DNA of 64,000 nucleotides from positions 18,567 to 82,566 of the forward strand of contig JAEOUH010000044.1 of the NCBI GenBank assembly GCA_016839365.1. The letters run 5' to 3'. The notes beneath the pieces are model-generated. The model was not told the origin of the DNA. It made no database searches and saw only the letters and a list, made by a program, of their open reading frames with translations. The stretch's first letter is position 1. Every line of letters begins with the position of its first letter. The position numbers and the translations under genes were made by a program. This DNA comes from Candidatus Hermodarchaeota archaeon. GTDB lineage: Archaea; Asgardarchaeota; Hermodarchaeia; Hermodarchaeales; Hermodarchaeaceae. This document shows positions 1 to 64,000 of the stretch, piece after piece.

Positions 1-369
1 AGGGAAAACGAGTTCTCGTAAAGCCTCAACGAATTCGGCCGAAGAGGTTGGCCGAATGTTTTTCCGAAATGGCGGACGGATTGGAGGGAGAAATATATCC
101 TCCTCGATTACCCGGAGGATTTCCTCTTCCTCTCTCCCGAATTCAAGTAGATACTCGGTTTTCAGTCGCAGTAAGATGGCGGCTGAAAGCAGGGCACGAC
201 CACAAATTCGCAAATCAATGTATTCTGCGGTGAGTAACCGCCCAATAAACCCATTCACTAGTTCCGCCAGGTCAAGTTCCCATGGGCTAATCTTTTGTAA
301 TTCGAGAATGTCAGTAAGGACTCGCCATGGTTGATGGAACCAGAATGGTTCAGGGCTAGTTTCTGTCAC
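1..369 (-). CDS. scpA: Segregation and condensation protein A (ScpA/kleisin), partial. It probably starts at GTG 369 and runs off the window edge.
   Basis: Minus-strand translation downstream of smc reads VTETSPEPFWFHQPWRVLTDILELQKISPWELDLAELVNGFIGRLL...IDLRICGRALLSAAILLRLK, which resembles the ScpA N-terminal domain. smc-scpA is a conserved gene pair. The ORF track does not list it because it is open at the edge. Confidence 0.5.
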   Translation of the reverse strand, partial: MTETSPEPFWFHQPWRVLTDILELQKISPWELDLAELVNGFIGRLLTAEYIDLRICGRALLSAAILLRLKTEYLLEFGREEEEILRVIEEDIFLPPIRPPFRKNIRPTSSAEFVEALRELVFP

Positions 370-458
370 CGGATTATCATTCTCCCTTGCGGCTTCACGA
401 TTTTGTTATACTTGATAAATGCATCCTATATAACCTGATGTATTATCAGAGCTTTCCG

Positions 459-3400
459 TTAGGTTTTGCTTGCTCCTTCAATCATTAGTAGACCTTCTTC
501 AAATTGAACTGAAAAGACCTGTGATACACCGTCTACTAATGCAACTCCCAATAGAGTCTGCGCTCTGCGGACTGTAATTTCGTTGTGAGAGATAATGAGA
601 AACTGTGAGTTTTCCGAAAGATTAGATATTAGCTGGGCAACCCTAGCGGTGTTATTGGGATCTAAAGCCTCATCGATTTCATCGAGGAAGTAGAAGGGAG
701 CAGGCTGATGGAGTTGTAGTGCGAACATGAATGTCAAAGCGGTGAGCGCTTTTTCGCCACCAGAAAGCGCATCGAGGTATTGGACGCGTTTTCCTGCAGG
801 TCTGACCTTCATTCGAATGCCTCCTAAAAAGGGATTTTCTGGATTCTCTAATTCCAGCTGACCAGCCCCTTGTGTAAGTTGGTGATAGACATCCGAAAAA
901 TTATGAGAGATACTCGAAAAGGCCGCCATAAATACACGGAATTTCTCTTCCTCGGCTTTTCGCATTGCATCAAGAATGGCTTCACGTTCCTCTCGAATTT
1001 TACCTTCCTTTTCTAATATTTCATCATAAGCGTGGCGAATTTCTTCAAAGCGTTGCACGGCTTTTTGGTTGATGAGACCCATTTGCTCTCGTTCCTGTTG
1101 GAGGGTTGTGATTTGCCGACGCAAGTTGAGAACTTGTTCTGGGTTTAAGGGGAGCAAGGGCGGCTCTAGCCCAACGGTCTTCTCCTTTTGAGCATCATAG
1201 CGCTCTTGCCAATGTTCAATCCGCCCTTCGACCTTAGAACGCTCCATTTTTTCTTCATTGACCTTATCAAGCAATTCATCGATTGTAATCATTAGTTGTT
1301 GATTTTCATTCTCATGAGCTGCCACTTGTGTTTCGAGCTCGTGTATTTGTTCATTGAGGTTTGCTTCATCTGTTTCTAATTGGGTAAGCTGTGCCTGATT
1401 TTGTTCGATTTGAGTCGTATTTTCCGCTAGTTGCTCTTTTTTCTGTTTTAACTCGGCTTTCGCGTTCTTATGGTCCTCTGAAAGTCGTTTGACTTCTCCT
1501 TTGGCATGTCTAGCTTCGCTAGCTTTCTCGATTAGTTGAAGCTGCGCGTATTGAAGTTCTGATTCCAGTTCATCTAGCTGGGTTCGAAGAGCCGTGAGAT
1601 TGGGATCCAAGCTACTTCTTTCAAGGATTGAAAGGTTTTGTTGAAGTTCTTCGCGTTTTTTAATCATCCCGTCGATTTCTAATTGGCCTGATCGGAATTT
1701 TTCTTCTAAGGAATTCTGCGTGTCTTCTTCATCTTTCAGACTTTCGCGCAGTTTCGCAAGACTTTCTTTGAAATCAATGAGGGCCTCGTCTTGGGAGTCT
1801 CTAATTTCGCTGGCTTTTTCGTACTTGAGTTGTAACTCATCAAACCGTTTTTGATTTTCTTTAAGTTGGTTATCCAAATGACTGATTTTGTCTGTCCATT
1901 GCTGGTATTCGCCTTCAACTTTAACTTGGAGCGTGCGCAGTTCTTTGAGTTTTTTCTGTAGTTCTGGAATTCTTGCCTCCTCTTCTAGAGTTAATGAGGA
2001 GATGCCTTTGTAATAGCCACCCGTCAAGGTTCGGTTAGGTTCGACGATGTCACCATCAATAGTGATTTTTCGTACGCCCTCAGCCTTGATGTTGCGAGCA
2101 ATCTTCAAGTCTTTCACAATAAGGGTTCGACCAAAGACAAACTCAAACGCAGGACGATACTGCTCTTCAAAGGACAGCAAATCAATCGCGTTCCCCACGA
2201 CCCCCTTTTCTCCGCTTTTATGAGTGTAGGGGTTGGATTTAATCGTATCAAGGGGAATGAAAGTTGCCTGACCGAGACGGCTCTTCTTCAGGTGTTCAAT
2301 ACATTTTGTGGCTGTTTCTTCACTATCAACGACAATGAAATCGAGCCGTCCACCACCTGCAACTTCAAGAGCGGTTGCATGTTTTGAGGAGGTTTTTCCT
2401 AGACTGCCTAGAGTTCCATACACTCCAGGGATTTTATTTTCCTTTGCATGTTTCAGAACTGCATCTGTTGCGCTTTTTCGTGTAAGACCATACTTCTTGA
2501 ATTCACGTATAGTCTTTAACCGAGTTTGTGCTTCGAGGAGTTCTTCTTTAGAATCTTGAATTAATTGGTTCAGTTCATCGTTCTTATTCTGTTTTTCTTG
2601 CAGCGAATTATAATACTCATCTTTTTGTTGCTGGAGGCTCGTTAGCTCCAATTTAAGGGATTGAATTTGTTTTTCGAGCTTCTCTATCTCGGACTTTGCT
2701 TCGTCTAATGCGAATTCTTGTTCAGGAAGAAGAGCGTACCCATCTTCGATTTGTTTTTTGAGATTCGCAATCGTTCTTTCTGTGACTCGGCTTAATGCAG
2801 AGGTTTCGCCAAGTTCGCTCTTCTTGGTTTCGATCATCTCTGTTAGCTTGAGGATTTCTTCCCTGATTGACATGTACTCAGCGTCAGGAGAAGTGGTTTG
2901 CTTGGAAAGTTCTGAGAGACGTTTGCGAATAGGAGAAATGCGTTCTTGGTAGGAGGCTTCTTGTGATTTGAGAATAGAAATTTCTTCCTCCATTTGAGAG
3001 GAACGATTTAGTTCGTCAATTTTCTGTGACTCGAGATGTTCCACGCTTGCGGATAGTAGTTCAATGTCTTGAGAAACCTGTCCTGAGACAAGTTGTAATC
3101 CTTTCAGTATTTCTCGAATGCGGGTCTGTTCGATTTCCTTGCGGCGTAACTGCTGGTCAATTTGTTTTATTTTGCCTTGGTCAGTTTGCACCGTTTGTTC
3201 TAATTCGAGTTTTCGGTCCTTCGCTTCCTGACGCTGATTTTCAAGTTCCTTGACGTGCGAAGAGTATAGTTCGAACTCCGCGTTCATTTTGTTCAACCGT
3301 TCTTCAACGCGTGCGAGTTCAGCAAAAACTAGATCTCTTTCACACTGTGCTAGCTGCTCGGTGATATCGCGCCAGCGAAGAGCGTCTTTCCTGTCCTTTT

Positions 3401-4022
3401 CCAAACGGGTGTATTCTTGACGAATTTCCTCGGTACGCATCTGGACCATGTGAAGGTTTTGATCAACTTTTGTTAATTCGCTTTCAATCTGCTGTTTTTT
3501 CTCATCAAAAACTGAAATCCCAGCTACTCCCTCAACAATTTGACGTATCTCTGTTGGCGTCATGGTAATGACATTAGCCAATTCATTTTGCATCACGATA
3601 TTATGGCCTTCCGGATGGAGCCCGGCGACAGCTATCGTATCTAACATTTCAGTACGCGTAACACGTTTACCGCCTATGCGATAAGCGCTAATACCGGTTT
3701 CATCCACCTCGCGGCTAATTGTGATTTCGTCGCTGTCAATTGGAAACTGTCGGTCAGTGTTATTAAAAACCAAACTCACTCGACTCGTCTTTGCAGGTGT
3801 GTTATCGGTGCCTCCGTTGAATAGCAATGAGGCAAAATTCTCCGCGCGAAGTGATTTGCTGCTTAACCGTCCAAGAACGAAGCATACAGCATCCAAAATG
3901 TTGCTTTTACCACACCCATTTTCACCGACTATGGCGGTGAATCCCTTATTGAGATCAATTGTGGTTTTCCGCGAACTGAAGCTTTTGAACCCATGAATTG
4001 CAATGTGTTGTAAGTAAGCCAC
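459..4022 (-). CDS. smc: Chromosome segregation protein SMC
   Basis: 1187 aa. N-terminal Walker A GENGCGKSNILDA. Long coiled-coil arms flank a central hinge. The C-terminal signature region reads LSGGEKALTALTFMFALQ and Walker B is FYFLDEIDEALD. Confidence 0.9.
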   Translation of the reverse strand: MAYLQHIAIHGFKSFSSRKTTIDLNKGFTAIVGENGCGKSNILDAVCFVLGRLSSKSLRAENFASLLFNGGTDNTPAKTSRVSLVFNNTDRQFPIDSDEITISREVDETGISAYRIGGKRVTRTEMLDTIAVAGLHPEGHNIVMQNELANVITMTPTEIRQIVEGVAGISVFDEKKQQIESELTKVDQNLHMVQMRTEEIRQEYTRLEKDRKDALRWRDITEQLAQCERDLVFAELARVEERLNKMNAEFELYSSHVKELENQRQEAKDRKLELEQTVQTDQGKIKQIDQQLRRKEIEQTRIREILKGLQLVSGQVSQDIELLSASVEHLESQKIDELNRSSQMEEEISILKSQEASYQERISPIRKRLSELSKQTTSPDAEYMSIREEILKLTEMIETKKSELGETSALSRVTERTIANLKKQIEDGYALLPEQEFALDEAKSEIEKLEKQIQSLKLELTSLQQQKDEYYNSLQEKQNKNDELNQLIQDSKEELLEAQTRLKTIREFKKYGLTRKSATDAVLKHAKENKIPGVYGTLGSLGKTSSKHATALEVAGGGRLDFIVVDSEETATKCIEHLKKSRLGQATFIPLDTIKSNPYTHKSGEKGVVGNAIDLLSFEEQYRPAFEFVFGRTLIVKDLKIARNIKAEGVRKITIDGDIVEPNRTLTGGYYKGISSLTLEEEARIPELQKKLKELRTLQVKVEGEYQQWTDKISHLDNQLKENQKRFDELQLKYEKASEIRDSQDEALIDFKESLAKLRESLKDEEDTQNSLEEKFRSGQLEIDGMIKKREELQQNLSILERSSLDPNLTALRTQLDELESELQYAQLQLIEKASEARHAKGEVKRLSEDHKNAKAELKQKKEQLAENTTQIEQNQAQLTQLETDEANLNEQIHELETQVAAHENENQQLMITIDELLDKVNEEKMERSKVEGRIEHWQERYDAQKEKTVGLEPPLLPLNPEQVLNLRRQITTLQQEREQMGLINQKAVQRFEEIRHAYDEILEKEGKIREEREAILDAMRKAEEEKFRVFMAAFSSISHNFSDVYHQLTQGAGQLELENPENPFLGGIRMKVRPAGKRVQYLDALSGGEKALTALTFMFALQLHQPAPFYFLDEIDEALDPNNTARVAQLISNLSENSQFLIISHNEITVRRAQTLLGVALVDGVSQVFSVQFEEGLLMIEGASKT

Positions 4023-4152
4023 AAGAAAACGCCTACACTCTTCCTTTTATATTTTGGTCAGACATGCCAGAGAATGAAAACACCGGTACAAAAAGGTCTC
4101 GAATTAGCCTTTTTGCAGCTACAAAAAAAGGGGCATATTATTGAAAATGGGG

Positions 4153-4536
4153 TCATGGAGTCTTCCCGATTTTGTCAACAGCAGAACGGAGACTTCTAAT
4201 AATAAGCCCCAGACTTGGAGCCGCATCCTTACCGGCGATGGCAACAACCATTGTCTTTGAGGCAGTTACGGCCACGGTATAACCCTTATCTGTTTCCAGA
4301 TACATCGATTGCACGGGGCCTTGGTCGACAGCTTTGCTTACAGTTTTTGTTTCCTTCAACAGAGCAGCAATACTTGAAGTAATCGCATTATGGTCCATTT
4401 CGCGCAGAGTTTGTCCTGCAACAACTTTCCCTGTCGGAGCGGCAGCGATTAGTCCCTCAAGTTCAGGGATAGTGTCCATGATTTCTGCAAGAATCTGTTC
4501 AACTTCTTTCTTTCCGAGCATGAAAGCCACACCCAT
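4153..4536 (-). CDS. Roadblock/LC7 domain protein (MglB-like)
   Basis: 127 aa. The pattern LIAAAPTGKVVAG...VQSMYLETDKGYTVAVTASKTMVVAIAG matches the roadblock fold. It lies next to three further roadblock genes and an MglA-like GTPase. Confidence 0.7.
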   Translation of the reverse strand: MGVAFMLGKKEVEQILAEIMDTIPELEGLIAAAPTGKVVAGQTLREMDHNAITSSIAALLKETKTVSKAVDQGPVQSMYLETDKGYTVAVTASKTMVVAIAGKDAAPSLGLIIRSLRSAVDKIGKTP

Positions 4537-4709
4537 CGCCAGTGGAACTTGGCAATTGTGGTTGCGATAAAAAGGATTTAGTGTCCTTGTTTAAAAACTG
4601 TCCGTCAGAAAGGTATAGGCGACAGATTTTTTCAAAACTTCGATATTAACTCCGAACAAGAGGGAACTTTTATAACTTCAATAAGAGACCACTAGTCAGT
4701 GGCTAGAGA

Positions 4710-5009
4710 GTGTGGAGTACAATGATTGGCGGAAAAGCGTTAAAAGACTCGCTCAAGCGTCTCGGAGCCCACGAGGGTGTTCGTGGCGTCATAATCACTA
4801 ACATGGAAGGCCTTCCAATCAGCTCCAATCTAAACGCAGAAAAAACTGAGGTCATTGCAGCGCTTGTCACTTCACTGGTAGGTAAGGCTAAACGTGTTGT
4901 CGATGAACTTGGAGAAGGCGGCATGAACTTTCTTACCATCTCAACACCAGCAGGTGAGGTCATGGTCGCCCCCGAAGAGGACTATATTCTCATCGTCATG
5001 CGAGGTTGA
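4710..5009 (+). CDS. Roadblock/LC7 domain protein (MglB-like)
   Basis: 99 aa. Classic roadblock sequence: [19 protein letters not shown]...[26 protein letters not shown]. Confidence 0.8.
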
Positions 5010-5089
5010 GAATCCCAGATACCCCACACAAGAATTAAAAGTCATCTCTCGAAGATAAGCTCGGCTAGCCTCATGGAAAGGGATGAACC

Positions 5090-5560
5090 GTGTCCATAAC
5101 CGTACGGCAATTTGATGAGATCCTCTCCGATGTCATCAAATCCGAACCAGGAATCAAGAAGACCATTCTCGTAGACAGAACAGGACTAACCATTGCTCAT
5201 GTCTCGAAATTCTCATATTATCCAGTGGACGTTGATGGTATTGGCGCCATTGCTAGCGCTGTGTTTTGTGCAAGCGAGGAACAAGGAAAGAGCCTTGACG
5301 TGGGCGATTTGACTATTGTTACATCGGAATTTGGTGATGGCAAGATCTTTGCTGCTGGTGCTGGCAAAGGTGTATTATGCGTGATTACAGATAAAGAAGT
5401 AAACATTGGCATGATACGCTTAACAATGATGAAGGCGGCTGCTGAGCTCGCGAAAGTTTTAGATGAGTTCATGGCCGAAAAGCCTGCCGTCGCAGCCGGT
5501 AAAACTGATGCGGAGCGGGAAGAGCTTAAGGCCGCATTGGGAGAACTCGAGAAGGGTTAG
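5090..5560 (+). CDS. Roadblock/LC7 domain protein with a C-terminal helical extension
   Basis: 156 aa. The roadblock core reads TGLTIAHVSKF...LTIVTSEFGDGKIFAAGAGKGVLCVITDKE. A charged helical tail follows (AEREELKAALGELEKG), as seen in MglB. Confidence 0.7.
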   Translation: MSITVRQFDEILSDVIKSEPGIKKTILVDRTGLTIAHVSKFSYYPVDVDGIGAIASAVFCASEEQGKSLDVGDLTIVTSEFGDGKIFAAGAGKGVLCVITDKEVNIGMIRLTMMKAAAELAKVLDEFMAEKPAVAAGKTDAEREELKAALGELEKG

Positions 5561-5606
5561 TGGGGACGGGATATCGCAACGCGAATAAGGAAGGAGCCGT
5601 CCTACT

Positions 5607-6194
5607 TTGAAGAAAGACACACAGGGAAGAATACATTTCAAAATCGTCTTCTGGGGCCCCTCATTATCAGGAAAAACAACAGCACTCCGTTGGATTTATG
5701 ATAATGTTGAGGGATTGAGTAAAGGAGGGTTCACATCGGTCGCCGATCATACCGGCCGAACACTCTTTTTTGATTATACGCCAATGCAAGCTACCGCACA
5801 GGTAGTATTTGATGTTTACACCGTTGCTGGCCAACGTCGACATCGAGGTCAACGAAAGGTCATCTTGAGTGGTGTTGATGGCATTATTTATGTTGCAGAC
5901 TCGTCACCCGATCAAATGGAAGCCAATATTGAAAGTATGTCTGAGCTTCGTTCTTTTGTGGGTGAAGAACTCGGTCATTCCATTAGCCTTGTTGTAATGT
6001 TAAATAAACAGGACCTGCCAAATGCTATGGAAAAAAATGTCATGCTTGCAAAGCTGGGGCTAGGCAATGCGCCAAATTTTACGACCTGTGCACTAACAGG
6101 TGAAAATGTTAAACGCGCGTTTAGACAGATAACTCGCGATATCTTGATGTACCATTTGTACCCTAAGACTCCTGCAACAGCTTCAGCGAGTTAG
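5607..6194 (+). CDS. mglA: MglA-like small GTPase (Ras superfamily)
   Basis: 195 aa. P-loop is GPSLSGKTT. Switch region RTLFFDY. G3 reads YTVAGQ, with Thr in place of Asp, the diagnostic MglA TxxGQ form. ILSGVDGIIYVADSS follows. G4 is NKQD. Confidence 0.85.
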   Translation: MKKDTQGRIHFKIVFWGPSLSGKTTALRWIYDNVEGLSKGGFTSVADHTGRTLFFDYTPMQATAQVVFDVYTVAGQRRHRGQRKVILSGVDGIIYVADSSPDQMEANIESMSELRSFVGEELGHSISLVVMLNKQDLPNAMEKNVMLAKLGLGNAPNFTTCALTGENVKRAFRQITRDILMYHLYPKTPATASAS

Positions 6195-6201
6195 ATTAAA
6201 A

Positions 6202-6585
6202 TTGATGATACCCAGTTCTCCTGAAATTGAAAAGATATTGGAGAGCCTTACTGAGTCAGTTGAAGAGATTGAAGCGGCAGTCGTTGTGGGTGTTGATGGG
6301 CTACCCATTGCTGCAAAGCTTCCAGAAGAATATGATGAAACATTACTCGCCGCAATGAGTGCCGCCTTGCTTACCGTAGGAGAACGCGCGGCTTCGGATT
6401 TAGGTAAAGGCGCATTAAGCCAAGTTTTCGCTCAGGGAAGTACCGGAGCAGTAATCATGGTTGCAGCTGGACCGGATTCGGTTTTAATGGTGAGCACAAA
6501 CACAGAAACCCTTGCTGGGCTTGGACTAGTTTTTATTAATATGGAACGCGCAGCAAAGAAAATTGCTAAGAAGTTGAACCGATAA
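6202..6585 (+). CDS. Roadblock/LC7 domain protein (MglB-like)
   Basis: 127 aa. AAVVVGVDGLPIAAKL...GSTGAVIMVAAGPDSVLMVSTN. Starts 7 nt after the GTPase gene. Confidence 0.75.
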   Translation: MMIPSSPEIEKILESLTESVEEIEAAVVVGVDGLPIAAKLPEEYDETLLAAMSAALLTVGERAASDLGKGALSQVFAQGSTGAVIMVAAGPDSVLMVSTNTETLAGLGLVFINMERAAKKIAKKLNR

Positions 6586-6648
6586 TAACCTAGGAAGTTC
6601 TTAAAAAGAAAAGTTATATACCTCGAACTTTTCGCTCTATTCGGAGAC

Positions 6649-7422
6649 TTGTTGGTGACCAATCTAATCGGACCTATCTATCACTTATATTCCTGGTATC
6701 TTTGGCACCAAATTAAGGACAAGCCAATGCCAATGCATGTAGGTATAATTTTAGACGGGAACCGCCGGTACGCAAAAGAACAAAGCCAAGATAGTAGCTT
6801 TGGGCACACAGTAGGGGCACACCGTATTGATGAAGTGCTCGACTGGTGTTTTGAAGCAGGAGTTAAGGTCGTTACTATTTACGTCTTTTCTACAGAAAAT
6901 TTCTCACGCAAGGAAGAAGAAGTCAAACATATTATGGAGCTAGCCCGTCAAAGATTTGAAACTGTAGCTCAATCAGAAGTTGTCCACCGCCATAAAGTAC
7001 GAGTTCGCGCGATTGGGCAGCTTACTCTACTTCCCCCCTCAGTTCTCACAGCGATTAAAGAAGCAGAGGATATCACAGAAGGATATGATAATTTCCAATT
7101 GAATGTGGCAATAGGCTATGGTGGTCGAACAGAGATAGTTGATGCTGTGAGAAGTATTGCAGTGAAGGTCAGCAAAGGCGCACTGGAGCCCTCTGAGATT
7201 TCAGATGAAACCATAGAAAAACACCTCTACACTGCAGGGATTGCAGATCCTGAGTTGATTATTCGAACATCGGGAGAGGAAAGATTGTCAGGATTTCTAT
7301 TATGGCAATCAGCATATTCGGAGCTTTATTTCGCTGATGTTTACTGGCCAGAAATTCGGAAGATTGATTTTTGGCGAGCGTTACGTACGTACCAGCGAAG
7401 AGATCGGCGATTTGGTAACTAG
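6649..7422 (+). CDS. uppS: Undecaprenyl/di-trans,poly-cis-polyprenyl diphosphate synthase. The true start is probably the ATG at 6727.
   Basis: MPMHVGIILDGNRRYAKE is the substrate-binding motif. Further motifs: VTIYVFSTENFSR, ERLSGFLLWQSAYSELYF and the RRFG tail. Confidence 0.85.
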   Translation: MLVTNLIGPIYHLYSWYLWHQIKDKPMPMHVGIILDGNRRYAKEQSQDSSFGHTVGAHRIDEVLDWCFEAGVKVVTIYVFSTENFSRKEEEVKHIMELARQRFETVAQSEVVHRHKVRVRAIGQLTLLPPSVLTAIKEAEDITEGYDNFQLNVAIGYGGRTEIVDAVRSIAVKVSKGALEPSEISDETIEKHLYTAGIADPELIIRTSGEERLSGFLLWQSAYSELYFADVYWPEIRKIDFWRALRTYQRRDRRFGN

Positions 7423-7434
7423 GAGAATTTAGAG

Positions 7435-7851
7435 ATGAAGGGTAAGAAGCCCGCAATGGCGCTATTGGTTGATAGTAGTATTTCATCCGGTCTTTTAGAG
7501 ACACTATCTAAACTTCGACCAATCTTAGACGAAATGGGTGATATAAAGATAGGTAAGGTGGTAGTTCGTCAACAGGAGGCTGTAGAATTTTCTAAGATTA
7601 TTGCTCAAGAAGGCTTTATTCCTGTTATCATCCACGATGACCTCGACATACATTTGGTTCTTGAAACCATGGAACTCATTTATAATGAAAAAATCGAAAC
7701 GCTTGCCATAGCAACAGAAAATGTGAATCTCCTTTTATTGTTAAGCCGTGCAAGGGAGTTAGGAAAGGAAGTAATTTTGCTTTACACGTCGGATAAGGTA
7801 AACAGAGGTTTGCAGAACGCTGCAGATATTGTACTTCCAATCACTCATTGA
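7435..7851 (+). CDS. NYN/LabA-like domain protein (uncharacterised)
   Basis: 138 aa. Layout: LLVDSS...PVIIHDDLDIHLVLE...TLAIATENVNLLLLLSRARELGKEVILL. This resembles the PIN-like NYN/LabA arrangement. Confidence 0.4.
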   Translation: MKGKKPAMALLVDSSISSGLLETLSKLRPILDEMGDIKIGKVVVRQQEAVEFSKIIAQEGFIPVIIHDDLDIHLVLETMELIYNEKIETLAIATENVNLLLLLSRARELGKEVILLYTSDKVNRGLQNAADIVLPITH

Positions 7852-7857
7852 TATCCG

Positions 7858-8727
7858 TTAAAGTAATCCACGTTTCATAAGAAGCGTGAATTCTTCCATC
7901 GTGAGCCGTTCCCCACGTTTGTGTTTTTCGAGAGCCACAGCCGCCTTTTCCTCTAGTCGCTCTTCGAGTTCTTGGATTTTTTCCACTCGCCGTCGTATAC
8001 GTATCTCGCCTAGCTCCTTCCTTAGCCGGTTGTTCTTTTGTTTGGACTCAATATATCGACGATGAGTCTCATCAGCTTCGCGCCGTGTTTCGAGATATTG
8101 TCGATGTGATTCATCAGCCTTTTTTCGAAGAGCATCGACTTCGGCATATGCTTCAATCATGAGCTGGTTTTCTTCTTGAGATAATCGAGCAAACTCGAGA
8201 ACTGAATTATGGTGCGCATTCATCAACAGTCGTAAATCATCGATTTCAGTTCGAGCTTTCGCACTCTCTTTACGCTGTTCTGCAGCTTCTTCAGCAGTCT
8301 TGAGTTCGGATTCTAGCTCTGCTATTTGATCAATGATTTCGCGTTCACGCTTCAAATCTAACACTTGGGTTTGAAGAGACCAGTCGAGCTCACGGATTTT
8401 TCGGCGAAGGACATGAACCGGGGTTGCCGGTTTCCTTTTTTCTTCTTCAGGTTCATTTTCGTTGTCTTGTCGCTCATCGATCTTATCTTTAAGTGTGGCG
8501 TGAATTTCGTCCCGTTTTATTTTGAACTCGGCAACCTTTTGATTATATTCGTCACGTTTTTCACGGTGGTCACGAGCCTTCTTCAGCCACTCGGCAACTT
8601 GTGCGTTGAGTTTGTCCCTTTCCTTGACTAACTGTTGAGCTGTAGTGTTTAGCTCATCACGCTTCTCACGCAAAGAAGCTGTAAGCCGATTAGTTTCAGC
8701 GAGTTGCAAGACCGTGTCCTCGGCCAC
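7858..8727 (-). CDS. Archaeal coiled-coil protein (COG1340-like)
   Basis: 289 aa, almost entirely charged heptad-repeat sequence with no enzymatic motif. Confidence 0.5.
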   Translation of the reverse strand: MAEDTVLQLAETNRLTASLREKRDELNTTAQQLVKERDKLNAQVAEWLKKARDHREKRDEYNQKVAEFKIKRDEIHATLKDKIDERQDNENEPEEEKRKPATPVHVLRRKIRELDWSLQTQVLDLKREREIIDQIAELESELKTAEEAAEQRKESAKARTEIDDLRLLMNAHHNSVLEFARLSQEENQLMIEAYAEVDALRKKADESHRQYLETRREADETHRRYIESKQKNNRLRKELGEIRIRRRVEKIQELEERLEEKAAVALEKHKRGERLTMEEFTLLMKRGLL

Positions 8728-8863
8728 GATACCACCTTGTACAAGAAAACGTCTAACGTGATTTCCTGAGTGTGAGGGTGTATGGAAGAGGGATTTTTAA
8801 AACTAACGGAGCTTTACACTGACCGAAGGGCAGTCACAATACAAAACATCAAGACTATTGAGA

Positions 8864-9568
8864 TTAATTGGATTCTTCCAAAATTATCCGAGCATCTACA
8901 CATTTCGCACCTTTAGAATAGGAAAAGACAGGATTCAAATCGAGTTGATTAATAGATGGGTAATCTGTCACTAACTTCGAGACCTTAAGCAGAATATCCA
9001 CTAACGCGCCTGTATCCCGTGGCTCTTGTCCTCTTACACCTGTCAAAATGGGGTAACCTTTGATTTCTTGAAGCATTTCCTGGGCATCATATTTTGTTAT
9101 TGGGGCAACGCGGAAACTTACGTCCTTGAGTACTTCAACAAAGATGCCACCTAAACCAAACATTAACGCAGGACCAAATTGAGGGTCCTTTATAGCCCCT
9201 ATAATAACCTCAACACCCGCTGGGGCGAACTCTTCCACAAATATTCCCCTTATTCGTGCTTTTTCCACATGCTTCTTAACATTTGATATGATAGATTGGT
9301 AACCTTCACGAACAGCATCTGCATCCTTGACATTAACGATTACGCCTCCGACATCGCTTTTGTGAATAACATCGGGACTTAATATCTTGAGAACAACGGG
9401 ATAGCCTATTGTATCAGCTGCTTTCACGGCTTCGTCTTCGGTTTCAGCTATTTTGAATTGGGTTACGGGGAGCTTGTAGGTTTGAATAATGGTCTTTGAT
9501 TCGTGTTCGAGCAAATATGTTCGATTTTCCGTTCGAGCACGTGCAATGATGTCATCAATTTTTGGCAT
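8864..9568 (-). CDS. acdB: Acetyl-CoA synthetase (ADP-forming) beta subunit / ATP-grasp domain
   Basis: 234 aa. GYPVVLKILSPDVIHKSDVGGV, PQFGPALMFGLGGIFVEVLKDVSFR and LDLNPVF are typical of the ACD beta subunit. Confidence 0.8.
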   Translation of the reverse strand: MPKIDDIIARARTENRTYLLEHESKTIIQTYKLPVTQFKIAETEDEAVKAADTIGYPVVLKILSPDVIHKSDVGGVIVNVKDADAVREGYQSIISNVKKHVEKARIRGIFVEEFAPAGVEVIIGAIKDPQFGPALMFGLGGIFVEVLKDVSFRVAPITKYDAQEMLQEIKGYPILTGVRGQEPRDTGALVDILLKVSKLVTDYPSINQLDLNPVFSYSKGAKCVDARIILEESN

Positions 9569-9631
9569 CTAGTTCACCGGGTTTTTGATAAATCGAGATT
9601 TGTCAAATTAAAACCTTTTAGTAAAACAAGT

Positions 9632-10399
9632 TTATCGAAATAGTTCAAAGCCTTCTCCACCAGTTAAAATATTCGAAATATGGGAGAATAACAGGTCAAG
9701 ATTTTCCATATTCAAAGCAGACAAAGGAACCAAATCGAGACCTGAAAAAATTGTTTGGATAGTAGTAACCAGTTCACTTGATAGTTCGATTTGTAACTCG
9801 TTGCGTGTTTGTTGGAGATCATAGATTAGTTGATCACTATCATTGAGCCATTCAGTCAATCGTTCACTATCGCCTTTATCCAGTAGATCTGTTCGAGATA
9901 GTACATTGAGTTGAGGGAGATGAAATCGAACCAGTACTGATGCAGCGAGCAGAAGAGAGGAAATGAGCCCTGCTGGTGTTTTTGCTAATGCGGCATCTAC
10001 TAAGTAGATGAGCATTCGACTTTCTTTAGCTAGACTTGAGACAATTATTGGTCCGGTTTCACGGAATGCAAACAACTCGATTTGTCCTGGTGTATCAAAG
10101 AGTAGAAAATCAACACCTAGGTCCCTGATTTCCTCTTGTAGTGTCTCTAAATGAGAACTTATGAGATCAATCGCTGCAATTAATCCTCCATTGGGCCCTA
10201 AATTGTATTTTTCCATAACTCCTTGGAGTGAGATAAAGTCACGAACATCGATGTCAGGGCCATATGGAAGGTGTAACACGCCAGGATCCAGATTAACAAT
10301 ACCAACGCTTAATTTAGCATCGCGTAACCATTGTGCAAGGCTATTCGTAAGCGTTGATTTCCCAGAACCTGCAGTTCCGACGAAGTAAAGCGCGTGCAA
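9632..10399 (-). CDS. GPN-loop GTPase
   Basis: 255 aa. Walker A is GTAGSGKSTL. The eponymous GPNGG motif is present. LLFDTPGQIE. Confidence 0.85.
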   Translation of the reverse strand: MHALYFVGTAGSGKSTLTNSLAQWLRDAKLSVGIVNLDPGVLHLPYGPDIDVRDFISLQGVMEKYNLGPNGGLIAAIDLISSHLETLQEEIRDLGVDFLLFDTPGQIELFAFRETGPIIVSSLAKESRMLIYLVDAALAKTPAGLISSLLLAASVLVRFHLPQLNVLSRTDLLDKGDSERLTEWLNDSDQLIYDLQQTRNELQIELSSELVTTIQTIFSGLDLVPLSALNMENLDLLFSHISNILTGGEGFELFR

Positions 10400-10407
10400 C
10401 TATCCGA

Positions 10408-11154
10408 TTACACCTCTGGTTTGAAACTGCGAAGTCTGCGGATAAGATTCTCAGTTTCCTTGAAGAGAGATAGATACAGGGGTATTTTTTCAACCTTGGC
10501 AATCTTGCTGGCTACTGGGTCTACTTTTCTCGGTCCCTGTAGAATCACAATCGATGGGCGTACTGCTGAACCTAGTCCCATTTGAGATGTACGAATAGCG
10601 ACCATGGGTGACCGCCCTGTACTTACACGGGTAAAAATAGCGGCGCGATTTGGTGTTGCTCCATAGAGTTTGACCATTTGGTCTGGTGTAAGCTGAAGAA
10701 TCGCCCGAAGACTATCAATCGTGGTATATCCGAAGATTTCACGATCCTGAATCGTATCCGGTACAATCGTTTTACATTCAAGGTGATCAATGAGTAGTTG
10801 CGCAGGAATTGCAGCGGGAAATTCACGAATGTCAAGAAGAATCTCAGAGGGTATTTCTTGTCCAAGGAGCCGAACGAAAGCACTGACGATTTGACCACCA
10901 CGGCTTTCGTCAATCGCGATGAGGCTTTCAGCGAATTTTCTAATTGTTTCAACCCGTGGTGATTTTCGTCTCCCGCTCTCATAATCGCTTATTACAGAGG
11001 GAGAAATACTAAGATGTGAAGCTAGTTCATGTTGAGCTATGTTAAATTGCTCACGCCATTTCTTCATAATTCGACCGGGGTTCTCAGCCAAAGTGATTTC
11101 CCCAGCGATATTACGAAGCAGGTTCTCATTTGCGCTTTGATTCATTATATCCAT
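10408..11154 (-). CDS. HTH (XRE-like) transcriptional regulator with a C-terminal domain (COG1395-like)
   Basis: 248 aa. N-terminal HTH reads REQFNIAQHELASHLSISPSVISDYESGRR. It is adjacent to and co-oriented with the GPN GTPase, a conserved archaeal pairing. Confidence 0.6.
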   Translation of the reverse strand: MDIMNQSANENLLRNIAGEITLAENPGRIMKKWREQFNIAQHELASHLSISPSVISDYESGRRKSPRVETIRKFAESLIAIDESRGGQIVSAFVRLLGQEIPSEILLDIREFPAAIPAQLLIDHLECKTIVPDTIQDREIFGYTTIDSLRAILQLTPDQMVKLYGATPNRAAIFTRVSTGRSPMVAIRTSQMGLGSAVRPSIVILQGPRKVDPVASKIAKVEKIPLYLSLFKETENLIRRLRSFKPEV

Positions 11155-11250
11155 AGAAATACGTCTCGCCTTAAAGCATCTTTGATGGCTCCTACGATTT
11201 TAAATAGATTGAAGGACAACACGCGAAGCGATTGATTCAGGTGATCAAGC

Positions 11251-12039
11251 ATGCTGCAGTCATTCCCCACTTCTGTTGATCTAATAGTATTAGCAATCGC
11301 CTATGTCTGGGTGATCTCGGTTTTAGTCATCGGAGAAGGGTTGCGGCGATTGGGTAACTATCCACCAGCGATGACGCGGAAGTTTATCCACTTATTCGCT
11401 GGGTTCTCAGTGTTTACGGTTCCGTTCTATACCAATTCTTGGGCGGCAATTATTGTAGCTGTTTCCTTTTTAGTTCTCATTTTTCTTGCATCACCAAAAA
11501 GTCCAGTGAAAAGTCTGAGGAATATGTTTGAAGTTATGGCGCGTGAGGAAGATTATCTCTCGGGTCATATTTGGGGCCCGTTTCTTTACGCCATCTCGAT
11601 TACGATACTTGTATCGATCTTCACGTTACTCCCCACTTTGACTCCCTTCTTCGTACTTGCGGCAATGGCTCTAACCGCCATGTATCTTGGAGATGGTATT
11701 GCACCGCTTGTCGGTGCAAAATATGGGAAGCACAAATATACAATTAGTAAATGCACAAGAAGTGTTGAAGGGTCACTTGCAGTATTTTTTGCATCCTTTC
11801 TTGGTGCATGGATCTGCTGGGCTTTCCTGGATATCTTTGCTACGGGTGGTTTACAAATTTTTAGTATCATCCAGGTAGCGTTTCTTAGTTTGGTTTGTGC
11901 ATCGTTTGCTACAGTGATTGAAGGTGTCAGCCCCAAAGGGATTGATAATCTCACTGTTCCGCTTCTGACGGCTCTGATACTGTTCATTACTGCATTAATC
12001 ATTTATCCTCCTATGCTCTCGATGATCTTCATTCCTTAA
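11251..12039 (+). CDS. Polytopic membrane protein, dolichol kinase/CdsA-superfamily-like
   Basis: 262 aa with about seven hydrophobic segments. YLGDGIAPLVGAKYGKHKY resembles the CTP-transferase/dolichol-kinase motif. Confidence 0.4.
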   Translation: MLQSFPTSVDLIVLAIAYVWVISVLVIGEGLRRLGNYPPAMTRKFIHLFAGFSVFTVPFYTNSWAAIIVAVSFLVLIFLASPKSPVKSLRNMFEVMAREEDYLSGHIWGPFLYAISITILVSIFTLLPTLTPFFVLAAMALTAMYLGDGIAPLVGAKYGKHKYTISKCTRSVEGSLAVFFASFLGAWICWAFLDIFATGGLQIFSIIQVAFLSLVCASFATVIEGVSPKGIDNLTVPLLTALILFITALIIYPPMLSMIFIP

Positions 12040-12043
12040 TGCA

Positions 12044-12610
12044 TCATTCTTCTATGACCAGTGCAACTAATTCTGAGGTATAATCTCTAGCTCGCTGCAT
12101 GGAAGCTTGGAAAGGGTCAGCCACCCCGTATCGTTTAGTAAGTTTCGCAAACCGATCATCTACTTTGGACAACCACTTCTCTGGGTATTCAATTCCATCC
12201 CATTCAAATGCACCTAATTTATCTGCGACGCACACAATCTTTTCTTCCCAAGACTGAGGGAGAAAATCACGTTTTGGAAGCCCAAGGGATTCTGCTTCAA
12301 GTGCTCGAAATCCTCCCAGAACGTGTCTTTCTACGATTAACACAATGCTGTTCGGATATCCATGTTCAATCAAAATTTGCCCTCCAATGCAGCCATGAGT
12401 AACATCGTGAACATGCGCACGACCGATATCATGAAGCAGTGCACCTAGTTCGAGCAACTGATGATTAACAGGGATTTTCGAAGTAACTTGGCTAGCAATC
12501 CGAAGAGCCTTGTGTCGAGTGGCCTGACAGTGTTTCAATACCTGAGAATCGGTGACTAGTCTATCCAAAAGATTCTGGGCGTCCTCCAGAGAGGGTAAAC
12601 TGATCGACAT
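12044..12610 (-). CDS. HD-domain phosphohydrolase
   Basis: 188 aa. LLHDIGR and HD-type His/Asp pairs are present. Confidence 0.6.
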   Translation of the reverse strand: MSISLPSLEDAQNLLDRLVTDSQVLKHCQATRHKALRIASQVTSKIPVNHQLLELGALLHDIGRAHVHDVTHGCIGGQILIEHGYPNSIVLIVERHVLGGFRALEAESLGLPKRDFLPQSWEEKIVCVADKLGAFEWDGIEYPEKWLSKVDDRFAKLTKRYGVADPFQASMQRARDYTSELVALVIEE

Positions 12611-12692
12611 ATGTTGCGTTTTTAGTGTTTTACCAGACTTTAATTTTAGACTATAACTATTCTAAGTCAACAGAATTACGCGAGGACTGAAC

Positions 12693-13865
12693 ATGAAAGC
12701 GATCCGGGAGCTTTGGGTATTAGATGAGGAGATTCAGAAAATTGCAGAGCAAATTAATACTCTCGAAGAGAAACGAAACGCATTTGCTTCTATACTTCAA
12801 GCAAACCGCCATAGCTTGAATTTGCATGATAACCTCCCGTTAGCAAAAAAGTATCTGGTGGATAACCAGCTAGCCCGACAAGTTAAGCCCACGGGATTAC
12901 AGGGGCTTCGGGTTGGCGGAGTTGATGGGGGGTTGCTCAAGAAAACCTTACGAGGAATCGAATTGGTGATTACTCGGGCATGCGCTACAATCTTTGAATA
13001 TACGCCATCAAATCGGGTATCAGTGACATATTTTCCAGAAAAATCGATAGCACCCAAGATCAAAGCGGAATTGAACCCCATCTCTTGGCGAGAAGCTGAT
13101 GTCAGTGCATCCCTTGAACGAGTTAAAGCCGAACTTGAGCTGGCAATCCGAGTCCAGGACCATCATCCTGTGGAGCTGCTTCTTTTAGATGGCTCATTAC
13201 GACCCCATATAAGTGATCGCCCAGCCAGTAATTCGTCGTTTTCTCCAAAATATAAACAAATCAAGCAGTTGTACGAGACCCTCTTTGAAAAAACTCAAGA
13301 AACTGGGACCCTGCTTGCCGGTGTTGTTAAAGATAGTCGTAGTCAGCGATTTGTTAGAATCTTGGGTGAAATCTTGCCACACTTGATCTCTCGATACCCC
13401 GTGCTGAAACCACTCTTACAGATGGATTATCGATCCATCCTACAAACGTGTTATGATTCTGATTTGTTTTTCAGAATTCTCAATGTAGGAGAGCGCTCAC
13501 CAATTCTGCAACTCAATGAAGTAAACAAAGACCAAACATCAGAACCACTAACTAAGAGTTTTCAAGATAACAAGAACCTCGTCTGCATCTATCTTCGAAC
13601 GGCGAAATTCGACTACCCTTTACGAATTGAGGTCTTCTCTGGATCCCATGACTCAGTTCGAGTCGTTGAAAAAGTAAGTGCAATGTTGTTGCCAATGTCT
13701 TCGGATAATGAGGGTTTTGCGCTCCCTACTGTTCTCATTGATGCTGATTCGCAAGCCCGATTAATTGAGAGGGATCTTGATTTTCTGTTCTCACAGCTAG
13801 CAAATCGGATTGGATATCCTGAGAGTATGTTGAAACTTAGACGAGAGAGGATGCCATTTCATTAG
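12693..13865 (+). CDS. nurA: NurA 5'-3' nuclease
   Basis: 390 aa. GGVDGG lies near the N-terminus, where NurA carries its catalytic Asp motif. The gene sits immediately upstream of herA. Confidence 0.7.
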   Translation: MKAIRELWVLDEEIQKIAEQINTLEEKRNAFASILQANRHSLNLHDNLPLAKKYLVDNQLARQVKPTGLQGLRVGGVDGGLLKKTLRGIELVITRACATIFEYTPSNRVSVTYFPEKSIAPKIKAELNPISWREADVSASLERVKAELELAIRVQDHHPVELLLLDGSLRPHISDRPASNSSFSPKYKQIKQLYETLFEKTQETGTLLAGVVKDSRSQRFVRILGEILPHLISRYPVLKPLLQMDYRSILQTCYDSDLFFRILNVGERSPILQLNEVNKDQTSEPLTKSFQDNKNLVCIYLRTAKFDYPLRIEVFSGSHDSVRVVEKVSAMLLPMSSDNEGFALPTVLIDADSQARLIERDLDFLFSQLANRIGYPESMLKLRRERMPFH

Positions 13866-13885
13866 AATAAAAGGAGTTGAAATGA

Positions 13886-15415
13886 ATGAACGCTGAACCG
13901 CTTGGAACAATTGTGTGTACTGAAGACGGGCCGTCAACAGAACAAATCTCATTTGTGGTAGGCAATCGTAATGCTTCAACCACCACGGTGGGACAGATTC
14001 CTGTTCATGTAGGACAGTATGTGTCTGTTGAAACCGAAGAAGGATTGGTTATGGCTCACGTCGAACAAGTGTACAAAACCAATCGATACTTCTCCCAAGT
14101 TGATGCTGTGCATGAGTTTACAAGATCGGGTAAACCATTTGGAGCAATTTTCCCCATTGATCGGTGGGAATACATCCTAGCCAAAGCAAAACCTCTAGGA
14201 ATTTTCGAACAGGATCGGATTCAACGAATTACCTATCCACCCTCGCCGGGGGCTATTGTTTCTTCACCTGATCCTAACATACTCTCCCAATTCCTAGGAT
14301 TCTCGAAAGATGGAATTCACCTTGGACATCTATTGTTCCATCGTATCCCGGCAACTTTTGATTTGACTAAGATGTTTCAAAAACATGTGGCGTTATTGGC
14401 GATGAGTGGTGCAGGAAAGAGTTACGCGGCATCGGTTATGATAGAGGAGCTTTTGGCACGTAAGACAGCTCAGGGACGACCCGCCATTCTCATCATTGAT
14501 GTTCATGGTGAATACGGGGGATTAGCTGAAGCCCAGGAGATCAAAGGAGCAAAGGTTGCAGATCAGTTATCCGTTATTCGAAGTCCTCTTGTTGAGATAG
14601 CGACACCGTATATGAACGCAAAATCCTTTGCAGCCTATTCTCCCGACATGGGAACCATCCAAGTTCGAGAACTTTCAAGGATTATTCGGACATTGCGGAG
14701 TGTGCGCAAAGGTCAGCCTTATGATCTGGGGGATTTGATTACAGCCCTGGAAAAGGATCCATCAATTAATACTAGAACACGAGAAGCGCTCCTTGGATGG
14801 CTCGACAACCTCCAAAGTTACAACCTGTTTGGTAAGACATCAACGCCAGAATGGCAGAAGCTAATGAAACCGGGTCATGGAGTCATTCTGGATATGAGTG
14901 AAACAGTAAGCCTCCAAAAGAAACAGATTATTGTTGATGCTGTTCTTCGCCATCTATTCAACTTAAGGCGTGATGGAACAATTCCCCCCACAGTAGTGTT
15001 CCTCGAGGAAAGTCACCAATTCTGCCCCGAAGCACGCCGAGCTTTAGCCTTTTCTAAGGGAATCGTTGAAACCATAGCGCGAGAGGGGCGGAAATATAAT
15101 CTTTCTTTGTGCATTATTTCCCAACGGCCTGTTCGACTCTCAACCACAGTCCTTTCACAGTGCGGAACCAATATTTTTCTTCGAATTTCTAATCCCTATG
15201 ATCTCGACCATATCCGTGCCACATCAGAAAAAATCACAAAGGCAACCCTCACATCGATATCGAGCCTCAGCGTGGGAGAAGCCCTCGTGGTTGGTCAAGC
15301 AACCCGTTTTCCAGTATTCATACAGGTGCGTAAAAGAACAACAAAAGAGACGGCGTTTCACGAGGACTTCGAAACTGTGGCAAAGAAATTTGAAAAGAAA
15401 GAAAAGGCAAAATAG
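13886..15415 (+). CDS. herA: HerA double-strand-break repair helicase
   Basis: 509 aa. An N-terminal HAS-barrel region is followed by Walker A (LAMSGAGKSYAA), Walker B (VILDMSE) and a FtsK/HerA-type ATPase core. Confidence 0.85.
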   Translation: MNAEPLGTIVCTEDGPSTEQISFVVGNRNASTTTVGQIPVHVGQYVSVETEEGLVMAHVEQVYKTNRYFSQVDAVHEFTRSGKPFGAIFPIDRWEYILAKAKPLGIFEQDRIQRITYPPSPGAIVSSPDPNILSQFLGFSKDGIHLGHLLFHRIPATFDLTKMFQKHVALLAMSGAGKSYAASVMIEELLARKTAQGRPAILIIDVHGEYGGLAEAQEIKGAKVADQLSVIRSPLVEIATPYMNAKSFAAYSPDMGTIQVRELSRIIRTLRSVRKGQPYDLGDLITALEKDPSINTRTREALLGWLDNLQSYNLFGKTSTPEWQKLMKPGHGVILDMSETVSLQKKQIIVDAVLRHLFNLRRDGTIPPTVVFLEESHQFCPEARRALAFSKGIVETIAREGRKYNLSLCIISQRPVRLSTTVLSQCGTNIFLRISNPYDLDHIRATSEKITKATLTSISSLSVGEALVVGQATRFPVFIQVRKRTTKETAFHEDFETVAKKFEKKEKAK

Positions 15416-15418
15416 GAG

Positions 15419-15564
15419 TGGTGGGCACGGCGGGATTCAAACCCGCGACCTCCGGCTAACCTAGGCTTCGCAAACGAATGTTCGGAGCGACTCCATATAA
15501 GGCATACACACCCCATGCAAAGTGCACGGCGGTTCGGCGCTCCATCAGGCTAAGCCACGTGCCC
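15419..15564 (-). tRNA. tRNA gene with about 69 nt of intervening sequence. Introns are probably multiple or non-canonical. The anticodon is unresolved. CCA is encoded.
   Basis: The reverse complement gives acceptor GGGCACG/CGTGCCC, D-arm GCTT-AGCCTGATG-GAGC, T-arm GCGGG-TTTGAAT-CCCGC and 3' ACCA. An 86-nt middle region contains only 17 nt of mature anticodon arm. Confidence 0.6.
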
Positions 15565-15611
15565 TTGTGAAATCTGTGATGTTTTTCCGTAGCTTAAATG
15601 TGTTGGCACAC

Positions 15612-18503
15612 CTACTTCTTTTTCGCCAAGAAGGCAAAGCTGATTTTTTCCTTAGCGAATTTGAGTTTATCTTTGGCGGTCCATTCAAGAGCGGGAAGTT
15701 CTTCACTGATATTCAGCTGAGAAGCCCCAACCTTCGTTGAGATAGCATCCGCTGTATCCTTAATTGCTTGCCTCAGATCATTTGAAGTTGTTGCCACAAA
15801 CAATTCGATACGTTGTGTAACATGAAGACCTGCTTTTTTGCGAGTTGCTTGAATTTGTCTAATTACATCTCGAGAAAGACGTTCCGCACGGAGTTCAGGG
15901 GTTTCTGAAATGTCGAGGTATACTGTAGCAAAGGGGAGCTCCATCTCTTTCAAATCGCCACCCTTAGCTTGCTTAAGGATTTGAACAGTTTTTACATTTG
16001 TTTGGCTGGCAACCACGTTGCTGAAGTGGTCCAGTTGGAATTCTTTCGTTGAAGGGACAATTACTAGGCGTTGACAGGGCCATCGAAGTTTGAGTCCCAC
16101 TTGTTGCCGAATATGCTGTACTGTATCAACAATTTCAGACACCCACTCCATTTCTTGACTCAATTCAGAATCAATCAGATTCAACTCTGGAGATGGCCAA
16201 GATAGCATGTGGACACTAATGGGGGCATCTGTTTCAACAGACCGGACCAAGGCTTGATACATTTTTTCTGTTAGGAATGGGAGGACAGGGGCTAGAACTG
16301 CTAGAAGAGTCCGCAATACTTGATATAGGGTGTTGAAAGCCGCAGTTTTCGTTTCGTCCTGAGAACTCACCCAGGTTCGAGAACGAACGAGTTTGATATA
16401 CCATCGACTGAGATCCCTTACTACGAAGTCTTCCATTAACCGAGGGACATACGGTAATTCGTATTCATCTAGTCGCTCAGTGACTTGTTTGATAAGCAGG
16501 TGCAACTGAGAAAGAATCCAACGATCCTCATCCTGAAGCTGACTCAGTTTAAATTCATGTAATTTTGGATCGTAATTTGCGGCTTTCATGAACGTTGTGG
16601 CAAAAACGTAGACATTCCACAGTATCGAAATGCTGCGTCGGGTATCCTCAACATCCTTCCAGATGAAGCGCATATCTTCGCCGGGTCCAGTACTTTTGAT
16701 ACTATAAATTCGGAGCGTGTCTGCCCCAACTTTCTCAACAATTTCTTCGGGAAGTACACCCACGCCCTTTGATTTAGACATGGGTCGACCTTGTTCGTCA
16801 GTGGTGAATCCGTGCATATACACGTTCCTATAAGGTTCCCTGTCTGCCACCAACATGGTCGAGTTGAAGAGTGTATTGAACCAATTGCTAATCTGATCTT
16901 TTCCTTCGATGACAAACTCGGCAGTTTCCCAATTATCAAAGTCCATGGTCCCGAAGGTTGCCCATCGTGTTGCCCAGGGTGCTACTCCACTGTCTAACCA
17001 TACATCGAGAACATCATCTACCCGAGACATAGTACCATTACATTTAGTGCAACCCCATGTGGCTTCGTCGACCCATGGGCGATGAAGATTCTCTAGTTTC
17101 TTACCACTTTTTTCGGTTAATTCGTCTGCACTGCCAATCACTTCTATATGGTTGCACTTGTCACAGTTCCAGATGGGTAGAGGGGCACCCCAGTATCGTT
17201 GGCGGGAGATACACCAGTCACGGAGATTTTGTACCCAGTTTCGGAACCATGTGTGACCTGCCCAGTCGGGAATCCATCGGATATCCTCATTTCTCTTGAT
17301 GATTTCGTGTCGAAGATCGCTAACTCGGAGGAACCATTGATCTGTGGCTAGATAGATTAGGGGGTTACCACATCGCCAGCAGTGGGCGTATTCGTGCTCA
17401 ATGGTATCTTGATGGATGAGTAAGCCCTTCTTTCGCAAATCCATGAGAATTACTTCACTGGCATTTTGAACCTTCATTCGAGCATATTTTCCACCCTCTT
17501 CAGAAAATGTGCCAGAAAGTGTAACTGGGCAAAATATGGGGATTCCTTCCCGCTCCCCTACTTCAAAATCTTGTGGACCATGCCCAGGGGCCATGTGAAC
17601 GAGGCCGGTTCCTTGTTCAAGTGTTACATATTCTTCACTCGGCACTATCGAATGAACTTTTGTGGATTCTTGGTGGAATTTCGCTTGACGAGGAACCTCA
17701 TCCACTAGAGGATGTTCATACCGGAGACCGACAAGATCTGAACCTTTTACTTCTTCAATAACCGTGTACGGCTTGTCTAAGAGTCCTTGGAGAATAATAT
17801 TCGCAAGTCCCTTTGCGAGTATCCATACTTCCTTGTCAACTTGAACTCGGACATATTGGAATTCAGGATGCACCATCACCGCCATATTGGCAGGTAACGT
17901 CCAAGGTGTTGTAGTCCAAATGACGATAAACTCGTGTAATCGATCAATGACTGGAAACTTGACCCAAATTGAATAGTCTTCAATTGTGCGGTACTCGTGT
18001 TCACGTTTTGCGATGGCTGTTTCACACCGAACACAACAATCAATCGAACGGAGCCCCCGGTACAAGAATCCGCGGTCATGGGCTTTTTTCATCAGATACC
18101 ACGTGCCTTCAATGTAGGGATTATCTAATGTTCGGTAGGGGCGATTCCAATCCATCCAGACACCTAACCGCTTAAATTGCTCTGTCATAGTATCTAAATT
18201 CGAGAGAGCAAATTCTTGGCATCTTTGAGTGAATTTGTCTACCCCGATTGTTTTTTCAATATCCAGTTTCGATTTGATGCCTAGTTCTTTCTCAACACGC
18301 ACTTCAATGGGTAATCCATGCATGTCAAACCCTGGAGTATCGATCACACGGAACCCTCGCATCCGCTGATACCGCAGAACCAGATCCTTCATTATCTTGT
18401 TCCAAGCAGTTCCAAGATGAATAGCACCGGTCGTATAGGGGGGGCCATCCAGGAATTGGAATACTGGGCGATCCTTAAGCATCTCCTTGACTAGGTCATA
18501 CAC
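15612..18503 (-). CDS. ileS: Isoleucyl-tRNA synthetase
   Basis: 963 aa. HIGH-type motif PPYTTGAIHLG. KMSKS motif is MSKSKG. Zinc-binding cysteines are present. GTG start codon. Confidence 0.9.
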   Translation of the reverse strand: MYDLVKEMLKDRPVFQFLDGPPYTTGAIHLGTAWNKIMKDLVLRYQRMRGFRVIDTPGFDMHGLPIEVRVEKELGIKSKLDIEKTIGVDKFTQRCQEFALSNLDTMTEQFKRLGVWMDWNRPYRTLDNPYIEGTWYLMKKAHDRGFLYRGLRSIDCCVRCETAIAKREHEYRTIEDYSIWVKFPVIDRLHEFIVIWTTTPWTLPANMAVMVHPEFQYVRVQVDKEVWILAKGLANIILQGLLDKPYTVIEEVKGSDLVGLRYEHPLVDEVPRQAKFHQESTKVHSIVPSEEYVTLEQGTGLVHMAPGHGPQDFEVGEREGIPIFCPVTLSGTFSEEGGKYARMKVQNASEVILMDLRKKGLLIHQDTIEHEYAHCWRCGNPLIYLATDQWFLRVSDLRHEIIKRNEDIRWIPDWAGHTWFRNWVQNLRDWCISRQRYWGAPLPIWNCDKCNHIEVIGSADELTEKSGKKLENLHRPWVDEATWGCTKCNGTMSRVDDVLDVWLDSGVAPWATRWATFGTMDFDNWETAEFVIEGKDQISNWFNTLFNSTMLVADREPYRNVYMHGFTTDEQGRPMSKSKGVGVLPEEIVEKVGADTLRIYSIKSTGPGEDMRFIWKDVEDTRRSISILWNVYVFATTFMKAANYDPKLHEFKLSQLQDEDRWILSQLHLLIKQVTERLDEYELPYVPRLMEDFVVRDLSRWYIKLVRSRTWVSSQDETKTAAFNTLYQVLRTLLAVLAPVLPFLTEKMYQALVRSVETDAPISVHMLSWPSPELNLIDSELSQEMEWVSEIVDTVQHIRQQVGLKLRWPCQRLVIVPSTKEFQLDHFSNVVASQTNVKTVQILKQAKGGDLKEMELPFATVYLDISETPELRAERLSRDVIRQIQATRKKAGLHVTQRIELFVATTSNDLRQAIKDTADAISTKVGASQLNISEELPALEWTAKDKLKFAKEKISFAFLAKKK

Positions 18504-19023
18504 TTGGTGTTTCTACCAAAACTCCAGTATCTCCTGTTCTAATGAGAGAAAATCAAATTTCTTTGGAAGCTCTGAAACTGGCATTTATGTTGTTGCTCCA
18601 TTAATTCCTAGCGTGACCCTACCATTCTTCAACCGAATAAAAAGTCTTGGGCAATAATAATGAACTAGTCAATTCAACTGATTGAATGAGGGGTCGAAAT
18701 GGGAAACTTCATTCTAGATTGAAAATTAAGTGAATTATTCTTCGATGAAGCTGTTAAGCCGATTCTCGCTAAGCATTATCCTTTACTCGACTATTCTGCC
18801 GGTTTGTAGCCCAGGCTCAGAAGTATTAGGTTTCGACACTTTGATGTCAAAAGATCATGTAACTGTATGTTACGGATTGTAAAATTAGAAACATTATATC
18901 AATGACACTTCATCCTCTAACAAATATTCAATAAAAAACAGTCGAGACTAAAATTGAACGAAAGCTCTATATGGCTACAAACGTAAGTCAGACAAACCGA
19001 GCCCTCGCTAGGAGCAAGGCTAC

Positions 19024-19539
19024 ATGAGTGTACAACAACGACAATACGTACTCAAAGTGTGTGTCGTAGGTGATGGAGCTGTAGGCAAAACCAGCCTCAT
19101 CATCCGCTATACCGAGGGACATTTTCGAGAGTCCTACATAATGACTGTTGGTACGTCTTTTGCAGTGAAAGAGTTGGATTTCGGAGATACATTGGTGCGC
19201 TTACAGTTGTGGGACTTAGCTGGACAGCCACACTTCAGTTCTGTTCGTCCCGTTTTTTACCGTGGCGCTGCTGGTATTATTTTAGTTTTTGATAGCTCTC
19301 GTCGTCAGACATTTGATAATATACCACAGTGGTATACAGAGGTGTCACAGGTAACGGGTGTTGTTCCGACAGTGTTGATAGCAAATAAGGTGGATTTAGT
19401 GGATCAACGTCAAACTTCAACCGAGGAGTCTATGGAATACGCAAAACAATTGGGATGGGGGTATTTTGAGACCAGCGCCAAAGAAGGGCAAGGTGTGACA
19501 GAAGCCTTTCGACAAATCGCTTGGTCGTGTATCAACTAG
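19024..19539 (+). CDS. Rab-like small GTPase (Ras superfamily)
   Basis: 171 aa. G1 GDGAVGKTS. G2 YIMTVGTSF. G3 WDLAGQ. G4 NKVD. G5 ETSAKEG. Confidence 0.8.
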   Translation: MSVQQRQYVLKVCVVGDGAVGKTSLIIRYTEGHFRESYIMTVGTSFAVKELDFGDTLVRLQLWDLAGQPHFSSVRPVFYRGAAGIILVFDSSRRQTFDNIPQWYTEVSQVTGVVPTVLIANKVDLVDQRQTSTEESMEYAKQLGWGYFETSAKEGQGVTEAFRQIAWSCIN

Positions 19540-20372
19540 TCTTGCGGCTGTTCGGAATCGGAAAGAAAATCTGTGATTTTATGTGACCCAGTTTGATGAA
19601 GGTAGGTCGCACATTGTTGCGGTTCGATTTTTTTGTATTCTAAGCCGAGTTTTTCTAGCAGCGCATAGGTACCCTTAGTGAGACTGGGCGCAACGAGAAT
19701 ACCCCGGAGTTGAGTTGATTCATGAGATTGGAAGCTTTTCATGTAGCTGTGTAATTGATGAACTGCTTCGCTATCAGCTCTACGGCGTTTTATTTCAACG
19801 ACTACTAGACGCCCTTCGTTGTCACGGGCGAAGATATCGATGAAACCAGGTGCTACCTGTCTTTCACGTTGAATGGTTCGGAGTCCGGGTTCGATCAGTT
19901 CGGGATGAGCGCTGAGAATCTGTTGCATTTCAGCTTCGGTTAGATACATATTAAATTCGCCGGGATCTTCAATCAGTACAGCACTAAGCATGGTGAGAGA
20001 GTAGAATTCGATTCGAACCATTTCGCGTGGCTTTGCACGGTTAGCGAATAAGAAGAGTGTGTCATTTTCAAAGGTGACTTTAATGGTCGCTCCAGGTGGC
20101 TGCCAGTTTACTGGTTCGACTCCACTTTCTTTATGAACTAAAATGCTCCCATCGCGTTTCAGAATTATTAGGCGTTCCCCTTCTGTCAGCACAGAGCGGG
20201 CACGACCTTGATATTCGACAAAGCAGGTACCGATGATTTGGATAAGCCTTTTTTGTAATAGAGCATTGTTGAGCAATGTTTCGGCTTTTTTAAGTGAAGG
20301 TGAATGTAGAAACCAAATTTTGTCGTTAACTGAATATTTATGCTCAGGCAAGGTCATTCTCGTCGAAGTCAC
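19536..20372 (-). CDS. nucS: Endonuclease NucS/EndoMS
   Basis: 278 aa. The C-terminal RecB-like nuclease motifs are GFIDIFARD and VVVEIKRRRAD. An N-terminal dimerisation/DNA-binding domain is present. Confidence 0.75.
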   Translation of the reverse strand: MTSTRMTLPEHKYSVNDKIWFLHSPSLKKAETLLNNALLQKRLIQIIGTCFVEYQGRARSVLTEGERLIILKRDGSILVHKESGVEPVNWQPPGATIKVTFENDTLFLFANRAKPREMVRIEFYSLTMLSAVLIEDPGEFNMYLTEAEMQQILSAHPELIEPGLRTIQRERQVAPGFIDIFARDNEGRLVVVEIKRRRADSEAVHQLHSYMKSFQSHESTQLRGILVAPSLTKGTYALLEKLGLEYKKIEPQQCATYLHQTGSHKITDFLSDSEQPQD

Positions 20373-20400
20373 CCAATATGACTAAATAAGTATTCACTCA

Positions 20401-20946
20401 TTGATAGAAATTGTGCACAAGATTAGATTGTATAACGAGTCAGCACCCACTTACCATCTTCGTTATCGCCAGATTCAACGGATTAAATATCAAGCAATAA
20501 CCCCATTTCTAATTGAAGGCCCTATCATTGATGTGGGAATCGGAACGGGAATTGGTTTACCTTCACTAATCAAATTTTCTCCGATAGTGGGTGTTGATGG
20601 TGCCGTTGAGATGTTAAGGTTTGCTGCGGAGCAGATTAAGGAGGAGAAATATAAACACAGAATCGTGTCCTTAGTGTGTGCCGTAGCTGAAGCCTTACCC
20701 TTCCGGGATCATAGTGTTCCCACAGTTGTCAGCATCACTGTGATACAGAACTTCACAGATATTAATCAAGGATTGGCTGAACTGATTCGAGTATTACAAA
20801 AAGAAGGGCGGTGTGCAATTACAAGTCTTTCAAAGACTCTGCCCCTTGATGAACTCGAATCGACTATTAAAGCCGATGTCGCCCTAATTTCACAGTTTGA
20901 AAAACTTGCCGATGAGGATGATGGTTTAGTGTTTCAACTGATATGA
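20401..20946 (+). CDS. Class I SAM-dependent methyltransferase
   Basis: 181 aa. Glycine-rich motif I reads IIDVGIGTGIG. Confidence 0.5.
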   Translation: MIEIVHKIRLYNESAPTYHLRYRQIQRIKYQAITPFLIEGPIIDVGIGTGIGLPSLIKFSPIVGVDGAVEMLRFAAEQIKEEKYKHRIVSLVCAVAEALPFRDHSVPTVVSITVIQNFTDINQGLAELIRVLQKEGRCAITSLSKTLPLDELESTIKADVALISQFEKLADEDDGLVFQLI

Positions 20947-21031
20947 ATTAAACCAATTTTCGTTCCCTTGCCTACCTATCTGACCGTTAGCTTTAAGTGG
21001 CAAATGACAATTAGCAGGACTACCTTCGAGG

Positions 21032-21292
21032 TTGAAAACCGTGGAGAACCAGCCCATCAAAATCCTGCAAAAGGCTACAAATAACTTAGTTTTGATTAAA
21101 CTCAAGGATGGAAAAGAATATCGAGGTCGCCTGAAGGAGATTGATATGTACATGAACCTCGTTTTGGAAGGTGCAGAGGAGCTCATGGATGGTAATCCCA
21201 CTGCAAAGTTCGGTGAGGTGTTGATTCGGGGGAACAACATCCTATATATTAAACCCGATCTTACCCAAATTATCTGGGAAAACAAAGACTAG
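21032..21292 (+). CDS. Sm-like archaeal protein (LSm)
   Basis: Sm1 motif LVLIKLKDGKEYRGRLKEIDMYMNLVLEGAEE. Sm2 motif VLIRGNNILYI. Confidence 0.75.
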   Translation: MKTVENQPIKILQKATNNLVLIKLKDGKEYRGRLKEIDMYMNLVLEGAEELMDGNPTAKFGEVLIRGNNILYIKPDLTQIIWENKD

Positions 21293-21311
21293 GCTCTGTT
21301 TTCTTAGGAAA

Positions 21312-23396
21312 TTATTTTCGTCCTGATTCTTCATTTCGTCTTTCGAGTCGATATGCCTCTATAAGACGTTCTAATGCATCTGCGGCTTCCTCTCTTTCCA
21401 TAACCTTATGACCTTCTTGCCAGATTTTAATCTCTTCTTCTAATTGCGTTACATCGACAACCGCAAATTCATCGACCAGCGTAATCCGTAGTTTCTTTGC
21501 TTCGATAACCGGAATATGGGAGGCAGTGAACTGTTCGAGTGCCAAATGTGACATCGTCCCGTTTGTTATGATTACTTGGACACCAAATTCGATTAATTGT
21601 TCTGCAGTAGAACTGCCACCACCACTTGGATCCTGGATTAAAATGATCTTTCCCTTTTTCTTTGAATAGCGAGTTGTTATTCGTCTTATGTCATCTTGCG
21701 AAAAATGTGGAAGCACGGGAACAGGTTGAACTTCCCCGAGGTTTTCAAGGCGTCGCATAAGTTTCAAGTTTGAAATCGTTTGTTTGGCATTTTCAAGTTC
21801 CTTATCGGCTTTTTCGATTCTTTGTCGAAGCCTAGCGATCTCCTCATTCTTTCTTAGGATTACTTCATTTCGTCGCTGTTCGCGTTCTTCAAGATTCAAA
21901 ACCCGATTCAGTTGGCGCTCAGTTTGCCGGGATTCCTCTTCGATTTCCCGAATCGTCGCTTCCTTTTGGACAAGTTTTTGCTTCTCATATTCTAATTGAC
22001 GTGTGAGCGAGCCAACTTGTCGCTGTAACTGTTGAATACACTCTTGAAGCTCTTTAATCGTAGGAATTTTCTCTGTGCTGCTAGCGGGTTTGGGTGAATC
22101 AGTTTCAAATGGTTTTACCTCAGGCAAGTTTATGGACTGGTCAAGAGCCTCATGAATGGAGCCACCTTGTAAAATCACCTTGGTGGCTTCAACTACTGAA
22201 TGCTGGTTTTCGCTCTCGTTTATTCGAGTTCGGAGAAGTTTCAACTTACGTTCATAAGTTAGAAAGACATTGCCTATGGCGGCTAAAGCATCCCGCTGAT
22301 GGGCGTTTCGGGGTTGAAACTCAGAGTCTTTAGTGAATGATTTTGCTAATTCGCGCTTTTCAACTACTGAAAGTAACCTGTCTGGTACATGAAGGGGTAA
22401 TTGCAGGGTGGTGCTCAGTTTTTCGATGAAGTTTGGGGGTGGTGACACATCGGCAGTGACAAGTATCGGCTTTCCGTAATTGACAAGATATCGGATCACA
22501 TCCCCCCGCGACATCCCTCGGCCACTATGAAGAGCAATAATTTGCCCCGAAATGTCTGAAATTGCTATCCCGACAGTTGTTCCCGAATCAATGCCAACTA
22601 CTAACGATTGACGGGGGCTTAACTCCTCACGCCTATCCTTTTTTTGAAGATACAAAATAGTACGGTGTTTCACGGGTGATATTCGAACTGCCACACCTGC
22701 AATACGATTTACTTCTGAGTGGACAATTCTGGTCACATTATCAATAGAATCATAAACGTGTATTACACAGCGTGACCAGCCATGGGATGTTCGTGTCTCA
22801 TACTGATCGAAATCCATCTGGGATTTCGAGAGTTTTTCAATAATATTTCGGGCAACCTGCTGGATAGTTCCATGCATTCGCCTTTGAAATCGGGCTTGAG
22901 AAAAACCACCTGGACCAATATTTCTCGATCGCGAGACTATGATTTGAGTTTCCCGAGCTAAAGCAGAAATCTCCGTTCCAACACCTAAAGCGGCAAGTTG
23001 AGCTATTATGGTTGCAGCTTCATTAGGTGCTAGGTGTTTCTTGTCTCCAAATCCATGTCTTCTCGATAACTTTGATAATGAAGTCATTCCGTGAACTGGA
23101 GACCCGGTTACCTGAATTATCCGCGTTTTTAGTGGAATTTTAGAAAGAAAATCAATTACGCCTTTTTCGGTAGAAGCTATCTCAAGCAAATTATCAGTCG
23201 CAAGGATATCGGGTTTCACTTGACGAACCTTTGCCAATAATTCGTTACGCCTAACAGAGTCAATGGTTTCAACATGATTTCCTTTTAGGATAGCCAGAGC
23301 ATAACGTGGTTGTTTTCGCGCTGATGGCGAACTTTGGGGAAGAATATCGAACCCAATAATTGTTTGAATTCTCTCAATCATTCCGTTTTTTCTCAT
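21312..23396 (-). CDS. Large conserved archaeal protein, COG2433/DUF460-like (predicted RNase-H-fold nuclease N-domain plus coiled coil)
   Basis: 694 aa. The N-terminus (YALAILKGNHVETIDSV...KPDILATDN) is YqgF/RuvC-like. A long central coiled coil follows. The assignment is tentative. Confidence 0.4.
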   Translation of the reverse strand: MRKNGMIERIQTIIGFDILPQSSPSARKQPRYALAILKGNHVETIDSVRRNELLAKVRQVKPDILATDNLLEIASTEKGVIDFLSKIPLKTRIIQVTGSPVHGMTSLSKLSRRHGFGDKKHLAPNEAATIIAQLAALGVGTEISALARETQIIVSRSRNIGPGGFSQARFQRRMHGTIQQVARNIIEKLSKSQMDFDQYETRTSHGWSRCVIHVYDSIDNVTRIVHSEVNRIAGVAVRISPVKHRTILYLQKKDRREELSPRQSLVVGIDSGTTVGIAISDISGQIIALHSGRGMSRGDVIRYLVNYGKPILVTADVSPPPNFIEKLSTTLQLPLHVPDRLLSVVEKRELAKSFTKDSEFQPRNAHQRDALAAIGNVFLTYERKLKLLRTRINESENQHSVVEATKVILQGGSIHEALDQSINLPEVKPFETDSPKPASSTEKIPTIKELQECIQQLQRQVGSLTRQLEYEKQKLVQKEATIREIEEESRQTERQLNRVLNLEEREQRRNEVILRKNEEIARLRQRIEKADKELENAKQTISNLKLMRRLENLGEVQPVPVLPHFSQDDIRRITTRYSKKKGKIILIQDPSGGGSSTAEQLIEFGVQVIITNGTMSHLALEQFTASHIPVIEAKKLRITLVDEFAVVDVTQLEEEIKIWQEGHKVMEREEAADALERLIEAYRLERRNEESGRK

Positions 23397-24294
23397 TTGG
23401 ATTGATTATCACCCTTGCAAGAGTTTTTTCAACATCGGAGATAATACGGAATCTCCGTCTGAAGAATGTGGTTATATTCCTTAGGTCTCGCCTGAGCAAC
23501 CATAAAGCATTAGGATGTGTTAAAGGCTGCCATTGGGGCCAATCAAAGAGAGTAATCTCATTGTTTTCATCAACAAAGATGTTGTATTCACTGAGATCTC
23601 CATGAATAAGCTCCGCCTTATGATAGGCTAATCGGACTTGCTGAATTATTTGTTCGAGAATATCTTGGGCGTTGTTCAATTCGGAAATATTCAGCAACAA
23701 TACGCCTGAAATGCTTGACATTACAATGACATGTCGATTTACTGCTATTGGTCTAGGAACTTTGCCTCCAGCGTTTTCGAGCATTTTAAGCGCCGCAAAT
23801 TCACGTGTAGCAGCACGTTGGCTGAAGTCCATCCAGGAATGTAATGATTCACCCTTAAGGGTGCGGAGGCGCCGAACTCGTCGAAAGCTTGTTCGACCCC
23901 ATCTTAAAAATTTCACAGCCACCTCTTGATTATCTACATCGAGAGCACGGTAAACAGTAGACTCTTTTCCTACACCATAAGGTTGTCCCAGGGAAATAAT
24001 CACATCCTTTTGAGCTAGGTCATAAAGGGCAAGAGCATCATATCCAACCTGAGAAATCAGATAGCCGAGATAGCGTTCTTTTTTCCTTTGAACTAGACCT
24101 TTTTTATTGAGTTTGCTCAGAAGAAACAATACCTCTTCCCCGTCAATTGCGATTCTGTTTTTTATCTCCTGGACTGGGGCATACTTGAATCGGTGAGTCA
24201 TTTCTTCGAGAGTTTGAAGAACTTGAATTTCTTCTGGTTGAAGTTCTGGCAGTATTTTTGCTAAACGATGCACATCGATCACGTGAACTTGCAT
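23374..24294 (-). CDS. rio2: RIO-type serine/threonine kinase (Rio2-like, with N-terminal winged helix)
   Basis: 306 aa. GVGKESTVYRA glycine loop. VAVKF lysine. Catalytic loop LIHGDLSEYNIFV. The metal-binding Asp lies in FDWPQ. Confidence 0.8.
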   Translation of the reverse strand: MQVHVIDVHRLAKILPELQPEEIQVLQTLEEMTHRFKYAPVQEIKNRIAIDGEEVLFLLSKLNKKGLVQRKKERYLGYLISQVGYDALALYDLAQKDVIISLGQPYGVGKESTVYRALDVDNQEVAVKFLRWGRTSFRRVRRLRTLKGESLHSWMDFSQRAATREFAALKMLENAGGKVPRPIAVNRHVIVMSSISGVLLLNISELNNAQDILEQIIQQVRLAYHKAELIHGDLSEYNIFVDENNEITLFDWPQWQPLTHPNALWLLRRDLRNITTFFRRRFRIISDVEKTLARVIINPNEKKRND

Positions 24295-24502
24295 CTCATT
24301 GTGAAAAAATATTAGGTATATTGTGATGCTGACTCTAATTATCAGGCGACTTTAATGAGTCCCTAGTGTTCGCATCCGAATCTAAGGGAAAAACCTTCAA
24401 CATGGTGATTAAATGTTTTAGATAGCTCTCCGCTTAATTAAATAGGAAACGTATATTAGGGAGAGCCGATGAATTGGCTACTGTTTCATCACATTTAATA
24501 TT

Positions 24503-24799
24503 GTGGCGGGAGTCCAAAAATTGAATGAACGATTTGAAGTGCCCGATGAAGACGTACCGCATGTGGCTAAGGCGCTTTCCAGCAAAACAAGGTGGAAGAT
24601 TCTCTCTCTTCTTCGTGACAAGAGTATGGATGTCAGCCGAATCGCCAAAGCATTAAAACAAACTGAGGCAAATATTAGTGCTCAAGTCAAGATTCTTGAA
24701 CAAGCAGGGCTTATCAAAAGCCACTATGAACCCGGTGAGCATGGTGTTCGAAAGGTATGCGAACCGGCTGTGAAACAAGTAATAATTAATGCAGTATGA
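24503..24799 (+). CDS. ArsR-family winged-helix transcriptional regulator
   Basis: 98 aa. KTRWKILSLLRDKSMDVSRIAKALKQTEANISAQVKILEQAGLI. Confidence 0.5.
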   Translation: MAGVQKLNERFEVPDEDVPHVAKALSSKTRWKILSLLRDKSMDVSRIAKALKQTEANISAQVKILEQAGLIKSHYEPGEHGVRKVCEPAVKQVIINAV

Positions 24800-24911
24800 A
24801 GTGCTGTACACTCCATTTTCAGAACTGATAAGGTCTAGCTGCGTAGCGTACATTTATATGCTAATCAAGATACTGCTCAAACCCCCATTCAAACTGTTTA
24901 ATTCGTAAGTA

Positions 24912-25175
24912 ATGGTGTTGAAAAACTTGACAGCCGAAAGATCTCGTCTTCGATTACTTCTCAGTCGATTTGGAACACTTCTTGAGTCGATTTTCATTTT
25001 TATCCTTCTACTTAGCGGTATTGGGGTTGTCTTTATAGGCAAAATAACAGGGATTACCAGTGCGGGACCGCTTCTGCTTGCAGTTGGCTTAACGGTCCAG
25101 ATAGGTGCGCTAGTTATTTTAGGGATTTTCCTGTATATCCGATTCTTACGACAGAGAAGAATCACTGCCGAATGA
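24912..25175 (+). CDS. Small membrane protein (two predicted TM helices)
   Basis: 87 aa with two clear hydrophobic stretches and a basic tail. It is preferred over the overlapping antisense ORF. Confidence 0.3.
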   Translation: MVLKNLTAERSRLRLLLSRFGTLLESIFIFILLLSGIGVVFIGKITGITSAGPLLLAVGLTVQIGALVILGIFLYIRFLRQRRITAE

Positions 25176-25236
25176 TCTGCCCTAGTTAGTTGGGCTCTTA
25201 AAGGTAGAAGGCAAATTGTATTGTCGAGGGTAGCTA

Positions 25237-25818
25237 GTGGATTTATTACTTGCAATTTTAACCATGGTATTCGTTTTCTTTCTCTTGCTAACTGCAGCGA
25301 TCAAAGATTATCAGACAAGAGAAGTATCCAATTGGATTTGGTTAATCGGGTTGTTTGGCCTGCCCTTCACGATTTATCGGGTTGGAACAACAGGTTTGTG
25401 GTTGTTGTTTGGTTTCCAAGCAGTATTGGTATTTTTCCTTGTGATAGCTAGTTTCCGACTTGGTTTTCTTGGCGGAGCAGACGGAAAAGCCATACTCATA
25501 ATCTCGTTGCTCTATCCTTGGATATTATTAGATCCAGTCTGGCTTTTAATCGCACCATTCGTCGTTTTATTTGGTGGATTTCTATTAGTGGGAATACATA
25601 GCATATGGCTTCTGTTACAGAACAGATTGGCCTGGAACCTCATATCCCGCAATGAAGAACGAGCACAAAAACCAGAGAGGAAGATATTTTGGTTCACACG
25701 GCGATTTTCTCCTTCACTGATTGAAAATAATCAGTGGAGGCAAGTTGAGGTCCCACTGGTTAGCTACATCTTCTTGGTTTACACTATTTTGGTGATTCTA
25801 ACAAGTGTATTCCTATGA
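25237..25818 (+). CDS. A24-family prepilin/preflagellin peptidase (PibD/FlaK-like)
   Basis: 193 aa polytopic membrane protein. The first catalytic Asp lies in AIKDYQTREV and the second in GGADGKAIL (GxGDxK-type). Confidence 0.7.
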   Translation: MDLLLAILTMVFVFFLLLTAAIKDYQTREVSNWIWLIGLFGLPFTIYRVGTTGLWLLFGFQAVLVFFLVIASFRLGFLGGADGKAILIISLLYPWILLDPVWLLIAPFVVLFGGFLLVGIHSIWLLLQNRLAWNLISRNEERAQKPERKIFWFTRRFSPSLIENNQWRQVEVPLVSYIFLVYTILVILTSVFL

Positions 25819-25831
25819 GTATGCGGATTGT

Positions 25832-26611
25832 CTAAAGTTCGCCGCCTGGCATTACAACCAGCCCCGAACTGCTGATTTCGAATGGGAACCGCTTCAGGCT
25901 ATGACCGGTTTGGCGCATTTTGCGAACTACGAGGCTTCGTCGAAGCTCTCGATCTTGTTCAGTGAGAGAGAGAATAATTAGCCCTTGAGCAATGAATTCT
26001 TCAACCCCATATCGGCTAAAACCAGTCGAGCCTTGGGCCACTTCTGACGTCATGATAGATGTTGCTCCAAGCTCTCGGAGAAGGCTTGAAAGTTTGAATA
26101 TGGCATTTCGCACGGCCGCAATTCCTTCAAACCGAATACCAAGACCTGACACAGAATCGATGACGATTCGACGTGCGTTGATTCGTTTTGTTACTCGATA
26201 GATTTCTTGTGCAAGGGCGTTGATATCAAGTCCGGTTCGAATTGCGTGTGGTTCAGTTGTCGGTAGTCCAGCTTTACTTGAGGCAGCATCAACGATAATC
26301 ATTTTTTCTTCTTCTTGCAATTTTTCAAAGTTCCATCCAAAACGTGTTGCTTCGTGGCGTAACTCTTTCGGTCGCTCTTCCAAGGTGACAAAGACACCAT
26401 TGTCTCCGAAATTAATCGCCCCTGAATAGAGAAACTGCATACAGAAGATTGTCTTTCCCGTCCCTGCTCCACCAGAGACGAGTACATTACTTCCTGGTAT
26501 GAATCCACCATGAAGGATTCCATCTAACCCAGGAATGCCTGTTTTCACCCGTTCAGATGTCTCAGACATCGGCTTTTTCCTCCTTTCCATTGATAGGTAA
26601 TCCTGTACCAA
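25832..26611 (-). CDS. KaiC/RadA-like RecA-superfamily ATPase
   Basis: 259 aa. GIPGLDGILHGG. Walker A SGGAGTGKT. Confidence 0.7.
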   Translation of the reverse strand: MVQDYLSMERRKKPMSETSERVKTGIPGLDGILHGGFIPGSNVLVSGGAGTGKTIFCMQFLYSGAINFGDNGVFVTLEERPKELRHEATRFGWNFEKLQEEEKMIIVDAASSKAGLPTTEPHAIRTGLDINALAQEIYRVTKRINARRIVIDSVSGLGIRFEGIAAVRNAIFKLSSLLRELGATSIMTSEVAQGSTGFSRYGVEEFIAQGLIILSLTEQDRELRRSLVVRKMRQTGHSLKRFPFEISSSGLVVMPGGEL

Positions 26612-27089
26612 TCAGATTGTCTCCCTTTGTTGGCTTCTTCAGAAACCAGAGTCTCGCATCAACCACATCAGGGTTGTCTTTTAATTTGTCAAAGATCTCT
26701 TGAAGATCCTTTATTTGTTTACCAAGTATAAACGCAAAAATTCCGGTTTCAGTTTCATTTAACGCAAGAAAGATAACATTGGGACGGCTTTCAAGTTCCG
26801 CTTTGATTTTTTGAGTATGTTCTATCGTTATATCGCGTAAAATATGGCCACCAATTTCAATGAACATGACACCAGATATGGTATAGCCAAGCATTTCTTG
26901 ATCAACGCTCACGGTGAAGCGTTTAATCACCCCTGCTTGCTGAAGTTTACGAATGCGGAACAAAATTGTTGTGTCTGGAATGCTCTGATTCATTGCTTTC
27001 GACAATGTTCTGGCAATTTGTGTATACTTCGCTCGACCATCTTGTTGGAGCAAAGAGAGGATATGTAGATCCTTGTCATCCAGTTTCAC
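26562..27089 (-). CDS. Lrp/AsnC-family transcriptional regulator
   Basis: 175 aa. N-terminal HTH reads DLHILSLLQQDGRAKYTQIA, followed by a RAM-like C-domain. Its 3' end overlaps the KaiC-like gene start by about 50 nt. Confidence 0.7.
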   Translation of the reverse strand: MKLDDKDLHILSLLQQDGRAKYTQIARTLSKAMNQSIPDTTILFRIRKLQQAGVIKRFTVSVDQEMLGYTISGVMFIEIGGHILRDITIEHTQKIKAELESRPNVIFLALNETETGIFAFILGKQIKDLQEIFDKLKDNPDVVDARLWFLKKPTKGDNLIGTGLPINGKEEKADV

Positions 27090-27193
27090 TTAACTCCCTC
27101 GGTGGAAAACTGTCTAAAACTTCATTGGGGAAGGGCACCTATTAAGGTTTCCTCAAACAATATTCAGTTCTTAAGCGAAATCCTTAATGTCGT

Positions 27194-27550
27194 TCAAGGA
27201 GGCAGGGCTGTGTAGTAGTAGACGAAATTGAACACTAAGAACCACAGTACAAGAAACATTAGCAATCCTGTGCCCAGACCCTTCATGAGCCCTTTTCCAT
27301 GCCCACCAACTTCTCCAGGATTAACGCCCAGAACATAAATTGGAATGAGATACGACACGACGACAAATACAACTCCCAAAAAAAAGCCTACGAGTCCCAA
27401 TGGACCCCAAAAGTTAAAGGCTAAGGCAATTGCTGCTCCAATAAAGGCGAAGATAAGTCGCGTGTAGTAGATTAGGTCTTCAGGAGTAATTTTACTACGC
27501 CAAAATTGATTCCATGGCAATGGTTCTTCAGGTATTGGTTTCTTCGGCAA
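27194..27550 (-). CDS. Small integral membrane protein
   Basis: 118 aa with three hydrophobic helices. Confidence 0.4.
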   Translation of the reverse strand: MPKKPIPEEPLPWNQFWRSKITPEDLIYYTRLIFAFIGAAIALAFNFWGPLGLVGFFLGVVFVVVSYLIPIYVLGVNPGEVGGHGKGLMKGLGTGLLMFLVLWFLVFNFVYYYTALPP

Positions 27551-27562
27551 GGGTGAACCTCC

Positions 27563-29572
27563 GTGAGTTCTGGAATGTCCGCATCTGATGTTTTCGTTAT
27601 GTTACGCGAAATCAAGGATGAGTTAATCGGCAGATGGATTCTGAATATTTATCAACTTAACGGTACATTGCTTTTTAAATTCAGTTCTGATTCACCAAAT
27701 AAGACGTGGCTGGTAATAGAACCTGGTAAACGAATGCACCTCACTGCACTTACCTATGAACGGGAATCGAAGCCCCGAGCTTTTTGTAAGGCGTTACGGA
27801 ATCAACTCCGTGATCATAAAGTCTCGGATATTGAACAGCATGACTTTGATCGTGTAGTGTACCTCCGGGCTGGGCCACCCGAAAAACGGTTTACTTTAGT
27901 GATTGAACTTTTCGGTGGTGGAAATGCGATTCTACTGGATCCTAAGGATAGGATTGTGTCAGCTATGACGTTTCGTCGGATGAAGGATCGCGATATTGTT
28001 CGAGGAGCCCCGTTCCAGTTTCCCCCACTTCGAGCGATGGATCCCCGGAACGTATCCTCGGAGGACTTAAACACTATTCTTGACGAATCAGACCATGAGC
28101 TGGTTCGAACTCTAGCCCGAAACCTGAATATGAGCGGCACCACGGTTGAAGAAATCTTGGCACGTGCAAACCTCGATCTCAAATTACGTGCCTCAAGTCT
28201 TTTAGCAAATCAGAGAGAAGCACTATACCAGGGGATGCGAGAGTATTTCCGTATTCTCACAGAGGACCCACTTAATCCTCGGATAATCTTCGACGAAGAG
28301 GATGAACCCACAAGGGTCATAGTTACCGAGAGCAGCCTTTACTCAAATACCCGGATGAAGAAGTTTTCAACATTCAATGAGGCTTTAGATAGCTTCTATT
28401 CAACACGAAAGGAAGATACGGCTGTTGAGGTTGTTGAAGACAAGTACCAACAGGAACTATCAAAACTCCAACGGCTACGAACCCAACAGCAACAACACCT
28501 AGATGATATGCAGTCCCGTGCCGCATCTAGCCGTGACGCAGCCAATGCGATCTACCAACATCTCAATATCGTTGAAGAACTTCTAGCTACAGTTCGAGAT
28601 GCACGCCAACAGAATCTATCCTGGGATGATATCACCAAACGCCTCGAAGATGGAAAACATAAACAAATACCAGCTGCAATGATTTTTGACAAAATCAACA
28701 AGCATGCAGGTCGTATCCATGTCAATTTAAATGAGTTAGCATTAACCTTGGATATCCGTTTATCTGCAACAGATAATGCTAACCAACTCTTTCAGCGTAG
28801 TAAACAGCTGGAAAAGAAGGTGAAAGGTGCGACCATCGCAATCGATGACACAGAAGCCAAGATTGCAACACTCCGAGAAAAACGAGAAGATGAACTAGTT
28901 AAGGTAGAATCCGAAAAACTAGTTACACGGCGAAGAAAGCATTGGTATGAGAAATTTAGATGGTTTCGAACATCTCATGGTATGCTGGTTCTTGGAGGAC
29001 GGGACGCTGGAAGCAACCAGCAATTAATTCGCAAGTATCTTGAAGAACCGGATTTATTCTTCCATGCTGATTTCGCAGGGGCACCCATAGTGATTGCGAA
29101 AACCCAGGGGCGAGAAGTTACGGATAATGAACTTCTTGAAATTGCCACCTTTGCCGTTAGTTATTCACGTGCATGGAAAGCGGGGTGGAGTACAGCAGAT
29201 ACCTATTGGGTGAAGCAAAACCAAGTTTCGTTGAGCGCGCCATCAGGAGAATTTCTTCCAAAGGGTTCCGTGATGGTTAGAGGTGACAGAAACTATATTC
29301 GAAATGCAACCGTTCGTGTTGCAGTAGGACTGAGTGTAGAAGAGGGTTTACCAATCATCATTGCCGGACCTGAACAAGCGGTTCAACATCACAGTGAAGT
29401 CTTTGTTGTACTTATTCCCGGAAAGATGAAAGCGTCAGATGCCGCAAAACGAATACGCAAGCAATTTGCCGATCAAGTTCCTGAGAACCTAAGAGGCCAA
29501 ATTCATGCCCTAAGTATTGACGAGATAATCGCTATGTTGCCTCCAGGCCCGGTTGACTTCATAAGTGAATAA
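27563..29572 (+). CDS. NFACT-family protein (Rqc2/NEMF/FbpA homolog)
   Basis: 669 aa. N-terminal NFACT-N, a central coiled coil, and an NFACT-R/DUF814 motif FFHADFAGAPIVIAK. Confidence 0.8.
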   Translation: MSSGMSASDVFVMLREIKDELIGRWILNIYQLNGTLLFKFSSDSPNKTWLVIEPGKRMHLTALTYERESKPRAFCKALRNQLRDHKVSDIEQHDFDRVVYLRAGPPEKRFTLVIELFGGGNAILLDPKDRIVSAMTFRRMKDRDIVRGAPFQFPPLRAMDPRNVSSEDLNTILDESDHELVRTLARNLNMSGTTVEEILARANLDLKLRASSLLANQREALYQGMREYFRILTEDPLNPRIIFDEEDEPTRVIVTESSLYSNTRMKKFSTFNEALDSFYSTRKEDTAVEVVEDKYQQELSKLQRLRTQQQQHLDDMQSRAASSRDAANAIYQHLNIVEELLATVRDARQQNLSWDDITKRLEDGKHKQIPAAMIFDKINKHAGRIHVNLNELALTLDIRLSATDNANQLFQRSKQLEKKVKGATIAIDDTEAKIATLREKREDELVKVESEKLVTRRRKHWYEKFRWFRTSHGMLVLGGRDAGSNQQLIRKYLEEPDLFFHADFAGAPIVIAKTQGREVTDNELLEIATFAVSYSRAWKAGWSTADTYWVKQNQVSLSAPSGEFLPKGSVMVRGDRNYIRNATVRVAVGLSVEEGLPIIIAGPEQAVQHHSEVFVVLIPGKMKASDAAKRIRKQFADQVPENLRGQIHALSIDEIIAMLPPGPVDFISE

Positions 29573-29595
29573 GGAACCACTTATTATCAATTGAG

Positions 29596-30465
29596 ATGCA
29601 AGAGCCAAAGTATTTTCAAGGTAATTTGAAAATATTCTATATCGAGGTGATGTTGGTGCAAGTAGAGAAAGTTATGGCAAGCCCTGTAAAGACTATCGAT
29701 AAAGATCAGACAGTCCCCATTGCATTAGACATCATGGAGAAGCTAGGGATATCTGCAATCCCTGTTACAGAGGAAAATCGCTTAATTGGATTAATCACAG
29801 AACTAGATCTTGTCGATCGATTAGGATCTGCACGCGCAGGCAAATTATCACCTGCAAGCATTCACGTCAGCTCAGTCATGGAGTTTAATCCGCAAATAAT
29901 TGACCCATCAATGGATATGTTTGAGGCTGCAAAGTTACTTCTGAAACGCCAAGAGCGGGCATTACCCGTTGTAAAAGATGGGGAAGTTGTGGGCATTATA
30001 ACCAATAAGCATTTCGTGAACCAGTGCCAAGATATTACCGATATTAGGGTGCAGGACCTGGAATTAGAAAAGCCAATCAGCGTGAGCCCCACAGACCGAG
30101 TAGTTCATGCCCGGCAGTTAATACTAGCTGAAAAAATGCCTGGACTCCCTGTTTTTGATGAAGGGAAGTTTGTTGGGTTGGTTACAAAGAAGCGGCTAGT
30201 GCTCGGATTTGCCGCGTTTCGACGGGAAATTCCCGCCAAGTACCAGAGTACACGATTACGAGAGTTTCTTGTAGCAAACATTCTTACAAGGACTGACTTG
30301 ACAACAACCCCTGAGATGACCGTTGGTGATGCCGCGAAATTACTGCTACATGAACACCAACACCTTTTACCTGTAATGAAAAAAGAGATCATGCAAAACA
30401 TTCTCATTAGACGTAGTCTTGTGAAATTAGTTGCAAGTCACTTCAACCCAAAAAAAGCTGCTTGA
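29596..30465 (+). CDS. CBS-domain protein (tandem CBS pairs)
   Basis: 289 aa with four CBS-like repeats, for example VMASPVKTIDKDQTV...ISAIPV. Confidence 0.7.
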   Translation: MQEPKYFQGNLKIFYIEVMLVQVEKVMASPVKTIDKDQTVPIALDIMEKLGISAIPVTEENRLIGLITELDLVDRLGSARAGKLSPASIHVSSVMEFNPQIIDPSMDMFEAAKLLLKRQERALPVVKDGEVVGIITNKHFVNQCQDITDIRVQDLELEKPISVSPTDRVVHARQLILAEKMPGLPVFDEGKFVGLVTKKRLVLGFAAFRREIPAKYQSTRLREFLVANILTRTDLTTTPEMTVGDAAKLLLHEHQHLLPVMKKEIMQNILIRRSLVKLVASHFNPKKAA

Positions 30466-30471
30466 AAGTAT

Positions 30472-31137
30472 TTGGGAGACAGAGCGATGGCTAGACTCCT
30501 GACACTTGAAGATGGAATTGTACTCACTAGGTTTGCTCGACAAACCATTGAACATTTTATCCTCTTTAATCAAAAGGCAACCTTCCCCGAATCCCCCTCA
30601 GAGGCGTTAACGGAGCATCGCGGTGTTTTCGTTACGCTGAAAAAACGACATCCGCGAAATGAGCAGAAATGGGAATTGAGAGGCTGTATTGGCCATTTAC
30701 AACCTGGACCAGATAGCCACCATCAATCGATTTCTTTACTTGAGGCTACACGTCAAGCGGCATTGAGTTCTGCATTCGAAGACCCCCGATTTCCTCCTGT
30801 ACGTGCCGATGAAATGGAATCCATCCTTGTAGAGACCAGCGTTCTAACATTACCCCAAGAAATCTTGACAATTGATAGGGGCAAGCTGTCTGATCAAATC
30901 ACGATTGGTACTGATGGTCTAATTGTTCAGGGAAGAGGCTGGCACCGAGGCCTTCTACTTCCACAAGTTGCCCCCGAACAAGGTTGGAATGCTGAAGAAT
31001 TCTTACAGGGTTGTTGCCAAAAAGCGGGACTTCCCCCCAGTTGCTATCTGGATCCTGGAGTAAAGATTCTGAAATTTCAGGCTCAAATTTTTGCAGAATC
31101 AGTTCCGAACGGAGAAATAAGAGCACGGAAGTTTTAA
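30472..31137 (+). CDS. AMMECR1-domain protein
   Basis: 221 aa. The signature RGCIGHLQP is present, together with the LPQV region. Confidence 0.8.
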   Translation: MGDRAMARLLTLEDGIVLTRFARQTIEHFILFNQKATFPESPSEALTEHRGVFVTLKKRHPRNEQKWELRGCIGHLQPGPDSHHQSISLLEATRQAALSSAFEDPRFPPVRADEMESILVETSVLTLPQEILTIDRGKLSDQITIGTDGLIVQGRGWHRGLLLPQVAPEQGWNAEEFLQGCCQKAGLPPSCYLDPGVKILKFQAQIFAESVPNGEIRARKF

Positions 31138-31138
31138 A

Positions 31139-31594
31139 CTACCCTGTCTCAAATTGGAGCGGTGGCGTATTATTTACTTCTTCTAGTACCATTAAAGTAT
31201 CAATACTTGTGATTCCAGGAATCTTTGATAGCGATTTATGAAGAAAAGTTGTGAAATCTGAAATACCACCTGCAAGAAAGCGGACAACCAAATCGATATT
31301 TCCAGCGGTCTTGGTTATCGAAAGGATTTGAGGGATTTTGTGGAGTTGCTTTGTAACCGCTTCAGCTTTACCATGCTCTGTGCGAATTAATAATATGGAT
31401 TGAATTGGCCACCCAATTTTTGCCCAATCGAGTTCTGCACCCAGCTTTCTTATTATTCCTCGAGAGACAAGACTGTTGATTCGATTTCGCGCTGCAGTTG
31501 CGCTTAACCCAACACTCCGTCCTAACTCAGAGAATGAGATTCTCGAATTGGTTTGGAGGACTTGGAGAATCTGCAAATCAACTTCATCTAACAT
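31139..31594 (-). CDS. Lrp/AsnC-family transcriptional regulator
   Basis: 151 aa. DLQILQVLQTNSRISFSELGRSVGLSATAARNRINSL. Confidence 0.75.
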   Translation of the reverse strand: MLDEVDLQILQVLQTNSRISFSELGRSVGLSATAARNRINSLVSRGIIRKLGAELDWAKIGWPIQSILLIRTEHGKAEAVTKQLHKIPQILSITKTAGNIDLVVRFLAGGISDFTTFLHKSLSKIPGITSIDTLMVLEEVNNTPPLQFETG

Positions 31595-31663
31595 CTGTAG
31601 AGCTCCCTCGAAATAGGGCTTAGACTTTATGACTTAAAAGCATAGTCGCCAAGAAACCATTCG

Positions 31664-33088
31664 ATGTCCATTCCTAATACTATATGGCTTAAGTGTCTGA
31701 AAGAAATTCGCCCAACCGAGTCTGATATTCAAGAATCATCCTTTGTTTTTGAAAAGGTACGCAAGGCTATTGAATTAGAAGCAGAAGATCGGAAAATCAC
31801 TGTTGCGTTTATTAATTTAGAAGGCTCGTCTGGTCGAAAACAGACACAGCTTCGTGGTTGGAAAGAGCTGGACATATTCGTCGGATTACCCGTGTCAATC
31901 TTATCGCACTCACTTGAAGACAAGAAAACTAGAAAACCCGTGATTCGTCGTTTGCTTAAAAAAATGGTGAAGGATATAGCTGTTAATGCTGCAAGAAGTG
32001 CGGGATCCAAAGAAGTCGAAATTGCTTATGCGGAGCATCCCTATGTGATAGCTCAAATTGATAATTATAAGGTTGATATCGTTTTTTGCTTCGATTTAAC
32101 CAAAGACTATATTATCAACAATGGTCCAATCACCGCCGTCGATCGGACGCCGCACCATTCCAATTTTGTGGATAAGCACCTTACCGTAGCCCAACGTGAT
32201 GATGTCCGTCTTCTCAAAGCCTTCTTTCACACAGCATATGTCTACGGGGATTCGAGTCCAGTTGGTCGGAGTGGATTTACGGGATTTAGTACTGAGATGC
32301 TAATCTTTCACACAAAAGCACTAGAACCAGCATTGGAATATTTGTCTCAATCAACACCACAACCACGCGATTTCTTCAATCGTGATGCCGATTCCTTGAA
32401 ACGAAAATTCCCTAACGATTTTTTCATCATCTCAGACCCAGTGGATCCGAACCGCAACATTGCCTCTAGTATTTCACAACGTGCCTACCGTTACACTAGC
32501 CACAAGTCACGCCAACTGTTACAGGACCCCTCTGAAGTATTCTTTGACAGGAGACCCATTCCCCAATTATCTGCGACGGAACTTGACTTGTTGGGCCCAA
32601 ACTACTTTGTCATCGAGTTCCATGATCAAACTGGGTGGCATTACACCAAAACCCGTGATAAACTCTATCGTTATTTCTCAAAGCTTGCACGTTTCCTCAA
32701 ACAGGAACCAACAGGAGAATCACGATTCGGATTCGTAGCCTTTGAAGAGCTTTTTCAAGGTGATATTTTCGCAGTTGCGCTTTACGTAGAAAGGGCGAAA
32801 GTGAGTCAATCGTATAGAAGAGCAGGACCTCAACAGAGCCATGTTGAAGGCGTTCACCAGTTCATAGAGAAACATCCTGAAGCCTTTTTGAAAAATGGTC
32901 GATATTATACTAAGATCCGAAGAACGTTCACATCGGCAGAAGCGACGCTTCGTTACTATTTATCAGAAAATCAACTCTCTTCGAAATTGCCAGTTATTGA
33001 AGTGTCTAGAACTGGCTCAACACAGATAGGAGCACAGGCATTATGGATTCTAACGAAAGCAGTATTGCCATTTATGACATTAACTTAA
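31664..33088 (+). CDS. cca: Archaeal class I CCA-adding enzyme (tRNA nucleotidyltransferase)
   Basis: 474 aa. NTase motif GSSGRKQTQLRGWKELDIFVGLP. Further matches: AEHPYV, AVDRTPHH and VRLLKAFF. Confidence 0.8.
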   Translation: MSIPNTIWLKCLKEIRPTESDIQESSFVFEKVRKAIELEAEDRKITVAFINLEGSSGRKQTQLRGWKELDIFVGLPVSILSHSLEDKKTRKPVIRRLLKKMVKDIAVNAARSAGSKEVEIAYAEHPYVIAQIDNYKVDIVFCFDLTKDYIINNGPITAVDRTPHHSNFVDKHLTVAQRDDVRLLKAFFHTAYVYGDSSPVGRSGFTGFSTEMLIFHTKALEPALEYLSQSTPQPRDFFNRDADSLKRKFPNDFFIISDPVDPNRNIASSISQRAYRYTSHKSRQLLQDPSEVFFDRRPIPQLSATELDLLGPNYFVIEFHDQTGWHYTKTRDKLYRYFSKLARFLKQEPTGESRFGFVAFEELFQGDIFAVALYVERAKVSQSYRRAGPQQSHVEGVHQFIEKHPEAFLKNGRYYTKIRRTFTSAEATLRYYLSENQLSSKLPVIEVSRTGSTQIGAQALWILTKAVLPFMTLT

Positions 33089-33106
33089 AACGAAAATTTT
33101 ATGGAA

Positions 33107-33553
33107 TTATAACTTGTTTTTCGCCTCATAGACGCGAATAGAATATCCAGTCTCTCTTTGAAGGGGAGCTTCGAAGAAGGCGATAATATCATCTGCATTC
33201 TTCTTAACGAGTTCTTCATTATCAAGCGCTACAAGCCGAATCGCCCCGTAGGAATACTCAAAAAGGCCTGTAACTGTGGGCATTTTGTTTTCTGCTTTGA
33301 CTAGTTCAACAACGACGTAGCTTGAAGGAAGTCTGTTTATTCCTTCAGGTGATTTTACCTGAAAGTCAACTTTGTGAGTTTGTGAAATCCCTTTCAGTTC
33401 ATTGATATATCTTGGACGAATCATATGTGCACCAGTTTTGTCAAGTACATCACTTAGAACACGTTCTTTTGACCTTAGTGTAATTCGCCACTGATCCACT
33501 GGCAGCCACCCACATTTACTATAAATCACAAACTGTAAAATAGTGTATTGCAA
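33107..33553 (-). CDS. Hypothetical protein
   Basis: 148 aa ORF filling the gap between cca and iorA, with no recognisable motif. An internal start at MIRPRY is possible. Confidence 0.3.
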   Translation of the reverse strand: MQYTILQFVIYSKCGWLPVDQWRITLRSKERVLSDVLDKTGAHMIRPRYINELKGISQTHKVDFQVKSPEGINRLPSSYVVVELVKAENKMPTVTGLFEYSYGAIRLVALDNEELVKKNADDIIAFFEAPLQRETGYSIRVYEAKNKL

Positions 33554-33579
33554 TTCCGTTTAAACGGTTCGGCAAGCTG

Positions 33580-35472
33580 GTGAATCAGATGGATATCGCC
33601 GAGGTTCTAACAAAGGGAGCAGCTGGTAAACAGTATTTGCTCTTAGGAAATGAAGCGATTGCACGTGGTGCAATTGAGGCAGGATTGGAACTTGCAGCCA
33701 CTTATCCTGGCACTCCCTCCTCAGAAATAGGTGACAGCCTCTTCCGTGCAGTTAAGCAGGGGAATTACTTCTTCGAGTATTGCACGAATGAAAAGGTCGC
33801 AATGGAAGTGGCTGGTGCTGCAGCAGTGGCGAATGCCAGATCCCTTGTAATCATGAAACACGTTGGACTCAACGTTGCATCTGATGCGTTCATGACGTTA
33901 AACTACATTGGTGTTCGAGCGGGCTTGGTCATTGTGTCTGCAGATGATCCTGGCTGCTGGAGTTCTCAAAACGAGCAGGATAATCGGTTATATGCGATGT
34001 TAGGTGATACCACCATGCTCGAGCCCGCAGATCCACAAGAAGCAAAGGATATGACTGTTGCCGCATTCGATTTATCTGAAGAATTAGAACAGCCTGTGTT
34101 ACTCCGAGTTACTACACGTGTCAGCCATACCCGTTCAGGTGTTGAGCTAGGAGAAATTCGTCCCCCGCGGAATAATCCGAATTTTGAGCGAGATCCATTT
34201 CGATTTGTAACGGTTCCGACTGTCGCTAGAAAGCGACACCCAATTCTGCTTGAAAAGGTGAAACAAGCTACAGAAATCTCAGAAAAAACTCCTTGGAATA
34301 AAATCGTTGGAAAAGGAGAACTAGGTATCATTACTTCTGGTGTGAGTTTCAATTATGTAATGGAAGCCCTCGAAACGTTACAGTTGAAAGCGGCAGTCTT
34401 CAAGATCGGAATGTCTTATCCTTTGCCAAAGAAAAAAATCCAGAAGTTCATGGCTTCAAAAGAAAAGGTCATTGTCGTAGAGGAGCTAAAGCCTTACCTT
34501 GAAAATCATGCACGTGCTTTCGCACAGGAAAAAGAGATCATGGTTCCAATTCTGGGAAAGAGCCAGGGATATTTCTCTGAAATTGGTGAATTCACCCCTA
34601 GAACCGTCATTGAAGGCGTTGCTAAGGCCTTAGGAAAGGCAATACCACCGGAATACGTAGATGTTGATAACAAAATTTCTGAAACTCTTGCCACAGCTCC
34701 TCCCCGGCCTCCTATCCTCTGTGCAGGTTGTCCACATCGTGCAACATTTTATGAAATCGCGACTGCAACTGGACGAAAGGGCATTTACCCAACAGATATT
34801 GGATGTTATACATTGGTAATTCAGCCTCCTCTCGAAATGGCTGATTTGCTTCTTTGTATGGGATCAAGTATCGGAACTTCTTGCGGACTTACAGCTGTTT
34901 TGGATAAACCCATTGTGGGAGCTATTGGTGATTCCACGTTTTTCCATTCTGGAATTCCCGGTCTTGTTAATGCGGTATACAACCAACATCCAGTGAAAAT
35001 TATTGTGGTGGATAATCACACAACCGCAATGACCGGCCACCAGCCACATCCAGGAACGGGAATGACTGGTATGGGTGTTCCAGGCAAACAAATCAGTATT
35101 GAGGCCGTGGCACGGGGTGTGGGAGTTGACTACGTTAAGGTAATCGATCCTCTACAAGTCAAGGAATCGATTCGTGCAATGCGCGAAGCTTTGGCATATG
35201 ATGGCCCTGCAGTGGTTATCTCACGAAGCCCATGTGCACTTTTAGAGAGTGCCCGGAAGCGCAGTGCTAATGAACCAATAATCCCCTATGAGGTTGATCC
35301 AGAGAAATGTCAGGGTTGCCGGGTGTGTACAGATAAATTAGGCTGTGCCGCAGCTATTTGGACAGGAGAACACGCAGCAATTGAAGCAGACTTATGTTCA
35401 GGATGCGGCGTGTGTGCGCAGATTTGCCCATACAAAGCAATTCATGAGGGAGAGGCGAATGAAAGAGTATAA
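33580..35472 (+). CDS. iorA: Indolepyruvate:ferredoxin oxidoreductase alpha subunit
   Basis: 630 aa. A TPP-binding region is followed by a C-terminal two-[4Fe-4S] ferredoxin module, CQGCRVCTDKLGCAAA...CSGCGVCAQICP. Confidence 0.85.
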   Translation: MNQMDIAEVLTKGAAGKQYLLLGNEAIARGAIEAGLELAATYPGTPSSEIGDSLFRAVKQGNYFFEYCTNEKVAMEVAGAAAVANARSLVIMKHVGLNVASDAFMTLNYIGVRAGLVIVSADDPGCWSSQNEQDNRLYAMLGDTTMLEPADPQEAKDMTVAAFDLSEELEQPVLLRVTTRVSHTRSGVELGEIRPPRNNPNFERDPFRFVTVPTVARKRHPILLEKVKQATEISEKTPWNKIVGKGELGIITSGVSFNYVMEALETLQLKAAVFKIGMSYPLPKKKIQKFMASKEKVIVVEELKPYLENHARAFAQEKEIMVPILGKSQGYFSEIGEFTPRTVIEGVAKALGKAIPPEYVDVDNKISETLATAPPRPPILCAGCPHRATFYEIATATGRKGIYPTDIGCYTLVIQPPLEMADLLLCMGSSIGTSCGLTAVLDKPIVGAIGDSTFFHSGIPGLVNAVYNQHPVKIIVVDNHTTAMTGHQPHPGTGMTGMGVPGKQISIEAVARGVGVDYVKVIDPLQVKESIRAMREALAYDGPAVVISRSPCALLESARKRSANEPIIPYEVDPEKCQGCRVCTDKLGCAAAIWTGEHAAIEADLCSGCGVCAQICPYKAIHEGEANERV

Positions 35473-36073
35473 CATCATGTTTACGGGAGTTGGGGGGACG
35501 GGTGTTCTAACCGCGGCTCGAATCCTAGCATCAGCGGCACTCGCTGAAGGAGAAAACGTTCGAATGGGCGAGATTCACGGTATGGCTCAGAGAGGCGGTG
35601 CAGTGAACTGTACTATTCGAATTGGGAAAAGTGTTCATGGTCCAATTATACCGACAGGCAAGGCAAATTTGCTCTTGAGTGTTGAGCCTGTTGAAGCCTT
35701 AAGGAATGTCGATCGAATAATGCCTTCTGGTACTATTATTGTGGGTGAATACCGAATTACGCCAACGGGAGTTTTACTTGGCCGAGATAAATACCCTAGT
35801 GACGAAGCGATATTACAGGACCTAGCCAAGTTTGCGAAAGTCATTACTTTTGATGCGGCTAAGCTGGCTCAGGAGGCAGGAGGTATTCTGACTATGAATA
35901 CAGTCTTAATTGGAGCTATCATCGGTTTGAACCTAATTCCCATTAAAGAGGAAACTGTGATTGCGGCTATAAAGGAAATCCTTCCTGAAAGGTATCAAGC
36001 AATGAACATTTCTGCCTTTGAAAAGGGAAAAAAAATTCAAAAAAGGCGATTACAATCTAGCGGTTTAGGGTAA
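35459..36073 (+). CDS. iorB: Indolepyruvate:ferredoxin oxidoreductase beta subunit. The start is moved to the internal ATG; it overlaps the iorA stop by 14 nt.
   Basis: MKEYNIMFTGVGGTGVLTAARILA is the typical IorB N-terminus. The longer ORF from 35345 lies inside the iorA coding region. Confidence 0.8.
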   Translation: MKEYNIMFTGVGGTGVLTAARILASAALAEGENVRMGEIHGMAQRGGAVNCTIRIGKSVHGPIIPTGKANLLLSVEPVEALRNVDRIMPSGTIIVGEYRITPTGVLLGRDKYPSDEAILQDLAKFAKVITFDAAKLAQEAGGILTMNTVLIGAIIGLNLIPIKEETVIAAIKEILPERYQAMNISAFEKGKKIQKRRLQSSGLG

Positions 36074-37004
36074 TGGACGCATAACCAACAATTGCTTCTG
36101 AGCTACCGCTAATATCATAACTTGTCGCATATTTCAGGCACGTTCCATGTTTAGCACCTAACTCTTTTGCCGTCGCGATAGTGGTGGCAACCGCGCTTGC
36201 TCCACACATCGTTCGATTCTTTTGTACCACTGTGTCTAGAAGGGCTTTGCCATCCAGTTGCTCAATTTTGTTAATAAGGTCACCATCCGTTTCATGAACC
36301 CATTTAACGATTTTGTCAACCGGACCACTTCCGACAGGAGCATAATCGTAGTAGTATTTACCATAATGTGTGAAATCAGTGCTGGCGATAACAAATACAT
36401 CACGTTTACTCTTTTTAACGGCATCAGCGATTGTGCGGCCCACTTTTTCACAAATGGAATACTTCGAAGATGAAATCACAACTGGAACAATTTTAAAATC
36501 AGAGTCTTTACCTAAGAATTGGAGAAAGGGTAACTGTACCTCAATTGAATGCTCACCCAAATGGGCTTCCGTACTATCCATTACACAGTTAATCGAAGAA
36601 GCTTGATCTTGGTTTAATACGGTCTTGGCAAGAGAAGAATCTATTTTACAGCGTCCGAGTGGAGTTTCCCATTCGCCTTCTGACATCAAAGCAGCCCCGG
36701 GAAATCGTAGAGGTCTATGTTTTGTACCGATAATTATGAATGTCGCTGGAAACCCCTCCTCGGCAGTTGCTTTGTAAAGGTGGGAAGCGATAGGTCCCGA
36801 GTAAATGTAACCTGCGTGTGGAGCAACTCCTGCAACTAATCTATTCACACGTTTAGGATTAATTGGAGGTATTTGGCCAGCGCCATGAGTGTCCGCAAAT
36901 GCCGCACGAATTGATTTTTCAAGGTCCTTTTTTTCTGGAGGATAGAACCCGAATGCGGCTGGCTGTCGAATTTTTCCCATGATGTCACCTATAGAACAAT
37001 TCAC
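36057..37004 (-). CDS. MEMO1-family protein (AmmeMemoRadiSam system protein B)
   Basis: 315 aa. The HAGYIYSG and HSIEVQLPFLQ motifs mark the Memo/UPF0103 family. Confidence 0.8.
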   Translation of the reverse strand: MNCSIGDIMGKIRQPAAFGFYPPEKKDLEKSIRAAFADTHGAGQIPPINPKRVNRLVAGVAPHAGYIYSGPIASHLYKATAEEGFPATFIIIGTKHRPLRFPGAALMSEGEWETPLGRCKIDSSLAKTVLNQDQASSINCVMDSTEAHLGEHSIEVQLPFLQFLGKDSDFKIVPVVISSSKYSICEKVGRTIADAVKKSKRDVFVIASTDFTHYGKYYYDYAPVGSGPVDKIVKWVHETDGDLINKIEQLDGKALLDTVVQKNRTMCGASAVATTIATAKELGAKHGTCLKYATSYDISGSSEAIVGYASITLNR

Positions 37005-37007
37005 TCA

Positions 37008-37823
37008 GTGACCAAAAAGGTTTTTTCGAATGTTATGAGGTGTCGATGTGTGGTAGAAATGGGTGAACGTATGGACGAAGGAACAACACGAGCACTGCGA
37101 AGTTTGGGGCTAAGCAGTTATGAGGCTCGTGTTTACATCTCATTGGTCAGAAATGGAGCACTCACCGCTAGTGAAGTCAGTTCACAATCTCGAATACCAT
37201 TTAGTCGAGTCTATGATGTCTTAGCAGCCCTTGAGCGAGGGGGGTGGATTACTGTGGAACAGGGACGCCCTAAGCATTATGTTCCCAAAAGTCCTCGTGA
37301 AACGGCGAAAGCCGCTTTTCTCTCAGCTCAAGACCGTTTAGCGGAATGGGAACAACAGGTCATCGAGAACCTGCAGCCATTATTTGACGAAAAAACAAAA
37401 ATCTCTGCTCCAGAGGTTCACATTCTCCATGGTTCGAATAACGTTCGGGCAAAGTTGAATGTTGCACTCGGACAAGCAGAACGAAGCGTGCTTCTTTCGT
37501 GGGGGATTATTAGTGAAGAAGATATCGAGTTCATTAGCCCCACATTACTCCACCTTCGTGATCGGGGAGTGAAAATACAGATTCTGGTATCTGAACAAAC
37601 CCTAACCGAGAGAGTACAACGGCTCATATCAGCAGTAGGCGAAGGTCGGAAGCGAAAGGAAATCTATGGTGGTGGAGCCATTATTGATGAAAAACAAGCA
37701 ATAATTATGCTGACGACAAAGCCTACTGAGTCTCTGGCAATTTGGACAAGCCATACCGAGCTGGGAGAGCTGGCGAAAATCTACTTTTTATATCTTTATC
37801 AATCGGCTGAACCACTGACCTAA
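37008..37823 (+). CDS. TrmB-family transcriptional regulator
   Basis: 271 aa. N-terminal wHTH LSSYEARVYISLVRNGALTASEVS...RVYDVLAALERGGWI, plus a TrmB-like C-domain. Confidence 0.7.
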   Translation: MTKKVFSNVMRCRCVVEMGERMDEGTTRALRSLGLSSYEARVYISLVRNGALTASEVSSQSRIPFSRVYDVLAALERGGWITVEQGRPKHYVPKSPRETAKAAFLSAQDRLAEWEQQVIENLQPLFDEKTKISAPEVHILHGSNNVRAKLNVALGQAERSVLLSWGIISEEDIEFISPTLLHLRDRGVKIQILVSEQTLTERVQRLISAVGEGRKRKEIYGGGAIIDEKQAIIMLTTKPTESLAIWTSHTELGELAKIYFLYLYQSAEPLT

Positions 37824-37830
37824 AAACAAG

Positions 37831-38145
37831 TCATTTCGTTTCTTGTGTCTCACGTTGAAGTTTATCAAGAAGTATGATTGCCACACCCAAAGGGACACGA
37901 AGTTGAATTGCTAGTTCCTCTTCGGTTATCGTGGGACGTTTAGGGAAAATTTTGGTTCGAGTGTAATCGAGAAGATGTGGATAAAGGACCATGGATTTTA
38001 CTGTCTCCTCCAGAATAGCCCGCCAATCTCGGGCACCAGAAAGGGTGGGTTCCAAAATTTCTGTTTTACTCTCTTCTTTGGCTTCTGAATCTTTCTTCTT
38101 AGCAGGTTTTTCTTTTTTGAGATACGGATCTAAACCAAAACTCAT
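37831..38145 (-). CDS. Small lysine-rich protein with a C-terminal winged-helix-like segment (possibly ribosomal eS25-like)
   Basis: 104 aa. The N-terminus is KKEKPAKKKDSEAKEESK. ITEEELAIQLRVPLGVAIILLDKL looks like a winged helix. Confidence 0.3.
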   Translation of the reverse strand: MSFGLDPYLKKEKPAKKKDSEAKEESKTEILEPTLSGARDWRAILEETVKSMVLYPHLLDYTRTKIFPKRPTITEEELAIQLRVPLGVAIILLDKLQRETQETK

Positions 38146-38212
38146 CTCGTCTTTCCCATTTGAAGACTTTAAACACGAAAGGCTAATTAGGCTTGTGGCG
38201 GTGGTGGTGTTG

Positions 38213-38950
38213 ATGGCCCGAGAAGGATTTTACATAATTCGATGTCCGAGATGTGGGCGTTACACCTATGCTTCCACGCATCAAAAAACACGATTGTGTG
38301 TATACTGTCAAAAAATCTTCAAAATTAATCCATTAGATGCTGTCTTTGTGGATGATGCAAAGACCGCCCGTGCAAGAGTTAAATTCTATCAGACTGGAAA
38401 ACACTACAAAGATTACATGGATGCAGTGGAGAAATCGCGTGACAAGATCAAATCACTTATTCCGGATACGAATCTGAATTTAGAACAGCTTCAGGATTCC
38501 AAACAGATAACTCAACCCGTATCCATGCGACGCCGAGAATTAGAACGCATTCTATATCAACGTGCCCGAAAAGAACCCCTTGATCTCGAGATATTAGAAC
38601 AAGAGTGTCTTAGGGCCGGGGTTTCTTGGGAATGGGTTGTTCAACAGATAGAATCCCTTATTCGTTCAGGACATCTGATTTCACCCAAGCCCTGGTTAAT
38701 TCAGCTAGTGACAGAGAAGATAGCATTGGCTGATAAGCAGTTAACAGAAATCAGTTCGACAAAACTAGCCCAACTACTCGGAACCGTTCTTCGCGATTCG
38801 CCGGTTCCGCTAAGTCAAGATGAGTTGGCTACACAACTTGAGAAGAAAGGTGTTTCGAGTGCAGGGATTGAAGAAGCCTTGAATCTCCTACGTAATCAAG
38901 GGTACGTTCTTAAGACCTCAACAGGAACCTATCGGTGGACAGGGGATTAG
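38213..38950 (+). CDS. Zinc-ribbon plus tandem winged-helix protein of unknown function. The start is moved to ATG 38213; the ORF from 37991 overlaps the antisense gene.
   Basis: N-terminal CPRCG...CVYC zinc ribbon, followed by two wH-like segments. Confidence 0.4.
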   Translation: MAREGFYIIRCPRCGRYTYASTHQKTRLCVYCQKIFKINPLDAVFVDDAKTARARVKFYQTGKHYKDYMDAVEKSRDKIKSLIPDTNLNLEQLQDSKQITQPVSMRRRELERILYQRARKEPLDLEILEQECLRAGVSWEWVVQQIESLIRSGHLISPKPWLIQLVTEKIALADKQLTEISSTKLAQLLGTVLRDSPVPLSQDELATQLEKKGVSSAGIEEALNLLRNQGYVLKTSTGTYRWTGD

Positions 38951-39008
38951 TTTTTCACCAGGATTGGCAAGTTAAAAATAAGCAATCTAGCTAACATGGA
39001 ACAGAGAT

Positions 39009-39386
39009 ATGCCTGCCGTCTATTATCTTGCAAAACAGTTGTATCGCCAACACTCAGGAGAAGTGATAGATTATGTGCTAATTTTATGGCTTTATTCTAA
39101 CCCCCATGAAACTAGACGTCGTTCACTAGCATCGTTGCGTCATGTTCTGAAACATACTCCGGAATTTCAACGCCATAACGGGAAACCAAATGTCACCGAT
39201 GATGAATTAAACAAAATAATCTTCGCATCCCTTCAACGACTAAAGAAACGAGAATATGTAACGGTGTTTTTAAAGACTGAAGCGAGAGCACAAATTTCAC
39301 TGACGGAGAGAGGTGTTGCCTTCGTTAAGTCCCATTTGACTGCAGAAGAGATGCAGTATCTTGAAGAATCAGGTCATGTTACTTAG
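39009..39386 (+). CDS. Hypothetical winged-helix-like protein
   Basis: 125 aa. REYVTVFLKTEARAQISLTERGVAFV has a wing-like beta hairpin. Confidence 0.35.
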   Translation: MPAVYYLAKQLYRQHSGEVIDYVLILWLYSNPHETRRRSLASLRHVLKHTPEFQRHNGKPNVTDDELNKIIFASLQRLKKREYVTVFLKTEARAQISLTERGVAFVKSHLTAEEMQYLEESGHVT

Positions 39387-39487
39387 TGAATGTGGGAATT
39401 TCAGGTCTAGCCAGGAGACCGCTCAAAATATATGTAGGATGATATCTCATTAATGAGGTAGTAAGTTTCCTGAGGAGTCCACCAGAT

Positions 39488-40153
39488 TTGGCATCGAAGG
39501 TTAGAGTGGATGGAGCTGTTCGGACAGAGTCGAAGGCAACAACCAGTTTTTTGAAACAGGCATACCACCTGTATACTTCAAAACAGGTCCACCAAAATCT
39601 AATCCTGCCTTCACTGCGTATCCTCGCAAATCACCTTGGAACCCAGGAGATTGGGCGTGAACCTGAAGCACTCTTTGCAGCCGCTATCTATATTGCCTTT
39701 CGCCATCCTAATACCTACCCGAATCTCGTTCCTCGCAGCTATTTCTCAGCAGAAGCATCCCAAACTGCGAAGCGCCGACCAGCAGAGCCCCTATTTCACC
39801 AATCATTTGATGTTAAGGATACGAGCATAGATTGGTATGCAAAGCGAATCGTAGAAAAATTAGATATCATTGTCTTATACGATGAACGAGGACTTCCCTA
39901 TTATCTTGAACGAGCAGGACCAATCTTTCGGCTAATTGACGCTTTAGCTGAAGAGGCAGCAGTTGATGCTGTCTTAACTTCGAAAATTAGTGGTCGCCCT
40001 CTTCTTTTAGAACCTATTGTAAGGGTACTTCTGAATCGCATATTCAATGTACTACAGATTCTTCCAAAGGTGTTTTACAACTCCTTATACGAGAATCTGT
40101 TACCCCATGTTGAGGCTTCAGTTGAAAGTTCTAGAGCCGAAATGGGAGATTAA
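39488..40153 (+). CDS. Hypothetical protein, possibly cyclin-fold/TFIIB-core-like
   Basis: 221 aa. PEALFAAAIYIAFRH resembles cyclin-box helix 3 of TFB/Brf. The call is weak. Confidence 0.3.
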   Translation: MASKVRVDGAVRTESKATTSFLKQAYHLYTSKQVHQNLILPSLRILANHLGTQEIGREPEALFAAAIYIAFRHPNTYPNLVPRSYFSAEASQTAKRRPAEPLFHQSFDVKDTSIDWYAKRIVEKLDIIVLYDERGLPYYLERAGPIFRLIDALAEEAAVDAVLTSKISGRPLLLEPIVRVLLNRIFNVLQILPKVFYNSLYENLLPHVEASVESSRAEMGD

Positions 40154-40449
40154 CCGCCATTTTCCATATGGGTTTTGACTTCTTCCACAACAGTACGTCC
40201 TGCAACTACTTGATCAATCGAATGAACCGAGGCACCACAGGCCTCGAGAGCAGCTTTAACCTCTTCAAATCCGAGGTTCTCACCTTCAACAGTAACTTTA
40301 ATTGACTCAGTATGAGAGTCAACTTCGACAAGGGCAACGTTGACACCAACGACGCCATTAACTTTACCAACCAATGTTGCTATGTCCACGAGATTAGGGA
40401 CATGCGGTTTGAGAACATCTAGAACGAGTCGTTTGATACCCGAAGGCAT
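40150..40449 (-). CDS. DUF211-family protein
   Basis: 99 aa. IKRLVLDVLKPH...VEVDSHTESIKVTVEGENL resembles the conserved archaeal DUF211. Confidence 0.55.
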   Translation of the reverse strand: MPSGIKRLVLDVLKPHVPNLVDIATLVGKVNGVVGVNVALVEVDSHTESIKVTVEGENLGFEEVKAALEACGASVHSIDQVVAGRTVVEEVKTHMENGG

Positions 40450-40598
40450 CTTTGGAATACACTCCCAGCAATCTTCATCATAAATTGCTTAGATGTGTAA
40501 GGTTTGTGAAAGTTCTTGAAGTTTTCTATTCAACAAAAGTACAACTAATACTAACGCATTTCGAACGCGGTGATTTTGATGTACGCGGAAATGCATTC

Positions 40599-41783
40599 TT
40601 ATTCGGTGTGAACGCGGAAGAGGTCTATATCGCCTTGCATTTGCGTTAGAAATTCCCGGGTTGAGCGCTCAACATCTCGTGATTGGGTGATATAGCGTCC
40701 AACGACAATAATGTCAGCTTTCGCTTTGAGAGCTGCGTCGATGTTATTAGGTTGAATACCACCTGCCACTGAGACAAGGAGTCGTTTTCCTTTGAAAGCT
40801 GCTTTAACTTCCTTTACTACATCCCACTTATGGTCGGCTCGACCTTCGGTGTCGATTCCCCGATGCATTATGACGACGTTGGGTGGCATTTTCAGGCTCT
40901 GTAACTTAGTGATAGGATCTTCAACGTTCATCATGTCAACAAAGGAGTAAATTCCTAAACGATTGGTTTCATAGATGAACTGATCTATGGTGTCAATTGA
41001 TGCTAAACCTGCAACGACTACGGCATCTGCTGATTCATCGAATGCTAAGTCAACTTCAACCTTGCCTACGTCAAGTGTTTTTAGGTCAGCAACCAAGAAT
41101 TTGTCTTTGGCTACTTCACGGATATCACTGAGCACTGATGTACCGTACCGCTTAATGAGAGGCGTGCCTGCTTCGAGGATAATATTATCACTTCGTGGTA
41201 AGGCGGCAATAATCTTCTTAGTCGCCTCTATACTTGGCAGATCTAGCGCGATTTGAAGATAGGGTGGTCGCCATAACCGTGGTACCCGAAAACCCATGAT
41301 TGGATGGGTTGCTCGATCCTTGTCAAACATGATTTTGTCCACAGGCGGATAATTGGATAGGGCACGCTGAATTGACAGTTTTGTTGCTGCATAATTGTAA
41401 TGATAAATCCGTCGATAGTCCTTTGCGTCAGGATGAATGAAAACACTACAAATAATCACCCACTCATCCTCTTTTCCTTTGGGAATCATACCCTCTTCTA
41501 AGGCGTCGGCAACGGCTTTGGCCACAGCAGCTTGGGCGGGACCAAAGATCTTCTCTGCATCACCCATATCTTTCACTGTCACTTTAGGGATGATGAGTGT
41601 GTGAGGTTTGGGTGGTAGGTTTGGTCTGATAACTGCTAAGAGCGGAGAATGGCCATGTGAGACATTTGTCATTCCATGAGCGAAAGCCGTACCAACGGGA
41701 CCCGACTTTTCTCCGATAATTAGGTCGATATGGGCAATTTCGTTTCCTTTTCCAACGAGCGCTTCACCAACAAGATATACCAT
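40599..41783 (-). CDS. fae-hps: Bifunctional formaldehyde-activating enzyme / 3-hexulose-6-phosphate synthase (Fae-Hps)
   Basis: 394 aa. The N-terminal half (GEALVGKGNEIAHIDLIIGEKSGPVGTAFA) is Fae-like. The C-terminal half (LQIALDLPSIEATKKII...DLKTLD) is an OMPDC-like HPS barrel. Confidence 0.85.
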   Translation of the reverse strand: MVYLVGEALVGKGNEIAHIDLIIGEKSGPVGTAFAHGMTNVSHGHSPLLAVIRPNLPPKPHTLIIPKVTVKDMGDAEKIFGPAQAAVAKAVADALEEGMIPKGKEDEWVIICSVFIHPDAKDYRRIYHYNYAATKLSIQRALSNYPPVDKIMFDKDRATHPIMGFRVPRLWRPPYLQIALDLPSIEATKKIIAALPRSDNIILEAGTPLIKRYGTSVLSDIREVAKDKFLVADLKTLDVGKVEVDLAFDESADAVVVAGLASIDTIDQFIYETNRLGIYSFVDMMNVEDPITKLQSLKMPPNVVIMHRGIDTEGRADHKWDVVKEVKAAFKGKRLLVSVAGGIQPNNIDAALKAKADIIVVGRYITQSRDVERSTREFLTQMQGDIDLFRVHTE

Positions 41784-41890
41784 TAGATGTTGTCCCCAGT
41801 ATTGTTTTCAGAGTTCATAACTCCAACATCCGTTATAATAACGTTTTGTGACAATACCGACGGTGAAGTGTAGGAGAAATAATCACACGG

Positions 41891-42241
41891 CTACCAAGAA
41901 ATTTCTCGTTGGAAGAGAAGGTAGTGATTAATCCAGTTTGGATCACCTGTAGCTTGATAGGTATGGAGCCGCCACCCATCTTTTTGGTATTCAGCAATTG
42001 TCCTTGCGATATTTTTGTGATGGTTAACTTGCACACACACATACTCGAAGTCGAAATCTTTCATATGGATTACACCTATGAAGTTCTCAGAAAAATGGGA
42101 AATAAAAGGATTAGCTGTGGGCACTTGCCCTGGTTTGTCGTTATTTTGGTTAAAAAAAATTGACCAAAATCTTAATACGAAGCGATTGCCTGCTATCTTC
42201 CACTCGAAACCCAATGAATTTGGAGGTGTTATGCATGACAA
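41891..42241 (-). CDS. Hypothetical protein
   Basis: 116 aa with no recognisable motif. It overlaps a shorter same-strand ORF. Confidence 0.3.
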   Translation of the reverse strand: MSCITPPNSLGFEWKIAGNRFVLRFWSIFFNQNNDKPGQVPTANPFISHFSENFIGVIHMKDFDFEYVCVQVNHHKNIARTIAEYQKDGWRLHTYQATGDPNWINHYLLFQREISW

Positions 42242-42256
42242 CTGACCAAGACGGGG

Positions 42257-42628
42257 TTGGCTGCGAAATCCTCCATGAAAGGCAACTTTGAATTAGGTTC
42301 AACCTGGTACTTCGAGGGGCTGTTTCTACAACTGGCTAGCACACTCACTCAGATAGCTAAGACACGGTTAACAGAGAAACAACGATTTCTATTATTTGCG
42401 ACGCAACGGGCATTACGTTTCCATCCAAGTCTTTCTCCTACAGCCCTTGCAGATTTCTTAGCTAAGAAATTCAGGTTTCCATTGAGTACAACAAAGTTCA
42501 ATTTGAACGTTCTCAGAAATGCTGGATTATTAGAGATAAAATCGTCGAATAGCCGAAGAACCAGTGTTTGTCTTTCATATAGCGGTCAGCTACTCACGCA
42601 GCTTCTCCCGGAACCAGATTTCAAGTAA
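42257..42628 (+). CDS. Hypothetical winged-helix-like protein
   Basis: 123 aa. LNVLRNAGLLEIKSSNSRRTSVCLSYSGQ is wH-like. Confidence 0.3.
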   Translation: MAAKSSMKGNFELGSTWYFEGLFLQLASTLTQIAKTRLTEKQRFLLFATQRALRFHPSLSPTALADFLAKKFRFPLSTTKFNLNVLRNAGLLEIKSSNSRRTSVCLSYSGQLLTQLLPEPDFK

Positions 42629-42682
42629 ACAGTACTCAGGAAGTATATCATGAGGGGGGTGACCTCCTCATGGGCTTCTTTT

Positions 42683-43687
42683 TTACAACTTTGAAGCTAC
42701 CAGTTGCGTTAGCTCCACCAAGCGTGTACTGAACCCAGCCTCATTGTCGTACCAAGAAACAACATGAGCGTAGTTATCTTCGAGAATCTCCGTGAGCTGG
42801 CTATCAAAAATGGAAGAGTGAGGATTACCAATAATATCGGTTGATACGATAGGATCTTCGATATATTGCAAAATGCCCTTAAGTTCAGTTTGAGCTGCTT
42901 TGCGGAAGGTTTGGTTGAGTCCTTCTTTTGTTGTGTTTTTCTCTAGTTCGACGCTTAGATCAATTATCGATCCATCGGGAACTGGGACACGATAGGCCAT
43001 AGCTGCGATTTTGCCTTCGAGCTGCGGGAAGAGCCGAATAATGGCCTTAGCAGCACCTGTGGTTGTAGGTATGATGTTAATGGGTGCGGCACGAGCGCGT
43101 CGATAATCCGTGTGGACGGCATCGAGCATACGTTGGTCGAGTGTGTAGCCATGTATGGTGGACATGAATCCACGTTTGATGCCATAGGTTTCCATGAGTA
43201 TTTTGATAACCGGAGCAAAGCAGTTAGTGGTACATGAAGCATTAGAGATGATGTGATGGTTGTCAGGATCGTAGGTATGGTCGTTGACGCCAAGAACAAA
43301 CATGGCATCTTCACCTTTTCCAGGTGCGGAAATGATAACCTTCTGTGCACCTGCTTTTTGATGGAGCGCTGCTTTATCGCGGTCTCGAAAAACCCCTGTA
43401 GCTTCGATTGCAATATCTACCTCTAGCTGTTTCCAAGGAAGGCTAGCAGGGTCGCGTTCCTGAAATAGTTTGATAGGATGCTTGTCGATGAGGATTTCTT
43501 CCTTTCCGGCTTTGATGATTCCAGGATATTGTCCGTAAATTGAATCATAACGCAGCAGGTGGGCGAGGATGTTAGCATCTCCTAGGTCATTTGCTGCAAC
43601 AATTTCGAAATCTTTGACTTTCATCGCACCACGGAGAAAATTCCGTCCAATTCTTCCAAGTCCGTTGATGGCAACTTTTACAGCCAT
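42683..43687 (-). CDS. gap: Type I (bacterial/eukaryotic-type) glyceraldehyde-3-phosphate dehydrogenase. The start is moved to the internal ATG.
   Basis: Starts MAVKVAINGLGRIGR. Catalytic site SNASCTTNC. The ORF track's extra 35 N-terminal residues lack protein character. Confidence 0.85.
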   Translation of the reverse strand: MAVKVAINGLGRIGRNFLRGAMKVKDFEIVAANDLGDANILAHLLRYDSIYGQYPGIIKAGKEEILIDKHPIKLFQERDPASLPWKQLEVDIAIEATGVFRDRDKAALHQKAGAQKVIISAPGKGEDAMFVLGVNDHTYDPDNHHIISNASCTTNCFAPVIKILMETYGIKRGFMSTIHGYTLDQRMLDAVHTDYRRARAAPINIIPTTTGAAKAIIRLFPQLEGKIAAMAYRVPVPDGSIIDLSVELEKNTTKEGLNQTFRKAAQTELKGILQYIEDPIVSTDIIGNPHSSIFDSQLTEILEDNYAHVVSWYDNEAGFSTRLVELTQLVASKL

Positions 43688-43795
43688 AAGGCATTCCTCC
43701 ACGAAAGTGACGAATCGACGCCTTATGGCTATAAGTTTTTCCGCAATTATCAGAGTATACCAATGACGTTTAGGCTGGTATAACAGAAACAACTG

Positions 43796-44275
43796 TCAAG
43801 GTTCGTTGGTGAGTTGTTCTGTGATACTCTCTGGAAGAGGTTCACGGGCAAGGAGATAGATGACCGAAAGCAGAAACAAATCGAAATCTGAAAGGTCGTC
43901 AATATTAGCCCAAGGTGTTGATTCGAGCGTTACACACAAAACGAGGGGCTCTCGACCTTCGTTCAAAGCGTATATATGTCCCATTTTTATATCGACTTCA
44001 AATGTCGCCTCATCCCGTTGGATGACAATCCGGTTAGCGCGTATTGCAAAGCCCTCAGATTGAAGGATTTGTTTCAATCTTTCAAGGTTACGTGTTTGTG
44101 TTGGTTTTGGTTTACCTGTCACTTGGAGATTGCGTTGTTGACGGAGATTGTGCATCCACTGCTCGTTTTGTTTTTCGTCTTGAATTTCCGAGTCCGAAGA
44201 GGATTTCTTTGAACGTGAAGATGGATCGATGGAAATACACACCCCAAGTGGAGCTAGAATGGTTGACTTACACAC
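43796..44275 (-). CDS. Hypothetical protein. The N-terminal part is low complexity and the start is uncertain.
   Basis: 159 aa ORF. Only the C-terminal ~100 aa look globular. Confidence 0.3.
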   Translation of the reverse strand: MCKSTILAPLGVCISIDPSSRSKKSSSDSEIQDEKQNEQWMHNLRQQRNLQVTGKPKPTQTRNLERLKQILQSEGFAIRANRIVIQRDEATFEVDIKMGHIYALNEGREPLVLCVTLESTPWANIDDLSDFDLFLLSVIYLLAREPLPESITEQLTNEP

Positions 44276-44308
44276 TCAATGAGTGAACAAGCGAGAAAGT
44301 GGAGATGA

Positions 44309-44680
44309 CTACATGAATCCTCCAATGTTTGCTGACGCTTTAGCAATTTCAACGTAGGCGCCCTGCACATCCCCCTGAGGAGATACATAAGCTATGACAT
44401 AGCCCTTGTCCCGCGCGGCAGTGATTACAATCGACCCTTGCCCACGAACATTTGTGGCAACCAGGTGATGGTCTGTTGCTTGGATTGTGCTATACTTCAC
44501 ACCCTGGATTGTAATACTAGGTGGTTTACTTTGGACTGCTGAAAGAATTTCTGCGCCTGTGATTGTCCAGTTTGGAGTCGTGAATAGAACAGTTCCGTCC
44601 TTTCTGATGACTGAGACAGCCATGATTGTATTGTCGACTTGTTGCATGTAGTTGACCCATGCTTGTATATTTTCAGACAT
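44309..44680 (-). CDS. Profilin-like protein. The start is moved to the internal ATG at 44680.
   Basis: 123 aa beginning MSENIQAWVNYM. The C-terminal GVKYSTIQATDHHLVATNVRGQGSIVITAARDKGYVIAYV parallels eukaryotic profilin [38 protein letters not shown]. The upstream extension overlaps the DUF167 gene on the other strand. Confidence 0.6.
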   Translation of the reverse strand: MSENIQAWVNYMQQVDNTIMAVSVIRKDGTVLFTTPNWTITGAEILSAVQSKPPSITIQGVKYSTIQATDHHLVATNVRGQGSIVITAARDKGYVIAYVSPQGDVQGAYVEIAKASANIGGFM

Positions 44681-44762
44681 TTTTGTGCCTACACCTCTCA
44701 CTGCCAGATTGTATTTGGAATAATGATACATTTTTGAAATCGGTACTAAAAGGTTCTGTTGG

Positions 44763-45068
44763 ATGTCAATGATTGAGTTGCATAATAAGGGAACCTTACT
44801 GAGAATACAAGTCAAACCTCGATCGAAAAAAGAAGTAATCACAATCACTGAAAACGAGCTTTGTGAAGTTTATGTCAAAGCGCCGCCAACACGGGGTCAA
44901 GCTAACTTAGCCGTTGTCAAACTTATCGCGAAGAAGTTAGGCATCCAAGCTAATCGCGTTCGAATAATTTCTGGGGAAAAGACTCCAAACAAAGTACTGC
45001 TTATTGAAAACATGACTCCAGATTTATTCACTAAGGCATTGCGAAAGGTTGAAGTTCCTTTTAAATAG
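44763..45068 (+). CDS. DUF167/YggU-family protein
   Basis: 101 aa. LRIQVKPRSKKEVITI...VYVKAPPTRGQANLAVVKLIAKKLGI...VRIISGEKTPNKVLLI. Confidence 0.7.
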   Translation: MSMIELHNKGTLLRIQVKPRSKKEVITITENELCEVYVKAPPTRGQANLAVVKLIAKKLGIQANRVRIISGEKTPNKVLLIENMTPDLFTKALRKVEVPFK

Positions 45069-45090
45069 AAGATAAAAGGGAGGGGGATTC

Positions 45091-45912
45091 ATGTCTACAC
45101 TATTCCGGTTGCTTAGAATAATATCTGTGATTACAGTTACAATCTTAATCGTAATCCCATTAAATCCAATGCAAGTATCTGCTGCACTTGTGTGGAATGA
45201 AGACTTCACGGTTACTACTGTTGAAGAGTTGGACGATTGGGTCCTTCAAGGATATGAGCTGATTGATTCTACGTTCTACCAAGTTGATCATGGTTTCACC
45301 ATTGTGAATGGAGAGTTGACTGCAGAGGACGTGTATGTTCCATGGTCAATCTACATGTCCCAAGTGCGAAGAGCGATTCATAATAGTACCGTGGCATATG
45401 GTACTTGGAGTTTTGATTGGCGTGTTAGTGGAAGTCAGAATGGTTATGATGGAGTAGAGTTCATGTTTACTGACCTGCGAGATGAATACAATCTAACAGG
45501 AGAATTCACATCATATGCAATGACAGGATATACTCTTATTTTGGACACAATTGAGAATGATGAGATGTACATTGAGAAGTTCGCTGTAACACACGGCGTT
45601 ATCCTTGTTAGACATGATTTTCCTTCTGATTTAATTGGCCAACATCATATAGATATAACACGCTCCTTAGAAGGAGAGTTTAATGTGTATTTTGATGCAC
45701 AACTAGTACTCAATGTGATAGATGCTGATGTCACCTCTTGTGAGAAATTTAATTTTGTGTCATTTCAAGGAAACTCATCGATTGACAATATAGTCATTAG
45801 TGATAGTGTTGATGTTGCTCGATTTGAACTACCTATTGAACTCATTGTAATCGGGATTGGAATAGGTGTCACTGTTGTAGCTATTGTTATCTTCTTTAAG
45901 CGGAAGAAATAA
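45091..45912 (+). CDS. Secreted surface protein with a C-terminal TM anchor (paralog 1)
   Basis: 273 aa. N-terminal signal/TM. Lectin-like core. C-terminal hydrophobic helix followed by KRKK. Confidence 0.6.
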   Translation: MSTLFRLLRIISVITVTILIVIPLNPMQVSAALVWNEDFTVTTVEELDDWVLQGYELIDSTFYQVDHGFTIVNGELTAEDVYVPWSIYMSQVRRAIHNSTVAYGTWSFDWRVSGSQNGYDGVEFMFTDLRDEYNLTGEFTSYAMTGYTLILDTIENDEMYIEKFAVTHGVILVRHDFPSDLIGQHHIDITRSLEGEFNVYFDAQLVLNVIDADVTSCEKFNFVSFQGNSSIDNIVISDSVDVARFELPIELIVIGIGIGVTVVAIVIFFKRKK

Positions 45913-45951
45913 GACTAGATAAAAGGAACAGAGAGAAAGTGTGGTGGAATT

Positions 45952-46788
45952 TTGTTTCACAGATCCATCTCATTACGAATACTTGTTTTCTCCACTGTAT
46001 TATTCTTAGTCCCTTCCACTCTCTTTCCTACCACAGTATCTGCAGGACAATTTTGGAGTGAAGATTTTGAGGTTGATAATATAGAGTCCTTGGACGATTG
46101 GATTCTTCAGGGATACGAACTAGTTGATGACATATTTTGTGAAGTCGATCATGGATTCACTATTGAGAACGGAACGTTGACTGCTGAAGATGTCTATTAC
46201 TACTGGCCTAATGTTGGATACCACGGAGACCTGATCCATGTAAGAAGAGCTATCCATAATAGTACCGTGGCATATGGTACTTGGAGTTTTGATTGGCATG
46301 TATCCAGTAGTAATGTTTCCTTCGATTCTGTTAATTTTGTATTTACAGATTTAGAAAACAATTACAATTTATCTGGAGTATCTCAGGTTCCTAATCAGGA
46401 TGGTTATGCATTAATTTTTGACTCATTTGTTAATGGTGAGATCTACTTTGAGTTATTCCAAGGATTGGAGCGTTACGTATTAGCTAGACACACTATCATC
46501 ACTAGACCTAATGAGGTATTTCATTTTGAAATCATACGAGATTTATCAGGACAGTTTCAAATCAATCTCAATTCAGAATTAGTTATCGAGATAGCGGATG
46601 ATAGAGTCACCACATCGGAAACATTCAGTTTTGTTTCTTTTCAGGGAAATTCCTCGATCGATAATATTGTTGTTAGTGATAGCATTGAGGGCGCTCTATA
46701 TGACCAGACTCTTAAGATAGTAGCAATCAGTATTGGCATTAGCTTAGTAATTATTGCTATGGTCATTCTCTTGAAGCGAAAAACCTGA
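45952..46788 (+). CDS. Secreted surface protein with a C-terminal TM anchor (paralog 2)
   Basis: 278 aa. About half its residues are identical to the upstream gene, in the same motif order (WxEDF, LDDWxLQGYEL, RRAIHNSTVAYGTWSFDW, SFVSFQGNSSIDNIV). The C-terminal TM is followed by KRKT. Confidence 0.6.
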   Translation: MFHRSISLRILVFSTVLFLVPSTLFPTTVSAGQFWSEDFEVDNIESLDDWILQGYELVDDIFCEVDHGFTIENGTLTAEDVYYYWPNVGYHGDLIHVRRAIHNSTVAYGTWSFDWHVSSSNVSFDSVNFVFTDLENNYNLSGVSQVPNQDGYALIFDSFVNGEIYFELFQGLERYVLARHTIITRPNEVFHFEIIRDLSGQFQINLNSELVIEIADDRVTTSETFSFVSFQGNSSIDNIVVSDSIEGALYDQTLKIVAISIGISLVIIAMVILLKRKT

Positions 46789-47059
46789 TCTACGTTGGGA
46801 AAAAACTAGAAATGATCTAGTCCTAATTTCTCATACAATGAACGAAACTTTGGTATTATGAATGGCAGATATTAAAAACTGGAAAACGGGGTCTTTTGAA
46901 GAGAAATATAAATCGATGATGAAAGGCATGTCTGAGGCAGACAATGGTGCCATCGCTCTGGTTGAACCTGGCTTTCCTGTCGTTATTTGCATACTATGCC
47001 GCCATCTTGCGGGGTCATAATCCAGAGTTAGTAATAGCTGCACTTAACGCATGATCGGT

Positions 47060-48835
47060 TTATTTTGTAACCTTAATCTGCGCCTCATACGCGTCAATGA
47101 TTTCTCGAGTTGTGGTTGCCTCCTCAGGGGATTTGTCATAGCGCCAAGTTCCATCAAATCGTGGGAAGCGAATAGCTAATCCTTCGTTTGGTGAGATTTG
47201 ATCGAAAGCACAGGTGTGTATAGGACTTCGTGTGATTTCATCCCCCACCACTTGAAAAACTAAGGCGGGTTTAAACCACACATCGGCTTTCATTTTAGAA
47301 TCAACCAAGGCATCTTTGTGTGTGATTAGGTGGGGTTTTAGACGTTCAGGTAATTGTTCAAGTTCTTCATCACTGAACCCTGTCCCCACTTTACACACAG
47401 TCTTGAATTCTCCACTTTCTTCATCGCGGACTGCGGCTAAGAGGGCACCATACGTTTTTGCACGACGTCCCCGTCCCCAGAAGGCTCCCACAACGACGAG
47501 GTCAACTGGGCCTATTGCTTGAGCTTGATAGGATTCTTTAAGTTTGACCCAGAGCCAGCTCCGAGCTCCTGCACGGTATATCGACTCAGCGCTGGTGGAT
47601 TTGGCTATAAGCCCTTCACCTCCCTGCGCGATAGATTCTCGGAACATGGTTTCAACGCCGGAGGCGGTTGAGTGCTTTTGAGCAGGAACCAATCGAACGT
47701 ATTCGCTTTGTTTAACAATCTGTTCCAGTTGTTTTCGACGAATTAGGTATGGTTTTTGGGTAAGGTCATTTTCGTTTACGAAGAGGCAGTCAAAAAAATA
47801 AATTGCAACGGGGATCTGTTGAACCATCTCATCAATCTTGTATTTGCGTCGTCGTCGCATTAGAATTTGAAAGGGGAGTAGTTTCTGGGGATCTTCCTTA
47901 TCGACAGCAACTGCTTCTCCTTCTACAATGCATCTTTCGGTGTTCAACTGCGACTTTGTTAGGCGTACGATATCAGGATACATCTCTGTAATCTTTTCAA
48001 GGCGACGGGAGAAGATTGTGATGTTATCATGATTTTTATGGATTTGCATACGTTCTCCATCGAGTTTCCATTCACTTGCAATTTTTCCCTCTAATTTTTC
48101 AACAATTTCCTCTGGGGTCGACAGTTTTTGAGCCGCCATCATGCGAATTGGTTTCCCAACAGTGACTTTTACATTCTCCACACTTTTAAGACCTTCAAAA
48201 GCAACAAGCCCCGCAATATAACCTAAATCGCTGGTTAGGTTGTAACCTCGTTCGATTGAAGCCCGATGCTCTTTCCCACCAGCGAAGGCTAAAGCCAGTG
48301 CATCAATAACCGTCATCTCTGCAATCCCAAGCCTCAGACTGCTAGTTACGGTTCGAAGCAGATATCGCGCCTCGAGGGGAGTGGAGGCATTGATTAAGCC
48401 TGCAAGGGTGCGAATTTTGAAGTCGGCACTTCCACTTCCCTGTGCTGATGCAATTTTAACAAGGGACTCATACACCTCCTGAATCGAGAGAGGAGCTTGA
48501 AAAAGCGCAGTTTGCCGTTTCGAGGTTAACAATTGTTCACAGGCTACACCGATATCACCGGTGCTGTTTACCTTGGCCATGACCTGTGAGATATTAATCC
48601 CTAAGGCGATGGCGATTGAATTGACAGCCATCTTTTCTGCTATCCCAATTTCAGGTTTCCCGGTCCAATCGGGATAGAGTTTACCTTGGGTAAGGTATAT
48701 CACCCAGCCCATGGTTTCAGCATCTGTAGTTTGCGCTAGACGTGATAGAAGCTCCGCTAAAATGTCGGTCATTTCTAACCGTTTGGTGGTACTTTCGAGC
48801 TGATTGTAATATTGGCAAACCTCACGATACTGCAA
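47060..48835 (-). CDS. lig: ATP-dependent DNA ligase
   Basis: 591 aa. Adenylation motif I is KLDGERMQIHK. EGLIAK. C-terminal OB domain. Confidence 0.9.
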   Translation of the reverse strand: MQYREVCQYYNQLESTTKRLEMTDILAELLSRLAQTTDAETMGWVIYLTQGKLYPDWTGKPEIGIAEKMAVNSIAIALGINISQVMAKVNSTGDIGVACEQLLTSKRQTALFQAPLSIQEVYESLVKIASAQGSGSADFKIRTLAGLINASTPLEARYLLRTVTSSLRLGIAEMTVIDALALAFAGGKEHRASIERGYNLTSDLGYIAGLVAFEGLKSVENVKVTVGKPIRMMAAQKLSTPEEIVEKLEGKIASEWKLDGERMQIHKNHDNITIFSRRLEKITEMYPDIVRLTKSQLNTERCIVEGEAVAVDKEDPQKLLPFQILMRRRRKYKIDEMVQQIPVAIYFFDCLFVNENDLTQKPYLIRRKQLEQIVKQSEYVRLVPAQKHSTASGVETMFRESIAQGGEGLIAKSTSAESIYRAGARSWLWVKLKESYQAQAIGPVDLVVVGAFWGRGRRAKTYGALLAAVRDEESGEFKTVCKVGTGFSDEELEQLPERLKPHLITHKDALVDSKMKADVWFKPALVFQVVGDEITRSPIHTCAFDQISPNEGLAIRFPRFDGTWRYDKSPEEATTTREIIDAYEAQIKVTK

Positions 48836-50065
48836 TCTTACTCACCAATATCTCAACAACGTAATCAGTCAAAAAGGTACTCAAAAACGCTTGTCTGTAT
48901 CAACGGAACGCTTATGCCTGTTCGTGCTATATCTGAGAAAACGATGACTCGTTGCAGTGTTTGCTATGAGGAAACAGGCTTAGCCGAAGTTCTTCCTATC
49001 TGCGCTTCGTGTCTACGAGCAAACCCAGACGGGGTTGCAGAAATTGTTCAGAATGCTCATAAATGGCGTTCATACCTATTTGAGTTGCCAGAGATTATTC
49101 CCCGAGCCGAAAAGGGCATTCAATGCAAGGTGTGCGCAAACGAGTGCTGTATTCCACCTAATGCTATCGGCTACTGTGGTTTACGTAGTAACCAAAATGG
49201 GCAGTTAGTGCAGAAGGTCTCTGCTACTAAAGGGTTAATGCATTATTATTTGGACCCACACGTTACCAATTGTTGTGGATCGTATTTCTGTCCTGGTGGA
49301 ACCGGTGCTGGCTATCCAAAATGGGCAAAGAAGGCACAACCAGAATATGGGTATTCGAATCTTTCTGTATTTTTCTATGGTTGTAGCTTAGACTGCTTGT
49401 TTTGCCAAAATGTATCTCATAAACAAATCACCCAAGGAATGGGTGTTCATCTAGATGATTTTCTTGGTGTAATCGAACAGAATTCGAAGATATCATGTAT
49501 ATGCTATTTTGGTGGTTCACCTGAACCTCAATTACCGTTTGCTATTCGTGTTATGGAGGCCTGTAAAACGCGATTTGAGAATCGGTTACTTCGACAGTGC
49601 TTCGAAATGAATGGACAAGGGAATCCTAGGTTAGTGAAAAGAGCTGGTCAATTGGTGGAGGAGAGTGGTGGAATCATTAAGTTCGATTTAAAGGCTTATT
49701 CCAATGCCATCTATCAGGCTCTGTGTGGGGTTCCAAAGATTGCAACTTTTGAAAATTTTACGATGCTAGCTGATTCCCTTTATTTTGATAATCGAGAGTA
49801 TCCTCCACTAATGGCAACTACACTGTTAGTTCCCCATTATGTCGATGAGGTTGAAGTTACCAAAATCGCTCGCTTTCTTAAAAGCCTTAACCAACCATCT
49901 ATTGAGTATAGTCTATTGGTTTTTCATCCGCGTCATCTTATGCAGGATTTGCCCACCACACCGTTAGATCAGGCTCAGCGCTGTTACGATGCCGTCAAAC
50001 GTGAGTTGGGGAGACCGCCTCATGTTGGGAATATGTGGTTATTAAAAGGGAAACTTCAGTTGTAG
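48812..50065 (+). CDS. Radical SAM enzyme, AmmeMemoRadiSam-system type (AmrS-like). The true start is possibly near 48944.
   Basis: YGCSLDCLFCQN is a CxxxCxxC cluster in the context typical of PFL-activase-like AmrS. AMMECR1 and Memo genes lie in the same window. Confidence 0.65.
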   Translation: MANLTILQSYSPISQQRNQSKRYSKTLVCINGTLMPVRAISEKTMTRCSVCYEETGLAEVLPICASCLRANPDGVAEIVQNAHKWRSYLFELPEIIPRAEKGIQCKVCANECCIPPNAIGYCGLRSNQNGQLVQKVSATKGLMHYYLDPHVTNCCGSYFCPGGTGAGYPKWAKKAQPEYGYSNLSVFFYGCSLDCLFCQNVSHKQITQGMGVHLDDFLGVIEQNSKISCICYFGGSPEPQLPFAIRVMEACKTRFENRLLRQCFEMNGQGNPRLVKRAGQLVEESGGIIKFDLKAYSNAIYQALCGVPKIATFENFTMLADSLYFDNREYPPLMATTLLVPHYVDEVEVTKIARFLKSLNQPSIEYSLLVFHPRHLMQDLPTTPLDQAQRCYDAVKRELGRPPHVGNMWLLKGKLQL

Positions 50066-50089
50066 AGCATAAGCGGTGTCGGGACTAGA

Positions 50090-50104
50090 GAAACGCTTAT
50101 ATTG
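50090..50104 (+). promoter_or_regulatory. Candidate BRE/TATA element of the thermosome gene, with a downstream Shine-Dalgarno-like GGTGA at 50141..50145
   Basis: An AT-rich CTTATATT box lies about 50 nt upstream of ATG 50153. A GGTGA lies 8 nt upstream of the start. Confidence 0.3.
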
Positions 50105-50152
50105 AAGCGCAAAGTGCAACAACCTTACTTTTAGTCAAAGAGGTGACCCACC

Positions 50153-51778
50153 ATGTCATTGGGTGGAACCCCCATACTGTTGCTCAAAGAAGGAACAAAA
50201 CGTGAACGTGGCCACGACGCCCAACATAATAACATAATGGCGGCCGTAGCAATAGCAGAGGCGATCCGAACAGCTCTTGGTCCCAAAGGACAAGACAAGA
50301 TGCTAGTGGATAGCTTCGGAGATGTTACAATTACTAATGATGGAGCTACAATCCTTAAAGAAATCGATGTTGAACACCCTGCAGCAAAAATGATCGTAGA
50401 AGTAGCGAAAACCCAAGATGATGAAGTGGGCGATGGAACTACCTCCGCTGTCGTGCTAGCAGGCGAGTTACTTAAACAGGCTGAAATGCTCATCGACCAG
50501 AAGATCCATCCCACCGTTATTGTGGAAGGATATCGGAAAGCAACTGAGAAGGCTCTTGATAGTTTAGATTCCATTGCCGTCGATGATGATAGCGATACAA
50601 TGCTCAAGAAAGTCGCCATGACCTCCATGCAGTCAAAAGTCGTGTCTGAATTTCGGAAGTTCTTAGCAGATTTAGCTGTAACGGCCATTAAGCGCATCAC
50701 AGACACTGTGGATGGGGTCAAGCAGGCGGACATTGATAACGTTAAGGTTGAAAAGAAACAAGGTGGCACAATTAGCGATACCATGTTTATCGAAGGCATT
50801 GTCCTTGACAAAGAAATTGTCCATCCTGGAATGGCAAAGATAGTCACAAATCCCAAGATTGCACTTATTCAAAGCGCATTTGAAGTAGAAAAAACCGAGT
50901 TCACAGCTAAAATCGACATTCGTGAAGTCTCCCAGATGCAAGCTTTTCTTGACGAAGAAGAGCGAATGCTGCGCGAAATGGTGGCCAAGGTTAAGAAAAC
51001 CGGTGCGAATGTTGTCCTTTGCCAGAAAGGTATTGATGATGTGGCTCAGCACTTCATGGCCCAAGAAGGTATAGTAGCTGTTCGACGAATCAAAGAAAGT
51101 GACATGGAGAAACTAGCTCGTGCTACTGGCGGAAAACTCATTTCGAACCTTGATGACCTTACAAAGAAAGATTTAGGGACGGCCCAACTTCTCGAAGAAC
51201 GAAAGGTCGCTGAAGACAAGATGGTTTTCGTAGAAGGGTGCAAGAACCCGAAGGCTGTAAGCATTCTGCTCCGGGGAAGCACTGACCTTGTCGTCGATGA
51301 GGCAGACCGGGCTTTACACGACGCACTCTGTGTGATTCGAAACGTTGTTGAGGATGGACGAGTCGTTGCCGGTGGCGGCGCACCAGAAATTGAGGTAGCC
51401 AGAAACCTTCAAGAATACGCCGAAAGTCTTCCTGGCCGCGAACAGCTTGCTGTCATTGCCTTCGCTGAGGCTATGGAAATCATCCCGAAGACATTAGCTG
51501 AAAATGCGGGTCTCGATCCCATTGATATCATCGCTGACCTCAAGGCCCAACATGAAAAGGGTGAAGTCACTGCAGGCGTCGATGGAATCAAAGGCAAGGT
51601 AGGCGATTTGGCAAAGGCTAATGTCTGGGAGCCACTAGTAGTAAAGCGCCAAGCCGTGAAATCCGCTAGCGAGGTTGCACAAATGCTTCTTCGTATTGAT
51701 GATGTCATTGCCTCCAAGGGGATGGACGCGGGTGGTGGTCCTGGTGGCCCACCTGGCGGCGAAGACTTTGAAGACTAA
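50153..51778 (+). CDS. ths: Thermosome subunit (group II chaperonin)
   Basis: 541 aa. GPKGQDKML. ITNDGATIL. ATP-binding motif DEVGDGTTS. C-terminal GGMGG-like tail. Confidence 0.95.
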   Translation: MSLGGTPILLLKEGTKRERGHDAQHNNIMAAVAIAEAIRTALGPKGQDKMLVDSFGDVTITNDGATILKEIDVEHPAAKMIVEVAKTQDDEVGDGTTSAVVLAGELLKQAEMLIDQKIHPTVIVEGYRKATEKALDSLDSIAVDDDSDTMLKKVAMTSMQSKVVSEFRKFLADLAVTAIKRITDTVDGVKQADIDNVKVEKKQGGTISDTMFIEGIVLDKEIVHPGMAKIVTNPKIALIQSAFEVEKTEFTAKIDIREVSQMQAFLDEEERMLREMVAKVKKTGANVVLCQKGIDDVAQHFMAQEGIVAVRRIKESDMEKLARATGGKLISNLDDLTKKDLGTAQLLEERKVAEDKMVFVEGCKNPKAVSILLRGSTDLVVDEADRALHDALCVIRNVVEDGRVVAGGGAPEIEVARNLQEYAESLPGREQLAVIAFAEAMEIIPKTLAENAGLDPIDIIADLKAQHEKGEVTAGVDGIKGKVGDLAKANVWEPLVVKRQAVKSASEVAQMLLRIDDVIASKGMDAGGGPGGPPGGEDFED

Positions 51779-51804
51779 AATCAGCACAAAACGAGGCGGA
51801 TAAT

Positions 51805-52053
51805 GTGTCAAAAAAAGGACCTGAAATCGGTCCTAAACGAATGACCCGATACGAAAAATCCCGAGTAGTGGGAGCACGTGCCCTCCAAATATCCATGGGG
51901 GCGCCTATTCTGACTCGAATTTCTTCCGATCTCCACGATCCGATTCGAATTGCGGAGTTGGAATTAGAAAAAAGAGTTCTTCCCATTACAATCAGACGGA
52001 AATTACCTTCCGGGGCGTTCGAAGATGTTGCACTAGTTGACCTTGTCGACTAA
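51805..52053 (+). CDS. rpoK: DNA-directed RNA polymerase subunit K (Rpo6/omega)
   Basis: 82 aa. TRYEKSRVVGARALQISMGAP is the RPB6 motif. Confidence 0.8.
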   Translation: MSKKGPEIGPKRMTRYEKSRVVGARALQISMGAPILTRISSDLHDPIRIAELELEKRVLPITIRRKLPSGAFEDVALVDLVD

Positions 52054-52208
52054 CCCACTCCGCCCTCCTTTTCCTTTTTTTCCATACGAGGTAGTTAATC
52101 TAAGACCACCAAACGACTAAGAAGTGAGCTTTTATTTGAAATCATCGAAACGCTTTTGCTGCCTAAAAACAGGAGTTCTGCTATTCGCCATTGAATGGAT
52201 TCTCTTAG

Positions 52209-53804
52209 GTGTTGCAAATGAAACGGTTCCTAACCTTTGATGAACTCAAATCGCTAAGTTATGAAGAAATCGAAAGTATGCAGAATCGAAAATTCCGCGC
52301 GTTTATCCGATATCAGATTTATCCTAATCATCCATTTTATCGTCGCTTATTCAAAGAGCATGGAGTAGATCCTTTCGCTCTTAAGACACCAACCGATTGG
52401 GCGAAGTATGAACTGCCACTCGTAAAGAAAGCAGATTACAAAGGTAACCTCAGAGAATTTGTATTAAATCCTCAGCAGGTTGATGGACAAAACCGAGACC
52501 AAGCAGAAGCCATCCGTAATATTTTAGACTACTATAAAGAAGTCGGCTACAAAGATGAACACAAGTTCGTGTTTCGCCGAGGACTTCGAGTCAAACTCGG
52601 AATTGGTAAAGAAAAAGCCACCCAAGAACTTCTCGACCATGTGAAGTATCAATATTCACCACGATTCTTTTGGTTCTCCTCAGGTCGTGCCTCAGGACTT
52701 CCCTCGCCAGTCTTTCTTACACATTATGATAATGAGCTGATGTTGAATAATATGGCAAAATCTGGGAAAATGGCCATTGATCCCTTCGTTAAAGACGGCT
52801 TTGAACTCCGTGCCATGAACCTGTTTCCTTCTGCCCCCCACTTAGGTTTCTTTGGTGTTGATGGGGGATTATTGCAAATGGCTGATTTTGTGGTTCGCTC
52901 GACTGCTGGAGGGGCGATTTCCACAGATAAACTCGTCCAGCTCGCCGAATTGTTTAAGGTAACTGGATTTGCAGCCATGCCAGGTTATTTACGAAATATT
53001 TTCTGCCGAGAACTCGTTAACCAGAAGCCCAAACTAGAAAAACGAGGCATTATACTACTGGCAGGTGAACGCATCTATGATGCCGTGATTGACGACATCA
53101 AAGAATATTTCGCGGAAGTAGGAATGACTGATACTCGGGTAATTGGAGGTTGGGCTGCAAGCGAAACAAAGATTGGTGTCGCATGCCAATGCCAAGAGAA
53201 AGGCGGATATCATAACCTATCACCTTTAGCCTTTGCCGTTCGATTTGTCAAGTTTACCGACGATGCAGGTGGGTATGAGTTTACCAGCCCAGAGGAAGGA
53301 GGTTACATAACCATCTTTCATGTGGATGGACGTTCTTCCATGTTTGAAGGATATTTGATGGGGGACCATGTTGACAAGGTGACCACCGGTAAATGCCCCC
53401 ATTGTGGCCTCGATATGCCCTGTTTCTTCAATATTTCAAGGGAATCTGAAATAGGTGCTCAAATGCAGGTGATGGGAATCGCTGAAGAGAAAATCAAAGG
53501 GGCGACAGTGAACCTCACGGCTTTACGCGAATCGTTACTAGCAATGAATGAGGTTCATGAAGCACAAATCATTGTAAGTAAATCCAAGCCAAATGATCCC
53601 TATTCCATGGATGTCCTTTCACTAAACATTGTGTTGAAATCTGGAGCCAACAGAACGCAAGCACAGAGAACAATCCAAAAAATAACAAAAACTGAAACGG
53701 AAATCACACCTGAAATTCATTTCATGGATTTAGACACGCTTTTAGAGCAAGCAGGCGGCTTGAAGTTTCAAGAAATCGTAGATTCGCGTGTGAAACCCGC
53801 CTAG
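52209..53804 (+). CDS. Adenylate-forming enzyme, phenylacetate-CoA ligase / coenzyme F390 synthetase family
   Basis: 531 aa. The N-terminus (FYRRLFKEHGVDPFALKTPTDWAKYELPLVKKADY) parallels PaaK. AMP-binding motif FSSGRASGLPSPV. Confidence 0.65.
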   Translation: MLQMKRFLTFDELKSLSYEEIESMQNRKFRAFIRYQIYPNHPFYRRLFKEHGVDPFALKTPTDWAKYELPLVKKADYKGNLREFVLNPQQVDGQNRDQAEAIRNILDYYKEVGYKDEHKFVFRRGLRVKLGIGKEKATQELLDHVKYQYSPRFFWFSSGRASGLPSPVFLTHYDNELMLNNMAKSGKMAIDPFVKDGFELRAMNLFPSAPHLGFFGVDGGLLQMADFVVRSTAGGAISTDKLVQLAELFKVTGFAAMPGYLRNIFCRELVNQKPKLEKRGIILLAGERIYDAVIDDIKEYFAEVGMTDTRVIGGWAASETKIGVACQCQEKGGYHNLSPLAFAVRFVKFTDDAGGYEFTSPEEGGYITIFHVDGRSSMFEGYLMGDHVDKVTTGKCPHCGLDMPCFFNISRESEIGAQMQVMGIAEEKIKGATVNLTALRESLLAMNEVHEAQIIVSKSKPNDPYSMDVLSLNIVLKSGANRTQAQRTIQKITKTETEITPEIHFMDLDTLLEQAGGLKFQEIVDSRVKPA

Positions 53805-53821
53805 CCTGTGATAAGGCAAAA

Positions 53822-53921
53822 TGGAGCCTCGGGCGGGGATTGAACCCGCGACCAGCAGCTTTCTCGACAACATTTAGGTGTCGTCTACGAGGCTGTCGCT
53901 CTACCACTGAGCTACCGAGGC
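53822..53921 (-). tRNA. tRNA-Thr (anticodon CGU) with a 25-nt intron at the canonical 37/38 position. CCA is encoded.
   Basis: The reverse complement gives GCCTCGG-TA-GCTC-AGTGGTA-GAGC-G-ACAGC-CTCGTA[intron 53861..53885]A-GCTGC-TGGTC-GCGGG-TTCAATC-CCCGC-CCGAGGC-T-CCA. The anticodon is at 53887..53889. Confidence 0.7.
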
Positions 53922-53983
53922 ATTGAACATGGTTTGAATGGGGGCACCCAAAAAGATTTCGACACTGCTGTAAATAATAGGTA

Positions 53984-55000
53984 TTGAAGGGATTATTCAT
54001 GTCAAAAAAGGGCAACACGCTTCGAGATATTGGAGAACGAGGATTGATTCGTTGGTTTCAGGATTTAATCACGCCATATGATAAAGCCCTACTTTCCGGC
54101 TTAGAAGATGCCGTCGCTGTTCCTTTTAATGAAGAGGCTCTTGTTGTGAATAGTGATATGCTGGTTGAATCAACAGATGTTTTACCGGGTATGACGGCCA
54201 GCGAAATCGCGTGGAAGGCGGGAGTAATGGGATTAAGTGATTTAGCCGCAAAAGGCGCGACCCCATTAGGGGTAATAATCTCGTTGGGTCTCCCCGCAGA
54301 GACTGAAGCTAATTTTGCAGCGGCTCTTGTTGGAGGATTAAATTGTGTATGTCGTGAACATGAAACCTATTATCTTGGAGGAGATACAAACCAGTGTTTA
54401 GAACTTGTAATTGATTGTACTGCGATTGGTAGAGTTCCACAGAATCAGCTTATGCGAAGAAAGGGCGCGAAACCAGGAGATTTGATTGCTACCACGGGTG
54501 AATTCGGGTACACAGGGGCTTTATTCGAGGCTTTATTACGAGGAAATTCAGAGCCTGCAGAGCTTGTTGACCAGATTCGGGAAAAAGCTCTTCGCCCTCG
54601 AGCACGAATTAAGGAAGGAAAGGCTCTGGCAGAAACCGGTGTTATTTCGTCTTCTATCGATAGTAGCGATGGGCTTGCATGGGCATTGCACGAGATAGCC
54701 GCTGCCAGCCGAGTTGGATTCCAGCTAGATAGCTTACCCATTCCACAAATGTGCGCAGAATTTGCAGTGGCGAATGACTTGGATGCTGTTGATTTTGTAT
54801 TATATGGTGGCGAAGAATTCGAACTCGTTGTTACTTTGCCCCCTAGATATTGGAAAAAGGCATCTAAAAGCGTACAACAGGTCGGTGGATCACTTACTCG
54901 AATTGGTAAAATTGTTGAAGAGCCTGAGAAGAGCTTACGCTTTGGCAGAGAAGAAAGGACTGTTGAAATTAAAGGGTATGAGCATTTTAAAAAGAGTTGA
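53984..55000 (+). CDS. thiL: Thiamine-monophosphate kinase
   Basis: 338 aa. PurM-like fold. AWKAGVMGLSDLAAKGATP. LGGDTN. GAKPGD. Confidence 0.75.
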   Translation: MKGLFMSKKGNTLRDIGERGLIRWFQDLITPYDKALLSGLEDAVAVPFNEEALVVNSDMLVESTDVLPGMTASEIAWKAGVMGLSDLAAKGATPLGVIISLGLPAETEANFAAALVGGLNCVCREHETYYLGGDTNQCLELVIDCTAIGRVPQNQLMRRKGAKPGDLIATTGEFGYTGALFEALLRGNSEPAELVDQIREKALRPRARIKEGKALAETGVISSSIDSSDGLAWALHEIAAASRVGFQLDSLPIPQMCAEFAVANDLDAVDFVLYGGEEFELVVTLPPRYWKKASKSVQQVGGSLTRIGKIVEEPEKSLRFGREERTVEIKGYEHFKKS

Positions 55001-55002
55001 AA

Positions 55003-55103
55003 TGGCGGGCTCGGGGGGATTTTCGGGTACATGTAAGAATCCTTTCGAACCCCCGACAATCGGGTTAAGAGCCCGACGCTCTGCCTGGCTAAGCTACGAG
55101 CCC
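55003..55103 (-). tRNA. tRNA-Lys (anticodon CUU) with a 24-nt insertion inside the T-loop. CCA is encoded.
   Basis: The reverse complement gives GGGCTCG-TA-GCTT-AGCCAGGCA-GAGC-G-TCGGG-CTCTTAA-CCCGA-TTGTC-GGGGG-TTCGA[insert 55021..55044]AT-CCCCC-CGAGCCC-G-CCA. The anticodon is at 55067..55069. The insert is flanked by a CGAAA repeat. Confidence 0.65.
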
Positions 55104-55198
55104 GTGGGTTGGCTGTTTTTCTTCTACTATTTTAAAACTTTCTGAAAAAGTGACGAGCCCCAATATTTTATAATTCGAAGTATACAAAGACGAACAGG

Positions 55199-55648
55199 AT
55201 GACGAAACAGCAGATTGTTATTGCGGGTACTTTTGACATTCTTCACCCAGGTCATATTTTTCTTATTACAGAAGCAGCAAAGCTTGGTGAAGTTACGGTC
55301 GTTATTGCCCGTGATGAAAATGTCGTCCATACCAAAGGGCATCCGGTCATTGTCCCTGAACGGCAACGTCTTTTCATGGTTCAAGCATTGAAAGGTGTCT
55401 CTAAGGCTGTTTTAGGAAACCTTGGTTCAGATTTTGTCAAAATCATTGAGGAGTTGAACCCCGATATTCTCATGCTTGGTCCGAATCAGGACATATCCAT
55501 GGAACAGGTGCAAAATCGGCTAAGAGAGAAAGGCTTGTCAACCCGTGTAATTCGATTAGAGGCGCTATTTGATGAATTCCCACTGAATAGCACGACTCGG
55601 ATTATTGAGAAGGCATTTTCAAATCAGAAAGATCGAATTTCACAGTGA
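55199..55648 (+). CDS. ribL: FAD synthase RibL-type nucleotidyltransferase (FMN adenylyltransferase)
   Basis: 149 aa. AGTFDILHPGH. VIARDE. VPERQR. LGPNQ. These parallel the archaeal RibL family, though archaeal PPAT is similar. Confidence 0.55.
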   Translation: MTKQQIVIAGTFDILHPGHIFLITEAAKLGEVTVVIARDENVVHTKGHPVIVPERQRLFMVQALKGVSKAVLGNLGSDFVKIIEELNPDILMLGPNQDISMEQVQNRLREKGLSTRVIRLEALFDEFPLNSTTRIIEKAFSNQKDRISQ

Positions 55649-56300
55649 TGATATCCTCATCATCGACATTGAGTTTTTCACGAAGATCTATGGGGGCGAT
55701 GATTTCAACAACATTTGGATGATGATGGGTGCGCTCAATCAACAAAATGGCGGCCTTCTGTTCACCATTTACCGTTGCAGGGTAACAGGTGACGGGTCCA
55801 AAGCTTCGACCTTCATTTGTAAAGCCTTGAATATGTATTCCAATAGTAGCTTTAAGTAATCGAAATTCGTTTACATCTGCTTCGGAGAGTAATTGGATGT
55901 TAAGGGTTCCCGGAAAAGGATTGTAGCCAAGAACCTTTCGAAACTGTTTTCGGTAACCTTCCAAACGGACATAATAGGCGCCCTCCCCTAACCCAGTAAA
56001 GACCCGCCCGCGGAAGCTCCTAAACCGTTTCTTGGTCATAACCATTTCGAGAATAGATCGGACTTTGGTTAACTCCACAATTCCCTTTTCTTCTATGCGG
56101 ATTAATTGCCCCCGCTTATTGAGAACCCGGCTAACCAATCCCATTCTTTCAAGAGTAGATAATCTTCGCGAAGCTGTTTGTTGACTAATCTTCATGAGCT
56201 CAGCTAGGCGCGAAGTTGACGTACGGATGTTTGTGGTGACAGCACCGAGTTGTGCCAGTGTTAATAGAGTAAACCAGAGTTGTTCCTTCAAGAGAATCAT
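55602..56300 (-). CDS. ribK: CTP-dependent riboflavin kinase fused to an N-terminal HTH domain
   Basis: 232 aa. N-terminal wHTH ISQQTASRRLSTLERMGLV. The C-terminal GRVFTGLGEGAYYV...FPGTLNIQL matches archaeal RibK. Confidence 0.75.
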   Translation of the reverse strand: MILLKEQLWFTLLTLAQLGAVTTNIRTSTSRLAELMKISQQTASRRLSTLERMGLVSRVLNKRGQLIRIEEKGIVELTKVRSILEMVMTKKRFRSFRGRVFTGLGEGAYYVRLEGYRKQFRKVLGYNPFPGTLNIQLLSEADVNEFRLLKATIGIHIQGFTNEGRSFGPVTCYPATVNGEQKAAILLIERTHHHPNVVEIIAPIDLREKLNVDDEDIITVKFDLSDLKMPSQ

Positions 56301-57028
56301 ACCCTCTTTTTTAGTTTCAGGCGTTCTTTGGTTGCCATCTGATGTGCTAGTCGCGTCGGTTCAGGAAGTCGATACCGGGTAATGCATTTTTGCGTTATTT
56401 TGACAGCGGTTGCAAGTGAAATGCGATGCCCAACACTGATATAAATGGGATGGCACCCCGGCCTTGAAACTATCCTTGCGCCAATTACTTCGTCATCGAG
56501 AGTGAGGGTTTCGAACGGTGGAGAATCATATTGAATTATCCCACATAGAAGGCTTTTGGCTACTCCAATAGTGGGCACATTCCTTAAGATTCCGAAATGA
56601 CTTGCGGCACCTAGTTTTCGTGGGTGTGCCCTTCCGTGTGCATCAACGAAACAAAGGTCGGGTTTTATGGAGAGAGCAGTATAGGCTAAGGAAAGGGGAG
56701 GATATTCTCGAAAGGAGAGGAATGTAGGGATATAAGGAACAGTAGACTTCGTGTACACTATTTGATGCTCAATTGGTGTTAAGCCCGGAAAATTTAGCAA
56801 GACAGCTACTCCAATCGCAGTTTGGTTATAGTAGGAGACATCTAATCCACACACGGTTCGTGGGGGATTGAGGAATTCATCTTCTTCAATAAAGCGGTCA
56901 ACCAAAATTCGCTGCACTTGCTGGGCCCTCAAAGTTGGGAATTTGGTTGGCAAGAGTGGTGCCACTTCCTTATTTCTCAAGCGAATTTTGTAAAGTGGTA
57001 ATTCCTTCAAGTAGGCGGCGGTTTTCAA
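56297..57028 (-). CDS. nfi: Endonuclease V
   Basis: 243 aa. CGLDVSY. AIGVAVLL. YIPTFLSFREYPPL. FVDAHGRAHPR. IGVAKS. Confidence 0.8.
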   Translation of the reverse strand: MKTAAYLKELPLYKIRLRNKEVAPLLPTKFPTLRAQQVQRILVDRFIEEDEFLNPPRTVCGLDVSYYNQTAIGVAVLLNFPGLTPIEHQIVYTKSTVPYIPTFLSFREYPPLSLAYTALSIKPDLCFVDAHGRAHPRKLGAASHFGILRNVPTIGVAKSLLCGIIQYDSPPFETLTLDDEVIGARIVSRPGCHPIYISVGHRISLATAVKITQKCITRYRLPEPTRLAHQMATKERLKLKKRV

Positions 57029-57599
57029 TGGCCGTACTTAGATCAGCACGAGTCCGTTCAATAAGCCCACGAGCAACATCTGTTTTTCTTCGAATCCCTG
57101 GTGTTAACCCGCGTGGAAAATCGAATGTGATTAGGGTTGCATAGACCTCTTCCATTTGCGCAAATGCTCTTTTGGCCTCATCCAGGTTATCATTTGTCAA
57201 GGAATCAATCGAATACCTTCGGAGTTCACCAACATAATCTCCCAGCCCTTGAAGATAACCGATATCTGTTACACCAATTTTTTCTGGACTAGGAATCCTT
57301 TCTTTGAGACGAAATGCAAGGAACAACGCTGCTTCAGCCACTTCAGCTTCAGCGTCCTGTACTAACCCAACAACAGGAAGTTGGCTGAGCTTCTTAAGAT
57401 GCGTTTGAGCCGACCTTAATAGGGACTTGGCCGTTTTAATTGATTCCCCAGCCTTTGACATATCTCCCTGGTGAATTGCAGAAATCGCTTCACGTGTGAC
57501 TTTTAACACCTTATGCATCTCATTAATGAGAAGATCACGGGATTCATTTTGTGTGGCTAGATTTGCATAAATTGCATCGGTTATTTCTTTGAGGCTCAT
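56970..57599 (-). CDS. Translin-family protein
   Basis: 209 aa, all helical. The C-terminal region (YLQGLGDYVGELRR) is like translin/TRAX. Confidence 0.55.
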   Translation of the reverse strand: MSLKEITDAIYANLATQNESRDLLINEMHKVLKVTREAISAIHQGDMSKAGESIKTAKSLLRSAQTHLKKLSQLPVVGLVQDAEAEVAEAALFLAFRLKERIPSPEKIGVTDIGYLQGLGDYVGELRRYSIDSLTNDNLDEAKRAFAQMEEVYATLITFDFPRGLTPGIRRKTDVARGLIERTRADLSTAIENRRLLEGITTLQNSLEK

Positions 57600-57665
57600 A
57601 TTTGACCGCTCCTGAGCTCTGGTTTGGCCGTATGTGGGTGCTGTGAAAACAGAATACTTAAATGA

Positions 57666-58622
57666 TTGGCTCTAAGTGAACCCTCGGTTGGTCTTGTGGT
57701 TTCTACTGATTTAGCGAAGATTTACCGTCGACAGCATTATCGTTTCATTGGTAGGAATAGTGTTTTGAAGAAATGTTATCATCTTCACAAGGCGTTGACC
57801 CAGCAACGACCCTGTTATAAACAGACCTTCTATGGTTCAATAATCACTCATCGGTGTATGCAGCTTTCTCCAACTTTACAATGTACACAATCATGTCAAT
57901 TCTGTTGGCGAACGATGCCAGGAGATGAAGGATTCCCGGGTCACCAGCAAAGGGAGATACCCGATGAGCCTTCGGAAATACTAGATAATGCGGTCATTGA
58001 GCAACGAAAAATCCTCGACGGGTACAATCCCGTGTGCCACCCCAGGGTAATCCCAAAGATGTATGAAGAGGCTCGGAATCCGCGACATGTAGCAATCAGC
58101 CTAGTTGGGGAACCAACAGGTTATGAACGTCTTTCCGAATTGATTGAAGAATGCCGACATCGTAACTGGACTAGTTATCTTGTTAGTAATGGCACCAACC
58201 CACAAGTGCTCGAACAGATTGAAGAACCAACCCAGTTATACATCTCGTTTGTGGCCCCTGATAAGAAAATTCACCAAGAACTTTGTCGGCCTTCGATACC
58301 CAATGCCTGGGAGCGGTTGCAAACGTCACTTAATCTCCTTTCATCGTTTTCTTGCCCAACCGTGATTCGAATGACTCTCGTTGCAGATCGAAACATGCAC
58401 TGCATATCAAAGTATGCAGCAACACTCAATTCAGCTCAGCCCGATTATATTGAATGCAAAGCCTACATGCACGTCGGTTCATCAATGCAACGACTTTCAC
58501 GGGAGAATATGCCAAGTATGAATGAAATTCGAGACTTTGCTGCAAAATTAGCTAATGACACTGATTACGTGGTTATGAACGAGGACACAGTTAGTCGTGT
58601 AGTTCTCCTCGGGAGAGAATGA
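57666..58622 (+). CDS. taw1: tRNA 4-demethylwyosine synthase (TYW1/Taw1) radical SAM enzyme
   Basis: THRCMQLSPTLQCTQSCQFCWR carries the CxxxCxxC cluster. ISLVGEP. The overall order parallels archaeal Taw1. Confidence 0.8.
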   Translation: MALSEPSVGLVVSTDLAKIYRRQHYRFIGRNSVLKKCYHLHKALTQQRPCYKQTFYGSIITHRCMQLSPTLQCTQSCQFCWRTMPGDEGFPGHQQREIPDEPSEILDNAVIEQRKILDGYNPVCHPRVIPKMYEEARNPRHVAISLVGEPTGYERLSELIEECRHRNWTSYLVSNGTNPQVLEQIEEPTQLYISFVAPDKKIHQELCRPSIPNAWERLQTSLNLLSSFSCPTVIRMTLVADRNMHCISKYAATLNSAQPDYIECKAYMHVGSSMQRLSRENMPSMNEIRDFAAKLANDTDYVVMNEDTVSRVVLLGRE

Positions 58623-58633
58623 AAGAGGGCTTG

Positions 58634-59254
58634 TTATTCGGCTAAGGGAATGTGTTTTGATTCCATGCCATCAGCTGAGACTACGAGAAGATCAATTCCA
58701 TCACCCGACATCGCATCTCGGCGTGTCGCAGATCGGATAGCTTTGACAGCAAGATTCATTGCTTCGTCTTTTGATAAACCGGCTTTGTAGTTGGCTTCGA
58801 GCACACCAAGGACTAGTGAGGTGGCTGTGCCAACAGCCGCGTATTTTTCTTCTATGAGTGAGCCTGCAAGATCGAGGCTGTATAGGTGAGTGCCAGTTTG
58901 ATCGACTCCACCGATGAGGGTCTGTGTCAGATAGGGCATGTATTTGCGACTGAAAAGAATGTTTGAAAGTAACTGTGCCGCCGCGTTTACTGTGATTGAT
59001 CGCCGATTTTCTAGTTCAAAAAGGTTGGATTCAGCCGTTAGGAAAGATGAAAGCATTTGGTAGTCGCCACTGACTCCCGCACTGCCAACGATGATGGTGT
59101 CAGTTATGGGGAAGACTTTCTTTCCTGTTTTGCTTACTACGGTATAACCCCAAAGGACCCGTTTTTCGGCTCCAATTACTACGCCATTTTCAAATGTGAT
59201 GCCAACGGTGGCGGCACCGAAGAATGGCGTTAAATCATCAGATTGACCGCTCAT
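58634..59254 (-). CDS. psmB: Proteasome beta-type subunit, apparently lacking the Thr1 nucleophile
   Basis: 206 aa Ntn-hydrolase beta fold. The propeptide junction reads FFG|AATVGI where active subunits read G|TTTVG. Lys33-equivalent (SKTGKK) and GSAG are present. Confidence 0.65.
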   Translation of the reverse strand: MSGQSDDLTPFFGAATVGITFENGVVIGAEKRVLWGYTVVSKTGKKVFPITDTIIVGSAGVSGDYQMLSSFLTAESNLFELENRRSITVNAAAQLLSNILFSRKYMPYLTQTLIGGVDQTGTHLYSLDLAGSLIEEKYAAVGTATSLVLGVLEANYKAGLSKDEAMNLAVKAIRSATRRDAMSGDGIDLLVVSADGMESKHIPLAE

Positions 59255-60372
59255 TTTTGATTACCTTATCAGCTTACGTAGGGAAGCAGTTAAAAAATCT
59301 TTGTGACTTGCTTCATGTTAGAGTTGTGAGTTCAGTGAACCCGTTCACCGGTTTAAAGTATATTCCAAACACCAAAGAGTTACTCGATGTTGCTTTTGCT
59401 CGTGCATCGAAAATTACCCTTCCTAAATCAAGAAAGCCTCCCAAGGTCAGAGCACGAGAGAAAGAAATTGCTAAATTGAATAAGGTCGATGACACCCTCA
59501 CAACTAGGCTCGAAGAGGTCGTCAAGCGGTTCCCCAATTTTGATAATATCCATCCCTTCTACCGTACTCTCGCAGACACTGTGGTAACCATTGATGAAAT
59601 CCGCCAGGCTCTAGCCTCCGTTACCTCAGCGGTTCGAGTCATCAGAAGCATTATCAAGGAGGCAAACCGTAATCTGCGAAGAGCTACAACCCCTACTGAG
59701 GCACGCAGTATAAGAGTCGCAGCCTATGGTCGGATTTCATCAGTAATTCGAAGAATCGATTCTCGTCTGATGGTTATCCGAAAAGCCGCCTTGGAATATC
59801 GCCGGTTTCCATCAATCGATCTTAGGCTTCCTGTAGTAGTAATCGCGGGATTTCCCAATGTGGGAAAAAGCTCGTTCGTAGCTGTTCTTTCTTCAGCTAA
59901 ACCTGAAGTTGCCGAATATCCTTTTACAACCAAGAAAATTAGTGTGGGTCACATTCAATTGGATTCTGCAGGAGGCCAAATTCTTGATGTACCTGGTCTC
60001 CTTGACCGACCTATGAAAGATCGAAACCCAATTGAACAACGAGCAATAGCTGCGATTCAGTATTTAGCAGATGTAATTATATTCCTGATAGATCCCACCT
60101 TAACCTGTGGGTATGACCTTTCAAGCCAGGTGGCATTGTACAACGAAATCAGAAGGACATTTTCAGAAATAGAAATCTTCCCAGTTATCAATAAGAAGGA
60201 TATCGCCTCAGCCAAAGAAATCCAACGCGCAAAGAATATGATGGATATTAAAGGAATTCCGGTTATCAGCACCCTAACCGAAGAAGGGGTCGAGCAGGTT
60301 TTTCAAGACGTTATTTCAGGAGCGGAGAGCGTTAACAGGAAGTTGCGTGACCTTCAAGTCCAATCCCTGTAA
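59224..60372 (+). CDS. Nog1-family GTPase
   Basis: 382 aa. NOG1 N-domain, then G1 GFPNVGKSS, G2 FTTK, G3 DVPG, G4 NKKD. The start may be downstream; the ATG overlaps the psmB 5' end. Confidence 0.7.
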   Translation: MALNHQIDRSFLITLSAYVGKQLKNLCDLLHVRVVSSVNPFTGLKYIPNTKELLDVAFARASKITLPKSRKPPKVRAREKEIAKLNKVDDTLTTRLEEVVKRFPNFDNIHPFYRTLADTVVTIDEIRQALASVTSAVRVIRSIIKEANRNLRRATTPTEARSIRVAAYGRISSVIRRIDSRLMVIRKAALEYRRFPSIDLRLPVVVIAGFPNVGKSSFVAVLSSAKPEVAEYPFTTKKISVGHIQLDSAGGQILDVPGLLDRPMKDRNPIEQRAIAAIQYLADVIIFLIDPTLTCGYDLSSQVALYNEIRRTFSEIEIFPVINKKDIASAKEIQRAKNMMDIKGIPVISTLTEEGVEQVFQDVISGAESVNRKLRDLQVQSL

Positions 60373-61399
60373 CTGAAATTGTAGCTGGAGAATCTATTTT
60401 TCCCTTGACGTCAAATTTGGCTTCTAAAAACTGTTCCACCACATGGATGTTTGTTACTACATGCTTTGTAAGAGTCGTAACTGAAATTGATGAGAGTCCC
60501 TCTGCGAGGGCTAAGTAAGGAACGAGCATATCTGCCTGATATCGGTCAACAGGTGCACGGGTATCTAGTTCCTTACGAAGAGAGAAGGCAGCATTTTGTC
60601 CTACTTTTTCAGCTTTCAGTCCCTGACGCCCCATTGCATCAGATCCTATGAGACGAACTCCATTGTTTGTAGCCTTGAGAGAAATTCCACTTCCCGGAGA
60701 GCGGGTGTTTTCATCGTGTTCAATCTCGATTTTTTGGACTTGATATCTATTTTCTATTAGGGTATTGTATGCAGCCTGAGCTTGCCTTTCTGCTACGTGT
60801 CGGGGAAGCATTCCACAGTGTGAGATACCAGTAATAACAGGAGGTTCCCTGACTCTGTCGAGCGTTAATGGTGTCAGTCTATGGACAGGTGATAAGGTTG
60901 CATCTACTCGTCCCCCTCCACGGGGGTAATATCCTCGCTTTTTGGTGTCGATAAAAGCTCTATATCCCATTTGTTCAAGTCTTGGGAGGAGAACTGTGTG
61001 GAGGTAATCAATTGGAGGGCTCCAGGCCACATTCGTTCCTCCAATGAGGGTAGCGGAGACTGAACGTTCACAAAAGGGTGCAACAATCATGACTGTTTGA
61101 AGAACGAGAGTGATTGCTCCTGCAGTCCCGATGTCTACGGAAATTTCTCCTCCTTGGCGATTTTGGGGGATAAACTCGATTCGATCAGACCCAACGTGGG
61201 TGCCTTTTACTGCAGCGTTGGTGAGGTTCTTTACTGCCAGAATTCCATGGAGGTGTTGTGGACGTAATCCGGGCGTTTTTCGCTTCGCTCGGATTTTCTT
61301 GACAATGACAGGTTCACCCAAAACTGCGGCAAAAGCGATAGCCGAACGAACAATTTGCCCTCCTCCTTCTAATACGGACCCATCAATTTCGACAACCAT
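60332..61399 (-). CDS. rtcA: RNA 3'-terminal phosphate cyclase
   Basis: 355 aa. GSVLEGGGQIVRSAIAFAAVLGEPV. HLHG-containing region around the active-site His. Confidence 0.85.
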   Translation of the reverse strand: MVVEIDGSVLEGGGQIVRSAIAFAAVLGEPVIVKKIRAKRKTPGLRPQHLHGILAVKNLTNAAVKGTHVGSDRIEFIPQNRQGGEISVDIGTAGAITLVLQTVMIVAPFCERSVSATLIGGTNVAWSPPIDYLHTVLLPRLEQMGYRAFIDTKKRGYYPRGGGRVDATLSPVHRLTPLTLDRVREPPVITGISHCGMLPRHVAERQAQAAYNTLIENRYQVQKIEIEHDENTRSPGSGISLKATNNGVRLIGSDAMGRQGLKAEKVGQNAAFSLRKELDTRAPVDRYQADMLVPYLALAEGLSSISVTTLTKHVVTNIHVVEQFLEAKFDVKGKIDSPATISVTGIGLEGHATSC

Positions 61400-61449
61400 T
61401 TTCCTTCACTGAAATTGCTTTATAGAGGTTGAATTAAAGTGCTTATCTA

Positions 61450-62031
61450 ATGAAAGCCGTTAATATTAGTTCTATCCGGGTAGCGCCTAGCCGATGGATA
61501 GCTTATGCAATGGAAGCTGGCAGTGAAAACCTTGTTGCCTGTACTTCATCAATACGATCTGAAGAGGAGGGCAAGAGGAGCCTCATGGACGCTCTTTATC
61601 GCTTGAAGCGTCTAAGTGAGGTTGATGAGACGTTACAATCGTTAGCTGCTCCACAAATTGGTGCACGTCTTGCAGCACTTCTAGATGGTAAAGGTGACCC
61701 GTTTTCTCTGGATAAAATCTCTGTTAAGAATTGGTCTTCTGCGCGACTTCAAATTTCAAAACGGTTACTGCAGGTTCCACGTGGAAGAGTAGTCTCATAT
61801 GGTGGTCTAGCTCATCAATGCAATTCTTCACCCCGAGCTGTGGGATCTGTCATGAGGAGCAATCCGGTTCCGTGGGCAGTTCCTTGTCACCGAGTAATTC
61901 ATTCCGATGGTAGATTAGGAAAACTTGGTGGAACTGTAAGTGGAACGAAAGAGAAAGCAAGGATTTTACGAGCGGAAGGAGTGCTCTTTAACAGTGATGG
62001 AACAGTGAATCGGAAGTCGTTTGTTTGGTAG
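61450..62031 (+). CDS. ogt: Methylated-DNA-protein-cysteine methyltransferase
   Basis: The PCHRV active-site motif appears as VPCHRVI. YGGLA. The start is probably downstream, at MEAG or MDAL. Confidence 0.7.
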   Translation: MKAVNISSIRVAPSRWIAYAMEAGSENLVACTSSIRSEEEGKRSLMDALYRLKRLSEVDETLQSLAAPQIGARLAALLDGKGDPFSLDKISVKNWSSARLQISKRLLQVPRGRVVSYGGLAHQCNSSPRAVGSVMRSNPVPWAVPCHRVIHSDGRLGKLGGTVSGTKEKARILRAEGVLFNSDGTVNRKSFVW

Positions 62032-62046
62032 TATTGGTGATGTAGT

Positions 62047-62559
62047 ATGGGGGATCCAGCGCTTTTCATTGGTAGATTTCAACCATTTCATAATGGTCAT
62101 CTCCACGCGTTGAAAGAGGTCCTTGCCAAAGAAGAAATCGTGTTTATAGTCGTTGGTAGTGCCCAAGCTAGTTATACTCCGTCAAACCCATTTACAGCTG
62201 CAGAACGGATCACAATGGTACAGCACGTGTTGGATGAAATGGGGATTCCCTGCACTCGGTATCTAATTATCCCAGTTCCAGATGTGCATAACTACACATT
62301 GTGGGTCAATCATGTTCGACAATATGTACCTCGATTTGGAATTGTTTACACTGGTTCCAAAACCGGTGCAACTCTTTTTTCAGCTCAAAAGATTCCTGTA
62401 GCCACACTTTCATTATACAAGAAGGAGATTTACTCCGGAACAGAAGTTCGACGTAGAATTCTTGAAGGGAAAACGTGGAAACCATTAGTGCCCAACGTTG
62501 TGGCTGAATTAATTGAGGAGTTCGATGGAGAAAAACGGTTGAAATCTCTCAGTGACTAG
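62047..62559 (+). CDS. nadM: Nicotinamide-nucleotide adenylyltransferase (archaeal NadM type)
   Basis: 170 aa. FIGRFQPFHNGH nucleotidyltransferase motif. SGTEVRRR. Confidence 0.8.
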   Translation: MGDPALFIGRFQPFHNGHLHALKEVLAKEEIVFIVVGSAQASYTPSNPFTAAERITMVQHVLDEMGIPCTRYLIIPVPDVHNYTLWVNHVRQYVPRFGIVYTGSKTGATLFSAQKIPVATLSLYKKEIYSGTEVRRRILEGKTWKPLVPNVVAELIEEFDGEKRLKSLSD

Positions 62560-64000
62560 TACCAGATCCTCGAACAAGTTCGAGGATTCGCTGGAATATC
62601 TTTTGTTTTCGGTCCTTAGCAGATCTATAGAGGCGTTCGACAATGAGTTCAGGTGTAGATTTTGCGATTTTTCCGAACTGTGGAGAGCGGTTCACTATCA
62701 GATTCAGTTGAGGATCTAATCCGCTAGCTTCAATACCATCTACCCGAATTGGTGCACGGGCTAGTTGGGTGATGTCTTCAGCTAAATGGGAGACAAATAT
62801 CACACAGGAGTTGGGGTTCTCAGAAAAGAGCTCAAGAACAGCAGCAACAACCTTTGCTGCAGCACCGGGTTCGGTACTCGCTTCCCATTCATCGAAACAA
62901 GCTAGTTTTGATGCGTCGCTGAGCACAATATTTGCCAGATTATTCAATGAGGACTCAAATGCACCTGCCGATAACATTCCAGTTGACTTGGCATAATAGT
63001 ACAATTCATCGAAAATACCTACCTCTGCCTTTGATGCAGGTACGAGCATTCCCATTTGAGCAAGGATCGCGATTTGTGCCACATTTTGAAGTAAACAACT
63101 TTTTCCTCCACTATTCGCTCCGGACAAAAGTACTACACGTTCTCCACTCGTATCCGCAGGAGTCCAACCGTTCTTGCCAATTACATATGATATCGGTACC
63201 ACTTCGAGCTTTTCTTTTAGCGCCTCTTGGGTAAGGAAAATATTTCGTCCTTCTTGAAATGCGATGCCCACGCCATTGGGATTAACTGCAGGCACTGAGA
63301 GTTGATAATCCCGAGCAAACTGTCCGATGGCTTGGAACACATCAAAATCTAATAGGGTTTGCACGGCATCTTTGATAGGCTGTTCGAATTGAATGAGTTT
63401 CATTGCAATTTCAGTTTTTAGCTTGTGCTCTCGTGCATGCATTGATCTCCGAATATTGTTTTGTAAATTACTGGATTGCTTTCGATTCGCCTGAATCGGA
63501 AGTGCAACACTTTGTGAAAAGATACCATCTACCCACTCTAGTTCATTACGAGTGAGTTGAAGTATTTTGGCTAAGTGGTCTTCTGATTCCTGTAACGCTG
63601 AGATAAGAATATCGAAAACTTGGGGAGGAAGATATTGACGAAGCTGTTCTGCGCCTATGGCTTCTGAGGTGCTTGCTTCTAAGATATTGATTATTTGGTC
63701 TCCCTCAAGCACTACTTGGCTATGGGATATTTCATCACGAATCTTGTTGTTCGCCCAAATTTCTGTCTCACTTAGTTTGGTCTCGAATGTTTTCGTTGCT
63801 AACCGTAACCGGTCATAAACTGCATCCGCACCCACAGAAAGATCTCCGGAGCTGGTAATCTTGCCAACGATTTCAACTAAAGAAGTAAGGGTCGGAAGGT
63901 CAATTCTTTCTGTAAATCTTTGTAGAGCAGGGGTTGAGGGGAGTTTGGCCATCGCTTCAGCTGCAGCACAAATGGCAAGGATTGTTTCATGGTTGGTTGC
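62549..64000 (-). CDS. MutS2-like protein (MutS domain V ATPase), probably continuing beyond the window edge
   Basis: Walker A LLSGANSGGKSC. Helical lever/clamp regions. The reading frame stays open upstream of ATG 63952 to the window end. Confidence 0.65.
   Translation of the reverse strand, partial: ATNHETILAICAAAEAMAKLPSTPALQRFTERIDLPTLTSLVEIVGKITSSGDLSVGADAVYDRLRLATKTFETKLSETEIWANNKIRDEISHSQVVLEGDQIINILEASTSEAIGAEQLRQYLPPQVFDILISALQESEDHLAKILQLTRNELEWVDGIFSQSVALPIQANRKQSSNLQNNIRRSMHAREHKLKTEIAMKLIQFEQPIKDAVQTLLDFDVFQAIGQFARDYQLSVPAVNPNGVGIAFQEGRNIFLTQEALKEKLEVVPISYVIGKNGWTPADTSGERVVLLSGANSGGKSCLLQNVAQIAILAQMGMLVPASKAEVGIFDELYYYAKSTGMLSAGAFESSLNNLANIVLSDASKLACFDEWEASTEPGAAAKVVAAVLELFSENPNSCVIFVSHLAEDITQLARAPIRVDGIEASGLDPQLNLIVNRSPQFGKIAKSTPELIVERLYRSAKDRKQKIFQRILELVRGSGTSH

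Follow-up and report, generated by a model that had tools for sequence, protein, structure and literature searches.

What do four Roadblock/LC7 genes arranged around a single small-GTPase gene do for that GTPase? The question is raised by a five-gene cluster at positions 4153–6585 of the window, i.e., the whole 64-kb stretch of DNA analysed here, which is of Hermodarchaeota (Asgard) origin. The best explanation, with a probability of roughly 0.7, is that the region encodes an Asgard-archaeal form of the MglA/MglB small-GTPase switch to which three more roadblock proteins have been added. The genes and the elements around them are as follows.

4123–4129, minus strand: putative rb1 terminator, a run of seven T read from the sequence, 24 nt past the rb1 stop codon
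4153–4536, minus strand: rb1, full-length Roadblock/LC7 protein, 127 aa, divergent from the other four genes
4537–4721, no strand: divergent rb1/rb2 control region, from an alignment of this intergenic region in the window and 10 Hermod loci
4590–4597, read on the minus strand: putative TATA-like box for rb1
4668–4675: putative TATA-like box for rb2, TTTTATAA, about 47 nt 5' of the rb2 ATG
4712–4717: ribosome-binding-like motif GTGGAG, preceding the rb2 ATG
4722–5009, plus strand: rb2, short RBLC7-type roadblock protein, 95 aa, without a C-terminal helix
5090–5560, plus strand: rb3, MglB/LAMTOR2-3-like roadblock protein, 156 aa, presumptive cognate regulator (GAP) of the GTPase
5607–6194, plus strand: mglA, small GTPase, 195 aa, MglA family, Group-1-like, archaeal subtype
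6202–6585, plus strand: rb4, full-length Roadblock/LC7 protein, 127 aa, 7 nt past the mglA stop codon

All five ORFs described in the earlier note are present, including the gaps of 80, 46 and 7 nt in rb2-rb3-mglA-rb4, and all four neighbours of the GTPase are indeed roadblock proteins, each scoring above the Pfam Robl_LC7 gathering score of 23 bits (rb1, 24.8; rb2, 69.6; rb3, 40.9; rb4, 57.2). The dN/dS values lie at 0.005–0.07 over the five genes (rb1, 0.067; rb2, 0.008–0.045; rb3, 0.005; mglA, 0.012–0.032; rb4, 0.027–0.062), indicating strong purifying selection, and all five ORFs are real genes. The rb2 reading frame extends back to GTG 4710, but its conserved start is ATG 4722; mglA starts with TTG, preceded by AGGAAGGAG; for rb4, ATG 6205 is a possible start. 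The 173 ORFs of 60 aa or more in the 64-kb window include no further roadblock ORF. The same window encodes a Rab-like small GTPase at 19024–19539.

The two TATA-like boxes between rb1 and rb2 are conserved in the window and the 10 aligned Hermod loci, and would be promoters. A transcription unit rb2-rb3-mglA-rb4 is plausible, and may extend into prenyltransferase and NYN genes; co-expression would agree with the conserved divergent TATA-like elements, the short gaps and the Shine-Dalgarno-like motifs. Termination at oligo-T runs, as putatively downstream of rb1, is established for archaea.

The identity of the GTPase is indicated by its motifs, whose conservation was counted over 120 close homologs.

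5655–5681, plus strand: P-loop G17-P-S-L-S-G-K-T-T25, from alignment with M. xanthus MglA
5757–5762, plus strand: switch I Arg51-Thr52, equivalent to Arg53 (the intrinsic arginine finger) and Thr54 of M. xanthus MglA
5820–5834, plus strand: G3/switch II T72-V-A-G-Q76, followed by x-R78-H79, read from the sequence
6003–6014, plus strand: G4 guanine-specificity motif N133-K-Q-D136

The spacing from the G1 Lys to the G2 Thr is 29 residues, equal to that of M. xanthus MglA; H-Ras and Arf1 have spacings of 19 and 18, respectively. Switch I has Thr in all 120 homologs and Arg in 115, with Phe or Leu in the other five, and N, K and D of G4 are invariant (120/120). As had been noted earlier, G3 reads TVAGQ, with Thr in place of the Ras Asp; Gln76 is the catalytic glutamine, and T72, A74, G75, Q76, R78 and H79 are invariant in the 120 homologs. 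In bacterial Group 1 MglA, the G3 motif is TVPGQ (for the Group 1 criteria, see PMC4316618). Where Ras has Gly12 and M. xanthus MglA has Gly21, the GTPase has Ser19; the homologs have Ser at this position in 112 cases, Thr in seven, Ala in one and Gly in none. Together with G3 T-x-A-G-Q-x-R-H, this Ser defines an archaeal MglA subtype. As Ser stands at the Ras-Gly12 position and the arginine finger is lost in five homologs, these residues suggest that catalysis may not follow bacterial MglA in every detail. The residue-by-residue alignment with MglA claimed earlier is gap-free from P-loop to switch I against both T. thermophilus and M. xanthus MglA, but is interrupted near the switches by one indel, a 4-residue deletion in the beta2-beta3 hairpin.

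Searches of whole sequences and models bear out the MglA assignment. The GTPase is 40% identical to T. thermophilus and M. xanthus MglA, which lead a PDB sequence search (1.5e-34 and 3e-33) ahead of the best Arf (2.9e-11). With its AF2 model (pLDDT 87), the first 14 Foldseek matches are all MglA (E 4e-20 to 2e-16, TM 0.79–0.85), and Arf matches begin at 6e-12. Pfam places its generic Arf model on top (54.5 bits; Gtr1_RagA, 25 bits), with no MglA-named family among the matches. Sequence, motifs and predicted fold all identify the GTPase as a Group-1-like MglA, contrary to public annotations, which call it Arf or SRbeta. An Arf or SRbeta assignment, or roadblock ORFs missing the Robl_LC7 profile, was what the earlier note had named as speaking against its reading; neither was found.

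The gene directly 5' of mglA encodes the presumptive MglB-like regulator. A PDB search with the single rb3 sequence places T. thermophilus MglB (3T1R) on top at 3e-6, in an alignment that exceeds the roadblock core (residues 10–149). The Foldseek matches of its AF2 model are about equal for LAMTOR2 (4.3e-7), MglB (4.5e-7) and MK-D1 Roadblock3 (5.1e-7), and rb3 reaches only 29 bits on the NCBIfam MglB equivalog model, whose cutoff is 200. As rb3 is no closer to MglB than to LAMTOR2, its likely role as the GAP of MglA rests on family-level homology and gene order. It is the most conserved protein of the cluster, exceeding the GTPase (62–83% identity to the window protein across Asgard phyla, compared with 49–82% for MglA), which fits a protein with several binding partners and suggests multiple interfaces. 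The single roadblock protein with a C-terminal helical extension predicted earlier is rb3:

5507–5554, plus strand: rb3 C-terminal helix, residues 140–155, consensus EELxAALxELEK, from the AF2 model and alignment

This helix follows a segment with pLDDT below 50 (residues 131–138), and is tethered to the roadblock core by a disordered linker (residues 130–139) that varies in length and sequence. L146, A148, A149, L150, E152, L153 and E154 of the helix are invariant in nine sequences from different phyla.

The four roadblock proteins, called paralogs earlier, are not recent ones. Pairwise identity among the four is 20–28%, and sequence comparison places rb1–rb4 in ancient, distinct roadblock families, each with its own orthologs. 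The Pfam score of rb1 is marginal, but its family profile (A3) matches PDB 9JQ8, a 'Roadblock/LC7 domain protein', at 2.6e-23, which rescues its roadblock identity; one-to-one orthologs with 35–72% identity occur in Hermod, Jord, Frey, Borr and L023, and Baldr has a divergent Robl_LC7 gene at the rb1 position. rb2 matches Odin-RBLC7 (7F8F) at 2.1e-29 as a single sequence, with about 68% identity, and at 1.5e-38 with its family profile. It also matches Drosophila Robl and human DYNLRB1 at 1e-16 with about 40% identity (7e-24 with the profile), and Pfam LAMTOR5 at 24.6 bits, under the cutoff of 27. By these matches, rb2 is the Odin-RBLC7 ortholog and, of the four, nearest to the eukaryotic dynein light chain roadblock. 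The rb4 family profile matches Thor-RB (7F8M) at 3.9e-29, MK-D1 Roadblock3 (9JUE) at 1.2e-27 and CvnB5 (3LEQ) at 2e-16.

Gene order was compared in 27 Asgard loci, with one-to-one-ortholog synteny in 13 Hermod, four Jord, two Frey and one Borr loci plus L023 and Baldr. The full array, with rb1 divergent followed by rb2-rb3-mglA-rb4, recurs with one-to-one orthologs in the Hermod, Baldr, Jord, Frey and Borr lineages. Conservation of the cluster in related genomes, raised earlier as a point to check, thus extends across several Asgard lineages, and chance clustering of the five genes is excluded because the window has no further roadblock ORF and the arrangement recurs in other phyla. The Heimdall, Thor and Hod loci have rb3-mglA-rb4, with the unrelated gene CRS1_YhbY between mglA and rb4 in Heimdall and Hod; the Odin locus has rb3-mglA alone. 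rb3 lies directly 5' of mglA in 26 of the 27 loci, the exception being cultured MK-D1, and rb4 orthologs lie 3' of mglA in 25. Linkage of all four roadblock genes is not obligatory, because the clusters of the examined Heimdall, Hod, Thor and Odin loci lack rb1 and rb2 and the MK-D1 MglA ortholog has no neighbouring roadblock gene.

For the extended switch, homology with the T. thermophilus and M. xanthus MglA/MglB suggests that an rb3 dimer would bind one MglA-GTP across the switch regions, positioning Arg51 and Gln76 and thereby accelerating GTP hydrolysis. The tethered rb3 helix might make a second contact, either on MglA, like the M. xanthus MglB Ct-helix, or in the groove of RBLC7-type rb2 left empty by its missing C-helix. 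Published AF3 models of a Thorarchaeota MglA/MglB pair do not predict Ct-helix binding to the GTPase (PMC13408092), and Odin-RBLC7 has been proposed to offer a helix-binding site for larger complexes (Tran et al.; PMC10933270). Dimers of rb1, rb2 and rb4 would stack on, recruit or compete with rb3, as for MglC on MglB in Myxococcus or the LAMTOR dimers in Ragulator. Through its nucleotide state, MglA would in this way govern whether a roadblock platform assembles at a particular site in the cell, with spatial or membrane-site control as the probable output. By analogy, such a multi-roadblock platform has precedents for roadblock-dimer stacking under GTPase control in the MglC2:(MglB2)2 complex and Ragulator (PMC10329633).

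A simpler arrangement, in which rb3 is the sole MglA partner (1:2 MglA/MglB) and rb1, rb2 and rb4 stay near by inherited order or shared regulation while serving other clients, e.g., Asgard small GTPases such as the Rab-like one or non-GTPase partners, appears unlikely but deserves serious weight. The invariant core is rb3-mglA, rb1 and rb2 are missing at the locus in four lineages, CRS1_YhbY parts mglA from rb4 in two, roadblock and GTPase families are numerous in Asgard genomes (bioRxiv 10.1101/2020.10.19.343400), and crystals of close rb2 and rb4 relatives (Odin-RBLC7; Thor-RB and MK-D1 Roadblock3) contain stand-alone homodimers. However, the five-gene order persists with one-to-one orthologs where MglA is only about 49–60% identical to that of the window, and such retention would be unusual without functional coupling. 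The adjacency of rb4 to mglA, the confinement of roadblock genes to this cluster within the window and the very high conservation of rb3, suggesting several interfaces, also argue against it.

A reading of the cluster as the prokaryotic homolog and direct ancestor of the eukaryotic Ragulator-Rag scaffold of lysosomes, with rb3/rb4 as LAMTOR2/3, rb2 as LAMTOR4/5 and the GTPase as Rag, is very improbable. rb3 exceeds the Pfam MAPKK1_Int (LAMTOR3) threshold (29.6 bits; cutoff, 25) and has LAMTOR2 among its top structural matches, rb2 weakly matches LAMTOR5, and full-length and short roadblocks are mixed as in Ragulator (PMC10933270). The defining features nevertheless fail: the GTPase is a single-domain MglA without the Rag C-terminal roadblock domain, scoring lower on Gtr1_RagA than on Arf and far higher as MglA than on both; the cluster has no LAMTOR1-like gene; the rb2 profile is much nearer to dynein LC7 than to any LAMTOR (no better than 0.5); close rb2 and rb4 relatives are homodimeric, not obligate heterodimers; and separate Rag-like GTPases exist in Asgard archaea. 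The earlier suggestion of a Ragulator/longin-like assembly therefore loses its Ragulator part, and nothing longin-like was found; a larger roadblock assembly is put forward as a hypothesis, because the Ragulator/Rag features fail and those relatives are homodimeric.

Least probable by far, and already contradicted by the present results, is an Arf- or SRbeta-like GTPase whose roadblock neighbours regulate an Arf-type membrane switch: Arf tops the Pfam families and homologs are named 'ADP-ribosylation factor-like protein' or 'signal recognition particle receptor subunit beta' in NCBI and JGI annotations, but solved MglA chains compared directly score far above that generic match, leading Arf by 23 orders of magnitude in sequence E-value and 8 in structure E-value, and the GTPase has TxxGQ for DxxGQ, an intrinsic Arg, a G1–G2 spacing of 29 instead of 18, and neither the N-terminal amphipathic helix nor Gly2.

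The extended MglA/MglB switch shares with bacterial MglA/MglB (T. thermophilus 3T12/3T1Q; M. xanthus 6IZW/6H5B) the sequence identity noted above, the fold (TM about 0.8), the intrinsic switch-I Arg, Thr-x-x-Gly-Gln G3 and long G1–G2 spacer of Group 1, a roadblock gene directly 5', and a regulator with an extra C-terminal helix (M. xanthus MglB; here rb3). It differs in a Ras-Gly12 position that holds Ser and never Gly, Ala for Pro in G3 followed by invariant Arg-His, the hairpin shorter by four residues, a regulator that is no MglB equivalog and is far better conserved than reported for MglBs, and the linkage of four roadblock genes rather than one or two. Group 1 had been described from bacteria only (Wuichet and Sogaard-Andersen, 2014; PMC4316618). 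In the M. xanthus RomR/MglC/MglB system, several roadblock dimers serve one MglA, whose nucleotide state governs roadblock–roadblock contact (PMC10329633); RomR, RomX and RomY homologs are not seen in the Asgard cluster, and none of rb1, rb2 and rb4 was recognised as an MglC ortholog. Actinobacterial conservons (CvnA-D) likewise combine a roadblock protein, CvnB, whose member CvnB5 is matched by the rb4 family, and an MglA-family GTPase, CvnD, in one operon, but CvnD belongs to Group 2 (GTPGQ, no intrinsic Arg), and the conservon sensor kinase and CvnC protein are missing here.

Crystallised Asgard roadblocks (7F8F, 7F8M, MK-D1 RB 7YH1, 9JUE, 9JQ8), which include an rb2 ortholog and close homologs of rb4 and rb1, were studied singly; no rb3-family or archaeal MglA structure is among the PDB matches. 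The earlier statement that the arrangement is uncharacterised in archaea holds in that neither biochemistry of an archaeal MglA–roadblock complex nor a four-roadblock array was found in the searchable literature. It does not hold for the components: beside the crystals, 'MglA bacterial-like GTPases' of MK-D1, whose GTPase genes lie generally outside operons with roadblock genes (PMC10933270), and the Thorarchaeota models (PMC13408092) are on record, so that archaeal MglA/MglB coupling and Asgard MglA-like proteins are already published.

Ragulator, like the platform proposed here, serves a small GTPase and is built from full-length and short roadblock domains, two of each compared with three and one in the cluster. 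Like the dynein light chain roadblock (DYNLRB1/2, LC7, Robl), rb2 is 95 aa long and has the RBLC7 architecture that lacks a C-terminal helix, but its gene sits in a GTPase-regulator cluster, and archaea are not known to have dynein. This location fits the derivation of LC7 from NTPase regulators that Koonin and Aravind reportedly proposed in 2000. The cluster is a testable candidate for a multi-roadblock GTPase platform resembling eukaryotic ones.

The mglA cluster (4153-6585) comprises one small-GTPase gene and four genes, rb1 to rb4, whose products all exceed the 23-bit gathering score of Pfam PF03259 (Roadblock/LC7):

4153-4536, minus strand: rb1, Roadblock/LC7 protein (Pfam, 24.8 bits)
4710-5009 (ORF), plus strand: rb2, Roadblock/LC7 protein (Pfam, 69.6 bits)
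5090-5560, plus strand: rb3, Roadblock/LC7 protein (Pfam, 40.9 bits)
5607-6194, plus strand: mglA, GTPase with a full set of G motifs
6202-6585, plus strand: rb4, Roadblock/LC7 protein (Pfam, 57.2 bits)

An earlier note had put forward these five ORFs, plus-strand intergenic gaps of 80, 46 and 7 nt, and the reading of the four neighbours as roadblock proteins; the six-frame ORF list of the window and the Pfam scores (four of four above the cutoff) bear this out. The start of rb2 is reassigned from GTG 4710 to ATG 4722, a conserved codon with GTGGAG ahead of it that predicts a 95-aa product; rb4 may alternatively start at ATG 6205. The 64-kb window has 173 ORFs that are 60 aa or longer, and none beyond these four is recognised as a roadblock ORF. 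Comparison with other Hermodarchaeota genomes gives dN/dS values of 0.005-0.07 for all five genes, reported just for pairs with unsaturated dS (several were saturated), and all five are under strong purifying selection. Given this selection and the lack of any other roadblock ORF in the window, chance clustering of the five genes is rejected and the feature is judged real. The surroundings are a housekeeping chromosomal region (SMC, cis-prenyltransferase, NYN, GPN-loop GTPase, NurA/HerA, NucS, RIO2 and NFACT), and the window also contains typical Asgard 'eukaryotic signature' genes. One of these encodes a second small GTPase (19024-19539, plus strand, 171 aa) of Ras/Rab type (Pfam Ras 170 bits, Roc 108 bits), which is unrelated to the mglA cluster, weakly similar to MglA (phmmer 1e-6) and has no adjoining roadblock gene. 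Another encodes a profilin-like protein (44309-44848, minus strand, 179 aa; Pfam Profilin 27.2 bits, cutoff 25) whose N-terminus is extended by ~60 residues.

In aligned Hermodarchaeota intergenic regions, the 185-bp spacer between the divergent rb1 and rb2 carries two TATA-like boxes in opposite orientation, which are conserved among these genomes. A T7 run lies 3' of rb1, and Shine-Dalgarno-like motifs precede rb2, rb3 and mglA. Taken together, these elements fit a predicted monocistronic rb1 unit and a polycistronic rb2-rb3-mglA-rb4 unit. The latter may extend past rb4 into the prenyltransferase gene, because in Baldrarchaeia that gene begins 17 nt after rb4. The downstream order of prenyltransferase, NYN, (DUF7121), ATP-grasp_5 and GPN-loop GTPase genes is common to Hermodarchaeota and Baldrarchaeia (window 6649-10399; Baldrarchaeial locus L027, 6044-10591).

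A genome scan with the GTPase recovers 13 loci at 81-97% identity, labelled as Hermodarchaeota or 'Promethearchaeota' MAGs, and Jord-, Frey- and Borrarchaeal loci at 52-61% identity. The divergent rb1 and the rb2-rb3-mglA-rb4 order are kept in all 13 Hermodarchaeota loci, in the Jord- and Freyarchaeal loci, in one Borrarchaeal locus and in the homologous locus L023, so that the cluster is conserved in related genomes; in Baldrarchaeia, the five-gene order is likewise followed by prenyltransferase, NYN, ATP-grasp and GPN genes as in the window. In Heimdall, Hodarchaeales and Thor loci, rb1 and rb2 are absent and rb3-mglA is retained together with the downstream rb4 ortholog; the one Odin locus keeps rb3-mglA alone. 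Overall, rb3 lies directly upstream of mglA in 26 of the 27 loci and rb4 downstream in 25. In the cultured strain MK-D1 (locus L025, Promethearchaeum syntrophicum, CP042905.2 1814983-1835600), ParE toxin genes flank the MglA ortholog (WP_147663266.1, 50% identical), an orphan that has no roadblock gene within 10 kb; for this reason, MK-D1 is set aside as a model. At 1-3 kb downstream of this ortholog there are Band_7 and ESCRT-II-like EAP30 genes.

Some loci show peculiarities of their own. In one Hermodarchaeota-related MAG (L009, 5284-5954), the rb3 frame is split into two ORFs of 106 and 99 aa, probably by a frameshift or assembly error. On one Freyarchaeota contig (L019, 182-2489), the rb2-rb3 gap is ~1.5 kb, compared with ~160 nt in related loci, which points to inserted DNA within the cluster. 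In Heimdall, Thor and Hodarchaeales loci (L021, 3367-4212; L022, 3516-4343; L026, 3367-4212), rb3-mglA has a prepilin/preflagellin-peptidase-like gene (Peptidase_A24 / Arc_PepC_II) directly upstream, in the same orientation; a Pilin_N protein is encoded nearby in L023, and the Peptidase_A24 gene of the window (25237-25818) is 19 kb from the cluster. Type IV pilus-like machinery is regulated by bacterial MglA, and these neighbours give a weak hint of such a link for the Asgard cluster.

The mglA product is 195 aa long, within the range of ~150-240 aa of the single-domain MglA family; it has G-domain matches only in the Pfam scan, and AF2 modelling with 40 homologs yields a single G domain (pLDDT 87). 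Family names would point to Arf: the top Pfam match is generic Arf (54.5 bits), NCBIfam returns a generic small_GTP match alone, under its cutoff, and homologs are publicly annotated as 'ADP-ribosylation factor-like' or 'SRP receptor beta'. The Pfam scan, however, contains no MglA-named family, and the direct similarity to MglA is far stronger, so the Arf match is not taken as evidence for Arf. Against all PDB sequences, the GTPase matches MglA of Thermus thermophilus (1.5e-34) and of Myxococcus xanthus (3e-33), with the top Arf at 2.9e-11. In Foldseek against the PDB, the top 14 matches of the model are all MglA (E-values 4e-20 to 2e-16, TM 0.79-0.85), and Arf matches start at 6e-12. The claim of the earlier note that the GTPase is MglA-like is thus sustained by both comparisons, which settle the predicted identity as MglA.

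Group 1 MglA proteins are defined by an intrinsic G2 arginine and a TVPGQ G3 motif, and are regarded as bacterial; a G1-G2 insertion is described as peculiar to bacterial MglA (Wuichet and Sogaard-Andersen, PMC4316618). R51-T52 of the window protein align with R53-T54 of M. xanthus MglA, which places the arginine in G2/switch I immediately ahead of the conserved threonine, and a switch-I arginine is found in 115 of the 120 closest homologs. The insertion is also present, the spacing from the G1 lysine to the G2 threonine being 29 residues as in M. xanthus MglA, compared with 19 in H-Ras and 18 in Arf1. The residue-by-residue match with myxobacterial MglA previously claimed holds from the P-loop to switch I (G1-G2), which is gap-free against the T. 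thermophilus and M. xanthus proteins, and is interrupted at the beta2-beta3 hairpin, which is 4 residues shorter than in bacterial Group 1. G3 reads T72-V-A-G-Q76 (5820-5834), as already noted. Its functionally discussed residues, Thr72 and Gln76, are invariant (120/120 homologs), and the third position is Ala instead of Pro in all 120 close homologs, giving T-x-A-G-Q-x-R-H throughout the 120 closest cluster representatives. Most of the 150 representatives (50% identity clusters), chiefly the more distant ones, carry TxPGQ. Roadblock coupling within four genes is evident from rb3, which ends 46 nt upstream of mglA, and rb4, which starts 7 nt downstream. The combination of R51-T52, Thr72/Gln76 and the 29-residue spacing indicates that the window MglA is Group-1-like, and the replacement of Pro by Ala in G3 marks a separate archaeal subtype, consistently different from bacterial Group 1.

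The scores of an exhaustive search of 50%-identity representatives are in line with such a subtype. From 402 bits, they fall to 205-152 bits for a few relatives, and the sources named for these are archaeal, MK-D1 and a Korarchaeota MAG among them; beyond, at ~129 bits and lower, lies a large cloud of proteins, many of 300-700 aa, mostly with the bacterial signature G/A-R-TxPGQ. These steps in score, together with the change of signature, mark the archaeal subtype of Group-1-like MglA as discrete. Ser19 (5661-5663) of the window protein stands where Ras has Gly12 and M. xanthus MglA has Gly21, and Ser or Thr occupies this position in 119 of 120 Asgard-type MglAs (closest cluster representatives: Ser 112, Thr 7, Ala 1, Gly 0). 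Substitutions at Ras Gly12 impair GAP-assisted hydrolysis, and serine at this position may alter catalysis. Phe or Leu takes the place of the arginine finger in 5/120 homologs, including those of the Borrarchaeal locus L020 (4144-4731) and of L023 (5001-5591), which retain the full five-gene cluster despite this loss; judging from these sequences, catalysis there must either differ or receive the residue in trans.

Longer relatives also occur. The archaeal-type proteins P0241 (248 aa) and P0243 (289 aa, Thorarchaeota) have basic N-terminal extensions of 60-100 residues (e.g., MGLLSRIRNRWKRRK...), which are reminiscent of membrane-binding amphipathic N-termini. Most TxPGQ MglA-domain representatives (matches P0248-P0389, ~40% identity) have a length of 300-700 aa, which comprises an N-terminal G domain and a long, uncharacterised C-terminal extension. 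The extensions of the nearest longer relatives (P0241, P0243, P0248 and others) are basic or of low complexity with no Pfam roadblock match, and they therefore provide no fusion evidence for an MglA-roadblock interaction.

The four roadblocks represent four different families that are, by profile-profile comparison, homologous to one another (probability 89-97.5%, identity just 20-28%), and each has its best-matching ortholog at every related locus. Family profiles built from these orthologs were compared with the PDB. The rb1 profile matches the roadblock/LC7 protein 9JQ8 (2.6e-23), and the rb4 profile matches Thor-RB 7F8M (3.9e-29) and MK-D1 'Roadblock3' 9JUE (1.2e-27); a literature search on 9JUE and 9JQ8 returned nothing relevant. 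The rb2 profile matches 7F8F (1.5e-38) and then eukaryotic dynein light chain roadblock (7e-24 to ~1e-23). As a single sequence, rb2 reaches ~68% identity with 7F8F and, over the full length (~1e-16), ~40% with Drosophila Robl and human DYNLRB1; with 95 aa, no C-terminal helix and DYNLRB similarity, it has the characters of dynein LC7 (~95-100 aa). To our knowledge, archaea have no dynein. The 94-aa chain of 7F8F is most likely Odin-RBLC7, a short roadblock without a C-terminal helix (Tran et al., PMC10933270).

For rb3, the PDB profile search finds no close solved relative, the best matches being 9JUE (2.4e-5), MglB (3e-5) and LAMTOR2 (3e-3); rb3 also exceeds the Pfam LAMTOR3 (MAPKK1_Int) threshold. 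Its single sequence aligns best with T. thermophilus MglB, extending past the roadblock core, and it scores 29.2 bits on the MglB equivalog NCBIfam NF052242 (cutoff 200). The AF2 model (pLDDT 72.5) consists of an N-terminal helix (H5-18), two strands, a helix, three strands, a helix, a disordered linker (131-138) and a further helix, H140-155, which corresponds to the Ct-helix of M. xanthus MglB and to the C-terminal helical extension earlier ascribed to one of the roadblocks. The sequence of this helix, EELxAALxELEK, is kept from Hermodarchaeota to Heimdall, Thor and Odin, with a variable linker. In Foldseek, LAMTOR2, MglB and Asgard roadblocks match the rb3 model equally (~5e-7). Fold and gene order thus point to an MglB-like protein that is no MglB equivalog. 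The rb3 family is strongly conserved: cross-phylum identity is 62-83% compared with 49-82% for MglA (window 5090-5560; alignments A1 and A6), 73 columns are invariant in a 9-sequence alignment, and dN/dS is 0.005. The best 120 of 453 relatives from a database search are all at least 61% identical, and those named among these best 120 are almost all Asgard. That rb3 is more conserved than its presumed GTPase client is unusual, because bacterial MglB proteins are reported to show little sequence conservation (PMC4316618).

If the T. thermophilus and M. xanthus systems are a guide, an rb3 dimer would bind one MglA-GTP and position Arg51 and Gln76, stimulating hydrolysis in a putative 1:2 complex; the C-terminal helix of rb3 would provide a second contact, and the other roadblock dimers would build or modulate a platform. 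As caveats, rb3 is not an MglB equivalog, and some loci have the rb3-mglA pair with no linked rb1 and rb2. An AF3 model of a Thorarchaeota MglA/MglB pair has no Ct-helix binding to the GTPase (PMC13408092). In RBLC7-type roadblocks, the groove left by the missing C-helix binds a partner helix (PMC10933270). Because rb3 is encoded next to the RBLC7-type rb2 and has a tethered helix, this helix could fill the vacant groove of rb2. The platform idea has a bacterial precedent, likened by its authors to Ragulator (PMC10329633).

The earlier note had envisaged a Ragulator/longin-like assembly. Pfam scans of the four roadblocks return no longin family at E-values up to 0.1, and the longin topology, which lacks an N-terminal helix, disagrees with H5-18 of the rb3 model. 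Descent of Ragulator from this cluster appears unlikely. Rag-type GTPases carry a roadblock domain at their C-terminus and pair as heterodimers, whereas the window GTPase is a single domain of 195 aa that matches Gtr1_RagA at 25 bits, far under its similarity to MglA. A LAMTOR1-like, non-roadblock scaffold, which in Ragulator wraps two roadblock heterodimers, was looked for within the cluster, where no conserved fifth, non-roadblock gene is present. In crystals, the close relatives of rb2 and rb4 are homodimers.

In the boldest reading, a tentative one with a probability of roughly one in five, the products of all five genes would make up a single layered roadblock platform under nucleotide control. 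There, a dimer of rb3 would contact MglA, its tethered C-terminal helix would occupy the vacant C-helix groove of an rb2 dimer, and rb4 and rb1 dimers would form further layers. The module would then be the ancestral setting and source of eukaryotic dynein LC7/roadblock and LAMTOR-type scaffolds, and the 'bacterial' Group-1 MglA chemistry would already have been present in the Asgard ancestor.

Small GTPases with roadblock/longin regulators organise eukaryotic membranes, polarity and nutrient signalling, and the origin of such systems is a question of eukaryogenesis. In most cases, Asgard genes for GTPases and roadblocks lie dispersed, so that partners cannot be guessed from gene order (PMC10933270; Liu et al. 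preprint, bioRxiv 10.1101/2020.10.19.343400). The cluster is an exception, with one GTPase and four specific candidate partners, three of which have crystallised close Asgard relatives; roadblock regulation and the multi-layer platform thereby become testable with recombinant proteins. The feature is a good experimental entry point more than a surprise. Dynein light chain roadblock has its closest archaeal relative inside a predicted GTPase-regulator operon, and MglA of the Group 1 type, regarded as a bacterial innovation, is common across Asgard archaea, with a further occurrence in a Korarchaeota MAG.

Coupling of roadblock and MglA-family GTPase genes in prokaryotes, including archaea, was reportedly described by Koonin and Aravind in 2000. 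Among Asgard archaea, 'MglA bacterial-like GTPases' have been described in MK-D1, where GTPases generally lie outside operons with roadblocks, and several Asgard roadblocks have been solved singly (Tran et al., PMC10933270). Three roadblock/longin families and two small-GTPase families belong to the Asgard core in the Liu et al. preprint, whose main text does not describe a four-roadblock neighbourhood (bioRxiv 10.1101/2020.10.19.343400), and models of a Thorarchaeota MglA/MglB pair appeared in a 2026 paper (PMC13408092). No biochemistry of an archaeal MglA-roadblock pair and no description of the array was found in the literature covered. Four features appear to be new: a four-roadblock array conserved with one-to-one orthologs, the presence inside it of a dynein-LC7-like protein, the extreme conservation of rb3 and the definition of an archaeal MglA subtype. 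A survey of prokaryotic roadblock/MglA coupling counted no more than two MglB genes for any one MglA and recorded Group 1 in no archaeon (PMC4316618), whereas four roadblock genes accompany the single mglA of the window.

What the first reader, a model, noticed from the sequence alone, without database searches (positions are those of the whole stretch)
15419..15564. 146-nt tRNA gene with about 69 nt of intervening sequence and no simple anticodon arm
The acceptor stem (GGGCACG/CGTGCCC), D-arm, T-arm and encoded CCA are unambiguous. The 86 nt between position 26 and the variable loop cannot be reduced to a 17-nt anticodon arm by removing one intron at 37/38. The 3' half of the anticodon stem (GCCGG) needs a 5' partner CCGGC, but only CCG is present before the insert. 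This implies an intron inside the anticodon stem (about 29/30), probably a second intron, or a permuted arrangement. A repeated CCGAAC element occurs at two junction-like positions. The tRNA identity is unknown. It sits immediately upstream of ileS.
Basis: seen in the sequence. Interest (0 to 1): 0.6.

Follow-up and report, generated by a model that had tools for sequence, protein, structure and literature searches.

The report
Two-intron tRNA-Ile(UAU) gene beside ileS
This is a working gene for the rare isoleucine tRNA that reads the AUA codon, broken by two removable inserts, in an Asgard archaeon; split tRNA genes are known, but this anticodon is rare in archaea and resembles the way eukaryotes read AUA.

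Summary
Window 15419-15564 (minus strand) is a 146-nt tRNA gene that ARAGORN and the Rfam tRNA model both miss. It has two bulge-helix-bulge (BHB) introns: 31 nt between tRNA positions 29/30 and 38 nt at the canonical 37/38 site (69 nt in total). Removing them gives a perfect 77-nt cloverleaf with encoded CCA and anticodon UAU, that is tRNA-Ile(UAU). The first exon junction (CCG|GC) is shown directly by an ortholog (L019) that lacks that intron. I collected 29 orthologous loci (Hermod/Thor-type, Atabeyarchaeia-type and Odinarchaeia Asgard genomes, plus one metagenome contig). In them the exons are nearly invariant, intron helices change by compensatory substitutions, and intron positions turn over (D-loop, 29/30, variable region, T-loop). 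The gene lies 47 nt downstream of the ileS stop codon on the same strand, not upstream, and this linkage is conserved in 28 of the 29 loci. Multi-intron tRNAs are already known in Thermoproteales and in Atabey/Freyarchaeia, so the gene architecture is a new member of a known kind. Less expected are the UAU anticodon and a hexamer in the 37/38 intron that is complementary to the D-arm 3' strand and co-varies with it across Asgard classes.

The parts
15419..15564 (-). Whole tRNA-Ile(UAU) gene: 146 nt, 3 exons, 2 introns, encoded CCA
   Evidence: orthologs
15535..15564 (-). Exon 1: tRNA positions 1-29 (acceptor 5' strand, D arm, G26, C27 C28 G29). The D loop AGCCUGAUG has G18 A19.
   Evidence: invariant in 12 of 12 aligned orthologs except one acceptor position
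15504..15534 (-). Intron 1: 31 nt between positions 29/30, with a relaxed BHB. Central helix GCGC (15537-15540) / GUGU (15506-15509). Bulges CG|A and AU|G. Inner helix of 3 bp plus a 6-7 bp hairpin.
   Evidence: junction shown by L019, which lacks this intron; BHB table; 6 of 9 inner-helix pairs change on both sides; the BHB is part of the MFE fold
15496..15503 (-). Exon 2: GCCUUAUA = positions 30-37. The anticodon UAU is at 15497-15499.
   Evidence: invariant in all 30 genes examined
15458..15495 (-). Intron 2: 38 nt at the canonical 37/38 site, with an hBHBh' motif. Central helix CUUA (15498-15501) / UAGG (15460-15463). Bulges UA|U and UU|A. Inner helices GG/CC and UCGC/GCGA.
   Evidence: UCGC/GCGA becomes CCGC/GCGG in L019; 31 of 38 columns are invariant, against 11 of 31 in intron 1
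15419..15457 (-). Exon 3: positions 38-76 (A38, anticodon-stem 3' strand GCCGG, variable loop AGGUC, T arm with T loop UUUGAAU (U56), acceptor 3' strand, A73, CCA)
   Evidence: the 22-mer from this exon found 16 species genomes
15484..15489 (-). Intron-2 hexamer CGCUCC (intron nt 7-12). It is the exact complement of tRNA positions 21-26 (GGAGCG, 15538-15543).
   Evidence: same offset in every lineage; co-varies with the exon (AGAGCG/CGCUCU in Odin, AAAGCG/CGCUUU in L026)
15592..15606 (-). Conserved box CCAACACATTTAAGC, 28-42 nt upstream of tRNA position 1. Likely BRE/TATA promoter of the tRNA (inferred).
   Evidence: conserved in nearly all orthologs while the flanking spacer varies
15392..15418 (-). 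T-rich tract after the CCA (CTCCTATTTTGCCTTTTCTTTCTTTTC). Likely transcription stop (inferred). It overlaps the last 24 bases (15392-15415) of the convergent herA gene.
15612..18584 (-). ileS (isoleucyl-tRNA synthetase, 990 codons), directly upstream on the same strand. The stop codon lies 47 nt before the tRNA.

Best explanation
This is a functional gene for tRNA-Ile with anticodon UAU, the decoder of the AUA codon, in a Hermodarchaeia/Thorarchaeia-type Asgard archaeon. It is interrupted by two protein-spliced (bulge-helix-bulge) introns.

Shown here:
- The gene has three exons (30 + 8 + 39 nt).
- They join into a canonical 77-nt cloverleaf with anticodon arm CCGGC-CUUAUAA-GCCGG, A73 and an encoded CCA.
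- Each splice site lies after the second base of a 3-nt bulge, and the two bulges of each intron flank a 4-bp helix.
- The 37/38 intron has a full hBHBh' motif whose outer helix is the anticodon stem.
- The 29/30 intron has a relaxed motif. Its central helix borrows positions 24-27, so it forms at the expense of the D stem and of pair 27:43.

Inferred:
- The gene is transcribed from its own BRE/TATA-like promoter just after the ileS stop codon.
- Both introns are cut by the broad-specificity (alpha-beta)2 splicing endonuclease that Asgard archaea are reported to carry, and the exons are joined by an RtcB-type ligase.
- The product is charged by the IleRS encoded next door and reads AUA, which is 16% of Ile codons in this window.
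- It most likely replaces the usual archaeal tRNA-Ile2(CAU) plus agmatidine (TiaS) system.
For: 1. Spliced product. ARAGORN calls the spliced product tRNA-Ile(tat) with all stems perfect. With intron 1 removed it calls Ile(tat) plus a 38-nt intron.

2. Junction. Ortholog L019 has no insert at 29/30 and reads GCGCCGGCCUUAUA. L025 and the Odin loci L034 and L037 also read CCGGCCUUAUA without this intron.

3. Conservation. In 12 gap-free orthologs 76 of 77 exon columns are invariant, 31 of 38 in intron 2 and 11 of 31 in intron 1.

4. Covariation.
- The intron-1 inner helix has 6 of 9 pairs with changes on both sides. 99.4% of cells are paired, and 0 of 500 shuffles reach the score.
- The pair next to the bulge changes A:U to G:C in L007 and L014.
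- The intron-2 helix UCGC/GCGA becomes CCGC/GCGG in L019.

5. BHB geometry holds in all 20 unique orthologs of the clade; the 29/30 motif holds in the 19 that carry that intron. The unconstrained MFE fold contains the intron-1 BHB.

6. Tertiary covariation. This clade and L024 have A19 with U56. L030 and L025 have G19 with C56, and L026 has C56 (its D loop was not parsed).

7. Synteny. ileS lies directly upstream on the same strand in 16 of 16 loci found through the tRNA exon alone, and also in the Atabey-type and Odin loci.

8. Need for a decoder. AUA is used 173 times in 36 ORFs of the window.

9. Literature.
- Asgard EndA is (alpha-beta)2 with the L1 loop that confers relaxed-BHB cleavage (PMC5829648).
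- Multi-intron tRNAs are common in Atabey/Freyarchaeia (PMC11291895).
- In the complete Atabeyarchaeia-2 genome tRNAscan lists Ile-TAT, Met-CAT and iMet-CAT but no Ile2-CAT. Freyarchaeia has Ile2-CAT and no Ile-TAT.
Against: - There is no expression or splicing data for this gene, so the mature tRNA has not been observed.
- The Rfam tRNA model and default ARAGORN do not call the unspliced gene.
- tRNAscan-SE flagged the Atabeyarchaeia counterpart 'possible pseudo'.
- The intron-1 central helix is weak (two G:U pairs, about -1.8 kcal/mol as a duplex). It has almost no outer helix and competes with the D stem. It is invariant in the sample, so it has no covariation support apart from one G:U to G:C change in L014.
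- The elbow has A19-U56 instead of the near-universal G19-C56.
- I could not test whether this lineage lacks TiaS and tRNA-Ile2(CAU).
Confidence: 0.9

Rival explanations
1. It is a tRNA-Met or tRNA-Ile2 with anticodon CAU, a single 49-nt intron and a long variable arm. This is the model ARAGORN returns when run with introns allowed on the unspliced gene.
For: ARAGORN -i on the 146-nt sequence gives tRNA-Met(cat), 97 bases, with a 49-nt intron.
Against::
- The base that would be C34 lies in the variable part of intron 1, so the 'anticodon' would be CAU, AAU or UAU depending on the ortholog.
- The proposed 3' strand of the anticodon stem is broken in 9 of 19 orthologs.
- L019 lacks the 5' half of that arm altogether.
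- The model has no BHB at its junctions and needs a class-II-type variable arm that tRNA-Met and tRNA-Ile do not have.
Confidence: 0.01
2. It is a decayed tRNA pseudogene whose inserts are not excised, as the first reader offered for refutation and as tRNAscan-SE labels the Atabeyarchaeia counterpart.
For: Standard tRNA finders fail on it. The 'possible pseudo' flag appears in PMC11291895 Supplementary Data 4. The elbow pair is unusual (A19-U56) and the 29/30 BHB is weak.
Against: - Exons are almost invariant across genomes whose IleRS is only 50-83% identical, while the intron interiors diverge.
- There are compensatory changes in intron helices and in the 19:56 tertiary pair.
- The promoter box and the synteny are conserved.
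- Introns are gained and lost at four or more positions while the mature sequence is kept.
Confidence: 0.03
3. A different two-intron parse gives another identity, for example tRNA-Pro(GGG) (exon 2 = GCAUGGGG) or tRNA-Arg(GCG) (exon 2 in the UUUGCGAA segment, with a 10-nt second intron).
For: Both parses pass the formal filter of a 5-bp stem, U33 and a purine at 37.
Against: - The Pro parse takes its anticodon from the intron-1 hairpin, which is not conserved (CGCGUGGAG, GCGCGAAG and others in orthologs).
- The Arg parse needs a 10-nt intron without a BHB, and its 5' stem bases vary (GUUU, GAUU, AAAU, AACU).
- Neither parse is compatible with L019, and neither has BHB motifs.
Confidence: 0.01
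4. Besides, or instead of, acting in translation, it is a tRNA-like element in the ileS transcript. For example it could be a 3' mimic that IleRS binds for feedback control, which would explain the conserved linkage.
For: It lies 47 nt after the ileS stop on the same strand, and the linkage is conserved across three Asgard classes.
Against: - A conserved promoter-like box lies between ileS and the tRNA.
- The gene encodes a complete, canonical tRNA with CCA.
- The relative L030 has no ileS within its 7.8-kb locus.
- A regulatory role would be additional to, not a replacement for, the decoding role.
Confidence: 0.04

Closest known systems
Multi-intron tRNA genes of Thermoproteales (e.g. Pyrobaculum islandicum tRNA-Pro(UGG) with introns at 25/26, 37/38 and 56/57) and of Atabeyarchaeia/Freyarchaeia
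   Same: There are several BHB-type introns in one tRNA gene, one canonical and one or more non-canonical. The non-canonical sites have relaxed HBh'/hBH-type motifs that form at the expense of the cloverleaf. The host has an (alpha-beta)2 endonuclease. Intron positions turn over quickly between relatives (PMC4090602, PMC11291895, PMC5829648).
   Different: The lineage is different (Hermod/Thor-type Asgard). The isoacceptor is different and rare (Ile-UAU). The gene is linked to its cognate synthetase gene. The canonical intron is unusually conserved in sequence.
Archaeal tRNA-Ile(UAU) of Nanoarchaeum equitans, Korarchaeum cryptofilum and ARMAN-2/-4/-5
   Same: A UAU anticodon is used for AUA in place of the CAU + agmatidine system. 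The Korarchaeum and ARMAN-2 genes also carry a 37/38 intron (25 nt in ARMAN-2). The ARMAN genomes lack tRNA-Ile(CAU) and TiaS (PMC3239211, PMC6000648).
   Different: Those genes have a single canonical intron, and no ileS linkage is reported for them. Here there is a second intron at 29/30. Absence of TiaS and tRNA-Ile(CAU) in this lineage was not tested.
Eukaryotic nuclear tRNA-Ile(UAU), including the three-intron gene of Cyanidioschyzon merolae
   Same: It has the same anticodon and the same job (AUA only), and it carries a 37/38 intron. In yeast Psi34 and Psi36 are made by Pus1 only on the intron-containing precursor. [quoted passage not shown]
   Different: No homology between the introns has been shown. 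No Asgard Pus1-like activity or anticodon modification is known for this tRNA. The resemblance is of architecture and role only.
Atabeyarchaeia-2 'Ile TAT, possible pseudo' entry (PMC11291895, Supplementary Data 4)
   Same: It is probably the same gene family. L025 and L026 (Atabey-type, IleRS 54% identical) carry the identical anticodon arm downstream of ileS.
   Different: It was listed only in a table, scored 52.4 bits and was flagged as a possible pseudogene. Its intron set is different (D loop, 37/38, variable region).

Membership tests
tRNA (canonical class I cloverleaf) | 7-bp acceptor stem, 4-bp D stem, 5-bp anticodon stem with a 7-nt loop (U33, purine 37), 5-nt variable loop, 5-bp T stem with a 7-nt loop, discriminator base plus CCA | tested here: met
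   ARAGORN on the spliced 77-nt sequence gives tRNA-Ile(tat) with all stems paired. The unspliced gene is not called. The unspliced ortholog L024 scores 40.8 bits on Rfam RF00005.
tRNA (canonical class I cloverleaf) | Conserved tertiary elbow pair G19-C56 and T loop U54-U55-C56 | tested here: not met
   The window has A19 and U56 (D loop AGCCUGAUG, T loop UUUGAAU). The pair is kept as a Watson-Crick A-U and co-varies: relatives L030 and L025 have G19/C56. This is a variant, not a loss.
Archaeal BHB (bulge-helix-bulge) tRNA intron | Two 3-nt bulges separated by a 4-bp helix, with cleavage after the second bulge base on each strand | tested here: met
   Intron 2: CUUA/UAGG with bulges UA|U and UU|A. 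Intron 1: GCGC/GUGU with bulges CG|A and AU|G. Both hold in every ortholog that has the intron.
Archaeal BHB (bulge-helix-bulge) tRNA intron | Flanking helices h and h' on both sides (strict hBHBh') | tested here: inconclusive
   Intron 2 is strict: the outer helix is the anticodon stem and the inner helix is GG/CC plus UCGC/GCGA. Intron 1 has a strong, covarying inner helix but only a 2-bp outer helix (G22:C64, G23:C63 in gene positions, as in the MFE fold) with an extra bulged A. It is therefore a relaxed HBh'-type motif.
Archaeal BHB (bulge-helix-bulge) tRNA intron | Actual excision by the splicing endonuclease and ligation | not testable with these tools
   No RNA data are available. The literature reports a broad-specificity (alpha-beta)2 EndA in Asgard archaea (PMC5829648). 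No EndA or RtcB gene lies in this window.
tRNA-Ile(UAU), the AUA decoder | Anticodon U34 A35 U36 in a standard loop with A37 and A38 | tested here: met
   The loop is C32 U33 U34 A35 U36 A37 A38 after splicing. GCCUUAUA is invariant in all 30 genes.
tRNA-Ile(UAU), the AUA decoder | Charged with isoleucine by IleRS, and U34 restricted so that AUG is not read | not testable with these tools
   Indirect support only: A73, A37 and A38 are present, and the gene is linked to ileS.
UAU-only AUA decoding system (no TiaS, no tRNA-Ile2(CAU)) | Absence of the agmatidine synthase TiaS and of a C34 tRNA-Ile2 from the genome | not tested
   Only 64 kb of this genome was available and I had no TiaS query sequence. 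The indirect hint is the Atabeyarchaeia-2 tRNA list, which has Ile-TAT and no Ile2-CAT.
Permuted or split tRNA gene | The 3' half is encoded upstream of the 5' half, or the halves lie at separate loci | tested here: not met
   The exons are collinear in the order 5'-1-2-3-3' within 146 nt.

The most novel reading that the evidence does not exclude
The 37/38 intron of Asgard tRNA-Ile(UAU) may be an old, functionally constrained element rather than a passive insert. Its nt 7-13 pair with tRNA positions 20-26 (the D-stem 3' strand plus G26), and this helix is kept by compensatory changes in Hermod/Thor-type, Atabey-type and Odin lineages. The helix could hold the precursor in an open form. That form could set the order of splicing, or allow an intron-dependent modification of U34/U36 that makes a UAU anticodon safe for AUA-only reading. 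If so, a subset of Asgard archaea would already read AUA in the eukaryotic way: a UAU tRNA with an obligatory intron, linked to ileS, in place of agmatidine.
Probability: 0.15. Interest if true: 0.8.

Novelty: new member of a known kind. Interest (0 to 1): 0.5.

Why it matters
Practical value:
- Standard tRNA finders miss this gene or label it a pseudogene.
- Genome annotations of these Asgard lineages therefore appear to lack an AUA decoder, and completeness estimates or codon-capacity inferences based on them are wrong.
- The exon/intron map and the ortholog set given here fix that for a whole clade.

Biological value:
- Nearly all archaea read AUA with an agmatidine-modified CAU tRNA.
- A UAU tRNA was known only from Nanoarchaeum, Korarchaeum and ARMAN.
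- Finding it conserved, beside ileS, across several Asgard classes makes the origin of the eukaryotic UAU system a testable question.
- The co-varying intron/D-arm complementarity is a concrete lead on what a tRNA intron may do in the precursor.

Tried and rejected
1. Single-intron models. Enumeration found none with a 5-bp stem, U33 and a purine at 37.

2. A strict BHB scan ranked by flank length gave only spurious top hits involving the acceptor or T arm. The true motifs have short flanks and emerged only after the exon borders were fixed by comparison.

3. The ARAGORN -i model (Met-CAU, 49-nt intron) was rejected on ortholog evidence.

4. The Pro(GGG) and Arg(GCG) two-intron parses were rejected because their 'exon 2' lies in non-conserved intron sequence.

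5. A permissive Rfam scan of 15300-15700 gave only fragmentary T-arm hits under other family names.

6. A hairpin inside the intron-2 loop (CGA/UCG or GAAC/GUUU) has no covariation and several disruptive changes.

7. GGAG/CUCC pairing at the start of intron 2 is not conserved: most orthologs have GGUG.

8. The metagenome scan for versions with no 37/38 intron, or one of 30 nt or less, returned six high-GC, CCA-less, unrelated (probably bacterial) tRNA-Ile(tat) genes. It returned only one true relative, L030, which has shorter introns at the same two sites. No Asgard-type gene lacking the 37/38 intron was found.

9. Annotation of 30 of the larger window ORFs found no EndA, RtcB or TiaS.

Full report
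**1. What is in the sequence**

On the minus strand, window 15564 to 15419 reads GGGCACG UG GCUU AGCCUGAUG GAGC G CCG ... GCCGG AGGUC GCGGG UUUGAAU CCCGC CGUGCCC A CCA. It is 146 nt long. The acceptor stem, D arm, T arm, discriminator A73 and an encoded CCA are all there.

86 nt lie where a 17-nt anticodon arm should be. ARAGORN in default mode finds no tRNA in the whole window. The Rfam tRNA model finds only a tRNA-Thr(CGU) with a 27-nt intron at 53825-53921. A permissive Rfam scan of the local region sees only the T arm.

**2. Exon/intron structure**

I enumerated all deletions of one or two segments that leave a 17-nt arm with five stem pairs, U33 and a purine at 37. No single-intron solution exists. 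Nineteen two-intron solutions do, with anticodons GGG, UAU, GCG or AUG. Comparative data select among them.

The organism is an Asgard archaeon of the Hermod/Thor type:
- Its IleRS is 77-83% identical to proteins named Thorarchaeota or Promethearchaeota.
- The neighbouring genes encode a Ras-family GTPase, NurA/HerA and NucS.

I obtained loci around IleRS orthologs. A scan of one genome per species with the 3'-exon 22-mer added 16 more. That made 22 loci with a full-length ortholog (20 distinct gene sequences, counting the window's own), and later look-ups and a metagenome scan added seven more distant ones, 29 loci in all.

All of these genes contain the invariant segment GCCUUAUA. One of them, L019, has no insert after CCG and reads GGAGCG-CCGGC-CUUAUA contiguously. 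This proves the junction CCG|GC and excludes the other parses.

The gene is therefore:
- exon 1 (15535-15564, positions 1-29)
- intron 1 (15504-15534, 31 nt, between positions 29/30)
- exon 2 (15496-15503, positions 30-37)
- intron 2 (15458-15495, 38 nt, between positions 37/38)
- exon 3 (15419-15457)

The spliced 77-mer is called tRNA-Ile(tat) by ARAGORN with every stem perfect. The form lacking only intron 1 is called Ile(tat) with a 38-nt intron.

**3. Splicing motifs**

According to the review PMC4090602, a BHB is a 4-bp helix flanked by two 3-nt bulges. In a canonical intron the first two anticodon bases lie in that helix. Relaxed hBH/HBh' forms occur at non-canonical sites.

Intron 2 fits the strict form:
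- Positions 32-35 (CUUA) pair with UAGG near the intron's 3' end.
- The bulges are U36 A37|U and UU|A38.
- The outer helix is the anticodon stem.
- The inner helices are GG/CC and UCGC/GCGA.

Intron 1 fits a relaxed form:
- The central helix is G24 C25 G26 C27 paired with GUGU.
- The bulges are C28 G29|A and AU|G30.
- The inner helix is 3 bp and continues, after one bulged base, into a 6-7 bp hairpin.

Both motifs are present in every ortholog that has the intron.

Counts on a gap-free alignment of 12 orthologs:
- 99.4% of pair cells form standard pairs.
- 6 of 9 pairs of the intron-1 inner helix change on both sides.
- No shuffle out of 500 reaches the observed covariation score.
- Slid controls pair at most 50% of cells.

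More distant orthologs add further compensatory changes. The first inner pair changes A:U to G:C (L007, L014). UCGC/GCGA becomes CCGC/GCGG (L019). The central-helix G:U becomes G:C (L014).

The intron-1 central helix itself is invariant and weak. It competes with the D stem and with pair 27:43. The unconstrained MFE fold nevertheless contains this BHB. The cloverleaf-plus-BHB2 conformer and the BHB1-plus-BHB2 conformer are within 2 kcal/mol of each other.

Asgard archaea are reported to have the (alpha-beta)2 endonuclease with the L1 loop, which allows cleavage of relaxed motifs (PMC5829648). The excision step is inferred from this, not shown.

**4. Rivals**

With introns allowed, ARAGORN proposes tRNA-Met(cat) with a 49-nt intron and a long variable arm. 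In the orthologs that model's anticodon would drift among CAU, AAU and UAU. Its stem is broken in 9 of 19, and L019 lacks half of it.

The pseudogene reading is contradicted by four observations:
- The exons are nearly invariant (76 of 77 columns) across genomes whose IleRS has diverged to 50-83% identity.
- Intron helices covary.
- The 19:56 tertiary pair covaries. It is A19/U56 in this clade and in L024, and G19/C56 in L030 and L025.
- A promoter-like box CCAACACATTTAAGC is conserved 28-42 nt upstream.

The permuted-gene reading fails because the exons are collinear.

**5. Context**

The gene lies 47 nt after the ileS stop codon on the same strand and 3 nt from the stop of the convergent herA.

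ileS is directly upstream in 16 of 16 loci that were found through the tRNA exon alone.

The linkage, with the identical arm CCGGC-CUUAUA|intron|A-GCCGG, also holds in:
- two Atabeyarchaeia-type loci whose IleRS is 54% identical (L025, L026)
- Odinarchaeum yellowstonii (L034)
- a second Odin-type genome (L037)

It does not hold in a Helarchaeota locus or in L036.

Intron positions differ between lineages: D loop, 29/30, 28/29-like, variable region and T loop. Only the 37/38 intron is present in all of them.

AUA accounts for 16% of Ile codons in the window, so a decoder is needed.

**6. Comparison with what is known**

Multi-intron tRNAs are well documented in Thermoproteales (PMC4090602). In Atabey/Freyarchaeia 92-95% of tRNA genes have introns and more than half have several (PMC11291895). 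The architecture is therefore a new member of a known kind.

tRNA-Ile(UAU) is rare in archaea:
- It was found in 2 of 167 genomes, Korarchaeum and Nanoarchaeum (PMC6000648; no Asgard genomes were sampled).
- The ARMAN lineages also have it and lack TiaS and tRNA-Ile(CAU) (PMC3239211).

I found no paper in the library that connects Asgard archaea with TiaS, agmatidine or Ile-UAU.

The only trace is one line in Supplementary Data 4 of PMC11291895. Atabeyarchaeia-2 has 'Ile TAT, 2 introns, 52.4 bits, possible pseudo'. The same list has Met-CAT and iMet-CAT but no Ile2-CAT. Freyarchaeia has Ile2-CAT and no Ile-TAT. This suggests two alternative AUA-decoding set-ups within Asgard. I could not test TiaS or tRNA-Ile2 in the present lineage.

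Eukaryotes read AUA with tRNA-Ile(UAU). In yeast, Psi34 and Psi36 of this tRNA are made by Pus1 only on the intron-containing precursor. The C. merolae gene has D-, anticodon- and T-arm introns (PMC9602550), the same three regions as L019. This is a resemblance of role and layout. Homology has not been shown.

**7. An unexplained feature**

Intron 2 is far more conserved than intron 1: 31 of 38 invariant columns against 11 of 31. Part of the reason is a hexamer at intron nt 7-12, CGCUCC (15484-15489). It is the exact complement of tRNA positions 21-26, GGAGCG (15538-15543).

The hexamer sits at the same offset in every lineage and tracks the exon:

| Lineage | Exon 21-26 | Intron nt 7-12 |
|---|---|---|
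| Hermod/Thor clade, L024, L030 | GGAGCG | CGCUCC |
| L025 | GGAGCG | CGCUUC (one G:U) |
| L017 | GGAGCG | CGCUCU (one G:U) |
| Both Odin loci | AGAGCG | CGCUCU |
| L026 | AAAGCG | CGCUUU |

A seventh pair (position 20 with intron nt 13) shows U:G, U:A, A:U and C:G.

Formal counts on the 7-bp helix:
- 98.9% of cells are paired.
- 3 of 7 pairs change on both sides.
- 1-3 of 500 shuffles reach the observed values.
- Slid controls pair at most 48% of cells.

Meanwhile the intron's internal helix differs from lineage to lineage. The window's tRNA-Thr intron has no such complement. As a duplex the helix is much stronger than the D stem (-9.5 against -2.2 kcal/mol).

There are caveats. Only four or five independent lineages are sampled. 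The helix was derived from these same sequences. It is mutually exclusive with the D stem, with the intron-internal helix and with the intron-1 BHB.

Its function is unknown. A role in ordering the splicing steps or in an intron-dependent modification is speculation.

**8. Verdict**

The gene is a functional two-intron tRNA-Ile(UAU). As a gene architecture it is ordinary for this part of the archaeal tree.

Interest comes from three things: the rare anticodon, the conserved ileS linkage across Asgard classes, and the co-varying intron/D-arm complementarity. None of these appears to have been described, and the second and third rest on modest sampling.

Noticed in passing
window 18513-18515 (minus strand), inside ileS: ileS has an in-frame TAG at codon 24 where the 99%-identical protein P0001 has Gln (CAG), a single C-to-T difference. 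This is why the ORF list starts ileS at a GTG at 18503 (963 aa instead of 990 aa). It could be an assembly or consensus error, a nonsense allele or, less likely, recoding.
   Followed up: partly
window 15484-15489 and 15538-15543; L017, L025, L026, L030, L034, L037: The hexamer at nt 7-12 of the 37/38 intron is complementary to tRNA positions 21-26 and co-varies with them across Asgard classes. It is absent from the window's tRNA-Thr intron. Its function is unknown.
   Followed up: partly
window 15545-15546 (G18 A19) and 15439 (U56); compare L030, L025, L026: The elbow tertiary pair is A19-U56 instead of G19-C56 in this clade and in L024. Relatives L030 and L025 have G19/C56 and L026 has C56. 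The Odin genes have a T loop UCCGAAU, with C at position 55.
   Followed up: partly
L007/L015, L008, L014, L019 (T loop); L019, L025, L026, L034, L037 (D loop); L025, L026, L034, L037 (variable region or 3' anticodon stem): Orthologs of the same tRNA carry extra inserts of about 15-55 nt at other positions: a T-loop insert after GCGGGUUUGAA, a D-loop insert after AGCCUGG or GGCUUAG, and one near the variable loop. This gives three introns in several genes and possibly four in L026. I did not check the BHB motifs of these inserts.
   Followed up: no
window 53825-53921 (minus strand): A second intron-containing tRNA, tRNA-Thr(CGU), has a 27-nt (Rfam count) canonical intron and an encoded CCA. 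Rfam finds it at 57.4 bits, but ARAGORN in default mode does not.
   Followed up: partly
window 15592-15606 (minus strand): The box CCAACACATTTAAGC between the ileS stop and the tRNA is conserved in nearly all orthologs while the surrounding spacer varies. It is probably the tRNA's BRE/TATA promoter.
   Followed up: partly
L027, L028, L029, L031, L032, L033 (metagenome contigs, 56-67% GC): These are intron-less tRNA-Ile(tat) genes without an encoded CCA. They share the exact anticodon arm and T-stem start (GCCUUAUAAGCCGGAGGUCGCGGGUU) with the Asgard gene but have unrelated acceptor stems. They are probably bacterial UAU-type tRNA-Ile genes.
   Followed up: no
window 57666-58622 (+), 31664-33088 (+), 12044-12610 (-): Other tRNA-related genes lie in the window: TYW1 (4-demethylwyosine synthase; 358 bits, above cutoff), a CCA-adding-enzyme-like protein (below cutoff), and an HD-domain protein that resembles the HD part of a fused Trm56-type protein.
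   Followed up: no
L026 1253-2590 (minus strand): An OrfB_IS605/Cas12f-like TnpB gene lies just upstream of ileS in the Atabeyarchaeum-type locus, and an Elp3-like radical-SAM gene lies beyond it.
   Followed up: no

Follow-up and report, generated by a model that had tools for sequence, protein, structure and literature searches.

A T-loop intron of bulge-helix-bulge type in the tRNA-Lys(CUU) gene of an Asgard archaeon

What is already known of archaeal tRNA introns that lie outside the anticodon loop? Bulge-helix-bulge (BHB) introns in D-loops, T-loops and acceptor stems have been described in Archaea (PMC3241643, PMC6379350), and an intron at position 59/60 was reported in ARMAN-2 in 2011 (PMC3239211). 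With tRNAscan-SE 2.0, which searches for non-canonical introns by default, 673 of 2206 introns in 217 archaeal genomes were non-canonical (PMC8450103). For the Asgard archaea, Valentin-Alvarado et al. 2024 (PMC11291895) report introns in 92-95% of the tRNA genes of Atabeyarchaeia and Freyarchaeia, often non-canonical and often several to a gene, and Kaneta et al. 2018 (PMC5829648) describe Asgard EndA as an (alpha-beta)2 enzyme with an L1 loop, including that of a Thorarchaeota SMTZ1 genome. The literature thus already contains both the 59/60 site and an abundance of non-canonical tRNA introns in Asgard archaea, and the tRNA-Lys(CUU) gene described here is a new example.

The tRNA-Lys(CUU) gene and its genomic setting

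The gene occupies positions 55003..55103 on the minus strand of the window, the whole stretch of 64,000 nucleotides that was analysed, and is read from the sequence as a 101-nt precursor with an encoded CCA. The precursor RNA reads GGGCUCG UA GCUU AGCCAGGCA GAGC G UCGGG CUCUUAA CCCGA, and after CCCGA it continues as UUGUC GGGGG UUCGAAAGGAUUCUUACAUGUACCCGAAAAU CCCCC CGAGCCC G CCA, in which UUCGAAAGGAUUCUUACAUGUACCCGAAAAU is a T-loop of 31 nt compared with the usual 7. The arms that the sequence-only reading had drawn are all present, with a 7-bp acceptor, a D-arm, the anticodon arm UCGGG-CUCUUAA-CCCGA, the T-stem GGGGG/CCCCC and the CCA end, and the 31-nt T-loop that it had noticed is confirmed. 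The anticodon CUU lies at RNA nucleotides 35-37 (55067..55069, minus strand), both in the sequence and in the ARAGORN call after splicing. The cleavage rule applied to the fold assigns to the 5' exon RNA nucleotides 1-60 (55044..55103, minus strand), that is, the acceptor 5' strand, the D-arm, the anticodon arm, the variable loop, the T-stem 5' strand and T-loop nucleotides 54-59 (UUCGAA). The 24-nt intron AGGAUUCUUACAUGUACCCGAAAA, RNA nucleotides 61-84 (55020..55043, minus strand), is placed at tRNA position 59/60 by the minimum free energy (MFE) fold, the BHB finder and the orthologues, and the 3' exon, RNA nucleotides 85-101 (55003..55019, minus strand), comprises U60, CCCCC, CGAGCCC, G73 and CCA according to the sequence, in-silico splicing and the fold. 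We put at about 90% the probability that this is a real, functional tRNA-Lys(CUU) gene carrying a 24-nt archaeal intron of the protein-spliced type in its T-loop at 59/60.

The gene lies 3 nt past the stop codon of the oppositely oriented thiL, and its 5' end is separated by 95 nt from the start codon of a ribL-type cytidylyltransferase gene that is transcribed divergently. At -40 to -25 from the mature 5' end stands the block AGAAAG-TTTTAAAATA (55128..55143, minus strand), which is found upstream of all versions of the tRNA-Lys gene at the same position. It fits an archaeal BRE/TATA promoter and probably functions as one, to judge from its conserved position and sequence. Invariance of the exons and conservation of this promoter-like block together suggest that the tRNA would accept lysine and serve in translation.

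The host is an Asgard archaeon of Thor/Hermod (Thorarchaeota) type. The thermosome encoded 3 kb from the tRNA-Lys gene shares 90-100% identity with proteins from genomes that are labelled as Thorarchaeota, Hermodarchaeota or Promethearchaeota, all of which belong to the Asgard kingdom Promethearchaeati, and the window encodes the Asgard-typical Roadblock/LC7 proteins, Arf- and Ras-type GTPases and profilin. Two short metagenome contigs match the window at 99.9% identity and contig SMTZ1_10000216 matches it at ~98%, and JGI 3300009509 and run DRR851379 also hold near-identical sequences (about 98-99.9% for the whole set). The related contigs that were fetched share the gene order, with thermosome, rpoK, thiL, tRNA, ribL, riboflavin kinase, endonuclease V and onward. 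Close to the tRNA-Lys gene, an RNA-related run at 55602..61399 encodes endonuclease V, a translin-like protein, a wyosine-synthesis radical-SAM enzyme (Taw1/Tyw1-like), a NOG1 GTPase and RtcA, the RNA 3'-phosphate cyclase, and the Pfam domains of the orthologues indicate that this run of neighbours is conserved. A CCA-adding enzyme is encoded at 31664..33088, although the tRNA-Lys gene encodes its own CCA. EndA and RtcB genes were absent from the 33 of 63 window ORFs that were scanned.

The expectation, formed from the sequence alone, that tRNA finders would miss this gene holds for the two tools that were run. With default settings ARAGORN called no tRNA anywhere in the window, and with its intron options it called the two other tRNA genes of the window and passed over tRNA-Lys at 55003..55103. 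The Rfam tRNA model gave the unspliced gene 22.2 bits, under its gathering score of 29, and at an E-value threshold it aligned only the 5' two thirds. The annotation itself is the main value of the finding: without this tRNA-Lys(CUU) gene, the genome appears short of a tRNA for AAG(Lys). Kaneta et al. 2018 (PMC5829648) point out that the tRNA sets predicted for Asgard genomes are incomplete and urge manual curation.

All three tRNA genes in the window contain introns, four in total, two of them non-canonical. The tRNA-Thr(CGU) gene (53825..53921, minus strand; 57 bits with Rfam) has a canonical 25-nt BHB intron at 37/38 with an outer helix of 4 bp and an inner helix of 6 bp; the 13-nt intron and 87-nt body proposed by ARAGORN are probably wrong. 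The third gene, 146 nt at 15419..15564 (minus strand), is called by ARAGORN as a tRNA-Met with a 49-nt intron, which leaves an implausible body of 97 nt, and a depth-3 motif search over 15419..15564, strict and then relaxed, returned no convincing tRNA. Parsed manually, it makes better sense as a tRNA-Ile(UAU) gene interrupted by two introns, one of 31 nt at about 29/30 (about 15504..15534, minus strand) with a relaxed motif that has no outer helix, and one of 38 nt at the canonical 37/38 site (about 15458..15495, minus strand). Removal of both leaves a clean 77-nt tRNA-Ile(UAU), and the gene lies 48 nt downstream of ileS (881 bits to TIGR00392). The middle exon GCCUUAUA is invariant in 5 metagenome contigs, and the interior of intron 1 varies with compensation. 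The 38-nt canonical intron is unusually conserved in five contigs (L088-L092) whose surrounding DNA is about 71-78% identical, in contrast with the fast-drifting intron 1. UAU is also the eukaryotic anticodon for the AUA codon, as pseudouridine-A-pseudouridine. Among archaea, tRNA-Ile(UAU) is rare, having been found in only 2 of 167 genomes in a 2018 survey that contained no Asgard genomes (PMC6000648).

The bulge-helix-bulge fold and the predicted spliced product

In the MFE fold of the whole precursor the acceptor, anticodon and T stems all form, and the T-loop region stacks the 5-bp T-stem, the helix UUCG:CGAA between bulges AAA and AAU, and a GG:CC helix; the T-arm alone folds identically. 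In the central 4-bp helix, the exon strand UUCG (tRNA nucleotides 54-57; 55046..55049, minus strand) pairs with the intron strand CGAA (55022..55025, minus strand), and both strands are invariant in 16 orthologues. The 5' bulge in the fold is A58-A59-A(i1) (55043..55045, minus strand), with the predicted cut after A59, and the 3' bulge is A-A-U60 (55019..55021, minus strand), with the predicted cut before U60. The inner helix h' and its loop (55026..55042, minus strand), drawn from the fold and from covariation among the orthologues, are weak in the source genome, with the pairs G62:C78 and G63:C77 followed, past a 1-nt bulge, by A64:U75 and U65:G74. The two 3-nt bulges around a 4-bp helix that characterize the archaeal BHB intron are found both in the whole precursor and in the T-arm alone, and each flanking helix has at least 2 bp, h being the 5-bp T-stem and h' the 2 bp plus the two pairs beyond the bulge. 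A BHB finder likewise reports a T-loop intron with an outer helix of 5 bp and an inner helix of 2 bp. As modeled, the motif is a strict hBHBh' (3-4-3) with a short inner helix. A relaxed motif (HBh', hBH or BHL), in which one bulge or one flanking helix is missing, had been expected from the sequence alone, and this expectation fails, as both bulges and both helices are present in the precursor fold.

Is this arrangement more than would be expected of any short insert? The inner-helix segment of the window's intron, folded alone, gives 0 kcal/mol, and the fold of the whole precursor is only moderately better than that of shuffled sequences (z = -1.9). When the insert is shuffled, a 4-bp helix in the correct register together with an inner helix of at least 2 bp arises in 0.28% of shuffles, and since the motif is this rare and is also conserved in 16 orthologues, the arrangement exceeds chance.

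In canonical 37/38 introns the cut falls after the second base of each bulge. Checked on the neighbouring tRNA-Thr(CGU), this rule removes 25 nt at 37/38 and leaves the loop CUCGUAA; applied to the tRNA-Lys precursor, it takes out RNA nucleotides 61-84 (window 55020..55043), with the cut at tRNA position 59/60. A run of A at the junction makes the products of cuts at 58/59 and 59/60 identical, so that deletions of 24 nt from RNA position 59, 60 or 61 onward all yield one 77-nt product, whose T-loop is UUCGAAU. The deletion of 55021..55044 proposed in the sequence-only reading is one of these three equivalents and does restore UUCGAAU; its placing of the intron at 58/59 is right as to the product, but the geometry of the motif moves the cuts to 59/60 and the intron to 55020..55043. 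ARAGORN calls the 77-nt spliced product as tRNA-Lys(ctt), so that excision in silico restores a canonical tRNA with a cloverleaf, the anticodon CUU and the T-loop UUCGAAU, and the tertiary nucleotides U8, A14, G18G19, U33, A37, G53:C61, U54U55C56 and A58 are all in place. The predicted exon junction reads ...GGGGGUUCGAA|UCCCCC... and that of a circular intron ...CGAAAA|AGGAUU.... The direct repeat CGAAA is present at RNA nucleotides 57-61 and 79-83, as had been observed from the letters, but it is no hallmark of intron acquisition: it follows from the palindrome UUCGAA, because pairing with UUCG requires the sequence CGAA in the intron, and the loop contains CGAA too.

By far the most probable fate of the precursor is protein-catalysed splicing. 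Transcription would begin from the TATA/BRE-like promoter about 25-40 nt upstream of the gene, and in the precursor the T-stem, the helix UUCG (nucleotides 54-57):CGAA, the two 3-nt bulges and the short inner helix would form the strict hBHBh' motif, which EndA would recognize independently of the remaining tRNA. EndA would then cut after the second base of each bulge and an RtcB-type ligase would join the exons, freeing the 24-nt intron, probably as a circle. The product would be a 77-nt tRNA with a canonical T-loop UUCGAAU and its encoded CCA, and the T-loop/D-loop elbow, presumably along with the T-loop modifications, would form only after splicing. The roles given here to EndA and RtcB are drawn by analogy from the literature on other Asgard genomes. 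The tRNA-Lys intron leaves the understanding of the splicing mechanism unchanged.

Conservation and turnover of the intron

Syntenic loci were obtained through thermosome homologues, and a genome scan added further species; an exact-protein look-up of ThiL produced no match. The resulting set consists of 17 distinct versions of the tRNA-Lys gene, 16 with the T-loop intron and one, L084, without it (the orthologous loci are L005-L012, L029, L042, L047, L048, L062, L077, L078, L080, L084 and L086). The gene lies between thiL and ribL, and the insert, 22-25 nt long, is at the same site in 16 of the 17 versions. Among the 16 intron-bearing orthologues the exon T-arm has a mean pairwise identity of 100%, as do the intron positions that the motif requires (the G at i2 after the 5' bulge, its C partner at i-7, and CGAA), whereas the other intron positions have a mean pairwise identity of 42% and a minimum of 17%. 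The flanking genes of the more distant relatives show 73-78% DNA identity. The motif has thus been kept while the remainder of the intron drifted.

Both helices and both bulges appear in the MFE fold of 14 of the 16 orthologues, and in the fifteenth, L029, both helices form with the 5' bulge paired. Several relatives have a strong inner helix where that of the window is weak, such as GAACGC/GCGUUC (L086) and AUCGU/ACGAU (L010). When the sequences are aligned, the helix is 80% paired, with three pairs that vary on both strands and a closing G:C pair that never varies, and none of 500 shuffles reaches the observed covariation score. The 1-nt bulge shifts, and one consensus inner-helix structure therefore fits only ~80% of cells, for which reason per-sequence folds were used as well. 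The covariation, which comes from a short inner helix and a MAFFT alignment whose register misfits some sequences, the 1-nt bulge switching sides, provides modest evidence for this helix. The T-stem and the central helix are invariant among the orthologues, and neither, therefore, contributes covariation evidence.

The exception, L084, whose thermosome is 87% identical, has a syntenic tRNA-Lys(CUU) gene without the T-loop intron and with the T-arm GCGGG-UUCAAAU-CCCGU. Its 7-nt loop shows, by comparison of the genes, the form that the mature T-loop would take. The T-loop intron is absent from L084 and an anticodon-loop intron is kept. An anticodon-loop intron of 18-20 nt is present in all orthologues except the species of the window and its nearest relative (L003/L004). 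As the other relatives have it, the L003/L004 lineage lost the canonical intron and kept the one in the T-loop, and since L084 retains only the anticodon-loop intron and L003/L004 only the T-loop intron, the losses occurred independently in different lineages. This is a clean case of intron turnover, in which the T-loop intron was kept despite flanking-gene identity of ~73-78% and was lost once. On a separate matter of labelling, the genome at L043 (JBHLQC010000005.1), labelled Candidatus Odinarchaeota, has a tRNA-Lys(CUU) with a T-loop intron that is 1 base from that of Hermodarchaeum yapensis (L032), and judged by this likeness the label may be wrong.

Could the 24 nucleotides be retained instead, to give a mature tRNA with a 31-nt T-loop or an extra hairpin as a peculiarity of the lineage? 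In favour of this reading, every close relative that was examined has the insert, but it is conserved only at the positions that the BHB motif needs, and an identity of 42% elsewhere and a length that varies from 22 to 25 nt would be unexpected in a functional part of a mature tRNA. The insert would also break the U54-A58 and G18/G19-U55/C56 contacts of the elbow, and the plain 7-nt loop of the L084 orthologue argues in the same direction, so that retention appears very unlikely. The failure of both ARAGORN and the Rfam model to call the gene is what might be seen with a decaying tRNA pseudogene that has suffered a random T-loop insertion. A pseudogene would scarcely keep its exons at 100% identity among relatives in which the DNA identity of the flanking genes is only 73-78%, together with a conserved promoter block and conserved synteny, and a random insert yields the in-register motif in only 0.28% of shuffles; we regard decay as extremely improbable.

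Integration commonly takes place in the 3' parts of tRNA genes, and the insert is flanked by a 5-nt direct repeat, which makes it conceivable that a mobile or integrating element left the insert as a scar, with CGAAA as the target-site duplication and the likeness to an intron a coincidence. The palindrome UUCGAA and the requirement for pairing, however, already account for the repeat, which is in any case not a clean duplication, two extra A following the second copy. At 24 nt the insert has no coding capacity, the orthologues have unrelated inner sequences and yet the same CGAA, and the same architecture recurs in unrelated tRNAs of many phyla. An element scar is therefore hardly credible, and a T-loop intron at 59/60, kept in 16 versions of the gene and missing from one, remains the preferred reading.

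59/60 introns across Archaea and comparison with known systems

How widespread is this architecture? A scan of 185,579 species-representative genomes with the pattern GGGGGTTCGAA-N(12-42)-CGAANN-TCCCCC returned 71 matches, compared with a chance expectation estimated at ~8 (596 Gb x 2 strands x 31 gap lengths / 4^21). Seven of the 71 are in contigs labelled as bacterial and have no inner helix, except L049, the insert of which is like those of Thermoplasmata. The 62 distinct archaeal inserts have a mean of 4.4 inner-helix pairs, against 1.15 in shuffles, and about 60 other archaeal tRNA genes share the T-loop architecture at 59/60. After in-silico splicing, the majority of matches are called as tRNAs that span the junction. 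By these calls the tRNA is Lys(CUU) in the Thor/Hermod group, Leu, Thr, Ser or Pro in other Asgard genomes, Arg in Methanomassiliicoccales and Aenigmatarchaeota, Lys, Glu, Arg or Ser in DPANN genomes and Ser in one Bathyarchaeota genome. About 25 species representatives of Thermoplasmata have the architecture mostly in Lys(UUU), with GC-rich introns of 35-39 nt and inner helices of up to 11 pairs (loci L019, L025, L026, L033, L040, L041, L052-L056, L058, L059, L063, L066-L068, L071, L075 and L079). Inserts at 59/60 were also seen in genomes labelled Methanosarcinales.

The pattern fixes a single T-arm sequence, and the true number of 59/60 introns must therefore be larger. T-loop introns had been taken in the sequence-only reading to be rare and known mainly from Thermoproteales and a few deep-branching lineages. 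They are less rare than that: about 60 matches to one restrictive pattern come from Asgard archaea, Thermoplasmata, DPANN, Bathyarchaeota and others, and introns at 59/60 occur in many archaeal phyla, more widely than had been assumed. The host here is of the Asgard Thor/Hermod type and does not belong to the Thermoproteales. The BHB-type intron in the T-loop that the same reading proposed is, on the other hand, supported by structure, in-silico splicing and comparative evidence.

Because the T-loop sequence UUCGAA is palindromic, an insert ending in CGAA automatically builds the 4-bp helix and the bulges against the T-stem. The 59/60 site could accordingly be viewed, quite tentatively and with the odds rather against it, as a recurrent, structurally predisposed hot spot of intron gain and retention across Archaea, and within such a reading the Lys(CUU) intron may be ancient in the Thor/Hermod clade. 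That the T-loop intron was kept where the 37/38 intron was lost is a hint of selection rather than of neutral persistence, and the intron might be selected, for example, for ordering T-loop modification after splicing or for disrupting an integration site.

The closest described intron, at 59/60 in ARMAN-2 (PMC3239211), is alike in its T-loop site, in the use of the T-stem as the outer helix and in the presumed EndA/ligase pathway. ARMAN-2 belongs to DPANN, whereas the host here is an Asgard archaeon, the tRNA is Lys-CUU with a single intron in the window's gene, and at least 16 related genomes share the Lys(CUU) intron. The multiple and non-canonical introns of Thermoproteales and other TACK archaea (Sugahara et al. 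2008, cited in PMC4033280 and PMC8450103) are similar: they too are short, of BHB type and placed away from the anticodon loop, and the EndA of their hosts has a specific loop that broadens its substrate range. The host here is not a crenarchaeon, and the motif is strict where theirs is relaxed; being strict, the tRNA-Lys motif is in principle cleavable by any archaeal EndA.

The intron-rich tRNA genes of Asgard archaea (PMC11291895, PMC5829648) are those of the same superphylum, and the window, with introns in 3 of 3 tRNA genes and 4 in total, resembles them. The accessible text of these two papers does not describe a Lys(CUU) intron at 59/60 or its conservation in the Thor/Hermod group. With the canonical archaeal intron at 37/38, which the tRNA-Lys orthologues also carry (18-20 nt), the T-loop intron shares an identical geometry of 3-nt bulge, 4-bp helix and 3-nt bulge and the same cleavage rule. 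The difference is one of location: an intron in the T-loop blocks the D-loop/T-loop elbow before splicing.
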